Assembly: GCA_964016885.1 (NCBI GenBank)
Contig: OZ024742.1
Span: 30,814,001-30,878,000, forward strand
DNA: 64,000 bases
Reading direction: 5' to 3'
DNA from: Eledone cirrhosa
Lineage: Eukaryota
Within the stretch, counting starts at the first letter, position 1. Every line of letters starts with the position of its first letter. The notes beneath the pieces are model-generated. The model was given only the letters and a program-made list of their open reading frames with translations, was not told the DNA's origin and searched no databases. This document shows positions 1 to 64,000 of this stretch, piece by piece. Both the position numbers and the translations under genes were made by a program.

Positions 1-180
1 CAAGTTAATCTAGCCTTAACTATAAAGTCGCTGACTATCAAGTTATGTTGGGAGGTGTATTCTTCCACAGAAAGGGGGCTTTGTGTTTACAACCATCACT
101 GTATCTTGTCTTCTGGTGAGGATAAAACCTATTTGGCTGGTAAACAAACATATGTGAGAAGCTGCTGTCCCCCATATATA

Positions 181-1103
181 TCATCATCATTTAACGTCCA
201 TTTTCCACGCTAGCATGGGTCTGGACGGGAATTGTCCCACTTGAGGCAAGATTGGTTGTCTTGCTCAGGACTGTCTGGCGGGTTTTCTACGGCTGGATGC
301 CCTTCCTAACACCAACCACGTTTACAGTGTGGACTCGGAGGTTTTTACCGTGTTACCTACACGGCCACATTACAGCGTGGACTGTGTGTTTTTTTGTTGT
401 GACACCTACACGACCTCATTTATTTAGGACTGAATGTTGTGGTACCAACATAGCTTTACATCGAAAGGGATGGTGTAGATGGCGGTGGGGGTAGGGTTAG
501 TGGAACGGGGGTGTATTTTGGTTAAGAGGTGCCTACTGACTGTAGGTTTCGCTTTGTACTTAGGCAAGGCGGGTCTTCTGTATTACTACGTAGCGCCAAA
601 GATCTCGGTCCAGTGACATTGTCTTGGAGAGGTGTAAGTGTGTGAGGTCGGATTTTATCAAGTCGTCCCAGATTTTTCTGGGTCTGCCTACTCCATAGCT
701 ACCGTCTATTTTGATCGCCCTGCACTTTTTTATACAGCTGTCATCTTTCATGCGCATCACGTGACCATACCAATGTAGTCTTCTCTCGAGTAAACAGCAT
801 CTGATCCCTCTTATTCCTAATTTCTCACTTAGTTCATTTATGCTTTGCCGTTCGCGTATATTACTATTAAACATCCAACGGAGCATGCAAGCTTCGTTCC
901 TCTCCAGTCTGCGTAGATCCTCTGCACACAAGGCCCATGTCTCACTGCCATGTAACATTGCTGTTCGTATGCAGGCATCATACAGCCTGTCTTTTATTTT
1001 TAGAGAGAAACCTTTAGCGGCCAATAGTGGTATAAGCTCTCTGAACTTTTTCCATCCCGTTCGGACTCTAGTTACAGTACTTTCAGAGCACCCTCCACCA
1101 CTG

Positions 1104-1108
<5 letters not shown>
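181..1108 (-). mobile_element. 5'-truncated RTE-clade LINE (C-terminal part of ORF2 plus 3' UTR and GAT-repeat tail)
   Basis: ORF 560..1150(-) reads RVRTGWKKFRELIPLL...MLHGSETW...RLERNEACMLRWM...LHWYGHVMRM...GRPRKIW, a typical RTE C-terminus. It is a close copy of 2799-3715. The 5' end stops at a (TA)n tract and the 3' end is ...GGACGTTAAATGATGATGA. Confidence 0.92.
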
Positions 1109-1149
<41 letters not shown>

Positions 1150-1431
1150 AAAATCATCATTTAAGCATCAGTTTTTTTTCATGTATTTTAAACCTGCAAA
1201 GTCCAAGTTTTGGGTTTTAAAGAGAGGGAAGGTGTCTAACAATTTCTGCTTCAAGGTGGGGGACGATCAAATCTGACCAGTAACAGAAAACCAGTGAGTT
1301 GTCTTGAGGTCTTCAACTGCAGTCCGAGGGACTTACACTCTACCAGAGAGTAATCAATGTTGACCTGGAGGGAGGGTTAAGGGCTGTGGATAGGTCTGGG
1401 CTCTTGGAAAGTTTGGGTCTACGAACATGAG

Positions 1432-1800
1432 ATCATCATCACTGTTTTACATCCGTTCTTCCATGTTAGCATGGGTTAGACGGGTTGTCCTGTTGTGGGC
1501 AGTGCCTGGTCGGCTGACCTTGTCTTGCTCATACGAGAACTGATTCTGGCTTGATTTCAACAGTTTGATGCCCTTCCTAACACCAACCTCATTTTTGCCG
1601 TGGCATCTGCACAACCACTTTGCAGTGGAATGATAGGGACCCCAGTCCTATCATCTCATTTCTATAGCTGAGTAAACTGGAGCAATGTGAAATAAAGTGT
1701 CTTGCTCAAGGAAACAACACATCACCTGGTCCGAGAATTGAACTCCATAACCTTTCAATTGCAAACCCAATGCTCTAACCACAAAGCCATGTGTCTTCAT
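1432..1800 (-). mobile_element. tRNA-derived SINE with CORE-like domain and RTE-like 3' tail
   Basis: Reverse complement of the element at 61228-61572. It contains GTTTCCTTGAGCAAGACACTTTATTTCACATTGCTCCAG (CORE-like) and ends in GATGATGAT. Confidence 0.8.
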
Positions 1801-1854
1801 ACTCCCAAGAATCCTCAAGTACCTACAGATCTATTAAGTCCACTTAGCTGTAGT

Positions 1855-2235
1855 GGAGCCACGTGGCCTAATGGTAAGTGTTTTGGACTTATGATCATAA
1901 TGTTGTGGGTTCAATTCCTGGACTAGGTTGTATGTTGTGTTCTTGAGCAAAACACTTCATTTCATGTTAGTACCAGCTGTAGCTGGAGGTTTAACCCTGC
2001 GATGGACTGCTATCCTGTCCAGGTGAGCGGGGTTGTACTCTCATTCACTTCATGCCACAAACTGGGATAAGCACCAACCTGACGAACCTACGGGCTCAAG
2101 ACAGACTTTAACCCTGTGATAGACAGGTGTCCTGTCCATGGAAGTCTTTTACTTAGAGTTGCTTCATGCCACGGTAACCAGGATAAGCACTGGCTGATGA
2201 GCCTGCAGGCTCGAGACAGACCATAACCCTGTGTT
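1855..2235 (+). mobile_element. tRNA-derived SINE (CORE-like segment, then a V-domain-like segment that is partly duplicated)
   Basis: A-box TGGCCTAATGG and B-box GGTTCAATTCC, then TGTGTTCTTGAGCAAAACACTT, then CCCTGCGATGGACTG...CCAGG. The 3' segment is repeated at 2110-2230. A similar copy lies at 18780-19010. Confidence 0.7.
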
Positions 2236-2798
2236 AGACTTTAGACTTTTAGACTGTAGAGGAAGGTTTCAAATGTAAAGTGAGTAGCCATCTTTGTAGA
2301 TGGCTTGGCTTGTCACACAATTTGAGCAGCATTAGATTGTATAGAAGCTCAAACGTCCATTCAACTCATTTCCACGCTATATACTTGTGTAGCTGACTTG
2401 TGTATATATACATGTACACAAGTCAGCTAGTCTCCTCTTCTGGTCATATAGTATGCACCCGTCCTATTGCTTCTCCAGCCAGACCAAGGACACTTAGCAA
2501 GCTGTTGTTGTAATGAGGTAGTGCTGGTGCCATGGCAAAATGCACCTAGCATGTAAAGTGGTAGTGACAGTACCATGATGAAAGGGACCCAGTCCATCTT
2601 GTAAGGTGATAGTGGTAGACTCCCAATGAAATACTCCCTGTACATGGTCACCTGATCTGTCTAGCCTCAGCAAACAACAACCCATCTAACCCATGCAAGC
2701 ATGGAAAATAGAAGTTAGATAGTTATGATGATGTTGATGATGATAATATTTAACCCATGCCAGCATGGAAAATGAACATTAAATGGTGATGATATATA

Positions 2799-5421
2799 TC
2801 ATCATCATCATCATCATCAACGTTTAACGTCCGTGTTCCACGCTTGCATGGGTTTGGACGGGGGTAGTCCCACTTGAGGCAAGAGTGATTGTCTTGCTCG
2901 CATAGGACTGTCTGGCAGGTTTTCTACAGTTGGATGCCCTTCCTAACACCAACCACATTTACAGTGTGGGTCTGGGAGGTTTTTACTGTGTTGCCTACAC
3001 GGCCACATTACAGCGTAGACTGTGTGTTTTTTTGTCGTGACACCTACACGATCTCATTTGTTTCGGCCTGGATGGCGCGGCACCAACATAACTTTACATA
3101 GAACGGGGTGGTGTGGATGGGGTGGGGGTGGTGGTGGGACGGGGTGTATTTTGTTAGAGATGCCTACTGGCAAGGCGGGTCTTCTCTGTTACTGAGTACC
3201 GCCAAAGGTCTCGGTCCAGTGACATTGTCTTGGAGAGGTGTAAGTGTGTGAGGTCGGAGTTTATCAGCTCATCCCAGGTTTTTCTAGGTCTGCCTATTCC
3301 GTGGCTACCGTCTATCTTTATTGCCCTGCACTTTGTTATACAGCTATCGACTTTCATGCGCATCACGTGTCCATACCAACGCAGCCTTCTCTTGAGTAAA
3401 CAACATCTGATCCCTCTTATCTCTAATTTTTTCCTTAGTTCGTTTATGCTTTGCCGTTCACGTATATTACTGTTACACATCCAGCGGAGCATGCAAGCTT
3501 CGTTCCTCTCTAGTCTGCGTATATCCTCTGCACACAATGCCCAGGTCTCACTACCATGCAACATTGCTGTTCGTATGCAGGCATCGTACAACCTGCCTTT
3601 CATTTTTAGGGAGAACCCTTTAGCAGCTAATAGTGGTATAAGCTCTCTGAACTTTTTCCAACCAGTTCTGACTCTAGCTACAGTACTTTCAGAGCACCCT
3701 CCCCCACTGCTGATTTTATCGCCCAGGTAACGGAAGCTGTCCACTATTTCTATAGAACCCTCTGCGCAATTGAAAGAGCTAGTATTTTGTGGGCACTTGC
3801 TGCTACTTATTGCACCAGAACACCGGCCACATGTAAAATCTATGTTCTTAGTTAGCTTACCTGTGATCCCACTACATCTTTTATGCACCCATACTTTGCA
3901 TTTAGGACATAAAATGGAGTTTCTACCTACGCCTTTCCTACACACCGAGCACGACCATTTCCCAGAAGGGACCGCCGCCTTGTTTTCTTTCCTACAAACT
4001 AGAACTTTGGTCTTAGCCAGGTTAATTTTAAGGCCTTTTGACTCTAGGCCGTGCTTCCATGTTTTGGAATTTCTTCTCTAGCTCGGCCATTGATTCCGCT
4101 ATGAGTGTCAGGTCGTCTGCGTATAGGAGTTCCCATGGGCAGCCTGTCTTGAACTCCTCTGTTATAGCCTGAAGGGCAATAATAAATAGTAGGGGGCTGA
4201 GAACAGAGCCCTGATGGACGCCAACTTTTACGCTAAACTCTTCACTATATTCGTTGTTAATTCTAACCTTGCTGACTGTTTCTTTATACATGGCTTGTAT
4301 AGCCCTCACAAGCCATTCGTCAACGCCTAGTTTTCTAAGAGCCCACCAGATAATGGAGCGGGGGACTCTGTCGAAGGCTTTCTCCAGGTCGACAAAAGCT
4401 AAATAGAGGGGTTTACCTTTAGCTAGGTACTTCTCCTGTAGTTGTCGTACTATGAAAAGAGCGTCTGTGGTGCTTTTGCCTGACACAAACCCGAACTGCA
4501 TTTCATCTAGGTCAATTCTCTCTCTGATTAGTTGCGCTATTACTTTTTCCGTGACCTTCATGACCTGGTCGATTAATTTAATGCCTCTATAGTTACTCCT
4601 ATCTAGGGCGTCTCCTTTACCCTTATAACAGTTAACGATGATGCTGCTATGCCAGTCCTTCGGAACAACCCCATTCTGTACGACTTGGTTAACTATGCGG
4701 GTGACCATGGTGTGTCCCACCGTGCCAGATGCCTTCAGCATCTCAGCAACTATTTCCGAAGGCCCAGCCGCCTTACCCGTCTTCATATCCTTGATTGCCT
4801 TACTTATTATACTCCCCTCGACTAACACTGCTGGTCCCTCTATTGGGTCGATATGGGGGAGACTGTCTTTCTCCCATTTATTCTCCTCATTTAGTAGCCT
4901 TTCATAGTGACACTTCCAAGCTACCTTCTTATCAGTGTCGGTGATGGCAAGTATGCCATCATCGTTAAGTACACACTTCTCCCCGACAATATCACGGTTT
5001 TCCTTGACGCATTGCCTAGCAATCCTGAACACCTCACGTTTTTGGTCATCGCGTTGTAGAACATGCTTGAACTTTCTTTCCTCAGCTTCCCTTCTTGCTA
5101 AGTACACTTCTCTCCTAGCTTCCCTCCTGGCCACTTGATAGTCTACTCTACTCCCCCCATCCCGCCATACTTTCCAAGCCTGCTTTTTGGCCTTAATTGA
5201 CCCCTCCACCTTACTGTTCCACCACCATGTTACTCTCCTCCTGCCTACAGGCCTGCTCCAGCCACAGACTTCGTCTGTCGCCAACAGCAGGTTTGCTTTC
5301 AGAAATTCCCACTGTTCCTCTATATTGTACGACTGTAATTGCTCTTCCTTACTGTCGAAAGCATCAAGTAATATGCTTTGAAATTTATTTCTGGCTGTGG
5401 GGTCCTTTAGTTTCCATATTT

Positions 5422-5422
<1 letters not shown>
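2799..5422 (-). mobile_element. RTE-clade LINE, 5'-truncated, near-intact reverse transcriptase with one frameshift
   Basis: ORF 4028..5602(-) carries RT motifs KAAGP, YKGKGD..NYRGIKL, QFGF, FVDLEKAFDRV, GVHQGSVLSPLLF and LLYADD. After a 1-nt insertion at ~4061-4064 it continues into ORF 3154..3945(-) (FRYLG...WYGHVMRM...GRPRKTW). The 3' UTR ends in a (GAT)n tail and the 5' end is truncated in (TA)n. Confidence 0.96.
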
Positions 5423-5470
<48 letters not shown>

Positions 5471-5584
5471 TGTGTGTGTGTGTGTGTAGAAAGAGAGAAG
5501 GAGAGAGAGAGATAAAGCAATTAAGGACATGAAAGTGGGGTAGGCAGTTAGAAACATCTGGCGTGGTTGGTTATGAAGATAGTC

Positions 5585-7312
5585 AAATTCCCAATTAATC
5601 AAGTAATACAGAGTGGTGTCATATCTAAAAACTGGTGCAGCAGTGTCATTGTAAATTGCTTTAAAGGCAGGGGAGATGAATTAGAGAGAAGTAACTACAG
5701 GGGTATCCAGTTGATAGACCAGGCCATAAAGGTTGCTGAAAGGGTTCCAGCACAACTAATTAAGGACAGAATTAAGTTAAATGATGTGCAGTTGGGATTT
5801 ATGCAAGGTAGGGGTACTATTGATGCCCTCTTTCTGCTGAGACAATTGCAGGAGAGGTATGTAGCTAAGAATAAGTCGCTGTATCTGGCATTTGTAGATC
5901 TGGGGAGGGCCTTTGACAGGGTTCTATGATCTGTTATCTGGTGGCCACTTAGAACGCTAAGTGTAGATGAATGGCTTATGAAGGCCATTCAAGTTATGTA
6001 TAAAGGTGTAACTAGCAAAGTGAGAGTTGGCAATGAGTACAGTAATGAATTTGAAGTGCATGTGTGGGTCCACCATGGCTCAGTCCTCAGTCTAATTCTG
6101 TTTGTCATTGTTCTTCAGGCCATCCCTAAGGAGTTTAAAACAAGTAAAGCATTGGATGCTGATGTCCTAGTCCTCATAGCTGAATCTGTGGGAGAGTTAG
6201 AGAAAAAATTCAAAACATGGAAGTAAAACATAGAGTTGAAAGGCCCAATAGAAAACTTAGCAAAGATGAGTCTTAATAAGTAAGAAAGAAGACAGAAAGC
6301 TGATACCATCAGGGAAGAAGCCTTGTTCAATATGCCAGGAAGAGGTGTGCAGAAACTCCATAAGGTGCACACAATGTAAATAATGGACATGTAAGAGATG
6401 TAGTGAGATTACAGGTAGGATAATGGAGAAGATAGACATTGTATGTGGCTGGTGCACAGGAGAGGTAAACACTAAGAGCACATGTGAAATAGATTACCTC
6501 AGTTGCCAGGGAGGCTCTTTACAAATTGTTGATAGGTTTTGTTGTCTATGTGATTTAATCAGCAGTGGGGGAGAATGAACTGAAAGTGGAATAGCCAGGA
6601 TAAGAACAGACTGGAAAATAGTCTAGAGTTGATACTTCTGCTGATAATAAAGGGTTTCTCTCTCAGAGGGAAGGGAAGACTGTAAATGTCTGTGTGAAAA
6701 CTGCAATGCTACATGGCAGTGAAACATGGACCCTGACTGCAGAAGACGTGCGAAGGCTAGAAAGAAATGAAGTGAGTATACACTGATGGATGTATAATGC
6801 TAGAGTGCATGAATAACGTAGCATAAGAGAGCTAAGAAAAACACTTGACATAAATGGAATTGGATGTAGTGTGCAAGAGAGAAGACTGGTGGTATGGCCA
6901 TGTGATGTGTATGGAAGATAACAGTTGCATAATGAAATGAAAAGAAATTTCAGTTGCTGAAACTCGTGGAAGAGGTAGACTCAGGAAAATTTGGAATGAG
7001 GTAGTGAAGACTGAACTTCAGAAGTTGTACCTCACAACTGTGATGTGACCAGCATCCTCTAGCACTCCTAAGTAGCTATCCTTGCCATCACTGTACACCC
7101 TCATTTCATCCACACACCATCATTACACCCACCACACCATCTTGACACACTGTTGAGTTCCCCTCCCCTATGCTAATGACCACTCCATCCAACCCCTGCT
7201 CACACTATCACCTCTTTGTAGCTATTCTCACCATCACTACATCCCTCTTCTCTAAAATCCTGACACACCTGATAATGGGACAACTTTGGGCATTAAACAG
7301 TGATGATGAAGA

Positions 7313-7315
<3 letters not shown>
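5585..7315 (+). mobile_element. Older, degraded RTE-clade LINE copy (RT pseudogene), head-to-head with the previous copy
   Basis: ORF pieces 5567..5929 (NYRGIQLIDQ...FVDLGRAFDRV) and 5978..6226 (HHGSVLS), then CATGGCAGTGAAACATGG (HGSETW) and GGTAGACTCAGGAAAATTTGG, interrupted by many stops and frameshifts. A GAT-type tail lies near 7300. Confidence 0.88.
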
Positions 7316-7355
<40 letters not shown>

Positions 7356-7477
7356 GTAGGAGGTGAGTTTTATTGTAGTACAATAAAGCAATGCAGATAT
7401 CGGATAATAAGCACTCTACAGTTTGTAGGACTGGAGTATACATAATATATAAGAACAAAAGATGGTTAAAAGAGTTC

Positions 7478-7554
7478 CATGTATTTTATTATGCGCATTT
7501 CAAAAACAAATATCATCATGCAATAATATTTGTGTTTTCATCAGATAAAACATG
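7478..7554 (-). ncRNA. Type I hammerhead ribozyme (family A), predicted AUA cleavage between 7490 and 7489
   Basis: Minus strand: CATGTTTTAT-CTGATGA-[36-nt stem II]-GAAA-TGCGCA-TA^ATAAAATACATG. Exact mirror of 7674-7750. Confidence 0.85.
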
Positions 7555-7673
7555 AAGACATGATATGAAGGTTAAAAAACACTTGTGGATAGTGCAGTTT
7601 TAAATCAACATATGATATGTTGATTTAAAACTGCACTATCCACAAGTGTTTTTTAACCTTCATATCATGTCTT

Positions 7674-7750
7674 CATGTTTTATCTGATGAAAACACAAAT
7701 ATTATTGCATGATGATATTTGTTTTTGAAATGCGCATAATAAAATACATG
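7674..7750 (+). ncRNA. Type I hammerhead ribozyme (family A), predicted AUA cleavage after 7738
   Basis: Stem I is TTTTAT(7678-83)/ATAAAA(7739-44), extended by CATG/CATG. Core CTGATGA 7684-7690. Stem II 7691-7726 (~15 bp including G-U). GAAA 7727-7730. Minimal palindromic stem III TGCGCA. NUH triplet ATA 7736-7738. Confidence 0.87.
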
Positions 7751-7774
7751 GAACTCTTTTAACCATCTTTTGTT

Positions 7775-7813
<39 letters not shown>

Positions 7814-7815
<2 letters not shown>

Positions 7816-8003
7816 AAATGAAGTAATTCCGTCGGAAGAGTCCAGGAAAAAAGAGTGCTCTATGTAGGTAACAGAGCTTAATAGTTATGTAATGAACAAC
7901 ATAAGGCAATTATTCCATTTACCAGTGGTTTCTTAAAAGCAAAAAATTTTGCTTTCAATCCTCAGAATGAAAAAATCCTGGTCTGTTTATTGAATTTGGA
8001 TTT
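7814..8003 (-). mobile_element. (TA)n-embedded Penelope-like element 3' end (family B)
   Basis: Flanked by TA tracts and contains a hammerhead at 7913-7972. Its 3' terminal ~70 bp recur in the opposite orientation at 16133-16203, again inside (TA)n. Confidence 0.65.
7913..7972 (-). ncRNA. Type I hammerhead ribozyme (family B), predicted GUA cleavage between 7920 and 7919
   Basis: Minus strand: TTTCATT-CTGAGGA-TTGAAAGCAAAATTTTTTGCTTTTAA-GAAA-CCACTGG-TA^AATGGAA. Stem I has 7 pairs (one G-U), stem II is a long hairpin, and stem III is quasi-palindromic CCACTGG. Confidence 0.82.
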
Positions 8004-8024
8004 ATATATATATATACAAAATAC

Positions 8025-8700
8025 CATCAACATCAGTCATCACAGTTTAACATCTATTTTTCCATGCTAGCATTGCTTAGACGAGTTTCCTGTTGTGAGA
8101 CAAGTTAGGTCTTGCTCACACAGAACTGTTTCTGGTTTGGTTTCTATGGCTGGATGCCCTTCCTAATGCCAACCATGTTCACAGTGTGGACTGGGAACTT
8201 TTTTCATGACATTAAAACAACCGACTAACAGGTTCGACTGGTATTTTTTTGTGACATTTACATGACCATTTTACAGTGTTGACTAGGGTTTTTTGTTGTC
8301 ACCAACACGCCCACTTAACAGTGTAGACTGGTTGCTTTTTGTTGTATCACCAACACGACCACATAACAGTGTGGACTGGGTGCTTCTTGTGGTGTCACCA
8401 ACGCAACCACTTTACAGTGTGGCCTGGTAGCTTTCTGTCATGTCACCAACACAACCACATTTACAGGGTGGACTGGTTGCTTTTTGTCACTAACATGACC
8501 ACATTTACAATGTGGATTGGGTGCTTTTTGTGGTGTCACCAACACAACCACTTTACAGTGTGGATTGGATGCTTTTTCTCATGTCATTAACACAACCACT
8601 TTACAGGGTGGACTGGTTGCTTTTTGTTGTGTCACCAACACGTCCACTTTACCGTGTGGACTGGGTATTTTTGTACTGTCACCAGCACGCCCACTTTATA
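8025..8700. repeat. RTE-tail/SINE fragment expanded into a ~48-bp degenerate minisatellite
   Basis: About 9-10 copies of TGTCACCAACACGACCACTTTACAGTGTGGACTGGGTGCTTTT follow a CTGGATGCCCTTCCTAATGCCAACC repeat segment. Confidence 0.8.
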
Positions 8701-9080
8701 TATATAGCGACATTAAAGAAATAAAAATATATTTCTGTTACTAGAAGTATATAAAATTAGATAAGCAAGTTTTTGTTAATATATAAATTGTGTGACCATG
8801 TTTTGTCTATACACTTCCATTACAACTGATTAGCATTGCTATATTGTCAACAGATAAAACTTTTCATACATTCAAATACATATACATACATCAACACACA
8901 AACATATATATATATATATGGATATTTACACACGTTTATATGTGTGTATACATATATGAAGATGTGTGTATGTATTTATATATGTATTCATATATCTATA
9001 TATATATATCATACACGTGTATATATGTATATATGTATATATATATAATATATAAGATCAAAAGATGGTTAAAGGAGTTC

Positions 9081-9156
9081 CATGTATTTTATTATGCGCA
9101 TTTCAAAAACAAACATCATCATGCAATAATATTTGTGTTTTCATCAGATAAAACAG
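9081..9156 (-). ncRNA. Type I hammerhead ribozyme (family A), predicted cleavage between 9093 and 9092
   Basis: On +: TCATCAG 9141-9147, TTTC 9101-9104, TATGCGCA 9093-9100. Mirror of 9263-9338. Confidence 0.85.
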
Positions 9157-9262
9157 GAGAACATGATATGAAGGCTAAAAAACACTTGTGGATAGTGCAG
9201 TTTTAAATCAACATATATCTGCACTATCCACAAGTGTTTTTTAGCCTTCATATCATGTTCTC

Positions 9263-9338
9263 CTGTTTTATCTGATGAAAACACAAATATTATTGCATGA
9301 TGATGTTTGTTTTTGAAATGCGCATAATAAAATACATG
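9263..9338 (+). ncRNA. Type I hammerhead ribozyme (family A), predicted AUA cleavage after 9326
   Basis: TTTTAT, then CTGATGA(9272-78), stem II(9279-9314), GAAA(9315-18), TGCGCA-TA^ATAAAA. The one stem II difference from the 7.7-kb copy turns U-A into U-G. Confidence 0.86.
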
Positions 9339-9542
9339 GAACTCCTTTAACCATCTTTTGATCTTATATATTATGTATACTCCAGTCCTACAAACTGTAG
9401 AGTGCTTCTTATCCGATATCTGCATTGCTTTATTGTACTACAATAAAACTCACCTCCTACATATATATATATATATATATATATATGCGCACATTAGTAA
9501 AAAACGAGTGCGTGTTTGCCAAAATATAGATTCAATGCTTAT

Positions 9543-10520
9543 AATGGTTTCTTATATAGGCACAAGGCCAGTAATCTGGGGAGGGGAAAGTCGATTTAAT
9601 CGACCCTAGTGCGTGACTGGTACTCTATTTTATCGACCCCGTAAGGATGAAAGGTGAAGTTAACCTCGGTGGGATTTGAACTCAGATCATAAAGGGCCGT
9701 AACTCTATGCTGCAAAGCATGGTGTCCGACTCCCTACCGATACTACCAATCCACCGCCCTTTCAATGCTTATATCTTTATAACTGTTTCTACTTTGGGGA
9801 CAAGGCCAGCAATAACTCCAGTGCATTACTAGTACTTTATTTTATCGACCCCGTAAGGATGAAAGGCAAAGTTAACCTCGGCGGGATTTGAACTCAGAAT
9901 GGCAAGGGCCGTAACTCCATACGTCAAAGCATAGCGTCCGACCGTCTATCGGTACTGCCAATCCACTAATCTTTAAACGTCAACAGTCAACTTTATTTCA
10001 TAGATGGGTATATATCTATCTATGTAACTGAGAGTATGAGAGAGAGAAAAAGATACATAATTCTACATGGGTGTATATAAATAAACTCGTGCTTGCATAT
10101 CCAGCCATTTATACACACATCCCTATAGCTATCTATATTTCTCTTGCTCCCACTCTATCTACCCTCTTTCTCTCTCTTTTCATATATATATACACATATA
10201 TAATTGTTTCTACTTTGGGCACAAGGCCAGCAATAACCCCAGTGCATTACTGGTGCTTTATTTTATAGACCCCGTAAGGATGAAAGGCAAAGCTAACCTC
10301 GGCGGGATTTGAACTCAGCCTGTAAAGGGCCGTAACTCTGTGCTGCAAAGCATGGCGTCCGACCCTCTACCGATACTGCCAATAATAATTGGTTCTACTT
10401 AAGACACAAAGTCACCAATTTTAGGGGGGGGGGGGGCGTCGATTATATCGATCTCTGCATTACTAGTGCTTTATTTATCGACATTGTAAGGATTTGAACT
10501 CAGAACATAAAGGGCCATAG
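9543..10520 (-). mobile_element. Cluster of four tRNA-derived SINE copies (Meta-domain-like family)
   Basis: Repeated TTTTATCGACCCCGTAAGGATGAAAGGCAAAGTTAACCTCGGCGGGATTTGAACTCAG at ~9630, ~9841 and ~10261, with a degenerate copy at ~10474. This is the reverse complement of GAGTTCAAATCCCGCCGAGGTTAACTTTGCCTTTCATCCTTACGGGGTCGATAAAA. Confidence 0.85.
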
Positions 10521-10579
10521 TTTGACCAAAGCTATCTTCACGCATAAAAAGCTACTTCTTAATGCTTTGGATTTTTTAA

Positions 10580-10741
10580 TATATACATAAAATTATATAA
10601 TATATAATATAATATAATATATATATATATAAATATAATATATATATATAAATATAATATATATATATATATAATATATAAATATAATATATATATATGT
10701 ATATATAATATATAAATATAATATATATATATATAAATATA

Positions 10742-10774
<33 letters not shown>

Positions 10775-10832
10775 AATATAATATATATATATATAAATAT
10801 AATATATATATATACACATAGAGAGAGAGAGT
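10580..10832. repeat. Compound AT microsatellite
   Basis: (TA)n interrupted by AAATATAA units, followed by (GA)n. Confidence 0.95.
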
Positions 10833-12203
10833 AAGCATGTAGTGAAACCAAACAAGGTGTATAATATATAGACAATGTAAAAAGAAAAGAAAAGGGGGAA
10901 GCTATAGCTTTACGAAGAGTAAATAAACTCTATTTATTATTATTTTTTCCTTCAAAATTTAACAAGAAAGAAGGAAAAAATCCCCATAAATTTACTGCAA
11001 TTTTCATAAAGATTTCCAATTTAGGAAAAAACTAGGTCAAGGCAAAAGTTGGAACATAAAGCAATAATATGAAATAGCTACAAAGTACCTTAAATCACCA
11101 ACATGTGGTATACGCTATACTATAATAAAACGAAATAAATATATATAATTATATGTGTCTGTGTTTATATAAATGTATCGTCGACGAGGAAAACATTTTT
11201 TTTTTAAATGTCGTTTTTTTCAATATGTGTCTTTTTGTTAAGATTCAAGAATTTTTTTTTTTCTTTCCGTATTTTTCAAAAATTTTCCTCCTGATAAACC
11301 GTTGTCGATTATTTTGTGGTTGTATGGAGAAGGCAAAGAAAACGAAACAATAATTTTAATTTGTTGCTTAAAATTATTGGGAATGTTTTGCGTGGAAATA
11401 TTTTCATTGAATTATTTAATTTATGAAGAAAACAGCATTATTGTCATCTATTTATTTGCTTCTTGTTACAATAAAAAGGTGTTGAAAACGGATTGTGTGT
11501 GATTATATGTATACATGGTGTGTGCCTGTATGTATATATATATGTATGTATGTATGTACGTACGGTGCGTGCCTGCGTATATATATATATATTTACATAG
11601 TGTGTGTATATGGTATATGTAAATGGTACGTGCCTGTGTGTGTACATTATATATGTATGTGTATGTATGTTATGGTGTCTAAGTGTGCGTATGTATGTGT
11701 AAGTGTTGTGCGTTGGTGTATGCATATGTGATGTGAAAATATGTGAAAAGTGGCATTAATGGTAAAAATAGATGTTTTTTGTGTGTGTTATTTGTTTAAA
11801 TACAGGTTTTATTGTATCCAATGAAACATTAGAACGTTTGTAGATGATATAAATGTCTACACACGTATAGGTCAACCAGATGTAGGTTGAATTTGTTTCA
11901 TGTTATTGTAGCTATTTTTGTTTGTGTATGTATGTATGTGTAAGTGTGTGTATGTGTTTATCTGTGTACGAATTTGTAACCTATGCATGAGTGAAAGAGG
12001 AGGGTAGGTGTAAGAGAGGAGAGAGAGCCCTAGTAGCAGGAGTAATGCTGGCATAACACACATTTGCACATCAATCAACATATTCTATTCACTTCGAAAC
12101 AACTAGCAAGCAAAACGGCGCCTTGTTGAAACTATAAGAAATCTAGTTTTAACACTTTTAACTTTTAGTCCCCAAACCCCGTTACATTTACTATTTACTA
12201 AAT

Positions 12204-12269
12204 ATGGTGCGGTCTTCAAGGGTGCAGAAAAGTCAACCGAAAAAAACTAAAGCCGATTCTCCAGCGCCG
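12204..12269 (+). CDS. Exon 1 (start codon) of a 229-aa basic/acidic disordered protein: MVRSSRVQKSQPKKTKADSPAP
   Basis: ATG at 12204 in AAT-ATG-G context, 22 open codons, strong phase-0 donor CCG|GTAAGA matching the phase-0 acceptor at 48111. Composition (K/R/S/P) fits the downstream exons. Locally CpG-containing unique sequence. Confidence 0.7.
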
Positions 12270-14519
12270 GTAAGATAATTTTATTTAAACAAGAAATTAG
12301 TGGAAAATAAGGCAAAGTGCGAGCAAGCTTTCACCATTCCCGCCGCCACCGTTTAGTTGTGTGTATATGTCTCTCTTTCTTTCTCCCACTCTATCTGTGT
12401 GCGCGCCTGTTGTTTATTTCGAATTGTATATTTGAAAATAGACATCAATGAATATTATAGAGAAAGATACTTATTTCTTAGATCGAATATCTATATATCA
12501 GATTCAATTATTGATATTTATATAAAATGAGAGAGAAATATATAGAATGAGACAGAGGGAAAATATAGATATAGTAAAAGAGAAAGAGAGAGTAACTTCC
12601 AGCAGCACGCTACATTATGACGGTGTAAAAATGAAAAAAATATATCTATACCTCGATCATGTTTTACATTTTATCTCAATAATACTTCGATTTTCCACTA
12701 ATTCTTTTTACATAATATTCTTATTCGGTGTTTCTTCTTCAATTCTGTGTAATTAGTTTTAATTTTGCGCCATTCTATTTTGTCTGCCGTTGTGTTACAT
12801 GCACGGCTATCTCGCTGTCCAGTTTCCCCATTATTTAAAAACATTTCATGTTTTGCGAGAATATCTTGACGCTCCTCTACAAATGTTGCGATTTATATTT
12901 ATTTGTTGCATGTCTTGGATTTTCAAACCAAGTTTGAATTTCATTTAGTGCCATTAAAATTAAATGTTTTTTAAAATATAATTCAAAATTATAAACCTAA
13001 CATTTTCCTACAAATGGTACATATGTTATACATACACACACGTCGTTAAACCAATTAAGACAGTGTGTAACCAGTTATAAAAGAAACATATGCAGGTTTT
13101 CGATAAAAGACAAAAAAATCTAATCAAGTATTTTAATATGAATTAATTCAGTTTTCTTATATATTTTTATGCTAACAGATTGTGTTGTAAATTTTTCGTT
13201 TCATTATTTTTCAATTACAAAATCTGTCTCGTTAAGAAACAACAATGGTGACTTTGTTGAAAACCACATAAAACAAGTTCCTTTTATTAACCATTATAAT
13301 TAGAAGAATTAATATATTTTTTATTCATAAATAACTTTTTTCCTTCTTTTGTTTATATGCCACAATTGAAATATGTATTTATTGAAACAAAAACATGAGA
13401 GTGGTGTTATAGTATGGAATGGGGGACATTTGTTTGTGGAAGTGGTTGATTTATAAATGTAGTAGTAGTATTTTCTGGGTTTTTTTAATATTTTATATCT
13501 TTCAGGCTTTCTACTAAACATTTATTTTTGTTTTATAATTAATCTATATCAACCGTTGTTCTTTTAATTCAGTAGCTTGTATTTAGATCTGAAATGGCCA
13601 TTGTAGAGAAATTATAGAAATAAAATGTGTTAGAACTGTATATTGGGAATGGAGGATAAAGTCAATAAAGAAAGGGGAAGGTTGATTCTTTCATTGCCGT
13701 TTCAACCGGACTAAGTCAGTTCCAAGCGGCTGAATTTGCTCAAGACTAGTTAAAGCGAGAGAAAGGGAGAGTCGTTTAAGGAAGAGGGAGAGATTTTATA
13801 TTTTTATGACTTGTTCATTCTTGGTATTTTACTGTCTCTCACAGCCGCACCCTTCGTTCTCCCTGACGCTTCCATTCGTCTGGCTAAAGAAAAAAAATGG
13901 ACATTTTCCTAAATACTTCATATATATTTGACCACAAAGATTTATATATAATATATATCCATGTATTAATTAAAAAGCATGCTTAAGTTTATTTTTATAG
14001 ACTATATACAATTAAACGCAATTTTTTTTAATACTTATTAAGGGGGGAGGCACAGACCTAAACTATACCCATGTTTTTAGATAATTTGTAAATAAATTTA
14101 TTTGTGCAAGTTTTATAAACATACATTTATCTATCCTCGTGTAAATTAAATAAATATATATATTATTTAAATTTATTTTATAAATATTCATATACATTAG
14201 TGTAGAGTAATACAAATTTTTATTTTAAGTTATTAGATTCAGTTTGTAAATTAAAACAAATAATATCTATTATTTCGGAGCCTATCATGTTTTATATATT
14301 TTAACAATATCTCTAATATTGTATTTTCTGTAATATAACCCTCTCTCCCTTTCTCTAGATACTCTGTCTTCTCTTTCATTCTCCCCACATTTTCTTTTTT
14401 TCTTTCTTCATCGCCGTCTCTCTTTCTCTTCAATGCTGTTCCCGCTCTTTACCATAACATGTAGTTTGCTAAAAGTGCAAACTTACGCAAACGCATTCAG
14501 CACAAAGAGCGTAGGGACA

Positions 14520-15180
14520 TAAGCACATACATATATAGAGCCAGTTTCACAAAAACACGCACGGAGCACACGCAGACAGCGCACATACACGATCGCAATC
14601 ACAAACACGTACACACATTTAATCACGTAAAAACAGCCACTTAAACACACAGATAATAATAAAAACAGCTACATAAACACACGCAGTTACTGTTACATAA
14701 ATATAGTCACATACACACAAATACACCCATTATACAGTCATAAAAACAGCCACATAAACAGTTACATAAAACTAACACAAAAACACACATTTACATAAAA
14801 CCATACAATCATAGACACACATAAAAACACTAAAATTAACACACAATGCCACATGAACACATACTATCAATTAAAAATCATACATCACATAAACACGCAC
14901 TTGCAGCCACATAATCACACATATCCAGGCAGATAACTACACACAGCTAGTTAAACACATACATACAACCTCATAAACACACATATACAATCACAGAAAC
15001 ACACATACATAACCAGTTAAACTCACACAACACATATACAGCCATTTAAACAGACACATAAACATACTTACAACCACATAAACACACATGCAGATACATT
15101 AACACACACAGCCATGTAGACACACATCCAATCTCATAAGCACACACTTATAGCCACATAAACTTACACACAATCTTCTA
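14520..15180. repeat. Degenerate CA-rich low-complexity repeat
   Basis: Recurrent CAGCCACATAAACACACA-like units. Confidence 0.75.
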
Positions 15181-15711
15181 AACAGGCTCTTTGCAATGTT
15201 CTACGCTTGTGGCCACGTCAGAAGAGAAATAAGTTATATAGAATTCTTTTAATGTTTCTCTCTTACTGATATCTGCTAGTCTTATCATAATCACCATTAT
15301 TTTTATTCTTCTCCCGCGTCTTGAGTTCAAACCGTATCTGGGTCGCCATTACCGTTAATTTAACTGCTATCGAATCGTTGCCAGTTTATGCGATAGATAG
15401 ATCCATACAAATTTACTCTTAACCGTTGTAATTATGCAAATTTCTGGCATTTTGTCAATATAGAAATCGTCATCCATTGTATTCAATTAAATCAATCGAA
15501 TTAATTAAGGTGTTTGTTTAATCGTCTTTTGTTGTTCTTGTTAATTTACCAAACTATTAAAAACAGTCTTTTTTTTTTTATTTTAAATTAATAGTTTGTA
15601 ATTTAAATACAAGGCCAGCAATTTGGCGGGAGGGAAGGAAAAAGTTGATTATATTGACCACAAGTACTTGACTGGTACTTAATTTTGTTGACCCCGGAAG
15701 GAGGAAAAGCA

Positions 15712-15774
15712 ATATATATATATTTATATATATATTTATATATATATTTATATATATTTATATATATATATATT

Positions 15775-15806
<32 letters not shown>

Positions 15807-15909
15807 TATATTTATATATATTATATTTATATATATTATATTTATATATATATTATATTTATATATATATTATATTTATATATATATTATATTTATATAT
15901 ATATATATT

Positions 15910-15941
<32 letters not shown>

Positions 15942-16130
15942 TATATTATATATATATTATATTTATATATATATTATATTTATATATATATTATATTTAT
16001 ATATATATTATATTTATATATATATATATATTTATATTATATATATATTATATTTATATATTATATTTATATATTATATTTATATATATATATATTATAT
16101 TTATATATATATATATTTATATATATATAT
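15712..16130. repeat. Compound AT microsatellite with ~19-bp higher-order unit
   Basis: Repeated TATATATATTATATTTATA. Source of the YI-rich ORF 15685..16218. Confidence 0.95.
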
Positions 16131-16132
16131 AG

Positions 16133-16203
16133 TCATAACTATTAAGCTCTGTTACCTACATAGAGCACTCTTTTTTCCTGGACCTTTCCGACGGAATTAC
16201 TTC
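16133..16203 (+). mobile_element. 3'-terminal fragment of the family B (TA)n-embedded element, without the ribozyme
   Basis: CATAACTATTAAGCTCTGTTACCTACATAGAGCACTCTTTTTTCCTGGA..TTCCGACGGAATTACTTC is the reverse complement of ~7818-7889. Confidence 0.8.
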
Positions 16204-17039
16204 TATATATATATATAGTTCCTTTTTCACGATGTTGCAATTAAAATTAATAACATGATGATGGAATCCTATTTTGATTGAATATTCTTTCCTCATCTTG
16301 AAGCCATTGGCCTGTAAATTTGAGTAACTTGAAGAAAACGTGGCTTTTATTATGCTTTTAAAATATGTTGATGGCCTATAAATTCCATTGCATTGTGCCA
16401 AAAGTAGAAACAATTATTTGAAAAATAACGGTTTCTTTCAATAATGTAATATATTTAGAATCAGCAACAGCAAGATGTCTTAAAACCAGAAACAGATTGT
16501 GTTTACTGATTTATTTTCTTTCCTTTTCTATCTATGAACATAAAAAGTAAATTTCTTGTTTTGTCCATAAATATATCTCATTTGTATCCGCAATTACATT
16601 TTCATCCCTAATAAATTGAAAGAACAACGTTTAAAATTTTCCGAAAGCAAAACAATACATTCCTAATGTTTATATCATTAAATAAACATCACATTATTTT
16701 GAAAATGAATACAGTTATTACAAAGTATTTCTATTGTTTATCGATCTAATTGATACATAGATATTTATAAAGCATTAAATTGAAGTTCCATATTGTTTTT
16801 ATATTATTGAAGAATTTTTTGAAATATATTTTTTCGAAGACGTTGTTGTTTTTAAATAAAAGGCATTTACTCTTCTACTTGTTCCAGCCAAATAGCTGAG
16901 GCACATATATATTTAAAATATGTATCTAAGTACTCAAGTTAAATTTCTATAATAATCCGTCTTCCAAATCTCCGACATCTTTAAATACAACCGTGTTAAA
17001 ACGACGGGAAAGAAACCTCCCTCATTGCAGAGAGGTGTT

Positions 17040-17480
17040 AGTATCATATTTTGTCATGGTACACCTAATACCTTGTGTCACACCTTGGTATATTATGTCA
17101 CAAGACAATGTACCAAACATACTGTGTCACAGTAGATCTTGGTACATTGTGTCAGAGTATACCATGGTACATTGTGTCACAAATCTTGGTCCCTTGTGTC
17201 ATGATACCTTGGAACATTCTGTCACAGTATATCTTGGTACATTGACACTGTATACCTTGGTGCACTGTCACAATATTTGGTACAGTGTCAGTACATCTTG
17301 GTACATTGCCATAGTATAACTTGGTACTCTATGTCACAATACTCTTTGGTACAGTGTCGATACACCTTAGTACCTTGTCACGGTACATGTTGGTACCTTG
17401 TGTCACAATATTCTTTGGTACTTTGTGTCTCAGGACATTCTGGTAGTTAGTCACAGAATACCATGGTACCTTCTGTCAGT
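17040..17480. repeat. Degenerate ~20-25-bp minisatellite
   Basis: Repeated ACCTTGGTACATTGTGTCACA-like units. Confidence 0.8.
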
Positions 17481-19406
17481 GCGTGAAGGGTTTTGACAGG
17501 CGTTAGATTTAGTTAAACACTGCTTGGTTACTCTAAACACTCTCAAAGAGCGAACCCAATAGGATGGTGTTTTAGCAGCCGTTGGCTTGGCCATAATACG
17601 GGCTGCGATATGACATGTAACATGTTACCATTCGCAAGTGGTCAAATTCCCCAATAGTATTACACTGTATCTAGATAGCTATATGGTTAAAGACAAACAA
17701 CGAACATAAACTGAATAAATGGCTCAATATTGTGTGAAGAGCCCCAGTCAGCTGCCATTAGTGGAAGCTCGAACACATATATGTATAAATCCCTTTCACG
17801 GCCACTACTAAAATTATTCATTATTTCATTACTAAGATAGTAACTTAGGTAATTTTCTTAAAAAATCATGTTGGAAGATTTTAATTTAAATTGGAAACCT
17901 TTAAAATGGGTGGTTTTATTTCAGAGAACCAGAGCTGGTTTTGGCCAGTTTGGTAACTAAAGGAATATATATAAACATAAATAAATAAATGTATATTTAT
18001 ATAAACGTACATATGTGTGTATCGCAATGCACTTTTAAGTTTTATTATTTTTTTCCCTATTGGCGGGAAAATTAGTTGCGCACGCAGCACTAGACGTGGT
18101 CTCCTTGTAGTCAATACAGTGCAAGCAAAAATCTGAAATGTCGATTAAGTTACGTTATTAATACGTTAACCATAGCTGCTCGGCATTCTCGTTGTTCCAA
18201 ATTAGAGCAGCGTCAGTCATTTATCTGACATGCACTTTTAATTTCTCTTCTCTATTGGCGGGAAAATTGTGCCTGCATCACTAAACATGGTGATTCTTTT
18301 AGTGCAGGCTTGGACTTGAAATGACTGTTAAAATATCGTCGTTATTATGTAATTAGCTATGGCTACGTTTGTTGTGATGATTTGACACTTTCTGTGTACT
18401 TAACGGTCTAATTAAGAGAAATATGTCCCAGACTTTTAAACGTTGTTGCCACCAGTCAGGCGTCTCTGCTCCTTGATGCGTAGCATATCAGCAACTATAT
18501 TTGAATTATTCAATCTGTTCGTTGACTGCAAGTAGCGGCAAAACACTGTTTTTGCCCGTACTGTATTGAAACATTTTTGAAAATGGATTTCCGCGCCTAC
18601 TACACCACTACCACCACCATCATTTAACATCCGTTCTCTTCACTAGACAGAAAAGGGATAATTTAACGCTGCTCTTTTGGGGCGCAAATATGGTTATCCC
18701 AATGACAACCGTTTCTACCGTAAATACAAGGGCAGACATTTGGTAAAGACAAGGAAGTGTTAGTCGATTATATCGACCTAGTGGTAAGGGTCTTGAAGTT
18801 ACGATCATAATGTCGTGGGTTCGATTCTTGGACTGGGTTGTATGTTGTGTTCTTGAGCAAAACACTTCATTTCACGTTGCTCCAGTATACTCAGCTGAAA
18901 ACGAATAGCAGCAGCAATAGCTGGAGATTTAACCCCACGATGGACAAGCGTCCTGTCTAGGGAGGTGAGGGTCTTTTACGCACAGTCACTTCACGCTACG
19001 GAAACCTGGAGGATTTGAACTCAGAATACAAGGACCTGTAACTAAATAAACGCAAGGCATTTATTTTGTCCCTCCCTCTATCGATTCTCTTAACTTACTG
19101 AATAACGACAATCGATACTTCAAAGTCTGTAACACTACAGGGACACACCAGAGACCACATCTTATGATTGATAAACATATAAAACATTTTCCCGCCAACA
19201 GAGGGGGGAAAAAAGTACATTTGCTGATAATGAATGAATAATTTACGTTGTTCGTTTGTGGAACACAAACAAACTCTACAACTTGTTATATAACCTCAGG
19301 TTAGTGGATTCCTTGCTGACCTATGATCAAATTCTTCAACTTGTTACTATTTAACCCCAGGTTAGTCTGGATCTATCAAACATATGATCAAACTCTACCC
19401 AGGTAG

Positions 19407-19632
19407 AGGGCGGTGAATTGACAGTGTCGGTAGAGCGTCGGACAGCATGCTTTGCGGCATAGAGTTACGGTCCTTTACGTTCTGATTTCAATTTCAAAAC
19501 CTGTCGAGGTTAGCTTTGCCTTTCATCCTTACGGGGTTGTTAAAATAATGTACCAGTAACGCACTGGGGTCGATTTAATCGACTTTCCCCTCGCCCAAAA
19601 TAGTTGGCCTTGTGCATAAATCAGAAACCATT
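19407..19632 (+). mobile_element. Full-length tRNA-derived SINE (Meta-domain-like family)
   Basis: GGGCGGTGAATTGACAGTGTCGGTAGAGCGTCGGAC...GCCTTTCATCCTTACGGGG...GGCCTTGTGCATAAATCAGAAACC. Other copies at ~21017, 23065, 32360(-), 33215, 40983(-), 43658(-), 46735(-), 50400, 54060-54600 (three), 55786, 56370 and 57370(-). Confidence 0.85.
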
Positions 19633-22059
19633 ATTTAACCCCAGGTTAGCATATATCTAGCAGGCCTATGATCCAACTCTGCAACTCGTTATTTAGCCCT
19701 AACTTAGTCTGGATCTAGCAGGCGTACGATCGAATGACTTCCACCCTTGACCATCTAGTTTATTTTTTTACGTACTGGAAACCAAGGACCATATCAAATG
19801 TGTCTTTTAAGACAATGGTGTGTGGTCTGAAGGAGATTTCACTGCTATCTCTAGTAAGGCCAGGTGACCACGTAGAGGTTTTTCTACACATGTCTAACAC
19901 GAGTATACTGAGTATTTCATTGTTTACTTTTTACGTTATTGTTTTATGTTTGTTTTACCCATACTTGCAAGAGGTTTGACCAAGCCTCGGGGTTTGTCTC
20001 AGTTTCATGGGTTTTAAGGGGCCAAGCGCACCCGACTGCGCCTCTGATTGTCGTAGGGCCTAATTTAATGGGCGGCAAAAGGGGGCAATTATCCCGAATC
20101 TCTTGCAATGGGGTCCCCACCAGCAACGGCCATAGCAATTTATTTGTGCCCTCAGCTGGGATTTTTAGTTTTAGAATGGTTAGATTTTTTTAATTTAATA
20201 CCTGTATAACTTTTCAATTCCAATTACTTGTGTCATGCTGACTTTGACAGGTAAAATTGGGGGGTTGCTGTGTATGAGTGCCCCCCCATCACCATGATTT
20301 AAATCCAACCCTGCGTAGGGTTAATCTCTAGCTGCCACTGGAACATATATTTAGTAGGAGCAATGTGAAATGAAGTGCCTTGCTTAAGGTCACAACACGT
20401 CACTCGGTTTGGTAATCATGATCCTTCCCCCACAGCATCGTAATTCCCACCGCCCTAACCACTCGCCTCCATTTTTGTTTTTACCCCAAAACACGTGTCT
20501 TTGTGTATGCTTTTGTCTGTGTATGTGTCTGTCTGTTTCTATGTGTTCATGTATGTTTCTGTCTGTGTATGTGTAAGAATATGTATGTATGTTAGTCTGT
20601 GTATGTCCCTATGTGTGTACACGGTGGAAGAAAATTCATTTTAACCATTGTAGAAGATACAGAAACTGCTGTATTCACTTTCATCTTTATTTATCTATTT
20701 TCGTTGCACTTCTACGACTTGGTCAATAACACTTTTACAATGATCACGTTGCGGAGGTGTATAGAAGAAATCTTTGGCACTTCATAATTGACCGCACTAT
20801 TATCCGATAAACTATGGGTGTGGTATAGACAGTTTGTTTGTTAAATGTTTCAAATGACACTTCGACTAAGTAATTGTTTCTGCTTCAACAGATTTTCTCA
20901 TATGAAATCATTTGACATACAAGTATAACTCCTGACAATGTATCCTTCTATATATATATTGCTAAATTCAATAGTTAATATTCAATCAGTAATATTCAAT
21001 CAGTAAATATTTATTGAGGCGTCGAATTGGCAGTCATTAGAACGTTATATAAAATACTTTATCGTATTCGTTCCGGCTCTCTGCTCTCTGAGTTCCAATC
21101 CCGCCGAGATCAACTTTGTCTTTCATCCATTCAAGGTCGATAAAAAAAATACAAGTCTAGTACTGAGGTCCATTCTTCCTTTATATCTCTTTCTCACTCC
21201 CTATCCTTCACTGAAAGAAATTAGCTGTGTTCAGGCATAGAGAGGAAAAAGGCCTCGCCAGGTTTTTAAAATGCCCAAGAAATGTCGTATGTCACTATGG
21301 CGTCCCTACGACTTCGTTTTTCGCGTGAAAAAAAGAAATGTTTATTAAATTTTAACAATTATTTCGAAGTTATTTTATTATTTCATTATTTAAATATTTC
21401 AGTCGAATATAAATTTTGAAATAAGAAATTTAAAAAAATCTAAAGTTTAGAAATATTTCTACGAAAATCAATTGATTTTCCTTCTCTATCTCTTTTATCG
21501 ATGAATTGATTATATTTATTTATAGTAAACAGTTTTTCATTTAAAATATCCCCCATTACTTTCGTCCTGCTGTGATCTATGTGGCGTAGCAATTGTTCCC
21601 AGCACCCGGAGTGGTGGGTGGGCAAAGATAATTTTAGCTCCCCCATGTCCGCCTTAAGAGGAAACATTGCGTCCATGTTGAATACTCCCCCCACCTCTCT
21701 TGCTACGCCTCTGACATCGATATCTATTTGTGTTGCTCTAACAGACTATTTCCCGCCATAAATATGTATGGCTTTGTGCCCAGGGTCCTCCGTCTGATTC
21801 TTGCGGTAGTTAGTTAATTAATAATATATTTAGCTTCTGAGCAAAATGTTTGGATAACATCCACGAGCTCGGCTGCTCTCGCTTGGGGGATCCAGCCAGA
21901 TCAATTGGAAACGGTTGCTTATGTCAGGATCCGTTGGAAGGCGTACTTCAGAACTCTGTTCCCCATACGACCCTTCCAGGAATAAGTGGGAGATGATGAA
22001 GAAAACTTACTGTTATTGTTTCTACTTTTTGTCAGTGAAAGGAGAAAGTGCAATATCAA

Positions 22060-22385
22060 GGCGCATGGCTTTGTGGTTAATGATTCGGCTTACAATCATG
22101 TGGTTGTGAGTTCGATTTCCGGCGGCGCATCGTGTCCTTGGGCAAGACACTTTATTTCATGTTGCATCAGTCCACTCAGCTGGTAAAAGTGAGTTGCATC
22201 AGTAATTCGAATGGCCAGCCTTTTCACATTCTATGTTACGCGGAATCTCCCTGAGAACTACGTTAAGACTACACGTGTCTGTGGAATGTTCAACCACTTG
22301 CACGTTAATTTCGCGAGCAGGCTGTTCTTCGGTAGTTCGGATCAACTGGAACACTCGTCGTCGTAATCGACGGAGTGTCTCACAA
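22060..22385 (+). mobile_element. CORE-type tRNA-derived SINE
   Basis: GGCGCATGGCTTTGTGGTTA...GAGTTCGATTTCC...GTGTCCTTGGGCAAGACACTTTATTTCA...CTCCCTGAGAACTACGTTAAG...CTCGTCGTCGTAA. Second copy at 22610-22872 and another at ~59010-59340. Confidence 0.82.
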
Positions 22386-23408
22386 CAAGTCTAGTACCGG
22401 GAAAATGGGATTTAATGTTGCTGGTGTTTGTTTGGCTAGAAGAGTTGACAGTTGTTAAAAGAAATTTGAACGAGGGAGGAAATTCAAGAGGAGGCTATGT
22501 GGGAGAAAGGACTGAATGAAATAGTTTCATGTGGGGGGTGGAGGAGGAAGGTCCAGAGATGTGAGACAGTAAAAGTGACAAAAGTAGTAGTAGTAGTAGT
22601 ATAGTAGTACTGTCGTGAGTTCAATTCCCGGTGTTGCGTTGTGTCATTGAGCAAGACACTTTACTTCACGTTGCTCCAGTCTATTTGTCTGGCATTGGCA
22701 AACATGAGTTGTAGCTGTAATTCAAAAGGTGTCACAATTCTGCGTCGCGCTGAATTTCCCTGAGAACTAAGTTAAGATTATGAGTTTCTGGAATGTTCAG
22801 CCACTTGCAAATTAATTCCACGACACGGGCAGGTTCTGTTGATCGTATCAACTGGAACACTCATCGTCGTAACAAGTCTTGTTGACTAAAGAAGTCGCGC
22901 AATAAGCAACACTTTCATTAAATGTGTTATATAGATATTAAATGGCATCCTTCCATATTCTGAGTTTATTTCCCGCCAAAGTTGTCTTTCTATGTGGTGT
23001 TGATAAAATAAGTACCAGTCATACACTGGCATTGATATTCGTTAATAGCGAGTGTTATTATAGGATTGACAGTATCGGTAGAGCGTCGAACACCATGCTT
23101 TCCGGTATAGAGTTATGGTGGCCCTTTACGTTCTGATTTCAAATTCCGCCGAGGTTAATTTTGCCTTTCATCCCTATGGGGTCGATGAAATGAAGTACCA
23201 GTAATGCATTAGGGTTAATTCAATTGACTTTTACTTCCTGCCAAATTGTTGGCCTTGTGCCAAAATCAGAAACCGTTATAATAAAATTGGTTGTTTATAC
23301 TTTCATTGAGGGATGATTTTAACGTGTGTTCGTGGAACCATTGTTTACCTGGCGCCAGCTAAACTCTAGTATACGGACAGTTAAGAAAGAGTTACTTTTG
23401 ATGATATA

Positions 23409-23585
23409 CGAGGGTCGGCCGAAAATTTCATAGGGTGACCAAATGAGGTTTATTTTTTAACAAGGTCCCTTGAAAGAAACAATGCTGTTATTAATAAGAG
23501 TTGATATTAATGCATGTAAGATTTCACTGCTCTAGCACCACTCACTCCTTCATTGTCTGCCTATGAAATTTTCTGCCGACCCTCG
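23409..23585. mobile_element. Mariner-type MITE (177 bp) with TA target-site duplication
   Basis: TA|CGAGGGTCGGCCGAAAATTTCATAGG ... CCTATGAAATTTTCTGCCGACCCTCG|TA; TIRs of 26 bp or more with one mismatch. Confidence 0.85.
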
Positions 23586-23936
23586 TATGTATAGGAATGT
23601 GGTACGGGAGTTTGAGAGAAAAGGACGTTGGTTTACGTTGCAATTGTGTTGTCTGATAGGAAGCTTCCGATCCAAAACAGACGAAGCCTTATGTAACCAG
23701 ACACCGTTAAAGTGTTTGTTGTTAATTGTCGTAACATTGCTTTCGTTGATGCACATACGTGCCAGAGGCAGGCACGTCGCCAAGGGGAAGTGACACTGGA
23801 TGGCACTGTGACATTGCCCACCCCCACTTTTCAATAATGCATTCTTAGATTTAGAAAATAGAATTTAGAGATATGTAAAATCCCGACCGCGACGCCAAAC
23901 GGTTCGGCTTGTGAAAATAGAATATATATATGTTTA

Positions 23937-24012
23937 CAGGGTGTTCCAAAAATGTATACACACTTCAACAGCATTCTAATACATATATGTGTATACATTT
24001 TTTGAGGACACA
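23937..24012. mobile_element. Short Tc1-like MITE remnant
   Basis: TA|CAGGGGTGTTCCAAAAATGTATACACA ... TGTGTATACATTTTTTGAGGACAC, an imperfect inverted repeat. Confidence 0.6.
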
Positions 24013-24741
24013 TAAACGTTCTGAAATACTCTTCTTGTGAAAGAGTGCCACCCGGATTATTCTGATGTCTTCCGCCCCTCCCTACATACCAAATCCTGGC
24101 AACGGGTCTGGCGGGAGGCCCCTGTATGATACAAGACAGTAAATTCCAGATTGATGTGGCTCTACGGAGGGCAGACTAATGGTATTTGATGAGGAAGAGA
24201 GAAACTGAAGGTAATGGAGAGTTAATTGCTAATACCACAAGCGTTTAAAAACCACCTTCGGTTGTTAGTTTGCAGGTCTAGAAAGGTTGCTTTTCAAATG
24301 GATATAACACTGTAGAGCAGGGGTCCCAAACATGCGCCCCACGACCTTTTTTTTCTGGTCCGCGACAGAAAAAGGGATAATTTGAAACAGAAAATGTGTC
24401 CCCTTAAATGTTGTACTAATTCACACATCCCACATAATTATCATGTGTGTATTTATTTTGATGAATATCTATCTATCTATATATCTACCTATAATAAAGA
24501 AATATATCTATATATCTACCTATCTATCTAAGGCGGGTAAAATTCCTAAGATCGATGGACGAGTTCTCTCCAGCGGTCTCTGTCCCTCATTATCGCTGCC
24601 ATATCCTGCATCTCCAACAGACCAGTGTCTGTCGTAAGTGCATCAACATATGTTAACCTTGGTCTTCCTCTTCTAGTGTGTCCATGTAGGGGCTCCCAAA
24701 AGAGCACTGAGTGCAATGTCAACTCTGGCTGTCTATATATA

Positions 24742-24942
24742 TTAATTCAAAATATTAACAAAATAGATATTCTTGTGATCAAGTATATTTTATTATATAT
24801 ATTTCAGTACTTCCTCATCAGATAAAATAAGATGATGCATGACATAGTAGGTGGTTAAGATTCAGTCATTTTGTTGAGTGCTTCCAATCTATTGTAAAAC
24901 TCATTCTTTGATTTATTCATTGAACTTTGTTTAACTTTTAAA
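24742..24942 (-). mobile_element. (TA)n-embedded Penelope-like element 3' end (family C)
   Basis: About 200 bp between TA tracts. The minus strand has a short open frame ending LKVKQSSMNKSKNEFYNRLEALNKMTES*, followed by a minimal hammerhead. Confidence 0.55.
24786..24829 (-). ncRNA. Minimal type I hammerhead ribozyme (family C), AUA cleavage between 24794 and 24793
   Basis: Minus strand: TATTTTAT-CTGATGA-GGAAGTACT-GAAA-TATATA-TA^ATAAAATA. Perfect 8-bp stem I, 2-bp stem II (G-U, G-C), palindromic stem III. Confidence 0.7.
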
Positions 24943-27900
24943 TATATATATATATATAGCAGCCTATCAGCTGTATTGTAGATTAGCATTATAACTGGTG
25001 GTAATCACGGCCCCTACGCCCTCATCCCACTCCCCTCCCCCCGTGCTTCATCCTTGTGACATAATGGCCCTTTTGGAATTCCCGAGTTCGAGGTCTCTGT
25101 TGAGTGTTTCCAAAGATCGAAATATCTCTCTATATATATATGTGTGTGTGAGAGAGAGAGAGAGGGGATAAAACAAATTAACAAGTTTAACGAAGATATC
25201 AAGTTATCAACTAGCCCTGGGGTCACGCAAGTGTCTTGTTTGGTTGAAAGAACTGAAGCTGTTTTCGTCCGTGACGGCTGCGTACGAACAAGATAGATGT
25301 TGGTGAACCATAAAATGTATATTGATAACCGTCATGAGATATGGGTTGGTGTGCAAGGAATTGTATGGTTGGGTGAGTGGTGTCTTTTAGTAGGCTGTTG
25401 TACTTTTAGATGCACTTTAAGAATATTTTCTTTTCTTCCGTTCTGGGATTTAAAGAAAGCAAGAATATATCGACTTTTTGTCACACAAATGTGTTGATGT
25501 GCTGTGAAATGTTGGGGTGCTGTGAGATATTGATGTGCTGCGAAATGATCAATGTCTTTTAAGACGTTGGAGGGTGATATGGAATGTATGTTGGGATGTT
25601 GGTGTAGTGTTTTTTAAGATACGTTGGTGTGTTGTGAAATGTGTTGCTGTGCTGTAAAATATACGTTAGTGTGTTGTGAGATGACGTGTTACGAGATGTA
25701 CGGTGGGGGTGTTGTTGATGTGGTATGATATGTGTTGCTGTGCTGTAAAATAGATGTACGTTAAACAAAGTATATTCGTATTTTCATCGGAGTCTTTTCC
25801 CTTACCAGCCCTACACATTTTCTTTTGTTGACGTTTGATTTCTGTTTAACATCGTTTAACTCCGTCCCAATCCTTCACAGAAACCATCTTCCAGACAAAT
25901 GCTCTCAATGGAACTCTACACTTTATTTCCTGATAAAATCTTCTGTTGAAATGTTCCCCAATACAAGACGTACTACATACAACCTCTTCTTCCTCTTGTG
26001 TTGGTTTCATCTTTATTAACGTAGACTTGAAATTTATGTTGATATCTCGTAATGTCGTGTTTCAGCTGTTTTCTTATTTAGCCCCAGGCCAGTTTTAATC
26101 CTCTTATTGTCAAACATCTTTCACCCATGGCCATCCCGCCTTTTATTCAGACACAATGTAACTTAGATTAAATTTACAATGCACAATTCCATTCCACAAG
26201 AATGGTGCTGGCATTATTTGAGGAAGATTTGACTGTTATTTTTAGTAGATCGAACGACCATTTAGAGGTTCCTTCGTTGTTGGTTTGTTTAGTAGTTTAG
26301 TAAGATAGATGCACGTTACTCTGTTGCGAAAATGTATGTTTACCAATTCTGGCAATTAGTAGTTTGAAATGTTTATAATAATAGTCTTTGTTCGAAAGAT
26401 TCACTTAACACCATTGCATAACTTGTATTAATCAATGAAAAGTGTTAAAGAAAAACAAACCCTCTGCTGGTGCCCCTAATGTTCAAATAATTTCCGATAT
26501 TTATACAAGGTCACAGAGATCTTGATGAAGAGCCTATTGATTGAATCAATTTCGCTATTTAATTTATCAAACTCGAAGGGATGAAACGCCAAGTCGATCT
26601 AGATTTGGAATACGAAACATGAGACCAAACGAAATAAGCGCAAATTATTAGTCCGGCATTCTACTAGTTTTACTATCTACCGCATTTACTTACTTACAAT
26701 CCTAATAATAGAATGTAAAAATCATATAAACAAAACACTGAATCTTTATCTATCGTTTTTTTCTCTCTTACTGTGTGTTAGAGTGCCTGCTTGTGCGTGG
26801 CTAGTATATTTGTGTCAGGGGTGTTTGTATATGGATGTGGGATGTCTGTGTTCGTGTGTGGCATGGCTTCTTTTTCTCCCTGTATCTGTATCTGCCTATA
26901 TCTAAATGTATGTAAGGGGACTGACTTGTCTATCTATTATGTGACATGACGGCTGTCTGGCGTGGAGGTGACTTACGTTTCTCTAATGACCGAGAGTATC
27001 TGCATTTTGCAAAATGGTTTGTGTGCTTGCGTGGGTGTCTGTCTGTGTTTATAAGAATAAGATCAGGGAGGAGGGCGTACTGACATCTGGATGGAAACTT
27101 TCTAAGAGAAAGGCATGGACGCCATGCAATCTAACCATATTCCCGCTTCTTTATAAATCTGGCTCTCTCTCCACACACACACATATTTCTATTTAATTTT
27201 ATGCTTCACCTAATGATTGAAGCCATTTTACCTTCCATTACTTCACACATAAATATACTTCGGGGAAAAGCATCAACATCACAACATTCATCTTCTCCCC
27301 CAAATTATAAGAAATTTCTATCTTAGTTTTAAGAAATAATTGAATATTTAGTAAGCAAAATCTGTAACGTGGTTGAGGTAATTTTGCTTAATTCCGCTAA
27401 AGAAAGCATAAATATCACTACATCTCCTTCACTCTACTCTCGTCTCCCATCACAATACAGAGAACCCTTTGTAGCTAGTCAAAGAAAAAATATTTTATTC
27501 AAGCGCCATAGTAAGATACATCAATCGGAGCCAGATTTGCGTTCCGGTTTCGATTCACGTTTAAGAAGCAATCTGCTATTGCTCCATTAATTCCGAACCT
27601 CGAACCGTGTGTCTATTCTCATCACACACAAATAAAGAAAAAGAATCCATCCACAATCAGTAGACACAGCGAGTAGCTAGAGGTTTTCCTTTTCAGCAGC
27701 TTATAAAGAACCATTTTCGCGCGGTTGTTCGATTCATTCCGCTTCGTTTTATTCGCTACTGCTGCTTTTATTTCCCTTTCGTCTTTAAAATCTCTCAACT
27801 ACTACCATGTGCCTAGTCGGAATAAATCGATATAATTCCATTGCTACTGTTGTTTATATATATATATATATATGTAAATAATATATATATATATATATAT

Positions 27901-28072
27901 ATAGCTATAATGTGTGCGTGTGCGGGGAGGAGGAAAGTGATTGATTAACGTAAAAGAAAGGAAAATACTAATTAGAATAAGTGCCGTCGAGATAGATAGA
28001 GAGAGAAATATAAAGAGAGTGAGTGTAAGAGAGGGAAGGAGAGAAGAGAGTTGCCGGCTCTGCTTGACTCCG

Positions 28073-28096
28073 ATTGGCTAACATGGACCACGTGAC
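28073..28096. promoter_or_regulatory. CCAAT box plus USF/CLEAR-type E-box module; candidate internal promoter
   Basis: ATTGG at 28073-77 and CACGTGAC at 28089-96, 11 bp apart, in CpG-containing unique sequence. Donor-like sites follow at TTG|GTAAGC (28136) and GAG|GTGAGT (28385). Confidence 0.45.
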
Positions 28097-29058
28097 ACTA
28101 TCTTGTCGCTGCTGGTTCCACTACGTTCCTCTTTGGTAAGCTCCAATTTAGCTATCTTTTTATATTTCTATTTTTACGGATAAATTGTTTTACAAATGGT
28201 TATTTATTTACCTAGTACTTATACACACAGACAAATATATATAAAATATTATTTATTTGTGTGTAAAAATCTCTAAATATATTCGAGGTGATCGGTGTTA
28301 GTGGACGTCTTAAGTTGGAGGGGGTGAAGGAGATCGTTTCTATCATTCCTATGGGTTCTCTCTTCTGTCCGATATTATATAGAGGTGAGTGATGTTATCG
28401 TTATCATTGCCTTCTATTTTCCTCTTAAATTAACAATCGATCCACTTTATAATCACCAAACACCCGCTATTTATGATCCGATCCATGATCGATTTAATCA
28501 AGAATTAGTCGTTTTTATTTTACCCCCATTTTAAAAAATATTTTTCCATTATTTTTTATTCATTTTTCTCCGTTTCTGTTCCTTTTTCGCACCATTTCTA
28601 CAATATGTAATACACATTATATCAGTTGAGCTTTTTTCAACTGATCAGTTGATACCTGTGCATATTTGACGATATATATATATAAAAAAACACAGACAAT
28701 CAACTCTCGAATATAAACGAATGTGAGTATATATATATATATATACATACATACGGGTCTTGCCTGTGTGTGGATATATATTGATTTTTAATTGTTTACA
28801 ACGATATTCTCAGATTTCTGCATCTAGATTTAATATAAACACAAAATGATATCAATAGTGATCAATTTAAACAAAGCCTTGCGTGTGTGTATATATATCC
28901 GCCAGTTTAGAAAAAAATATTTATGCACACTTCACCAAACAAACACGTGGATGTATGGTGAAAATATTTCATGTAAGCACATACTATATATGTATACATA
29001 CGTACTATATATATATATATATGCACACACACTCTCTGTATATATATATATATAAAAA

Positions 29059-29123
29059 ATCAAAAGATGGTTAAAAGAGTTCCATGTATTTTATTATGCG
29101 CATTTCAAAAACAAATATCATCA
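29059..29123 (-). mobile_element. Fragment of family A element in (TA)n carrying only the 3' half of the hammerhead
   Basis: CAAAAGATGGTTAAAAGAGTTCCATGTATTTTATTATGCGCATTTCAAAAACAAATATCATCAT matches 7456-7519. It lacks the CTGATGA half. Confidence 0.8.
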
Positions 29124-32100
29124 TATATATACACATGCTATATATAAAATGTACGTTTTACTGAAATATGTTAAATGGAGTTTGCCTCTTCAGCATAATA
29201 AATCTGGGCAAATATTTAAAGAGAGAGAGAGAGAGTGATTGTACGGTGTTGGCGGCAGCATGTTTCTTTCATTCTTGCTACTGTGATCTCTATGTAGGAC
29301 ATAACCTATAATATAGGAGAAACAACACAGTAGTTAATTCTCTTGTCTAATTATAACATGTACAGGTGCGTTGTTTCCAATCGCTTATTCCATTGTAGTG
29401 GTTTTTATACTTGTGAGGAGACTTTCTACCATTATTTTTTGTACATGTATTATATGACATAAAAGCATACGTTACTTTAGACGAGGAAAAAATAGAATTT
29501 AATTATCGAATTTAATCCAAACAGGAGGAGGTTTTTTTTTTGTAATTTATTGGGGAAATGTTCCATTGTCTTTGTTTTTACACCTGTATTTGCTCCGGAG
29601 ATGTACTGAATATTGGAACAGGTGTAATGTTCGTTTGTAATTATTTTATAATTGGAGGAGCTTTTGTTTCGTTAAATAGAATGCCATATATATATTTTTT
29701 AAATTTGTACTTTATACTGTTTTTATATAAATACGTGAATTTTATAATTATACTGTACTGTCTATAAGTAATGTTGACTATACGAAATAGAAATAACCGT
29801 AAAAACATGTCCCGATTATATACTGCACATATGTATGTGCGTATTTATATATACAGATTTTCTTAGATATAGTTTATGAATTGTAAAATAGTATTTTAAA
29901 AAGTCATTTAATCCTGCTAGTTACATTATAATATTAGAGTTTCTAATTTTCATATATATATTTATAATAAAGTTTCTCTTTCGATTGTGTTATATATATA
30001 TATATTAAAATCTAGTCCATCCAGATGGATCGTTCTGGTAACGAAAAGAAGCGCAATTGTTTGAAAAAGAGAATACCCAGTTAAGAAAGGTTGGGCGCCA
30101 AAAACTGACAGCATTCATTTCTTGATATAGATAGTGACTGCCACTGATATAAAGGGAGGGAGAGAGAGAGAGAAGTCAGCATGTGTGATGTTGTTCATGT
30201 CTTTGTCAAAGCCATTGTTATTGTGTTGTTGTAGCTGTGATGGTGGCGTAGTTGTAGTAATGGTGGTGGTGGTGGAGTGGTTGTAGTAATTGTAAACCTG
30301 CCGGTTACAATTACTTGTATTTAGTTTCGTCCTTCCGTGTCGGTTTAATGAAAGTGTAAACCAATCGACTTTACCACTTCCTGACAAAAGTGTGTTTTTC
30401 TAATCATTCCAAAAAATTTTTTATAGGCATTAGTTTTTTTTTTTTTAATTGTGTCTTTGGCAACGTCCATTTTTACCTCAAATCTACATTTCCGAGATTA
30501 AGTTAAGGTAAAATACTTTAATCTCAAGGTCATTGTTGTATGTCTACAACAGCTAAAGATGAAGATGAGGTCACGAATTAGAAATTAGGTCAGTTGTCTT
30601 CAGAAGTAGGCTGATGGTTGAAAACTGTGTCATGGTGTCTGTGATAAGTCACTCTAAGTCCAGAGTCACTATCAACGTATTTCTACTATTTTCTAATAAA
30701 TTTAATCATAAAACTATTGTTACACTTTCTTGATTAAGGAAATGATTTATTTTATATAATTAATTTAATAAAATAATGATTGTACTGCCTCTTCAGCGTG
30801 GACAATAAACGACAAAAGTTTATATAACAGATTCGTGTCTCATTGTTTAAACCAGAAATAGCTTTAACTGCAGATTTAAAGTGAATTGAATGAAAATTAT
30901 TTTTTATAACCAATTAAAATATCTACTTGGTGGAGGGAGGCAAAGTTTGAGGGGTTTACCGCTGTTTTCAGAAAAGGTACACAATATCCCCGAGTGTCGT
31001 CGTAAGAGGCAATTAAAAGGGTTGGTGTCAGTAAGGGCATCTGGTTGTAAAACACCCTGCTCAAACCCATTCCAGTATGGAGAAGTGGACGTTAGAACGA
31101 TAATGATGATGAATATAGAATGTGCCACTTCACTCTCCAGCAATTGTTACATACAGTGTCAACTGAACCAATTTAGGTCAGTAAAAGGTAGACAGAAATA
31201 ATTGGTATTTAGCGAGTTAAGTCAAGATAGTGTTCCGTATAGAATACAGTTGATGTCCCAACAACAGAATGGATCACAACATACATAACTTAGTAGTTTG
31301 AGTGAAATCTGGAGACTAGAAAATGTCAGCTCTAATCCATTGATGTTCCTTTAGAAACAATTTTATTCAACATTAGAATCATCATATCATCCTTATTTAA
31401 CGTGTTTCTTCCTGCTAGTAAGGGTGTGGCAATGCTACATATAACCCAGTAAGTACTCCATCTCCTTAATGACAGTTGTTAATGAACAACACCATTGTAT
31501 ATTAGTTTTTTTTTAATGCCTGTAAATAATCAACAATTTGGTAACATAATTTTCTCATTAATTAAGCTGCTGTTTGAAATGTTAATTAAAAGTTCTTATG
31601 CAAAATAATTATGGTGGAAGGTTTTTAGATAAACAAAGTTTTGTATTTTAGAACCTGGGTCAGTTTAGTTTCAAAGGGGTTATGTATGATAATAGTACTC
31701 ATTTTGCCTCTGGTAGAAAACTGCCAGACACAACACCTGTGTTCAGGTTTGTTTATAGATCAATATTCTATCACTATATATTATACTTATTCTTATATAT
31801 TTATATTTGTCAGGTAGTCTAACAGATTAGTGTTCTTGTCCGTGTTTTATAAAGATATTTATTGCTAACATTGTGATGTGGTTAGACTTGTAACAGGCAT
31901 GTCTGGCTAGTAATGTGACACATGTATGGCTAGTGCTGTAACTTAGATATATATTCCTGTTTAACAAACACATTGATGTGTTTTGTTCCATGAGCTGAGT
32001 TCAAACCCTTGTGTGTGTAGATCACTTAGAGAGAGATAAATAGAGGAATGATGAGATGATGTCTGAGATTCTATGTACAAAGAGTCCGAGCCCTTGGGTG

Positions 32101-32806
32101 TGTAAATGACAGAGATAGTGGTGATGGGTCTCTCAGATTCTGTGTACAAAGAATTCAAGCCCTTCTCTCTGCAGATGACAGATAGGGTGGTGATATCTCA
32201 GAGATTTGTTTAGAGTAACACTGAATTATTGGAGACATGAGGTTTTATCTCAAAACTAAAAATGCCTGTCTGGTTCCTTCCCACTAAGATATCCATCCAT
32301 CCATGATACTTATGGGGATTTTTAAAACTTTCTTACAGTTATGTCATTCTATATATTAATTGTTTCTACTGGTTGGCACAAGGCCAGCAATTATCCCAGT
32401 GTATTACTGGTACTTTATTTTATCGACCCCGTAAGGACGAAAGGCAAAGTTATGCTGCCATTATGCTAGGTTACAAACACGAGGTCTTCATCTTCGAATT
32501 TCCTTTCTTTCCTGGCAGTTGAGAAAGGTTTAATTGCTTCTTTGAGAGAGGAAACCCCAGGCGAATATGTTTAGTCCTTTGTTTACAGTCAGTACTTCAT
32601 TTGACATGACAAAGTACCCAGTTGATTACATACAGTTTGATAGTTTGGATCACTGAAAGGGGAGGCTATTGAGTATATATTGCATAGAATAAGATCTATA
32701 ATCTCCCTTTATCTAATTTGTGTACTACTCTATACACATGGTTCTGATATATGTGTGTGTTTACCATTGTATCGGGGATAAAAAAAAAGCTAGCTTAACC
32801 ATTTGA

Positions 32807-32853
<47 letters not shown>

Positions 32854-33110
32854 CACACACACATACATATGTACATACACCACTGAAATAATTATTGGAA
32901 TCGATATATTAATTAAAACCTTTGTAAGTTGAGCCCCACTATAGGAACAGTATGACAAAAAGTGTACACAAATACCTTGTATCTTGATACAATCACACCA
33001 GCCCAGCCTATTCTTTCGACAATACACACACACACCCATATACATGTCTTCCATTTACGTTGTGTTTATCTAAACCACATGTGTACAGCACATGTTAACT
33101 CTCATTTCTA

Positions 33111-33141
<31 letters not shown>

Positions 33142-34259
33142 ATATATACATATATAGTCACGTGTTTATATCTCAGTCTTGTTTAAAAGTACTCTTATTA
33201 CGTGACCTTGCTTTGTGGCTCTTTGCGTTCTGAGTTCAAACTCCGACGAGGTTAGCTTTGCCTTTCATCCTTAAGGGGTTGATAAAATAAAGTACCAGTA
33301 ATGCACTGGGATCGATATCCCCTTCCCCCAAATTGTTGACCCTTTGCCTAAATCAGAAACCATTATTATGTGACCTCACCTAAATCTTTCTATCTTCTAG
33401 TGTTTCCTTCTATTGTTTATGTTTTTGTTCTACACCATTTTAGCTAGAATATTTAATACACTCACATCTACATATTACATGTACACTTACTGTGTTTGCA
33501 TGTCTACACATACACAACACACAGTTTAGTTATGTTAGGGACATGGCTATATCCCCAGTGCTGGTGCCACAAAAATACACTCCAGAAAGGGAGAGGGAAG
33601 GAATGTATGCTACAAGATGTAGCCCCCAGCCTATCTGAGAGATCAGTAACTCTGATTAAGTACTCATTTGGTCTGTGATAACCTGTCTAACTCCTTGCAA
33701 GTGAGCAGAACTGATAAATGATGATGTTAGAATTTTGACATTGGTATGGTTTGAAAGAATGAGATTTTTTGACAGGCTCTTCCATCACAGGCATCATAAC
33801 CTTTCAATATAATTTATTTACATAAGTATCTAAAAAAAATATAAACAACTAAACAACTAAAGAACTACTTTCTCCTAGGAATTGAAAGTGGATCCCCCCA
33901 AAAATTTAGCTAGATGTACATATATTGATATACCACTGTGTACAATGGTAGTGCTGGTGTCATAAAAAAACTCACCCAATACACACTTGTAAGGTGGTTG
34001 ATGTTAGGAAGAGTAGCCAGCTGTATAAGTCGTGTCAAATGTAACAAACAAGATGAGTTAGAAACCCCTCTGGTTTCAGGCCTTGACAACCTGTCCAACC
34101 CATGCTAGAGTAGAAAGGGAACATGTGGTGGTGATGATGATGATGACGATAGTCTCATGTTTTGCCTGCTGGCAAAGTTTATGACATTATTTGTAGGACC
34201 AACTCATCAATCTTTAAGCCATTGGTTCAAATTCACTGCTACGTACAAATTTTAGCTGT

Positions 34260-37200
34260 CCTCTGTCTAGCTGTGGTGTGGTAATGGCCGCTACATCTCT
34301 ACCTTCCCTGTCTAGTTGTGACCTACCTCTAGCCAAGCACATATATTCTACCATCCCTCTGTCTAGCTGTGGTATAGTAATAGTCACTACCCTTCTAACA
34401 ACCCTGTCTACTGTGGTATGGTAATAGTCACTACCTTTCTAACAACCCTGTCTACTGTGGTATAGTAATAGTCACTACCTTTCTAACAACCCTGTCTACT
34501 GTGGTATAGTAATAGTCACTACCCTTCTAACAACCCTGTCTACTGTGGTATAGTAATAGTCACTACCCTTCTAACAACCCTGTCTAACTGTGGTATAGTA
34601 ATAGTCACTACCCTTCTACCATCCCTCTGTCTAGCTGTGGTATAGTAATAGCCACTACCCTTCTAACAACCCTGTCTAGCTGTGGTATAGTAATAGTCAC
34701 TACCCTTCTAACAACCCTGTCTAGCTGTGGTATAGTAATAGTCACTACCCTTCTAACAACCCTGTCTACTGTGGTATAGTAATAGTCACTACCCTTCTAA
34801 CAACCCTGTCTAGCTGTGGTATAGTAATAGCCACTACCCTTCTAACAACCCTGTCTAGCTGTGGTATAGTAATAGCCACTACCCTTCTAACAACCCTGTC
34901 TAGCTGTGGTATAGTAATAGTCACTACCCTTCTAACAACCCTGTCTACTGTGGTATAGTAATAGTCACTACCCTTCTAACAACCCTGTCTAGCTGTGGTA
35001 TAGTAATAGTCACTACCTTTCTAACAACCCTGTCTAGCTGTGGTATAGTAATAGTCACTACCCTTCTAACAACCCTGTCTACTGTGGTATAGTAATAGTC
35101 ACTACCCTTCTAACAACCCTGTCTACTGTGGTATAGTAATAGTCACTACCTTTCTAACAACCCTGCCTAGCTGTGGTATAGTAATAGTCACTACCCTTCT
35201 AACAACCCTGTCTACTGTGGTATAGTAATAGTCACTACCCTTCTAACAACCCTGTCTACTGTGGTATAGTAATAGTCACTACCCTTCTAACAACCCTGTC
35301 TAGCTGTGGTATAGTAATAGCCACTACCCTTCTAACAACCCTGTCTAGCTGTGGTATAGTAATAGCCACTACCCTTCTAACAACCCTGTCTAGCTGTGGT
35401 ATAGTAATAGCCACTACCCTTCTAACAACCCTGTCTAGCTGTGGTATAGTAATAGTCACTACCCTTCTAACAACCCTATCTAGCTGTGGTATAGTAATAG
35501 TCACTACCTTTCTAACAACCCTGCCTAGCTGTGGTATAGTAATAGTCACTACCCTTCTAACAACCCTGTCTAGCTGTGGTATAGTAATAGTCACTACCCT
35601 TCTAACAACCCTATCTAGCTGTGGTATAGTAATAGTCACTACCTTTCTAACAACCCTGTCTAGCTGTGGTATAGTAATAGTCACTACCCTTCTAACAACC
35701 CTGTCTAGCTGTGGTATAGTAATAGTCACTACCCTTCTAACAACCCTATCTAGCTGTGGTATAGTAATAGTCACTACCCTTCTAACAACCCTGCCTAACT
35801 GTGGTATAGTAATAGCCACTACCCTTCTAACAACCCTGTCTAGCTGTGGTATAGTAATAGCCACTACCCTTCTAACAACCCTGTCTAGCTGTGGTATAGT
35901 AATAGTCACTACCTTTCTAACAACCCTGTCTACTGTGGTATAGTAATAGTCACTACCCTTCTAACAACCCTGTCTACTGTGGTATAGTAATAGTCACTAC
36001 CCTTCTAACAACCCTGTCTACTGTGGTATAGTAATAGTCACTACCTTTCTAACAACCCTGTCTACTGTGGTATAGTAATAGTCACTACCCTTCTAACAAC
36101 CCTATCTAGCTGTGGTATAGTAATAGTCACTACCTTTCTAACAACCCTGTCTACTGTGGTATAGTAATAGTCACTACCCTTCTAACAACCCTGTCTACTG
36201 TGGTATAGTAATAGTCACTACCCTTCTAACAACCCTGTCTACTGTGGTATAGTAATAGTCACTACCCTTCTAACAACCCTGTCTAGCTGTGGTATAGTAA
36301 TAGTCACTACCTTTCTAACAACCCTGTCTACTGTGGTATAGTAATAGTCACTACCCTTCTAACAACCCTGTCTAGCTGTGGTATAGTAATAGTCACTACC
36401 CTTCTAACAACCCTGTCTAGCTGTGGTATAGTAATAGTCACTACCTTTCTAACAACCCTGTCTACTGTGGTATAGTAATAGTCACTACCCTTCTAACAAC
36501 CCTATCTAGCTGTGGTATAGTAATAGTCACTACCTTTCTAACAACCCTGTCTACTGTGGTATAGTAATAGTCACTACCCTTCTAACAACCCTGTCTAGCT
36601 GTGGTATAGTAATAGTCACTACCCTTCTAACAACCCTGTCTACTGTGGTATAGTAATAGTCACTACCCTTCTAACAACCCTGCCTAACTGTGGTATAGTA
36701 ATAGCCACTACCCTTCTAACAACCCTGTCTAGCTGTGGTATAGTAATAGCCACTACCCTTCTAACAACCCTGTCTAGCTGTGGTATAGTAATAGTCACTA
36801 CCTTTCTAACAACCCTGTCTACTGTGGTATAGTAATAGTCACTACCCTTCTAACAACCCTGTCTACTGTGGTATAGTAATAGTCACTACCCTTCTAACAA
36901 CCCTGTCTACTGTGGTATAGTAATAGTCACTACCTTTCTAACAACCCTGTCTACTGTGGTATAGTAATAGTCACTACCCTTCTAACAACCCTATCTAGCT
37001 GTGGTATAGTAATAGTCACTACCTTTCTAACAACCCTGTCTACTGTGGTATAGTAATAGTCACTACCCTTCTAACAACCCTGTCTACTGTGGTATAGTAA
37101 TAGTCACTACCCTTCTAACAACCCTGTCTACTGTGGTATAGTAATAGTCACTACCCTTCTAACAACCCTGTCTAGCTGTGGTATAGTAATAGTCACTACC

Positions 37201-39600
37201 TTTCTAACAACCCTGTCTACTGTGGTATAGTAATAGTCACTACCCTTCTAACAACCCTGTCTAGCTGTGGTATAGTAATAGTCACTACCCTTCTAACAAC
37301 CCTGTCTAGCTGTGGTATAGTAATAGTCACTACCTTTCTAACAACCCTGTCTACTGTGGTATAGTAATAGTCACTACCCTTCTAACAACCCTATCTAGCT
37401 GTGGTATAGTAATAGTCACTACCTTTCTAACAACCCTGTCTACTGTGGTATAGTAATAGTCACTACCCTTCTAACAACCCTGTCTAGCTGTGGTATAGTA
37501 ATAGTCACTACCCTTCTAACAACCCTGTCTACTGTGGTATAGTAATAGTCACTACCCTTCTAACAACCCTGTCTAGCTGTGGTATAGTAATAGTCACTAC
37601 CCTTCTAACAACCCTGTCTACTGTGGTATAGTAATAGTCACTACCCTTCTAACAACCCTGTCTACTGTGGTATAGTAATAGTCACTACCCTTCTAACAAC
37701 CCTGTCTACTGTGGTATAGTAATAGCCACTACCCTTCTAACAACCCTGTCTACTGTGGTATAGTAATAGTCACTACCCTTCTAACAACCCTATCTAGCTG
37801 TGGTATAGTAATAGTCACTACCTTTCTAACAACCCTGTCTACTGTGGTATAGTAATAGTCACTACCCTTCTAACAACCCTGTCTACTGTGGTATAGTAAT
37901 AGTCACTACCCTTCTAACAACCCTGTCTAGCTGTGGTATAGTAATAGTCACTACCCTTCTAACAACCCTGCCTAGCTGTGGTATAGTAATAGTCACTACC
38001 CTTCTAACAACCCTATCTAGCTGTGGTATAGTAATAGTCACTACCTTTCTAACAACCCTGTCTACTGTGGTATAGTAATAGTCACTACCCTTCTAACAAC
38101 CCTGTCTAGCTGTGGTATAGTAATAGTCACTACCCTTCTAACAACCCTGTCTAGCTGTGGTATAGTAATAGTCACTACCTTTCTAACAACCCTGCCTAGC
38201 TGTGGTATAGTAATAGTCACTACCCTTCTAACAACCCTGTCTAGCTGTGGTATAGTAATAGTCACTACCCTTCTAACAACCCTGTCTACTGTGGTATAGT
38301 AATAGTCACTACCCTTCTAACAACCCTGTCTAGCTGTGGTATAGTAATAGCCACTACCCTTCTAACAACCCTGTCTAGCTGTGGTATAGTAATAGCCACT
38401 ACCCTTCTAACAACCCTGTCTAGCTGTGGTATAGTAATAGCCACTACCCTTCTAACAACCCTGTCTAGCTGTGGTATAGTAATAGTCACTACCCTTCTAA
38501 CAACCCTGTCTACTGTGGTATGGTAATAGCCACTACCCTTCTACCATCCCTCTGTCTAGCTGTGGTATAGTAATAGCCACTACCCTTCTAACAACCCTGC
38601 CTAGCTGTGGTATAGTAATAGTCACTACCCTTCTACCATCCCTCTGTCTAGCTGTGGTATAGTAATAGTCACTACCTTTCTAACAACCCTGTCTACTGTG
38701 GTATAGTAATAGTCACTACCCTTCTAACAACCCTGTCTACTGTGGTATAGTAATAGTCACTACCCTTCTAACAACCCTGTCTACTGTGGTATAGTAATAG
38801 TCACTACCTTTCTAACAACCCTGTCTACTGTGGTATAGTAATAGTCACTACCCTTCTAACAACCCTGTCTACTGTGGTATAGTAATAGTCACTACCCTTC
38901 TAACAACCCTGTCTACTGTGGTATAGTAATAGTCACTACCTTTCTAACAACCCTGCCTAGCTGTGGTATAGTAATAGTCACTACCCTTCTAACAACCCTG
39001 TCTACTGTGGTATAGTAATAGTCACTACCCTTCTAACAACCCTGTCTACTGTGGTATAGTAATAGTCACTACCCTTCTAACAACCCTCTGTCTGTCTAGC
39101 TGTGGTATAGTAATAGTCACTACCCTTCTAACAACCCTGTCTACTGTGGTATAGTAATAGTCACTACCCTTCTAACAACCCTGTCTACTGTGGTATAGTA
39201 ATAGTCACTACCTTTCTAACAACCCTCTGTCTGTCTAGCTGTGGTATAGTAATAGTCACTACCCTTCTAACAACCCTGTCTACTGTGGTATAGTAATAGT
39301 CACTACCCTTCTAACAACCCTATCTAGCTGTGGTATAGTAATAGCCACTACCCTTCTAACAACCCTGTCTACTGTGGTATAGTAATAGCCACTACCCTTC
39401 TAACAACCCTGTCTACTGTGGTATAGTAATAGTCACTACCCTTCTAACAACCCTGTCTACTGTGGTATAGTAATAGCCACTACCCTTCTAACAACCCTGT
39501 CTACTGTGGTATAGTAATAGTCACTACCCTTCTAACAACCCTGTCTAGCTGTGGTATGGTAATAGTCACTACCCTTCTAACAACCCTCTGTCTAGCTGTG
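34260..39600. repeat. 5.3-kb tandem array of a 44/45-bp unit (roughly 118 copies) in intron 1
   Basis: Unit GTGGTATAGTAATAGTCACTACCCTTCTAACAACCCTGTCTA(G)CT. Very homogeneous, with more degenerate copies at the left edge. Confidence 0.98.
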
Positions 39601-39869
39601 TTGAGGCAGTAATGACTACCTCCACCAAAGTCCATGTTAAACACTATCCTATGTTTCTCTAGAACTGGAACCCTTTGAATCACAAATTTACTGTCTTTGT
39701 AGTTGCCCCCAAAGCAACACAAGTTGATAAACCTGGAATGGCCCAATCAAAACTCATTAATAAATGGAAAGAATTCAATGTTTCAGTCTTTAATAATTTG
39801 ATTTTGGAAGGGTGTTGAATAGAATGGTTAGAGAATGGAGAAATTGAACAGAGAATAACAACAAATACA

Positions 39870-39922
<53 letters not shown>

Positions 39923-40000
39923 ATATATCTGTATTATTGACAGATGTGAGAAAGTACTCAATACCATAAGTTTAAATATTCGGGCTAAATGGTGGTGAGC

Positions 40001-40040
<40 letters not shown>

Positions 40041-41804
40041 CACACATATACATAACACATGATATATATACATAAATATATGTGTATGTATATATCATCA
40101 TTTAACGGCAATTTTCCCACTCTTAAACTAATATTTTTTTCAATGTACTGTGTTAGCTTTATTTCTGTTTACTTTTTACACATATATATATGTATATATA
40201 TATAGTTAACACATATATACACTGATGCTGTCACATTTCCTAAAACTTCTTCATCTCCCTTATCTCTCAGCCCTAAATCTTTTGGCTTTAAAAACAACCT
40301 TCAACCCACATCTCTATCCTCTTCCATCCACCATATTCCTTTCACTATACCTCCCTGTTTTTCCACTTAACATTACCCCCTTCTCCCGACCTTATTTTCT
40401 TTTCTTCACAAAGAGCTACTGTATCAAGTATTGAGTTCTCCTTTTTTTATCTTCACAATGTAATTATATATATTTTGTTTATATTCTTGTTTGTTCCTGT
40501 GACTATTCTTGCATTACTACCACTGGGTGTATATGATTCTTTACACATATGTCACTATGTATAGGTGTGTGTGTATACACCCACACATACACACACACAC
40601 ATAGTGACATGTGTAAAGAATCATATACACCCAGTGGTAGTAATGCAAGAATATATATATGTGTGTATAATATATATATATATGTATGTATGTATATATA
40701 TAATTTCATATACATATATGTATATATAGTTAAGTATCTATAAGGGCCATCAACAAGCCCCCCCCCCCCCTCAACCTCTTAATCTTCCTTGTTTTCATTA
40801 CCTTTATCTTTACATATTTACATAATTATATATACGGCTGTTTACACATGGCTGGCCTGCTTCCACTTAATAACACAATTTAATTATTAGTCTAATAACC
40901 TAGTAGTGAGGTTATGGTATTCATGCCTCACCTGTAAAGTAATTTCTTTAGCTTCATTAGTTATTGTCAATTGAAAGCATAATAATGGTTTCTGATTTAG
41001 GCACAAGGCCAGCAACAATTTTGAGGGGGGGGGGGGGTTATTAAATCGACCCCAGTGTGTTACTGTTTCTTTATTTTATCGACCCTATAAGGATGAAAGG
41101 TAAAGCTAACCTTGATGGCATTTGAAATCAACATAAAGGGCTGTAACTATATGCCACAAAGCATATTGTCTGACACTCTACTGATTCTGCCAATCCACTG
41201 TCCTTAATTAAAACCATAATAATGATTTCAAACTTATATACATGCAACAAACATGGTGGAGTGGAGTATAATCAAACTGGTACTAATTTTTTTTAAATCC
41301 CCACTCGAGAACAGAAATGATGTAGCTAAACACCAAGATAAATTTTATCTGGTTCTCCGTTATTACTGGCCATGCTACAACTCTAATAATTCTGTGGTGG
41401 CTGACAGTATTTCATTTAGGTTTCTGAGATTGATAAGATAGATACCAGTACTGTGCTGAGGATATATATATAAACCCCGTAACAATGTAGATATTTTACT
41501 TTTTTTATTTATAACTTTTTAAAACCAGTTTCCTTAAACCCTTTTAGTCTATTCAGTTTTCCTCTGCCAGTATCGGTTGGACATTTCTCTTATAGGCCAC
41601 TGACCTCTTACATATCCCCTGCCCCCTGTCATCTCAGACATACATTGCTATGGCATAATACTGGGAGGTTATGCCTGTGACAACTGGAGAGTTCTGACCC
41701 TAAATTCCAGTAAAAACTTTTATATAACACTAGATCACAGATAGGCATTGTTTTTCCTTATCTAAGGGGGCTGTATTAATTTCACCTGGAATAGATCTGT
41801 TTAA

Positions 41805-42035
41805 CTAGTGGTGGTAGTGGTGAATATCTACTTGGGGTTGTTGTTGAAGGTGGTGGTGGGGTATTGGATATCTACTTAGGAGTGGTAGTTGTGGTGGTGG
41901 GGTATTTTATATTTACTTGTGGATGGTGATAGTGGGATATTGGGTATCTACTTGTTGGTGTTATTAGTGGAGGTGGTAGTGGGGTATTTGATATCTACTT
42001 CAGAATGGTGGTGGTGGTATTTAACAGCTACTTGT
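41805..42035. repeat. Degenerate ~40-bp GT-rich minisatellite
   Basis: Repeated GTGGTGGTGGGGTATTGGATATCTACTT. Confidence 0.75.
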
Positions 42036-44183
42036 AGGAGTTAAGAATCTTTGATTTGCATCTAAATTATTTGTACTGGTGGTGGTGGAGTTGGCTGAAG
42101 TGACTAAGATGGAGAACATGTCACAGCATGTCATGTCCCAGATGAGGGACTTGCCTCCTTTGAAAGGGAAGTGGGTAATTCCATCAGAGCGCTTGTCGTC
42201 ACCATGGTCGAAGCATACTGGTTCTGTTTATGATGGGAAGCCTATTGCACCACGGCTCATTCTCATTATGCCATTGAGAGCAGCATGTTGGGGGAACTGG
42301 CTTGCACTTCAGCAGCATGATAATGGGTGCAAGTCAAACTCATTGACAACAACTCCACTGCAACATTTATGTGGCTCACAGAGGCTGAAGCATTGGGCCA
42401 CTCCGATGTGAGTTTATTCATCATCAAGAAGGGTACCAGTTGATGCGGAGGGCACCAAATTGAGCCGTGTGCCAGTTAGACAGTAAGGTGGAGTGGAGGC
42501 AGGTTAAGCCTTCATCTGGAGATTGAACCACAAAGCTATGAAGTGGTAATGATACAACCTCTACTTAATCTGAAGAGTAAGTATATAGAACCTGCCCATA
42601 GCCTTTCTCAAGTTAGATGTAGTTTATACAGTTAATGTTTGGGTCAGCTAGAAAAGGCTGAGTTGGTTTAGTTAGGGGCAACCCTGTTCAGAAAAGACCC
42701 AATATAGTTTTGGCTGGAAATAGTGTAAAAATGACTAAACATTTAGATAAGATATCTTGCTGTTTAACCCATTTGAACAGCAAGAGGTGAGAAAATTCTG
42801 GTCGGATATGGCTAAAGAGTTAATTTGATATTTTAACCCTTTAGTTACCAATCCATCCACCTCTGTCCTAACTCCCCCAGACTTGTCTTAATTGCCCCTC
42901 TCCTACTCCTGTCTTCACTGCCCCTCCCTCACCTCTGTCCTAACTCCCCTCCTCCCATCCTAGTCTTGTACTAACAACATAGTTTACTAACACCTGTCTT
43001 CATTATTAACTGTTATTGTCACATTCCACTAAGCTGCTAACAACTTTTGTCTTCATGTTAACAGAACAAATGGTTGCTGAGTACAAAACATAGATAGAGC
43101 TTAGTAGTTCTGGCACCACATCAACTCATTTCCTCACCTCCTGTACATGTCTACCAGGTGCTAGGAATTACTATCATTCTATGTATGGTCCACCATAGGA
43201 TTTTACAACTAGCTTGTCTGTAAATAAACATGAGAAGTGTAGTTTAGAGTGGCCCTCCACTGAGCTGGCCTCTATGAGAAGTACAGTATAGAGTAACCCT
43301 ATACTGTGTGACACTCCTGATCTGGCCTCACCTTTAGAATATTTAGTCTTTAATGGTAAGTGTATAAAGCACCACAGTGAGCTGCAGTGAAGGCCATCTT
43401 TTGATAAAACCATGTTATGTTAACCATTTCTTTTCTAATAACATTTAGTTGTCAAATTTATAATTCCTATAATAAAATGTTTTGGTAATAAACTAGAAAT
43501 AATTCACCATATTTGAAATAATATCAACATGACATGAAAAAAAATATCCTCTGGTCCTCGGATACAAAACTTTTAAACTGTTTATATTTATCTAAACATC
43601 TTCCATCATAATTTTATGTAAGAACTTTTGCTAAGTTATGTTCCAAACATCTGCTTAATAATGGTTTCTGATTTAGGCACAATTTTGGAGGAGGGAAAAG
43701 TTGATTAAATTGACCTCCAGTGCATTACTGGTACTTTATTTTATCAACCCTGTAAGGATGAAAAGAAGCTAACCTAGGCGGGATTTGAACTCTGGGTTGC
43801 TTTTTTCTGATGCCCTTCATATCACCAACCATTTTACAGAGGAGACTGGGTGTATTTTATTGTGCCACCAGCACTAGAGAGGTTGTCAGGATTTAAGAGT
43901 CTTCTCTTCTTTGTATTTTTCTGGCTGGATGTCCTTGTCACCTACAGAGTTGACTGGGTGTATTTTATTGTGCCACCAACACTAGAAGAGTTGTCGGGAT
44001 TTAAGAGACCTCGCTACTCTTTGAGACAAGTTACATTCACTTCAGCTTACTAATGGGGTGAAGAGGACAAAATCCTTGCTGCTTCATATATATTTCATCT
44101 ATTTGTAACTAGATCAGTGTTTCCCCAAGTGGGTTCTTCAAGAATTCTGGAGTTCTGCAAAACAAAGACAGCTTATTACAAGT

Positions 44184-44221
<38 letters not shown>

Positions 44222-45039
44222 GATGTATATATTATATACATGCATACATATAGACAGATATATACACTGGCAGACACATGCATAGAATCTTAACCAATAA
44301 TCGAGTTCTGAGCATGTTTGTGTGTGTATGTATAATATATATATCAGTGTGCATGTGTGGGTCTGTATATGTATGTGTGGGTGTTAGAAGGTCCAATCTG
44401 TGCACTTTGAACCACCTAACCAACAACACCACCACCAACAAGAACAACAACTCTTCTACCCAGTCACTTGTTATCACGTGATCTCAATAAAGTAACCTTG
44501 TTGATACATTTTATATTTAGCACAAATTACATACTTTTACATAAACACCATTACTACCAATAGTAATTATATGAACACTAACGAGTTAAACTTCAGACAC
44601 TAATCACACAACACCATTAATATGCTATAATGCTAGAGTATTTGGGTGCTTTACATACTAGAAATAGTAGTCAAATCTCCCTTAAATCCACACCCTACGA
44701 TCTTACAAAAAGAAGAGCACATTAAATAATGTCTTAAATATACTATCAGTGCTGGATGTACTTGTACGAAATATATATACAGGGGGCACCCTGTATATAT
44801 ATTATTTATTTTTTGTAAAAATATATTTTTTTAGAGAAAGGCCTCAAATTTCATAAAGTTTAGGGCCTCAGCAGGTGAAAGTCCTGCCGTGTATACTATG
44901 TATACAGACAAGCTGGTCATAGTGGGAGCATCTTTAATCAAAGGTTCGTTAATTGATTGATGACTTAGGGTTACACAACAAACAACTTTAGACTAGGTTC
45001 ACTGTTAATACTATTCTCTGTTCAGTTACTTTGTTAATG

Positions 45040-45415
45040 AGTGAAAGGATACAAGCGGCCGAAGTGGGATTCCTCTGAAGGTCTTTGGAGTAACGTTACT
45101 CGATAAAGTACATAGCCTGGCGATCAGAGAGCTGCTACTTCTCCGAATTGAGGATCACAGCTTTGATACTATGCACATGTGGTTAGAATGTCTCAAGAAA
45201 GAATTACTGGACAGATTTTATATGCAAAATCAACAGGTAGGAGCCCCAGAGGTATACTATGAGCAAGATGGTTGGATAACATCCATGAGCTTGGTTGGTC
45301 TCGCTTGGGGATCCAGTCAGACCAGTTGGAGACTGTTACTTCTGACAGGATCCACTGGAGGGAGTGTTTTAGGACTGCCCCCACAACCATCTCAGGAATA
45401 AGTGGGTGAAGAAGT
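45040..45415 (+). mobile_element. 3' fragment of a second RTE-clade (Expander/Rex3-like) LINE family
   Basis: Degenerate RIQAAEVGFL...GVTLLDKV...YYAHVVRMSQER...RWLDNI with tail CAGGAATAAGTGGGTGAAGAAG. Related copies at ~21850-22000, 59600-59960 and 60685-60960. Confidence 0.78.
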
Positions 45416-46502
45416 AACAAACTCCAGAACCATTTAGTTACCTAGCAACAAACACCAATTTTAGAATCTCTTTATTTATCTGTGGTTTTCTCAATGCATC
45501 TCCAAGACTAGAGAAATGTGTATAGTAGTGACATAGCTTTAACCCTTTCATGCATTGGAATTGATTAATGGGGAATTTGGAGGGATTTATTAAAATTATT
45601 TCACTATTAAAGTAGTATTTATAACATATAAAATTATGTTGGAAAATTTTAACTGGCATAGAAACTTTTAAAATGGGTGTTTTTGTTTGATAGGACTAGA
45701 GGTGATTTTGGTCAGATTGGTGTCAAAATGAGTAAGAACCGAGCTGGTGTAATATTGGACTACCATTCTGATGTGCGTGTATATATGTATAGATATATAT
45801 GTGTAAATATCATCATCATCACTGTTTAACAACCATTTTTCCATGCCAGCATGGGTTAGATGAGTTGTCCTGTTGTGAGACAAGTCAGATCAGATGTGTG
45901 TGTAATTGTCTTTGAGGGCTATTCTAAGATCCAGTGAAGAATACAGGGTTATGTCTTTCATTGTTTAGAACTTAGAAATAAACTAATTTCAGTAACGGCA
46001 CACTTAGATTACGTTGTCTGGAATACGCTCCCCCATGCCATCTGGAATAAATCTCTGATTTACAATATCTCCTATTGAATTTCCCTCAAGTCTCACACAA
46101 TGCTTTTAAAAACTGTTGGCTAGGTGCTGGAGCCATCATGAAGAGACTACCATTTACAAGAAATAGTTCTACATGTGTCCTGTCTCTTTCTTTATTAGAC
46201 ATTTGTTGATAATTGTTATCAAGTGGTGGTAGAGAAGTTTAAAATACTGGAACCCTGTGATAGAAATAGCTGTCTTTTGGAGACCAGGGGGGAGATCTTA
46301 GTTGAAATCCAAGTTAGGGAAATATGATAGATGAGGGTAAACTGAAATTGATGCTTTATGAACAAATTGTCTTTACAGTTTATTCTTTCAACCTTCACTG
46401 ACCAACTAACTCATGTTATCAAGCAGAGTGAGTTTATATATATATATATATATAATCGATCAACAGTGTCCCAGCCCTTACTGAGTGAGGTGGAACTCAT
46501 CA

Positions 46503-46732
46503 ATAAATCTGATGTTTAAATTATAACTTAAAGATTCTTACAGAAAATTATGGTGGAAGGTTTTTAGATAAATATTTATATCACTTTAAAATGAGCAGCA
46601 GTTTGGCATCAAGAGTTAATAACCAACACAGTAAACTTTACTTTAGTAAAGTAATATAAATATTTATCTAAAAACCTTCCACCATAATTTTCTGTAAGAA
46701 TCTTTAAGTTATAATTTAAACTTCAGATTTAT
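46503..46732. repeat. Inverted repeat, 86-bp arms (2 mismatches), 58-bp spacer
   Basis: 46503-46588 pairs with 46647-46732. The arm contains AATTATGGTGGAAGGTTTTTAGATAAA, also seen at ~31607, ~49540 and ~62777. Confidence 0.9.
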
Positions 46733-47489
46733 ACGGGTTCTTGATTTAAGCACAAGGACAACAATTTGGGAGTGAGGGGAAAATAGATGAAATTGATCCC
46801 CAGTGCATTACTGGTACTTTATTTTATTGATCCCGTAAAGATGACCAGCGAAGCAAATCTCTGCAGGATTTGAATTCAGAATGTAAATGTTATGTCACAA
46901 AACACTGTCAACACTGCCAATCCACCATCTTAAATATCAGATTAATTAATGTGAAAATTAGAGACATGACAATGAAAGATAAAAATCTAACATCAATATT
47001 GAAATAAACCTTTCTTTACTCCAGCCTGAAGTTCAACAACACCAGTCATCATTGATGGTTTAAATATTTATCTAGCTTGTCTAGTATGGCTTGTAGTGGT
47101 AAGTTGACATGGATTAATGGGGGTCAGAAGTATTAGAAATTGACATTTCTCTTAACTCTTTCATTACCTATATTTAATAAAAGACACTACTGCCTATGTC
47201 ATTAATCCTTTCATTACCATATATCTAATAAAAGACACTGCCTATGTCATTAATCCTTTCATTATCATCATATTTCTAATGAAAGACACTGCCTTTGATT
47301 TGAAAATAATCAAGAATTTGGAGGGGTTTAATTTTCTAATTGTTAAGCTGGTATTTAGACAATATCTTAAAGGTTTCTGCCAGGAGTTGAGTATCAGCAA
47401 TGGAATCATTGTTTCCTTGGTCTGATTTGATAAGTCCCACCCCACTGAGTAAGCGAATAGGGTCTGGGATCTTGTTGACCACTTAAAAT

Positions 47490-47712
47490 TTAACCCTTTA
47501 GCACTTACATTACTCTATATTCTCTATTGTATTTTAGCAGTAAAGGCTTTATCTTAAATATTATCTCATGATATCGAATCTATGAGATTTTGATATTTAT
47601 TTTGTGAACAATACCTTAACATCAGTATGCGTGGCTAGTTAGGTCCGATTTGAACAGAAAGAAGTGAGAACATTTTGGCCAGATATGGCCGGTTTAAATG
47701 CTAAAGGGTTAA
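47490..47712. mobile_element. piggyBac-type MITE (~215 bp) with TTAA target-site duplication
   Basis: TTAA|CCCTTTAGCACTTA ... TAAATGCTAAAGGG|TTAA. Family copies at 47872-48042 (inverted, internally deleted), 48768-48965, ~53290-53488 (inverted) and 60028-60211. Confidence 0.8.
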
Positions 47713-48110
47713 AAAGGTTCTTACATAAAATTATGTTTAAATAAACAGTTTTGTATTGTAATGTAAGAGGGACAATTTCATGGTTTTTTTTTTTTATCAA
47801 AATGGTTAATTCTAGAATTAACCATATTATTTCATCTATTTGTATCATATATTTAACTGGGAGCTTTTATTTTAACTCTTTAGCATTTAAACAGGCCACA
47901 ATTCTCCTTTCTGTTCATACTGACACTAAAGTATTGTTCTCAAAATAAATATCAAAATTTCATAGATTCCATATTATGTGAGATAAAGCTTTTACCATGA
48001 ACATATAATAATAGAGTAATGTAAATGCTATAAAGGGTTGAACCATTTTTATTTGAGATGTCAAACATCAACAACAACAAATATTTTATTTTTTTGTTTT
48101 TTACTTTCAG

Positions 48111-48215
48111 GAAGAAAATGTGGACGATGTGAATGATAACGTTGTTACTATGGAAAATAAAATGAAGACAGACAACGAACCAGTTGAAAAGAAAATGAGG
48201 GTGGCGAATGACCAG
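48111..48215 (+). CDS. Exon 2: EENVDDVNDNVVTMENKMKTDNEPVEKKMRVANDQ
   Basis: Long T tract plus TTTCAG| acceptor, 105 nt open, donor CAG|GTAGG, phase 0/0. Confidence 0.85.
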
Positions 48216-51108
48216 GTAGGGGCTTTATTCTAATTTATGTTTATTGGATTGATGGTGGTGTGGTCAGTGTGTCTAATGGATTGATGGTGGTGGGGAGTGG
48301 CCATCTGGTTAGATATAGTGGTGATGATTGTAGTTTGGTCATCTGGCCTGATATTGAGGTGATCATTTAGTTAAATATAGTGGCTTTGGTGTGGTCAGCG
48401 AGTTTGATATAGTATTCATCTTCTTCATTGTTTTAACGTCCACTTTCTCTGTTAGCAAGGGTTGGATGGGTCTACATAGGCCAAGTCACCATTGAGGGGG
48501 TGACTACTGATCTCTCAGACAAGCCAGGTATCTGATGTCTATCTTCTGTATAAGTGGTAGTGATTGTAAAAACTATATGAGTGAACTGTATATACTATTC
48601 AATACTTAGTTATATATTATCATTATTGTTGTAGTTTTTATGTCCACTTTTCCATGCCTGGGTTACACTGGGATGTTTTACAGCCAGATGCTCTTCCTGA
48701 CACCAAACCTTACACATTTCAAATTTTCTCAATGCTTCTTAAGACAACCAGTTGTTTATAGATATACTTAACCCATTAGCATTTACATTATTCTATATTT
48801 ACTATTATATTTTCACAATAAAGGCTTTACCTCACATAATGACGAATCTACGAGATTTTGATATTGTTTATTTTGAGAACAAAACCTTGACATAAGTATG
48901 AACAGCCAGTTATGGCCAGTTTGAACTGAAAGAAGTGAAAGAATTCTGGTCATTGCTAGGGTTAAATATATACACACTAAGTCCAGGATATATACTGTAT
49001 TGAGTTCAAATCTTGCAGGAGTCAACCTTTTATCCTTTAGAGGTTGATTAAAAAAGCAACAAAAGTACCAGTTAAATACTTGGGCCTGTGTAGCTTTGTA
49101 CATGAAAGTAACTATTAAGATAATTGATATATAAACTAAATCCAACAGTTGCTGTATTTAGTTAATATATCTTTCTGTTGTGAGTTCAAATCCTGGTATA
49201 TGTTGTTACCCTTTTTGTGTGGTGGCTTGTGGTCAACTGGTAAGTGTATTTGACTTAAATCATATCGTGGTTCAATTCCTTGACTGGGTTGTGTGTTGTG
49301 TTCTTGAGCAAAACACTTCATTTCACATTGCTCCAGTATACTCAGCTGAAAATTCAATTCTCTAACCACTAAGCAATATGCCTCTTCTAATTAATAACAA
49401 TTATTTTTAAAAAAACACAAGACCACAAACTGAACCCTTTCGTTAGGATATTTCTAATAAAAGACAATAATTTGGACGGATTTAGTAAAATACCTCTCAT
49501 TATGATGGTGTTTGGAACATAAAGGTTCTTAAATAAAATTATGATAGAAAGTTTTTAGATAAATATAAACCATGATAAAATGCACCCAGTCAACACTGTA
49601 AATGTGGTTGGTGTTAGGAAGGGCATCCAACTATAGAAACCAAGCCAGAAAGTTCTGTATGAGCAACACCTGATCTGAACTGTCTCCCAACTGGTCTAAC
49701 CCATGCTAATGCAGAAAATGGAAGTCAATGGTGATCATGATGATAACAGTTTAAAACAAACAGCCTAGTATCATAGGACTAGGGGGTGATTTCAGGTGGT
49801 TTGGTATCAAAAAAGGTTGAGGGGAATGGGGATATTTACCTCTGTATATGACTGGTACTAATTTCATTAACCCTACATAACACATTACCCATAAGAGTAT
49901 TGGACCTAACATTTTTTGCAAGTTCAATTCTCGGACTGGACGGTCTTCGAGCAAGACATTTTATTTGACATTGCTCTTACTGCCAGGAGTTACGATAGAT
50001 AGTATCAGCAATGGAAAGTCTAATGGAATCATTGTTTCCTTGGTCCAATTTGATGAGTTCCACTCCCACCCTGTAAGTGAATGAGGTTTGGGATCTTGTT
50101 GATTAACTTCCCTCTTCTATTAGAGTAATGTATTATGTGGAGCTAATGGAATTAGTACCAGTTATATGCTGAGGTAGTTAACATCCTCATTTTGTTTAAA
50201 TGTATTGATGTAATTATTAAAATCATCAGAGTATTACATTTAATTAAAGTACTTCATGCTCTGTGTTGAAATGCCTTTGTTCTTCATCCTCCTGGGGGCC
50301 ATAATCTAAGTGTTACCTTTTTGTTTTAAGCAAGTGCTGGGATCAATTTAATTGATTAGCCCCTGTGCATATGTTTCAAACAAGTATTATTAATTTCCTG
50401 GGCGGTGGAGTGCTTACAGCATATAGTTTTGTCCTTTTACGTTCTGAGTTCAAATTCCACTGCGGTTAGCTTTGCCTTTCTTCCTTATGGGGTTGATAAA
50501 ATAAAGTAACCACTGTTGGCCTTATCAAGCCATTATTTAATGTCTTAGTATTAGGGTTCTGAGGTTTGGGGAAAATTGTAAAGTATTCTGTCGCTAAACA
50601 ATTTCTGGGAACCACTTCACTAGAATTTGGTTATCGGTTAAGATTCTATGCATGTGTGCCTATGTATACTCTCGGGTTTCAAAAAATGCCCCCCACCCAC
50701 ACACCCATTCCAAACCACCCATCCCCACTTATTAAATTCTGCTAATCTGTTTCTGGCGAAATTTGATTTTAAATGGTAACATTCCTGTGACAATTTTATT
50801 TGTTCATTAAAAATCATACATGACAAAGAAAGTACATTACAAAGATATCTCATACGTTATAAAATAAATGGGATGGGTTGGGGGTCCCAATATGTAAACT
50901 AAACAACTAATTCTTGCTTTTAAAAATACCAAAGGAAACAACCTAGAAAAATTACCGATACCCCCCCCCCCCCCTCCCCCCATTATTTTGGGGCTGGGAG
51001 TGTCTGTATATATGTGTCTAATATATACGTGTGTGTGTGTGTATAATATATAATCAGAAACTATTAGTTTTCTTCCTCAATTTAAACTAAAATTTTGTTT
51101 ATTTCCAG

Positions 51109-51193
51109 GAGAATGAAGCTGACAAGTCAAAAGAAAGTAAACATAGACGTAGTTCCACCAGTTTCAGACGCCTTGGTATTAGTGAAGATGAAG
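51109..51193 (+). CDS. Exon 3: ENEADKSKESKHRRSSTSFRRLGISEDE
   Basis: Acceptor TTTGTTTATTTCCAG|, 85 nt, donor AAG|GTTAGT, phase 0/1. Confidence 0.87.
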
Positions 51194-52986
51194 GTTAGTA
51201 GTATTGATGTTGTTGCTTTGACTTTGTTTTTTACATCAGTTGTATGTTGTTGTTCTTTGCTTTTAATTTATACGGCGTTAGGAAGACCATCTGGCCGTAG
51301 AAACCAAACCAGAACACAGTTTTATATGAGAAAAACATGGTCCCCTGACCTGGTTATCTCGCAAATCATCTAACCCATGCTTGGCTGTGTTTTATATCTC
51401 AACCAGTGGCACTCGCAGGGCTCCATCCTAGAGAGAGGTGGACTTCTGATTTTGCTTGGGTGAGGGGTGGGGGTGTTAATCTGGAGGCTGAGGATACCTG
51501 AACTAATTAACAGATTGAGATGTATGTCAAATACTCTTTGCTTGACATCAAACCCTTTTCCTAAACTGTTGCAATGGCAACTTGTGATGTCATTGCTATT
51601 GCAATTGTTGTAATGTCATATCTATTACGACATCACTGTTAAGATGTAAAAGCTATGACAAAGACAATTGTGATGATGTGGCTTTTTACAACTGTTGTGA
51701 TTTTGTAGCTATTACAAAGACAATTGTGGTGTTACAGCTATGATACAGTTAAGATGTTAGTCATGGTTTTGATGTTCAACTCTACTGTGAGAGACACATT
51801 TCTTTTTCTACAGCTGGATGTGAGTTTGCTAACATTAATGACACAATGGTGGCAGTTGAAGGTTTCTTTCAGTTATGTTGACTCCTCTGGTAACAATGAT
51901 CCACCACGCAGTCCAGCACAGCACAGATTCTGGTACTTAAAGGGAAGGTGAAATTAAAACCATTACTAAATATAAATGAACTTGGGATTTAAAATGTTCC
52001 ACTCCTGAATATAAAAAAATTTCACAGTCAGGAATTATTCCTAAAGCAGCATCACTCTATTTCTTCATACACATCGCCTTCCACCACATTTAATGCCAAA
52101 TATTAACTACACTAACTTCTTACGTTTCTAAATCACCAGAATCCATTAGAGTTGGTGATTCAAACTCTGTTTCCGTTTGGGTTAAACAAATGACGGGTAA
52201 CTCTCACTCTAGGATAGGACATTAGGGCTTTTGCAGGTAACTTTTTCACAGGAAGAAACTAAAATCAGCACAATATAAAGCCAATGAAACACACAGCATT
52301 ATTATAATGCTCCCACTACCCACAGAAGTGCATTATACATTACTGTAGTATCTATTTACTGTTAAATGAATTAGGCCTTTTAAGGTTCAATATCTGTTTA
52401 ATTCTTTCTTTGCCATATTTCTGATGAAATTTATTGATTTTTCAATTAATTTTTAAAATAATCAAAAATTTGGAGGGATTTAGTAATATACTCTCAGGTC
52501 CCAAATAATAGTGGGTGGAAAATTGGTAAATTTTCTAGGTTGTCTCCAATATGTTTAAAAACCAGAATTAGTTGTTTAGTTTACATATTGAGACCCCAGC
52601 CAACCCATCCTATTTATTTTATAATGTATGGGATTTCTAGTAATGTACTTTTTTGGTGTTGTATAATTTTTAATGTCAAAAGAAAAATTTATTTATTACT
52701 ATTATTTGTTTATTTGTGTGTGTGTGGGGGGGGGGGGGGTCGAGACCCAGGGAGTAGCTAATTTTCCCATAAAATTGGTGTTTAAAAGAAGTTCAGAAAA
52801 ACTTCTTACAAAGAAAAAATGATGGTGGTTGGTTTACATAAGAAAACATTAAGACAGGAAAGTTAAAACTAATAAATTCCAGAAAGTTGTATAATATATT
52901 GAGATTATTTTATAGAATTATTTTTATAAAATATTGTTTTCCTTGTATTTTTATGTTTCATTTTCTTTTTTTGTATTTTCCTGTAG

Positions 52987-53099
52987 CTGCGCAACTTTTG
53001 AAATCAGATGAAAGTGAGGGCCGAAGAACTCGCTCAAAATCTCGTGTTCAGACTCCTGAACATAGTTCTCGCACCAGAAAATTAGCAACCCCTGCAAAA
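52987..53099 (+). CDS. Exon 4: (A)AQLLKSDESEGRRTRSKSRVQTPEHSSRTRKLATPAK
   Basis: Acceptor TTTTCCTGTAG|, 113 nt, donor AAA|GTAAGG, phase 1/0. The split codon G|CT gives Ala. Confidence 0.88.
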
Positions 53100-53670
53100 G
53101 TAAGGACAGAATAAAACTTAATATTTTTTCCTCTTTTCTTGTTTGGCAAAATGTTGATTCTTTCTCTGTCTCTCTCTCCATTCTTCTGTTCATAAGAGGA
53201 TATGTTTAACCTAACCATTTGCTATGGTCATTGTAGAACCTGGCTGTTTCTGCGTTTGTGATTCCTACAATTTTATAATCAATCATTATTTAAACCAGCC
53301 ATATCTGGCCAGAATTCTCTCACCTCTTTCTGTTTAAGCTAGTCGTAACTGGCTGATCATACTTATGTTAAGGTATTGCTCTCAAAATAAATAATATAAA
53401 AATCTCGTAGGTTCGATATTATGTGAGATAAAAAGCCTTTATTGCGAAAATAAAATAGTAAATATAATGTAAATATTAAAGAGTTAAACAGTGGATGACA
53501 GACAACAAACCCTTTAGATTGATTACCCAGCAAATCCCTGTTTTGATTTATTAACATCTCTTTATATTCTAAGTTAAAGTCTTGGTGTAGCAAACGCTTT
53601 CTTTCAACCATCCCAGGTTGCTTAAAATTACTGAGATTTGTTTTCATCAACATTAACTTACAAACTGTCC

Positions 53671-53714
<44 letters not shown>

Positions 53715-54690
53715 GTGTGTATGTATATATATATCCTGGTTCTGTTGAATAGTTCTAATAATTAACAATAGAAGTGGCATAAAATATTTTGATGTAATGA
53801 GTTGTGTCCCTTGACGTTCGTTAGACCGTTTAACAACCTTTGTTATTAGCACTTGAATGTTGGCGTAAATTGAGTTATGTCCCTTGACATTTCAAATCTG
53901 TAAAGCGTTACTATAACACCACGACTACTACTACTTGATATACTTCCATCACTACACCACCATTTGGGTTGGACAAATATAGATGTGTATGCATTATTAA
54001 TTGATAATTAAATGGAAGTGCTAGCGTGGAAGATGGACGTTAAACGATGATGATGAATGTCAGTGAATTGGCAATATCGGTAGAGCGTTGGACATGCTAG
54101 AGTATAGAGTTACGGCCCTTTACATCCTGAGTTCAAATCCTGTTAAGAAAATATAGAGTACCAGTAATGCACTGGGGTTGATTTAATCGACTTTCCACTC
54201 CCTATCAAATTGCTCTGCTTTGTGCCTAAAATAGAAACATTAATTTTATGGTGGAGTGGCAGTATTGGTAGAGGGTCGGACACCATGGTTTGCAGCAAAG
54301 AGTTACGGTCCTTTATGGTCTGAGTTCAAATCCCGCCGAGGTTAACTTTGCCTTTCATCCTTACGGGGTCGATAAAATAAAGTACCAGTAATGTACTGGA
54401 TAATTGCTGGCCTTGTGCCAAAAAGTAGAAACAATTAATTTTATTATTATTACTACGGGTGGTGGTTTTGCAGCATATAGTTACATCTCTTTACATTCTG
54501 AGTTCAAATCCCAGTGATATTAGCTTTGCCTTACATCCCTACGGGGGTCAATTTAATCGACTTTCCCCTCCCCAAAATTGTTGGCCTTGTGCCTAAATCG
54601 AAGTATTAATATTGGTGGTTATATCTTTGACACAGCTGAAGTGTCCTAACCCGTTCAATATATGATGATTACATTTTGTTTTGTTTTCAG

Positions 54691-55011
54691 GAAACAAAGC
54701 CTGCAGCAAAGACCGGTCGGAAGAAAGCTGCCTCAGGGGGTGGTGGTGCTGCTGCTCCAGCTGAGGAGGAAGTGAAGGCTGATGCTGAGAAGGCTGATGA
54801 AACTAAAGGTGAGGATGTGGAATCTGAAGAGAAGGAGGAAGCTGTAGCTGAGGAGGCAAAAGAAGAAGAAACTGCTGATGGTGAGGTGAAGGAAAATGAG
54901 GAACACGAGAAGGAAAATGATGCTAAAGTAGATGCAGAAGAGGAAGAGAAAGAGGAGAAAGCTAACGAAGAAGAAGAAAGTTCCAAGGGAGAAGAGGCAG
55001 AGGCAGAATAG
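54691..55011 (+). CDS. Exon 5 (terminal): ETKPAAKTGRKKAASGGGG followed by a Glu/Asp-rich tail and stop
   Basis: Acceptor TTTTGTTTTCAG|, 321 nt purine-rich open frame ending in TAG at 55009-55011. Confidence 0.92.
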   Translation, partial: ETKPAAKTGRKKAASGGGGAAAPAEEEVKADAEKADETKGEDVESEEKEEAVAEEAKEEETADGEVKENEEHEKENDAKVDAEEEEKEEKANEEEESSKGEEAEAE

Positions 55012-58000
55012 ATGATATTTTTTCACTCATTAACGTTCATTACTTGATATATATCTCAACATAGATTTGTTCCAACAACTTCATGACAACATAAAATCAA
55101 ATCTTCTATTCATTTTTAATATTTTTAATTTTTTCTCTCCCCCCTCCTGCAATCATTATCATTTGCAGTTATATTAAAATACTAAAATAATTCACACAGT
55201 ATTTATGATTCTTGTCAATTTAATTTCTTTTTAATTGTTTAATTTTTTTAATTTTAAATGAATTATTTATTTTATTTTCTTGTGTGAGTGTTCCCTGCAC
55301 CATTTTTTTAAAAGTCTGAATATATATATATATATATTTCAAAGTTCATTTAGTTTATGGTAATTATGAAGTGAACCAAGTTTTTCTTTTTTTCCCCTTT
55401 GTAGAATCTCAACAGTCGATAATGGCCAGAAAACCAGAGTTTCTTTGATGTGTGTATGTGTATGTATGTGTGTGGTTACTCCTAGAAGTGATTTAGTAAG
55501 GCTTGTGGTGAATGCCGTAGTTACTCGATTAACTTAATGTATTGGATCATTGACTTTAGTGAAGAAATATGCTGGAATGTTAAACCACCCCTGTCCTGTC
55601 CTGTTTCTTTTTTTCACCCCCTTCAAATCCTTAAAAGGACTTTAATTCTGTATGGCCAGTTTCGTAGTACTGCTGCTTCTTATATAAAATATATTTGTTA
55701 AATATCTTGATTAGAACTTGTTATCAGCAAGATGTGAACTTCTATGCTCTCATCAAGGTTGATTATATTATTATCATTTAGAATAGGGCGGTGGATTGGC
55801 AGTCTCGGTAGAGGGTCGGACGCCATGCTTTGACGTATAGAGTTACGGCCCTTGCCATTCTGAGCTCAAATCCCGCCGAGGTTAACTTTGCTTTTCATCC
55901 TTACGGGGTCGATAAAATAAAGTACCAGTAATGTACTGGCCTTGTGCCAAAAGTAGAAACAATTATTATCATTTAGAATAGAATTCTGGGATTTCAAGAT
56001 GGTTATGCTGAGTAGGCATGACATTTCAAATATTTGAGAAAAGCGGTGATGTTCTCATCTGCCAGGAATTGGTGTCATTGGAGTAACATTGTTTAGTAGC
56101 TGCAAGGGTTGTATCATATCATATGGTATTCTTATCTCGTCACTGGAGTTCAAAGGTTTAATTAATTAAAAGATAAAAGATATGAAGTTTTAAGTATAGT
56201 ACAATTTGTGTGTGAGAGCTGTTGTGTGACTGATCTGAGATAGTGACATTGCAAGTAGTAACTAAATTGAAATGAAATGTAGAGGTTGTATGAATGAGAG
56301 AGATCTACCACCACCATTTCAGTATGAGGTGGGAATTCTGCACTGTTATTTAACCATTCTCTATGCATGCAGGCAGCAAATTGGCAGATATTAGAACATT
56401 GGATAGAATGCTTTGTGGTATTCGTTCTAGCTTTCTGCACATTGAGTTCAAATCCTGCCACGGTCAACTTTGCCTTTCATCCTTTTGAGGTCGATAACAA
56501 AACAAAAAAAAAACAAGTACCAGTCTAATTCAGTACGGGGGGGTCAATTCTTCCTCTATATATCTTTTTCACTTCCTTTCTTCTGGAAGAAATTGTCTGT
56601 TTTCAGACCCAGAGAAGAGTTAAGGCTCCACCAGGTTTAAAATGCCCAAGACATAGTGTATGTCTCTACAGCACCCTCTTAGACTCATCAAACGTTACAT
56701 GTCCATACATGCATGCAGAAATGGCTAAGTCCTAACTGTAAACCATCATCATCACACCAAACAACAGTGCCATAATTTCAAGAATGTTTTGTGTCTTTCT
56801 TTTTTTTTATGTTCATTTGACCTCAGTAAAAACATTAGTGGGGGTGATCTAGATGTTTTTTTAGAACATTCTTTAAAATATAAATAATTAAAATGGTTTA
56901 TTACTCTTTGTTAAATGTCTCCACATTTCTGAGAATAGCTTACTTCATATGATATAGTATTCTAATTGCAAAGTCATTTCCATATATTATCAACAAATTC
57001 TATCACATGATATGTGTGTGTGTGGGTTTTTTTTTTTTTTTTTTTTAAATTAACTTAAAAAAAAATTTTTTTTCTTTCTAAATCTAAAAATTTTGTTCTC
57101 ATTTATTCCAAAACATGTTTTAAATTGTATAAATTTTTGTTTTGTATGATATATCACAAACCATCCTAAATCTATACAGAAACATTTTTTATTTCTTTAA
57201 ATTCTTAATGGAAAAAAACTAAACAAAACCCCAAACACCTTGGACTACTAATATTACTATTACTACTACTATTACTACAAATAATACTAAGAAACAAAAA
57301 GGCAGCACTCATTCGAAGTTGCATTTCTTCAAAATTTAACATTTTTTTAAAAAGTGGGGGGCGGGGGTTATGTCAATGAGTTCAGTAAGTTGGCAGTTGT
57401 GGTATTTAGTTTCATCCTTATATATTCTGATTTGAAAGTATCTGCCAGAGCCCACTTTGCCTTTTTGCCCTCTTGGAGTGAGAGGAAGTTGATAAAATAA
57501 GTACCAGTCACATACTGGGGTTGATTCAATCAACTGTATACCCGTCCCTTACAAAAATTGACCTCATGCCAAAATTTAACAAAAAAGAAAGAAAGAAAAA
57601 TGAATGAAAAATCACTGTCTCTAATTGTGTACCCTCTCTGTCTGATTAAATATAAAGAATTATATATATACTTGGCATATATTCTGTATATCACATCGTA
57701 AAATGTTTTCTTCAGATTTTTAGACTGTCAAATATTATTTCAATTCACTTCTTTATCTAATATTGATTATTCATGAAATTAAAACTTTCCTGTCAACTAT
57801 TTGAATATAAAAGAAGGCATTATATTTATATATATATATGTGTATATATACACCATATATATAATTAAATTTACTAAATATGAATTTTAAAGTAAAAAAC
57901 TCAACAAACAATTGGATAAATTTCAGTAGGGAATAAATGTCGGATATTATCTGGAAAACAAACAAAAACAAAACTGATTTGTAAAGTATAAAAAAAAACA

Positions 58001-58230
58001 AGATAAGGAAAATGAGAATTCAGTTGGTTTAAGTTTAAAAACATGTTTAGCTCTGCCATCTTAAGTACGAAAAAAAAAAAAATGAACAAAACAACACATC
58101 TGTATCCATCATTTTTTTTTTGTATAAAAACCAATTATTTCTAACGTCTTTTCGTAAAAAAGAAGTTATTTCTACAATTCTTGGTTTGAAAAAAAACATT
58201 AAATAAAATAAATCATTTAAGTCAGCTGTC
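55012..58230 (+). other. Probable long AU-rich 3' UTR containing SINEs; candidate poly(A) signals near 58202-58212
   Basis: T/A-run-rich sequence after the stop codon, with tandem AATAAAATAAA near 58202. The end point is not certain. Confidence 0.4.
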
Positions 58231-61227
58231 TTTGATAGAAAAATAAGTTATTTTTTACCAAATTTGGTAAATATATAAAAGATTTCTTATTTCTATCATC
58301 TCTTAGAAATCCATCTATTTGATAGAAAATCATCCTACTTCAACCATGTTTCATAGTAATACCATGTATCTCCACCATCTTTGCTACATTAAAAAAAAAA
58401 AAAAAAGCAACAGACTCTGTTAGCTTGGTAAAGTATCATGACCTCTGCCATGTTTATGGTGGAACACCTTTCTATCATATTTGAAGTAAAAATAAATTTC
58501 ATCAGTTAATAATCTCTTCTTTGATTTCATTTGAAAATAAATTATAAAATATTCTTTTCTGAAGCAGCACAGCAGTTACAGAAATTATAGAATGTTAGGA
58601 CTAAGTCTAAAGTCTGTCTCTAGCCTGGATGCTCAGCAGGCTGGTGCTTATCCTGGTTTCTGTTGTGTTAAATGACAGAGTACAAGACTCTCCCTGGACA
58701 GAACACTGATCCATTATCACTGGTTATCGCCCATTTTCCACACTAGCATGGGTTAGACAAACTCCTGTTGTGAGACAAGCCATGTCACATGACTGTCTTG
58801 CTCATACAGAACTGATTTTGGCATGGTTTCTGTGACGGGATGCCCTTCCTAAAACCAACCCCTAGTACTCATTTTCAGCTGAGTATACTGAGCAACATGA
58901 AATGAAGTGTTTTGCTCAAGAAAGAACAATGCAGTCCAGGAATCGAACCCTTTACCACTAGGCCATGCACCTCCAAGTATTTCGTTGTCTTGCTTATATC
59001 CTAAATGGACAACATGGCTCAATGGTTAAAGGAGTTAATTTCACAATCATTAAGTTCTCGGTTCAATCCTCCTGGCCTGTATTTTGGACAAGTGTCATTT
59101 ATCATTGCCACAGGTTGACACCTGCTTTGTCAGTGAAACTTGGTAGGGTAGACAGAAACTGTTTAGAAACCTGTGAGATGGACATTATTTGCACAAGTTG
59201 ACTCACATCTTGGGGGAAATTTGGTAGACATGAACTGTATCTAATTGAAAGAGCCAGCCTTGTCAATGAATCTCCCTGAGGATTGCGTTCCAGGTATACG
59301 TGTCTGGAATGCTCAGTCACTCACACAAGCAGGCTGTTCTGACTCTGGAGAATCAATGCTATATTGTGTTTAAGTCAGTAGTACCATATCAACCAACCTC
59401 CCAGGCTGGGAATCACATCTCATGTGTCATAGTCTCCAGTTGGATGCCCTTCCTATCACCAACCACTTAGATTAAATTCTCTTTAATATTTTGTGTTGTT
59501 TTTCATAGATGATTCTTAAGCATGTATTAGTTGATAAAGACTTGTGTGTGTTAGTGATATATTAACATGTTTGAGTTAGTGAATGACTGAAAAAATACCA
59601 TTGCGAATACAGGCGGCCGAAATGGGAGTTCCTCTGAAGGATCTTTGGAGTAACATTATTCAATAGAGTGCATAGCTCAGAGATTAGAAGGTCACTAGGT
59701 AGAGCCACTACTTCTCCAAATTGAGAGATCACAGCTCTGATACTATGGGAATGTCTCAGAAAAGAATCACTGGACAGATTTAACAAGCAAAACCAACTGG
59801 CAGGAGACCCAGGGGTAGACCTCGAGCCAGATAGTTGGATAACATCCATAAGCTTGGTTGGTCTCACTTGGGAAACTAGCCGGATCAGTTGCTTCTGGAA
59901 GGAGAGTTTGAGGACCCTGCCCACAACCCTCTCAGGAATATATGGGTGAAGAAGAAGAGTTAGTGAATGTGTTATTGAAGGGAATTGATACTGCTGGAAT
60001 AATTGGATATAAGTTAGAAAGAGATGTTTAACCCTTTAGCATTTACTATTGTATTTTTGTGGTAAAGTCTGTCTTTCATAATTATCTCATAATATCGAAT
60101 CTGAGATTTTGATGTTATTTATTTTAAGAACAATATCTTAACATAAGTGTGAGTAGCTGGTTTGAGCAGAATTCTGGATGAATATGGCCATTTTAAATGC
60201 TAAAGAGTTAATCATACAAAATATCTGAAGTGTTGATAAAGACACTCAGGTATGTCCTACTATTCAGTGAAGTGAACAGCCTACTATAAAATACATCCAG
60301 TACACTCTGTAAAATGATGGGTTGGTGTTAGGAAGAATATTAAGAGCTAAGGGCTTGTTAGTCAAGAACGTGACAACCTCTAGCATAGGGGTTACAATAA
60401 AATACACTGTAAAGTGGTTGGTGTTAGGAACAGCCAAGAAGGATATGACATATTTAGTGTTGGGGCTGCAATAAAATACACCCAGTACACTCTGTAAACT
60501 GGGTACATGAAATACTTTTGTGATAATTAAGAAAATCAGAATAAATACATTTTGGAGTTGTATTTGTCTGGCATGTGTTACAACTAAATCATTTTAACCA
60601 TTTAAAACAAAAACTTTCTATTTTACATATGTGAATTTATTTGTTGGCGTCTGACCAGGTCGCAAATAGTGATGAAAATTGTGTGTAGCTTGGAGATTAG
60701 AGAGCTGCTACTCCGATTGAGAGATCACAGCTCCAATACTAAGGGCATTTTACTATGGTTAGAATGTCTCAGGAAAGAATTGCTTGGACAACAGGAGACC
60801 CAGGGGTTGACCCCGAGTAAGATGGTTGGATAACATTTGTGAGCTTGGCTGAGCTCGCTTGGGGATCCAGCCTGATCAGTTGGAGATGGCTGCTTCTGGA
60901 AGGAGTGTTTGAGGACTCTGCCCCCACGACCCTCCCAGGAATAAGTGGGTGAAGAAGAAGACACCAGGAAATAAATATAAAGTTTTTGTGTTTTATAAAT
61001 GGCTGGAATGATTTTTCTATGCAGAATAAATATAAATATGTAAACAAAATGTATTTTTTAATGCAAAAATCCAGATATCTTTACTAAAGGGCTTCAGACC
61101 AGTCCCCTCTCTAACAAATGGGATATCTTACTGTTTAATTCCATGACCCAGGAAGCAAATCTTGCTAAAGTTGTCTTTGCTTTTCCTCCGCGCACACACA
61201 CACACAACATATATATATATATATGTT

Positions 61228-61572
61228 GGAGGCACATGGCTTAGTGGTTAGAGCATTGGCCTTGCAATCGAAAGGTTGTGAGTTCAATTCTCAGACCAGG
61301 TGATGTGTTGTTTCCTTGAGCAAGACACTTTATTTCACATTGCTCCAGTTTACTCAGCTGTAGAAATGAGATGATAGGGACTGGGGTCCCTATCATTCCA
61401 CTGCAAAGTGGTCGTGGAGGTGCCACGGCAAAAAAGCACCCAGCACTCACTGTAAATGAGGTTGGTGTTAGGAAGGGCATCCTGCTGTAGAAATCAAGCC
61501 AGAATCAGTTCCCGTCCCACCCTTGCAAGCAGGGAAAAGCGGACGTAAAATGAAATGATGATGATGATGATG
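61228..61572 (+). mobile_element. Full-length CORE-like SINE with RTE-like tail
   Basis: GGAGGCACATGGCTTAGTGGTTAGAGC...GAGTTCAATTCT...CTTGAGCAAGACAC...GGTTGGTGTTAGGAAGGGCATCC...GGACGTAAAATG and a (GAT)n tail. Confidence 0.82.
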
Positions 61573-61977
61573 ATATGTTTCAGAAGATCCCGTTAAGACT
61601 GAAAGCAGCGATTCTTTGCTTAAACTTTAATCTGTTATTTTAATAAATATTTGCTCTAGGGTTCTTATATATTTGATATATATTTATCCTTATCGAGCCC
61701 TCTTTGGATTTTAGTCTTCACATTTATTATTATTACTATATATATATATAATAATGAATATAACCGGAGTTGCAGATATACATATATGTGTAAATATAAT
61801 GTATATATATATGTGTGTGTGTGTGTATATATGTATAATATGCAGAAGGTTATTTGTCACTAATATACAGAACATCTCAATCAAAAGATTGCTAAAATAT
61901 ATCTAATTCAGATAAGTATAAGCATAGAGTAACTTCTGCAAAATCATTGTAGGTGACTTTGCATAAGTTACTCTGTG

Positions 61978-62015
<38 letters not shown>

Positions 62016-62016
62016 C

Positions 62017-62295
62017 ATCATCATCATTATCGTTTAACATCTATCTTCCATGCTAGCATGGGTTTAGATGGGAATTGTCCCACTTGAGGCAAGATTGGTC
62101 AATTGACCATGTCTTGCTTGTATAGGACTGTCTGGCAGGTTTTCTATGGCTGGATGCCCTTCCTAACACCAACCACGTTTACAGTGTGGACTGGGAGGTT
62201 TTTACCGTGTTACCTACCCGGCCACATTACAACATGGACTGTGTTTTTTTGTTGTGACACCTACACGACCTCATTTATTTTGGACTGGATGTTGT
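62017..62295 (-). mobile_element. 3' UTR fragment of the first RTE family
   Basis: Highly similar to 181-440 and 2799-3070; abuts (CT)n(TA)n. Confidence 0.85.
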
Positions 62296-62454
62296 ATGTT
62301 AGCCATCTGTGTCTGAAATAAAATACACAAACTCAAAATTCTACATTAATTAAAATAGAAGGTATTTCATAAGAAATATGGTTGTGAAAGGGTTAAAAAA
62401 ATAAAACTTGATAATGTAATCCTAGATTGTAAAAATATAAAAAATGTTTTTAAT

Positions 62455-62610
62455 CACTGGTTTGCTGGAGTATCAAGGCTATAAGGCTGAGCTGAGCTTT
62501 GGTTTGCTGGAGTATCAAGGTTGTGAAGCTGAGCTGAGATTTGGTTTTGCTAGAGTATCAAAGTTGAGCTGGGCTTTGGTTTGTTGGAGTATCAAGGCTG
62601 AGCTGAGTTT
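62455..62610. repeat. Short minisatellite (GGTTTGCTGGAGTATCAAGG...GCTGAGCTGAG, about 4 copies)
   Basis: Direct tandem repeats are visible. Confidence 0.8.
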
Positions 62611-63067
62611 TGTACCAAGAAATTACTCAATAAAAATAAGAATATTTCCCCAGAAAAATCAAAACTTTGTTAATATTTCTTGTGAAAGACTGCTTATAAG
62701 TTTGAAAACAGCTAAGAATTTGGAGGGATTTAGCTAAATGTTCTTATCCTTAACATAACTTAACAAAGGTTCTTAAAATTATGATGGAAGGTTTTTAGAT
62801 AAATATCTTCTTGAGTCATTCCTCTTTCAAATGTGAAGCATTCATTTTGCTTTTTCTAATGGCTAGAATATATACGGCTCACCACACCTGCATATAGATA
62901 AATATAAACACTTGAAAATAAAATTCTGTATCATAGAACCAAGGGTAGTTTGGTATGAAGGGGGTTAAGTATTAATTGTGTATCATCTTATTCTTGCTAT
63001 AACTTTTATTGCAATAACCACCTAATAATGTGATATACATGGCCAGAAATACTTGTACTTTATCTTC

Positions 63068-63505
63068 TGTTGCCCCTACTAGGGTCTGTGTTGATGCAAC
63101 AGCCCCTACCAGAATCTGTGTTGATGTGGCCGCTACCAGGGTCTGTGTCGATGTTGTGGCCCCTACTAGAGTCTGAGTTGATGTAACAGCCCCCACCAGG
63201 ATCTGTGTTGATGTAACAACCCCTACCAGGATCTGTGTTGATGTAACAGCCCCTACCAAGGTCTGAGTTGATGTAGTGGCTCCTACCAGGGTCTGTGTTG
63301 ATGTAGTGGCCCCTACCAGGGTCTGTGTTGATGTGGCCCCTACCAGGATCAGCGTTGATGTAACAGCCCCAACCAGGATCAGCGTTGATGTAACAGCCCC
63401 AACCAGGATGTCAACAGCCCCTACTAGGATTTGTGTTGATGTAACAGCCCCTACTAGGATTTGTGTTGATGTAACAGCTCCTACCAGGGTCTGTGTTGAT
63501 GTGGT
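63068..63505. repeat. 30-bp minisatellite (~15 copies)
   Basis: Unit CCCTACCAGGATCTGTGTTGATGTAACAGC. Source of ORFs 62972..63259 and 63276..63536. Confidence 0.92.
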
Positions 63506-63719
63506 TGTTGACCAACAAGATATAATAGCTAACTAAATACCTTAGTCTTGGAAAAGAATAAGAGACACTGGAAAATATTTGACATATAAAATGACAGGAT
63601 TGTCATGGATGGAAGGCCTTTGTTTAGGGTTGGCTTCAAGCTAAACAACAGGCTGCTATTAACATAGGCACTAGGTCACAAATATTAAGCCTGGGTGTGC
63701 GGACACTCCATTACATGGA

Positions 63720-64000
63720 ACTCTCTGGGGTAGTACTTCATTTTATTATCCCCATCCCCCAGGTAGCATTTGACTATCAACACCCTTGGGGGTAATACTT
63801 CATTTTATTAATCCCTTGGAGCAATACTTAACTTTATTAACCCCCTGGGGTGGTACTTGAATTTATCAACACCCCTGGGGTAGTACATGACGTTATCAAT
63901 CCCCAGGGGTAGTATTTGATTATCAACACCCCTGGGGTAATGCTTGACTTTATCAATCCCCTGGGGCAGTACTTTATTTCATTGACTCTGGAAGGATGAT
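63720..64000. repeat. Degenerate ~30-bp minisatellite
   Basis: Repeated TTATCAACACCCCTGGGGTAGTACTTGAC-like units. Confidence 0.75.

Follow-up and report, generated by a model that had tools for sequence, protein, structure and literature searches.

A 64-kb window of Eledone cirrhosa DNA (the whole stretch analysed) was scanned on both strands with a type I hammerhead descriptor. Exactly five motifs were found, all within 7482-9334, and the same descriptor gave 0 motifs in 100 dinucleotide shuffles of the window. The scan thus bore out the five type I hammerheads on both strands reported in a preliminary description of this DNA, whose predicted cleavage sites 7738/7739 and 7920/7919 agree with the C3 and H17 assignments of the descriptor (Table 1). 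Each motif has the core elements CUGANGA, GAAA and NUH flanked by three stems (I-III), with stem I open, which places it in type I. The family A motif carries CUGAUGA, an 8-bp stem I, a long stem II, a palindromic stem III and AUA as NUH; the family B motif carries CUGAGGA, a 7-bp stem I, an 11-bp stem II, a near-palindromic stem III and GUA. The 61 matches that an Rfam scan of 5000-13000 gave at E<=10 included no hammerhead family, presumably because a long stem II with a minimal stem III falls outside the Rfam hammerhead models. The best Rfam matches were miRNA models placed on the palindromes described below.

Table 1. Hammerhead motifs, insertion arms and target tracts at the locus (window positions).
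Feature	Position	Strand	Detail
Hammerhead 1, family A	7482..7552	-	C3 7544, H17 7490, predicted cleavage after 7490
Hammerhead 2, family A	7676..7746	+	C3 7684, H17 7738, predicted cleavage after 7738
Hammerhead 3, family B	7913..7972	-	C3 7965, H17 7920, predicted cleavage after 7920
Hammerhead 4, family A	9085..9155	-	C3 9147, H17 9093, predicted cleavage after 9093
Hammerhead 5, family A	9264..9334	+	C3 9272, H17 9326, predicted cleavage after 9326
(TA)n target tract, left of E1	7315..7353		repeat analysis
E1 long arm: family A pLTR from +1 with ~90-nt tail	7354..7613	-	95.8% to L061 5' pLTR
Single extra G at E1 palindrome centre, 5' of short-arm +1	7614	+	sequence
E1 short arm: family A pLTR from +1, tail-less	7615..7783	+	0/167 nt differ from long arm
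(TA)n tract common to E1 and family B insertion	7777..7811		repeat analysis
Family B single tailed pLTR arm from ~+26, without inverted partner	7812..8003	-	97.4% to L065 pLTR
E2 short arm: family A pLTR from +1 (9216), tail-less, ends in (TA)n	9040..9216	-	repeat analysis
E2 long arm: family A pLTR from +17 with tail	9219..9462	+	98.8% to L061
(TA)n target tract, right of E2	9461..9486		repeat analysis

The five motifs stand, but they lie in only three insertions, namely E1, a family B arm and E2. Repeat analysis showed that every insertion end adjoins (TA)n, in line with the (TA)n setting described earlier. E1 (7354-7783) and E2 (9040-9462) are asymmetric head-to-head family A palindromes in mutually opposite orientation. 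Because the arms are identical over their overlap inside each palindrome while 8/242 nt differ between E1 and E2, these are separate, young insertions. The extra G at 7614 is likely a copy of the RNA cap. The palindromes begin where transcription is inferred to start and so probably derive from the first 170-260 nt of the RNA. Hence the former reading of the elements as Penelope-like element (PLE) 3' ends was half right: they are pLTR ends, but the palindromes start at the presumed transcription start. A putative gene start, with an ATG at 12205, a short open stretch after it and then a GT donor, fits the quoted distance of 2.7-4.9 kb; the gene itself is a candidate.

The 64-kb window holds no family A ORF. 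Two further arms lack a full hammerhead, a truncated family B tailed arm from +140 at 16134-16211 (+) and a truncated family A tail-less arm from ~+95 at 29039-29124 (-). The surroundings are rich in other repeats: a 48-nt tandem array between the B arm and E2 (8260-8698), a ~185-nt SINE-like repeat present four times to the right of E2 (9540-10520) and a 5.2-kb satellite (34359-39587) made of 117 copies of a 45-nt unit with 95% matches. Non-LTR reverse transcriptase fragments, which we take to be RTE-like, lie at 560-958 (-), 3154-3603 (-), 4028-5557 (-) and 5573-5929 (+), one of them 509 aa long.

A genome search for full copies encoding RT and GIY-YIG was successful at other loci (L061 and L065), and these full-length copies confirmed the PLE origin suggested for the motifs, as pLTRs with minimal, palindromic-stem-III hammerheads. 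The full family A element at L061 is composed of a tailed pLTR, an 831-codon stop-to-stop open frame, a 3'UTR and a tail-less pLTR (unit ~3.9 kb), with an inverted 5'-truncated tailed copy upstream. L065 carries the family B equivalent with one frameshift. The tails are ~90 nt (A) and 68 nt (B) long. The family A frame has the YRDD motif of a telomerase-like RT, and its AlphaFold model (mean pLDDT 86.9) gave TERT as the top fold match. Pfam returned no domain for the family A protein and nothing meaningful for that of family B, and sequence and profile searches of solved structures with the element proteins gave no match. At the C-terminus the two proteins bear the GIY-YIG endonuclease motifs IYE..YFG and VYE..YVG; GIY-YIG is present in 26-50% of members among Atlas neighbours, and one aligned relative matches PF01541 weakly (E 0.012). 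One protein relative is named from Argonauta hians. The description of A and B as two unrelated families held at the DNA level, where they do not align, but not for the proteins, whose RT parts are 40% identical.

Both proteins show the marks given for the Hydra clade in section 11 of PMC8557442, that is DKT, the CxCX5C linker, and CxxC and CxH around E and N, with no CCHH; at the RWK position B has RWK and A has RWT. As in that clade, there is a single ORF with RT and C-terminal GIY-YIG, the targets are (TA)n (191/198 sampled arms adjoin a TA or CA repeat), the pLTR contains the hammerhead, and an inverted 5'-truncated partner is found, with pLTRs direct or inverted and the tail at one end, as in EN+ PLEs. 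Inverted partners, tails commonly confined to one end, the Hydra clade and (TA)n targets are described in the literature (PMC8557442, PMC3846280). The elements at our locus are therefore almost certainly pLTRs of two Hydra-clade Penelope-like retrotransposons. They differ from the published clade in several respects. Tails of 30-40 bp are given in PMC8557442, against ~90 nt in A and 68 nt in B, and here one family has >23,000 pLTR arms and a ~3.9 kb unit with an Asn-rich insert. This insert, rich in Asn/Ser/Thr and predicted to be disordered, precedes the endonuclease linker of the family A protein (L061:5693-8185 (-), model residues ~584-655). It is missing in most relatives and resembles the Asn-rich inserts described for rotifer PLEs (PMC3846280). 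An octopus Hydra element, Hydra-1_Obim from Octopus bimaculoides, is in print in the supplement of PMC8557442; the supplement entry notes no pLTR for it, and it is set beside A and B by description alone.

Both families are abundant. Exact matches in the genome numbered 23,281 for the family A 3' 24-mer, 8,473 for the family A ribozyme 29-mer, 867 for the family A RT 24-mer, and 3,791 and 3,258 for two family B motifs. In one public run, the depth over the pLTR was ~300x that over the ORF start. A sample of arms was drawn from the first 100 listed exact A 3'-motif matches and the first 70 of B on contig 1, together with their partners; these 111 A and 87 B arms represent one end of one contig, picked by exact 3' motif. 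Two family B palindromes counted in it (L110 and L112) lie 1.2 Mb apart with identical flanking sequence, which points to a segmental duplication or a carrier element.

The 3' ends of the sampled arms fall at two positions per family, the tail-less ones at +167 (A) and +148 (B) and the tailed ones at +257 (A) and +216 (B). Among adjacent head-to-head pairs within 7 kb, 34/39 in A and 26/27 in B (60/66 in total) consist of one tailed and one tail-less arm, and 45/48 short palindromes have one arm of each kind (P 3e-12 versus 0.5). Two A exceptions proved to be internal 5' pLTRs running on into the ORF; three true exceptions to the one-tail rule (L128, L162 and L164) are left. No partner was seen in the sequence examined for 33/111 A and 33/87 B arms, including the B arm of the window, and same-strand neighbours numbered 5 among 198 arms. 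The two arms also share their alleles: subfamily-diagnostic mismatches were 9/344 (2.6%) in A and 16/148 (10.8%) in B within short palindromes, versus 38.5% (A) and 41.8% (B) between insertions. Centres, junctions and spans differ from copy to copy.

The 5' ends pile up at one site, which follows the same short motif in both families. Of 73 family A arms not running into the 3'UTR, 43 start at -15..+6; family B ends gather at +11..+25 around the self-complementary TTTTAAAA, with 3 at +1..+3. Where arms start at +1, the position -1, at which the genome has C, was G in 16/28 non-C cases versus 12/54 controls (P 0.003), or 16/44 versus 12/69 when C cases are counted (P 0.027); 4 of the 16 extra Gs could be templated by the partner arm. 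In LINE-1 work, an extra 5' G has reportedly been read as a copy of the cap. At L065, a pyrimidine tract ending in CAG and resembling a splice acceptor lies 8 nt before the presumed family B start site. An intron end near the ribozyme is described for Penelope of D. virilis (PMC4209133).

The arms L095 and L206, one in each family, start exactly at the ribozyme cut, and cleaved RNA was thus considered as the copied template. This idea was rejected: of 194 A and 96 B truncated arms, 30 per family were examined in sequence, and no 5'-end peak was observed at the cleavage site (4/30 in A and 3/30 in B over 12 positions). By eye, ~8/100 and ~9/96 of the arms listed start there, and two A palindromes and one B palindrome are centred on the cleavage site; cleaved RNA may be used as a template, rarely.

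Taken together, the one-tail rule, the common alleles, the 5' pile-up and the extra G indicate that two primings likely took place on one uncleaved, capped RNA. In the mechanism we propose, the element RNA would start at pLTR +1 and the element protein would nick both strands of a (TA)n tract. One nick would prime at the tail-less site (+167 in A, +148 in B) and the other at the tail end (+257 in A, +216 in B). Tail-less priming would probably come first, with the second cDNA displacing the first, since a cDNA begun earlier at the tail end would cover the other site; to our knowledge, PLE ORFs lack RNase H. Both cDNAs would extend toward the RNA 5' end through the uncut ribozyme, their 3' ends would join via a short self-complementary stretch or a few extra bases, after which each would be copied on the other to give an asymmetric head-to-head palindrome. 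Priming on the 5' pLTR would yield short palindromes as at our locus, and priming on the 3' pLTR long inverted copies. A related PLE behaves comparably in vitro, where both strands are nicked and extended and RT starts at two tail-flanking sites on uncleaved RNA (PMC11167929). It is thus probable that the five hammerheads are the pLTR ends of three (TA)n insertions, two of them palindromes made by double priming on uncleaved, likely capped RNA. For palindromes of these families at large, we incline on balance to double priming on one uncut capped RNA. The broadest version, that every insertion event primes twice, tail-less first, on one capped uncleaved RNA, with thousands of short palindromes in this genome as the fossil record of the Penelope insertion step, is evenly poised between belief and doubt.

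The strongest competitor is fold-back, in which one cDNA or antisense RNA primes on itself, copies itself and stops at the TA-like tail-less site. It has already been proposed for rotifer PLEs (PMC3846280), and it accounts for the common alleles and the single tail per insertion as well as for the self-symmetric added bases at some palindrome centres (L143 and L174) and the TAT microhomology between tail-less ends and target. The lengths of the arms are harder for it to explain. In the 60 one-of-each pairs, the arm extending further 5' is the tail-less one in 16 and the tailed one in 10; the arms are equal in 23, and 11 were left unassigned. A longer tail-less arm could not have been copied from the tailed arm, yet in 16/26 unequal pairs, E2 included, the tail-less arm has 5' sequence missing from the tailed one, and the full-length arm at L061 is the tail-less one. 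Fold-back needs an added deletion for each such case and is in our opinion rather unlikely. Counting against double priming, later deletions at the palindrome centres could randomise the apparent longer arm, and gene conversion could equalise the arms.

A non-autonomous palindromic master, MITE- or retrozyme-like and copied whole, seemed to be suggested by a centre junction common to most of the 30 best E2 matches. That sharing reflects query bias, however: the E2-type junction occurs 34 times in the genome versus 23,281 family A arms, centres and spans vary among copies, and no tandem unit array is present at the locus. The diversity of junctions largely rules out such a master, which we regard as very improbable.

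The remaining question is whether the ribozymes matter where they now lie. In isolation, the motifs are predicted to fold stems I and II, with P(stem I) of 0.76-0.88 (A) and 0.56-0.69 (B). For read-through RNA over E1 or E2 from either strand, the prediction is a ~165-bp hairpin (-282 to -294 kcal/mol at 37 °C) that leaves no ribozyme fold, P(stem I) being 0.000. The antisense arm is made first on either strand and the hairpin is perfect; the ribozymes would be blocked in such transcripts. Even within a single arm, stem I is predicted to be mostly unpaired in both A and B (P(stem I) <=0.025); all of these are equilibrium predictions. Dimers through stem III are the predicted MFE structure at 37 °C and not at 20 °C. 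As for published experiments, monomers of metazoan minimal PLE hammerheads are reported as uncleaved and dimers as weakly cleaving (PMC4209133), and cleavage by an Anolis PLE hammerhead required protein (PMC11167929). The earlier expectation that a transcript crossing the region carries self-cleaving sites finds no support in these predictions, which trap four of the five motifs inside a perfect hairpin. The hammerheads of E1, the B arm and E2 are very probably passengers in dead copies, predicted to be blocked in read-through RNA.

Conservation was assessed over the sampled arms. Core variants in family A were rare, 6/1086 versus 213/7858 at other non-diagnostic positions (P 9e-7), while family B showed 21/813 versus 116/3522 elsewhere (P 0.37, not significant). 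Variants in the stems kept pairing more often than they broke it, 160 to 27 in A and 47 to 33 in B, by one-sided G-U changes, and the common stem variants were all pair-keeping. We infer that the ribozyme is selected in source elements and that copies decay neutrally.

The clustering itself was called a hotspot. Three insertions in 2.2 kb do form a local excess: at 20 insertions/Mb, a given window would hold them with P ~1.4e-5. Chance alone, however, should produce ~19 windows of this kind across the 3.0-Gb genome, and a comparable cluster, four family A arms in 2.7 kb, exists in the first 27 Mb of contig 1. The cluster is therefore uncommon yet needs no special cause. In 39 arbitrary 10-kb stretches, the descriptor gave 11 hammerhead matches of several families, one probably by chance, a density of ~26-28 per Mb or tens of thousands genome-wide; other hammerhead families were not enriched near A/B arms (3 in 151 kb versus 10 in 390 kb). 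Reuse of one TA tract by E1 and the B insertion helped to build the cluster, and a local insertion preference may have contributed. No link between the cluster and the putative gene starting at 12205 was shown. The notion of a selected hotspot, with ribozymes cutting transcripts upstream of that gene, could appeal to the five of five intact cores, to a density of insertions above the mean and to a B motif without an inverted partner. Intact cores are the norm anywhere in the sample, as they occur in 86/91 A and 54/67 B arms spanning the motif; the identical arms inside E1 and E2 mean that these are young; the predicted hairpins leave P(stem I)=0, with the B stem I predicted unpaired in context; minimal metazoan hammerheads lack monomer cleavage (PMC4209133); and chance provides for like clusters. 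Such selection is scarcely credible. Finally, assembly artefacts of fold-back long reads, a known source of perfect inverted repeats, are a negligible possibility, since the arm ends fall at two fixed positions of the element, each pair has a single tail, and the same end positions running into TA repeats recur in contigs of four public runs.

The double-priming reading can be set against known systems. In LINE-1 twin priming, a single RNA is copied into two cDNAs, one primed by each target strand, and an inversion results. There the cDNAs copy different parts of the RNA, whereas here both would copy the same pLTR and so give a palindrome. The Anolis Poseidon element PAc (PMC11167929) shares AT-rich targets, nicking and extension of both strands, tail-bounding RT starts and an uncleaved template with our model; it belongs to another clade (Poseidon), and its ORF starts inside the ribozyme, here downstream of the tail. 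One-of-each pairing of start sites per insertion is not among the results in the available text of that paper. Metazoan PLE hammerheads (PMC4209133) resemble ours in the core, the long stem II, the palindromic stem III and the mostly solo dispersed copies; stem I (7-8 bp) and stem II (11-15 bp) are longer here, and the 2,000-9,000 copies of other animals are exceeded. Opposite-strand hammerhead pairs 100-700 bp apart have been noted in Schistosoma (PMC4209133). Non-LTR retrozymes (10.64898/2026.07.22.740005) are likewise short non-coding PLE-derived units with type I hammerheads. They form tandem head-to-tail arrays, whereas head-to-head pairs or solos occur here, and no tandem head-to-tail hammerhead unit was found at the locus. 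As the A and B arms are head-to-head or solo, no intramolecular ribozyme dimer can form.

A repeat paper on Octopus vulgaris counts Penelope-like elements, with no mention of ribozymes or Hydra in its accessible portion (PMC13282606), and the origin of tandem and inverted PLE structures and the role of the hammerhead are called open in PMC8557442. Among the papers searched, mostly open ones, none was found to state for PLEs that each insertion combines one arm of each kind, or that an extra G derives from the cap; older Penelope work may do so.

The locus itself is unremarkable: it holds three young transposon ends, and a putative gene lies downstream. The elements stand out by their longer tails and very high copy number, and the family statistics bear on the insertion mechanism. 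With an intact open frame, 867 RT-motif copies and >23,000 ends, family A makes the insertion model statistically testable, and double priming makes precise predictions: there should be two start sites, each used once per event, and a start at +1. If it is true, the position of the transcription start can be read from the palindromes, and the RNA being copied is not cut by the conserved hammerhead. Thousands of perfect 150-170-bp hairpin templates would then exist, which could be substrates for RNA editing or Dicer where transcribed.

Two minor observations were made elsewhere in the genome. The random stretches contained hammerheads of at least four additional families, which share the core but differ in their stems (L217, L225, L229, L232, L239 and L243), one of which occurs as a head-to-head pair. 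An intronless gene of the Spot 14 family (PF07084, E 4e-27) lies at L063:883-1680 (-), ~2 kb from a family B insertion.
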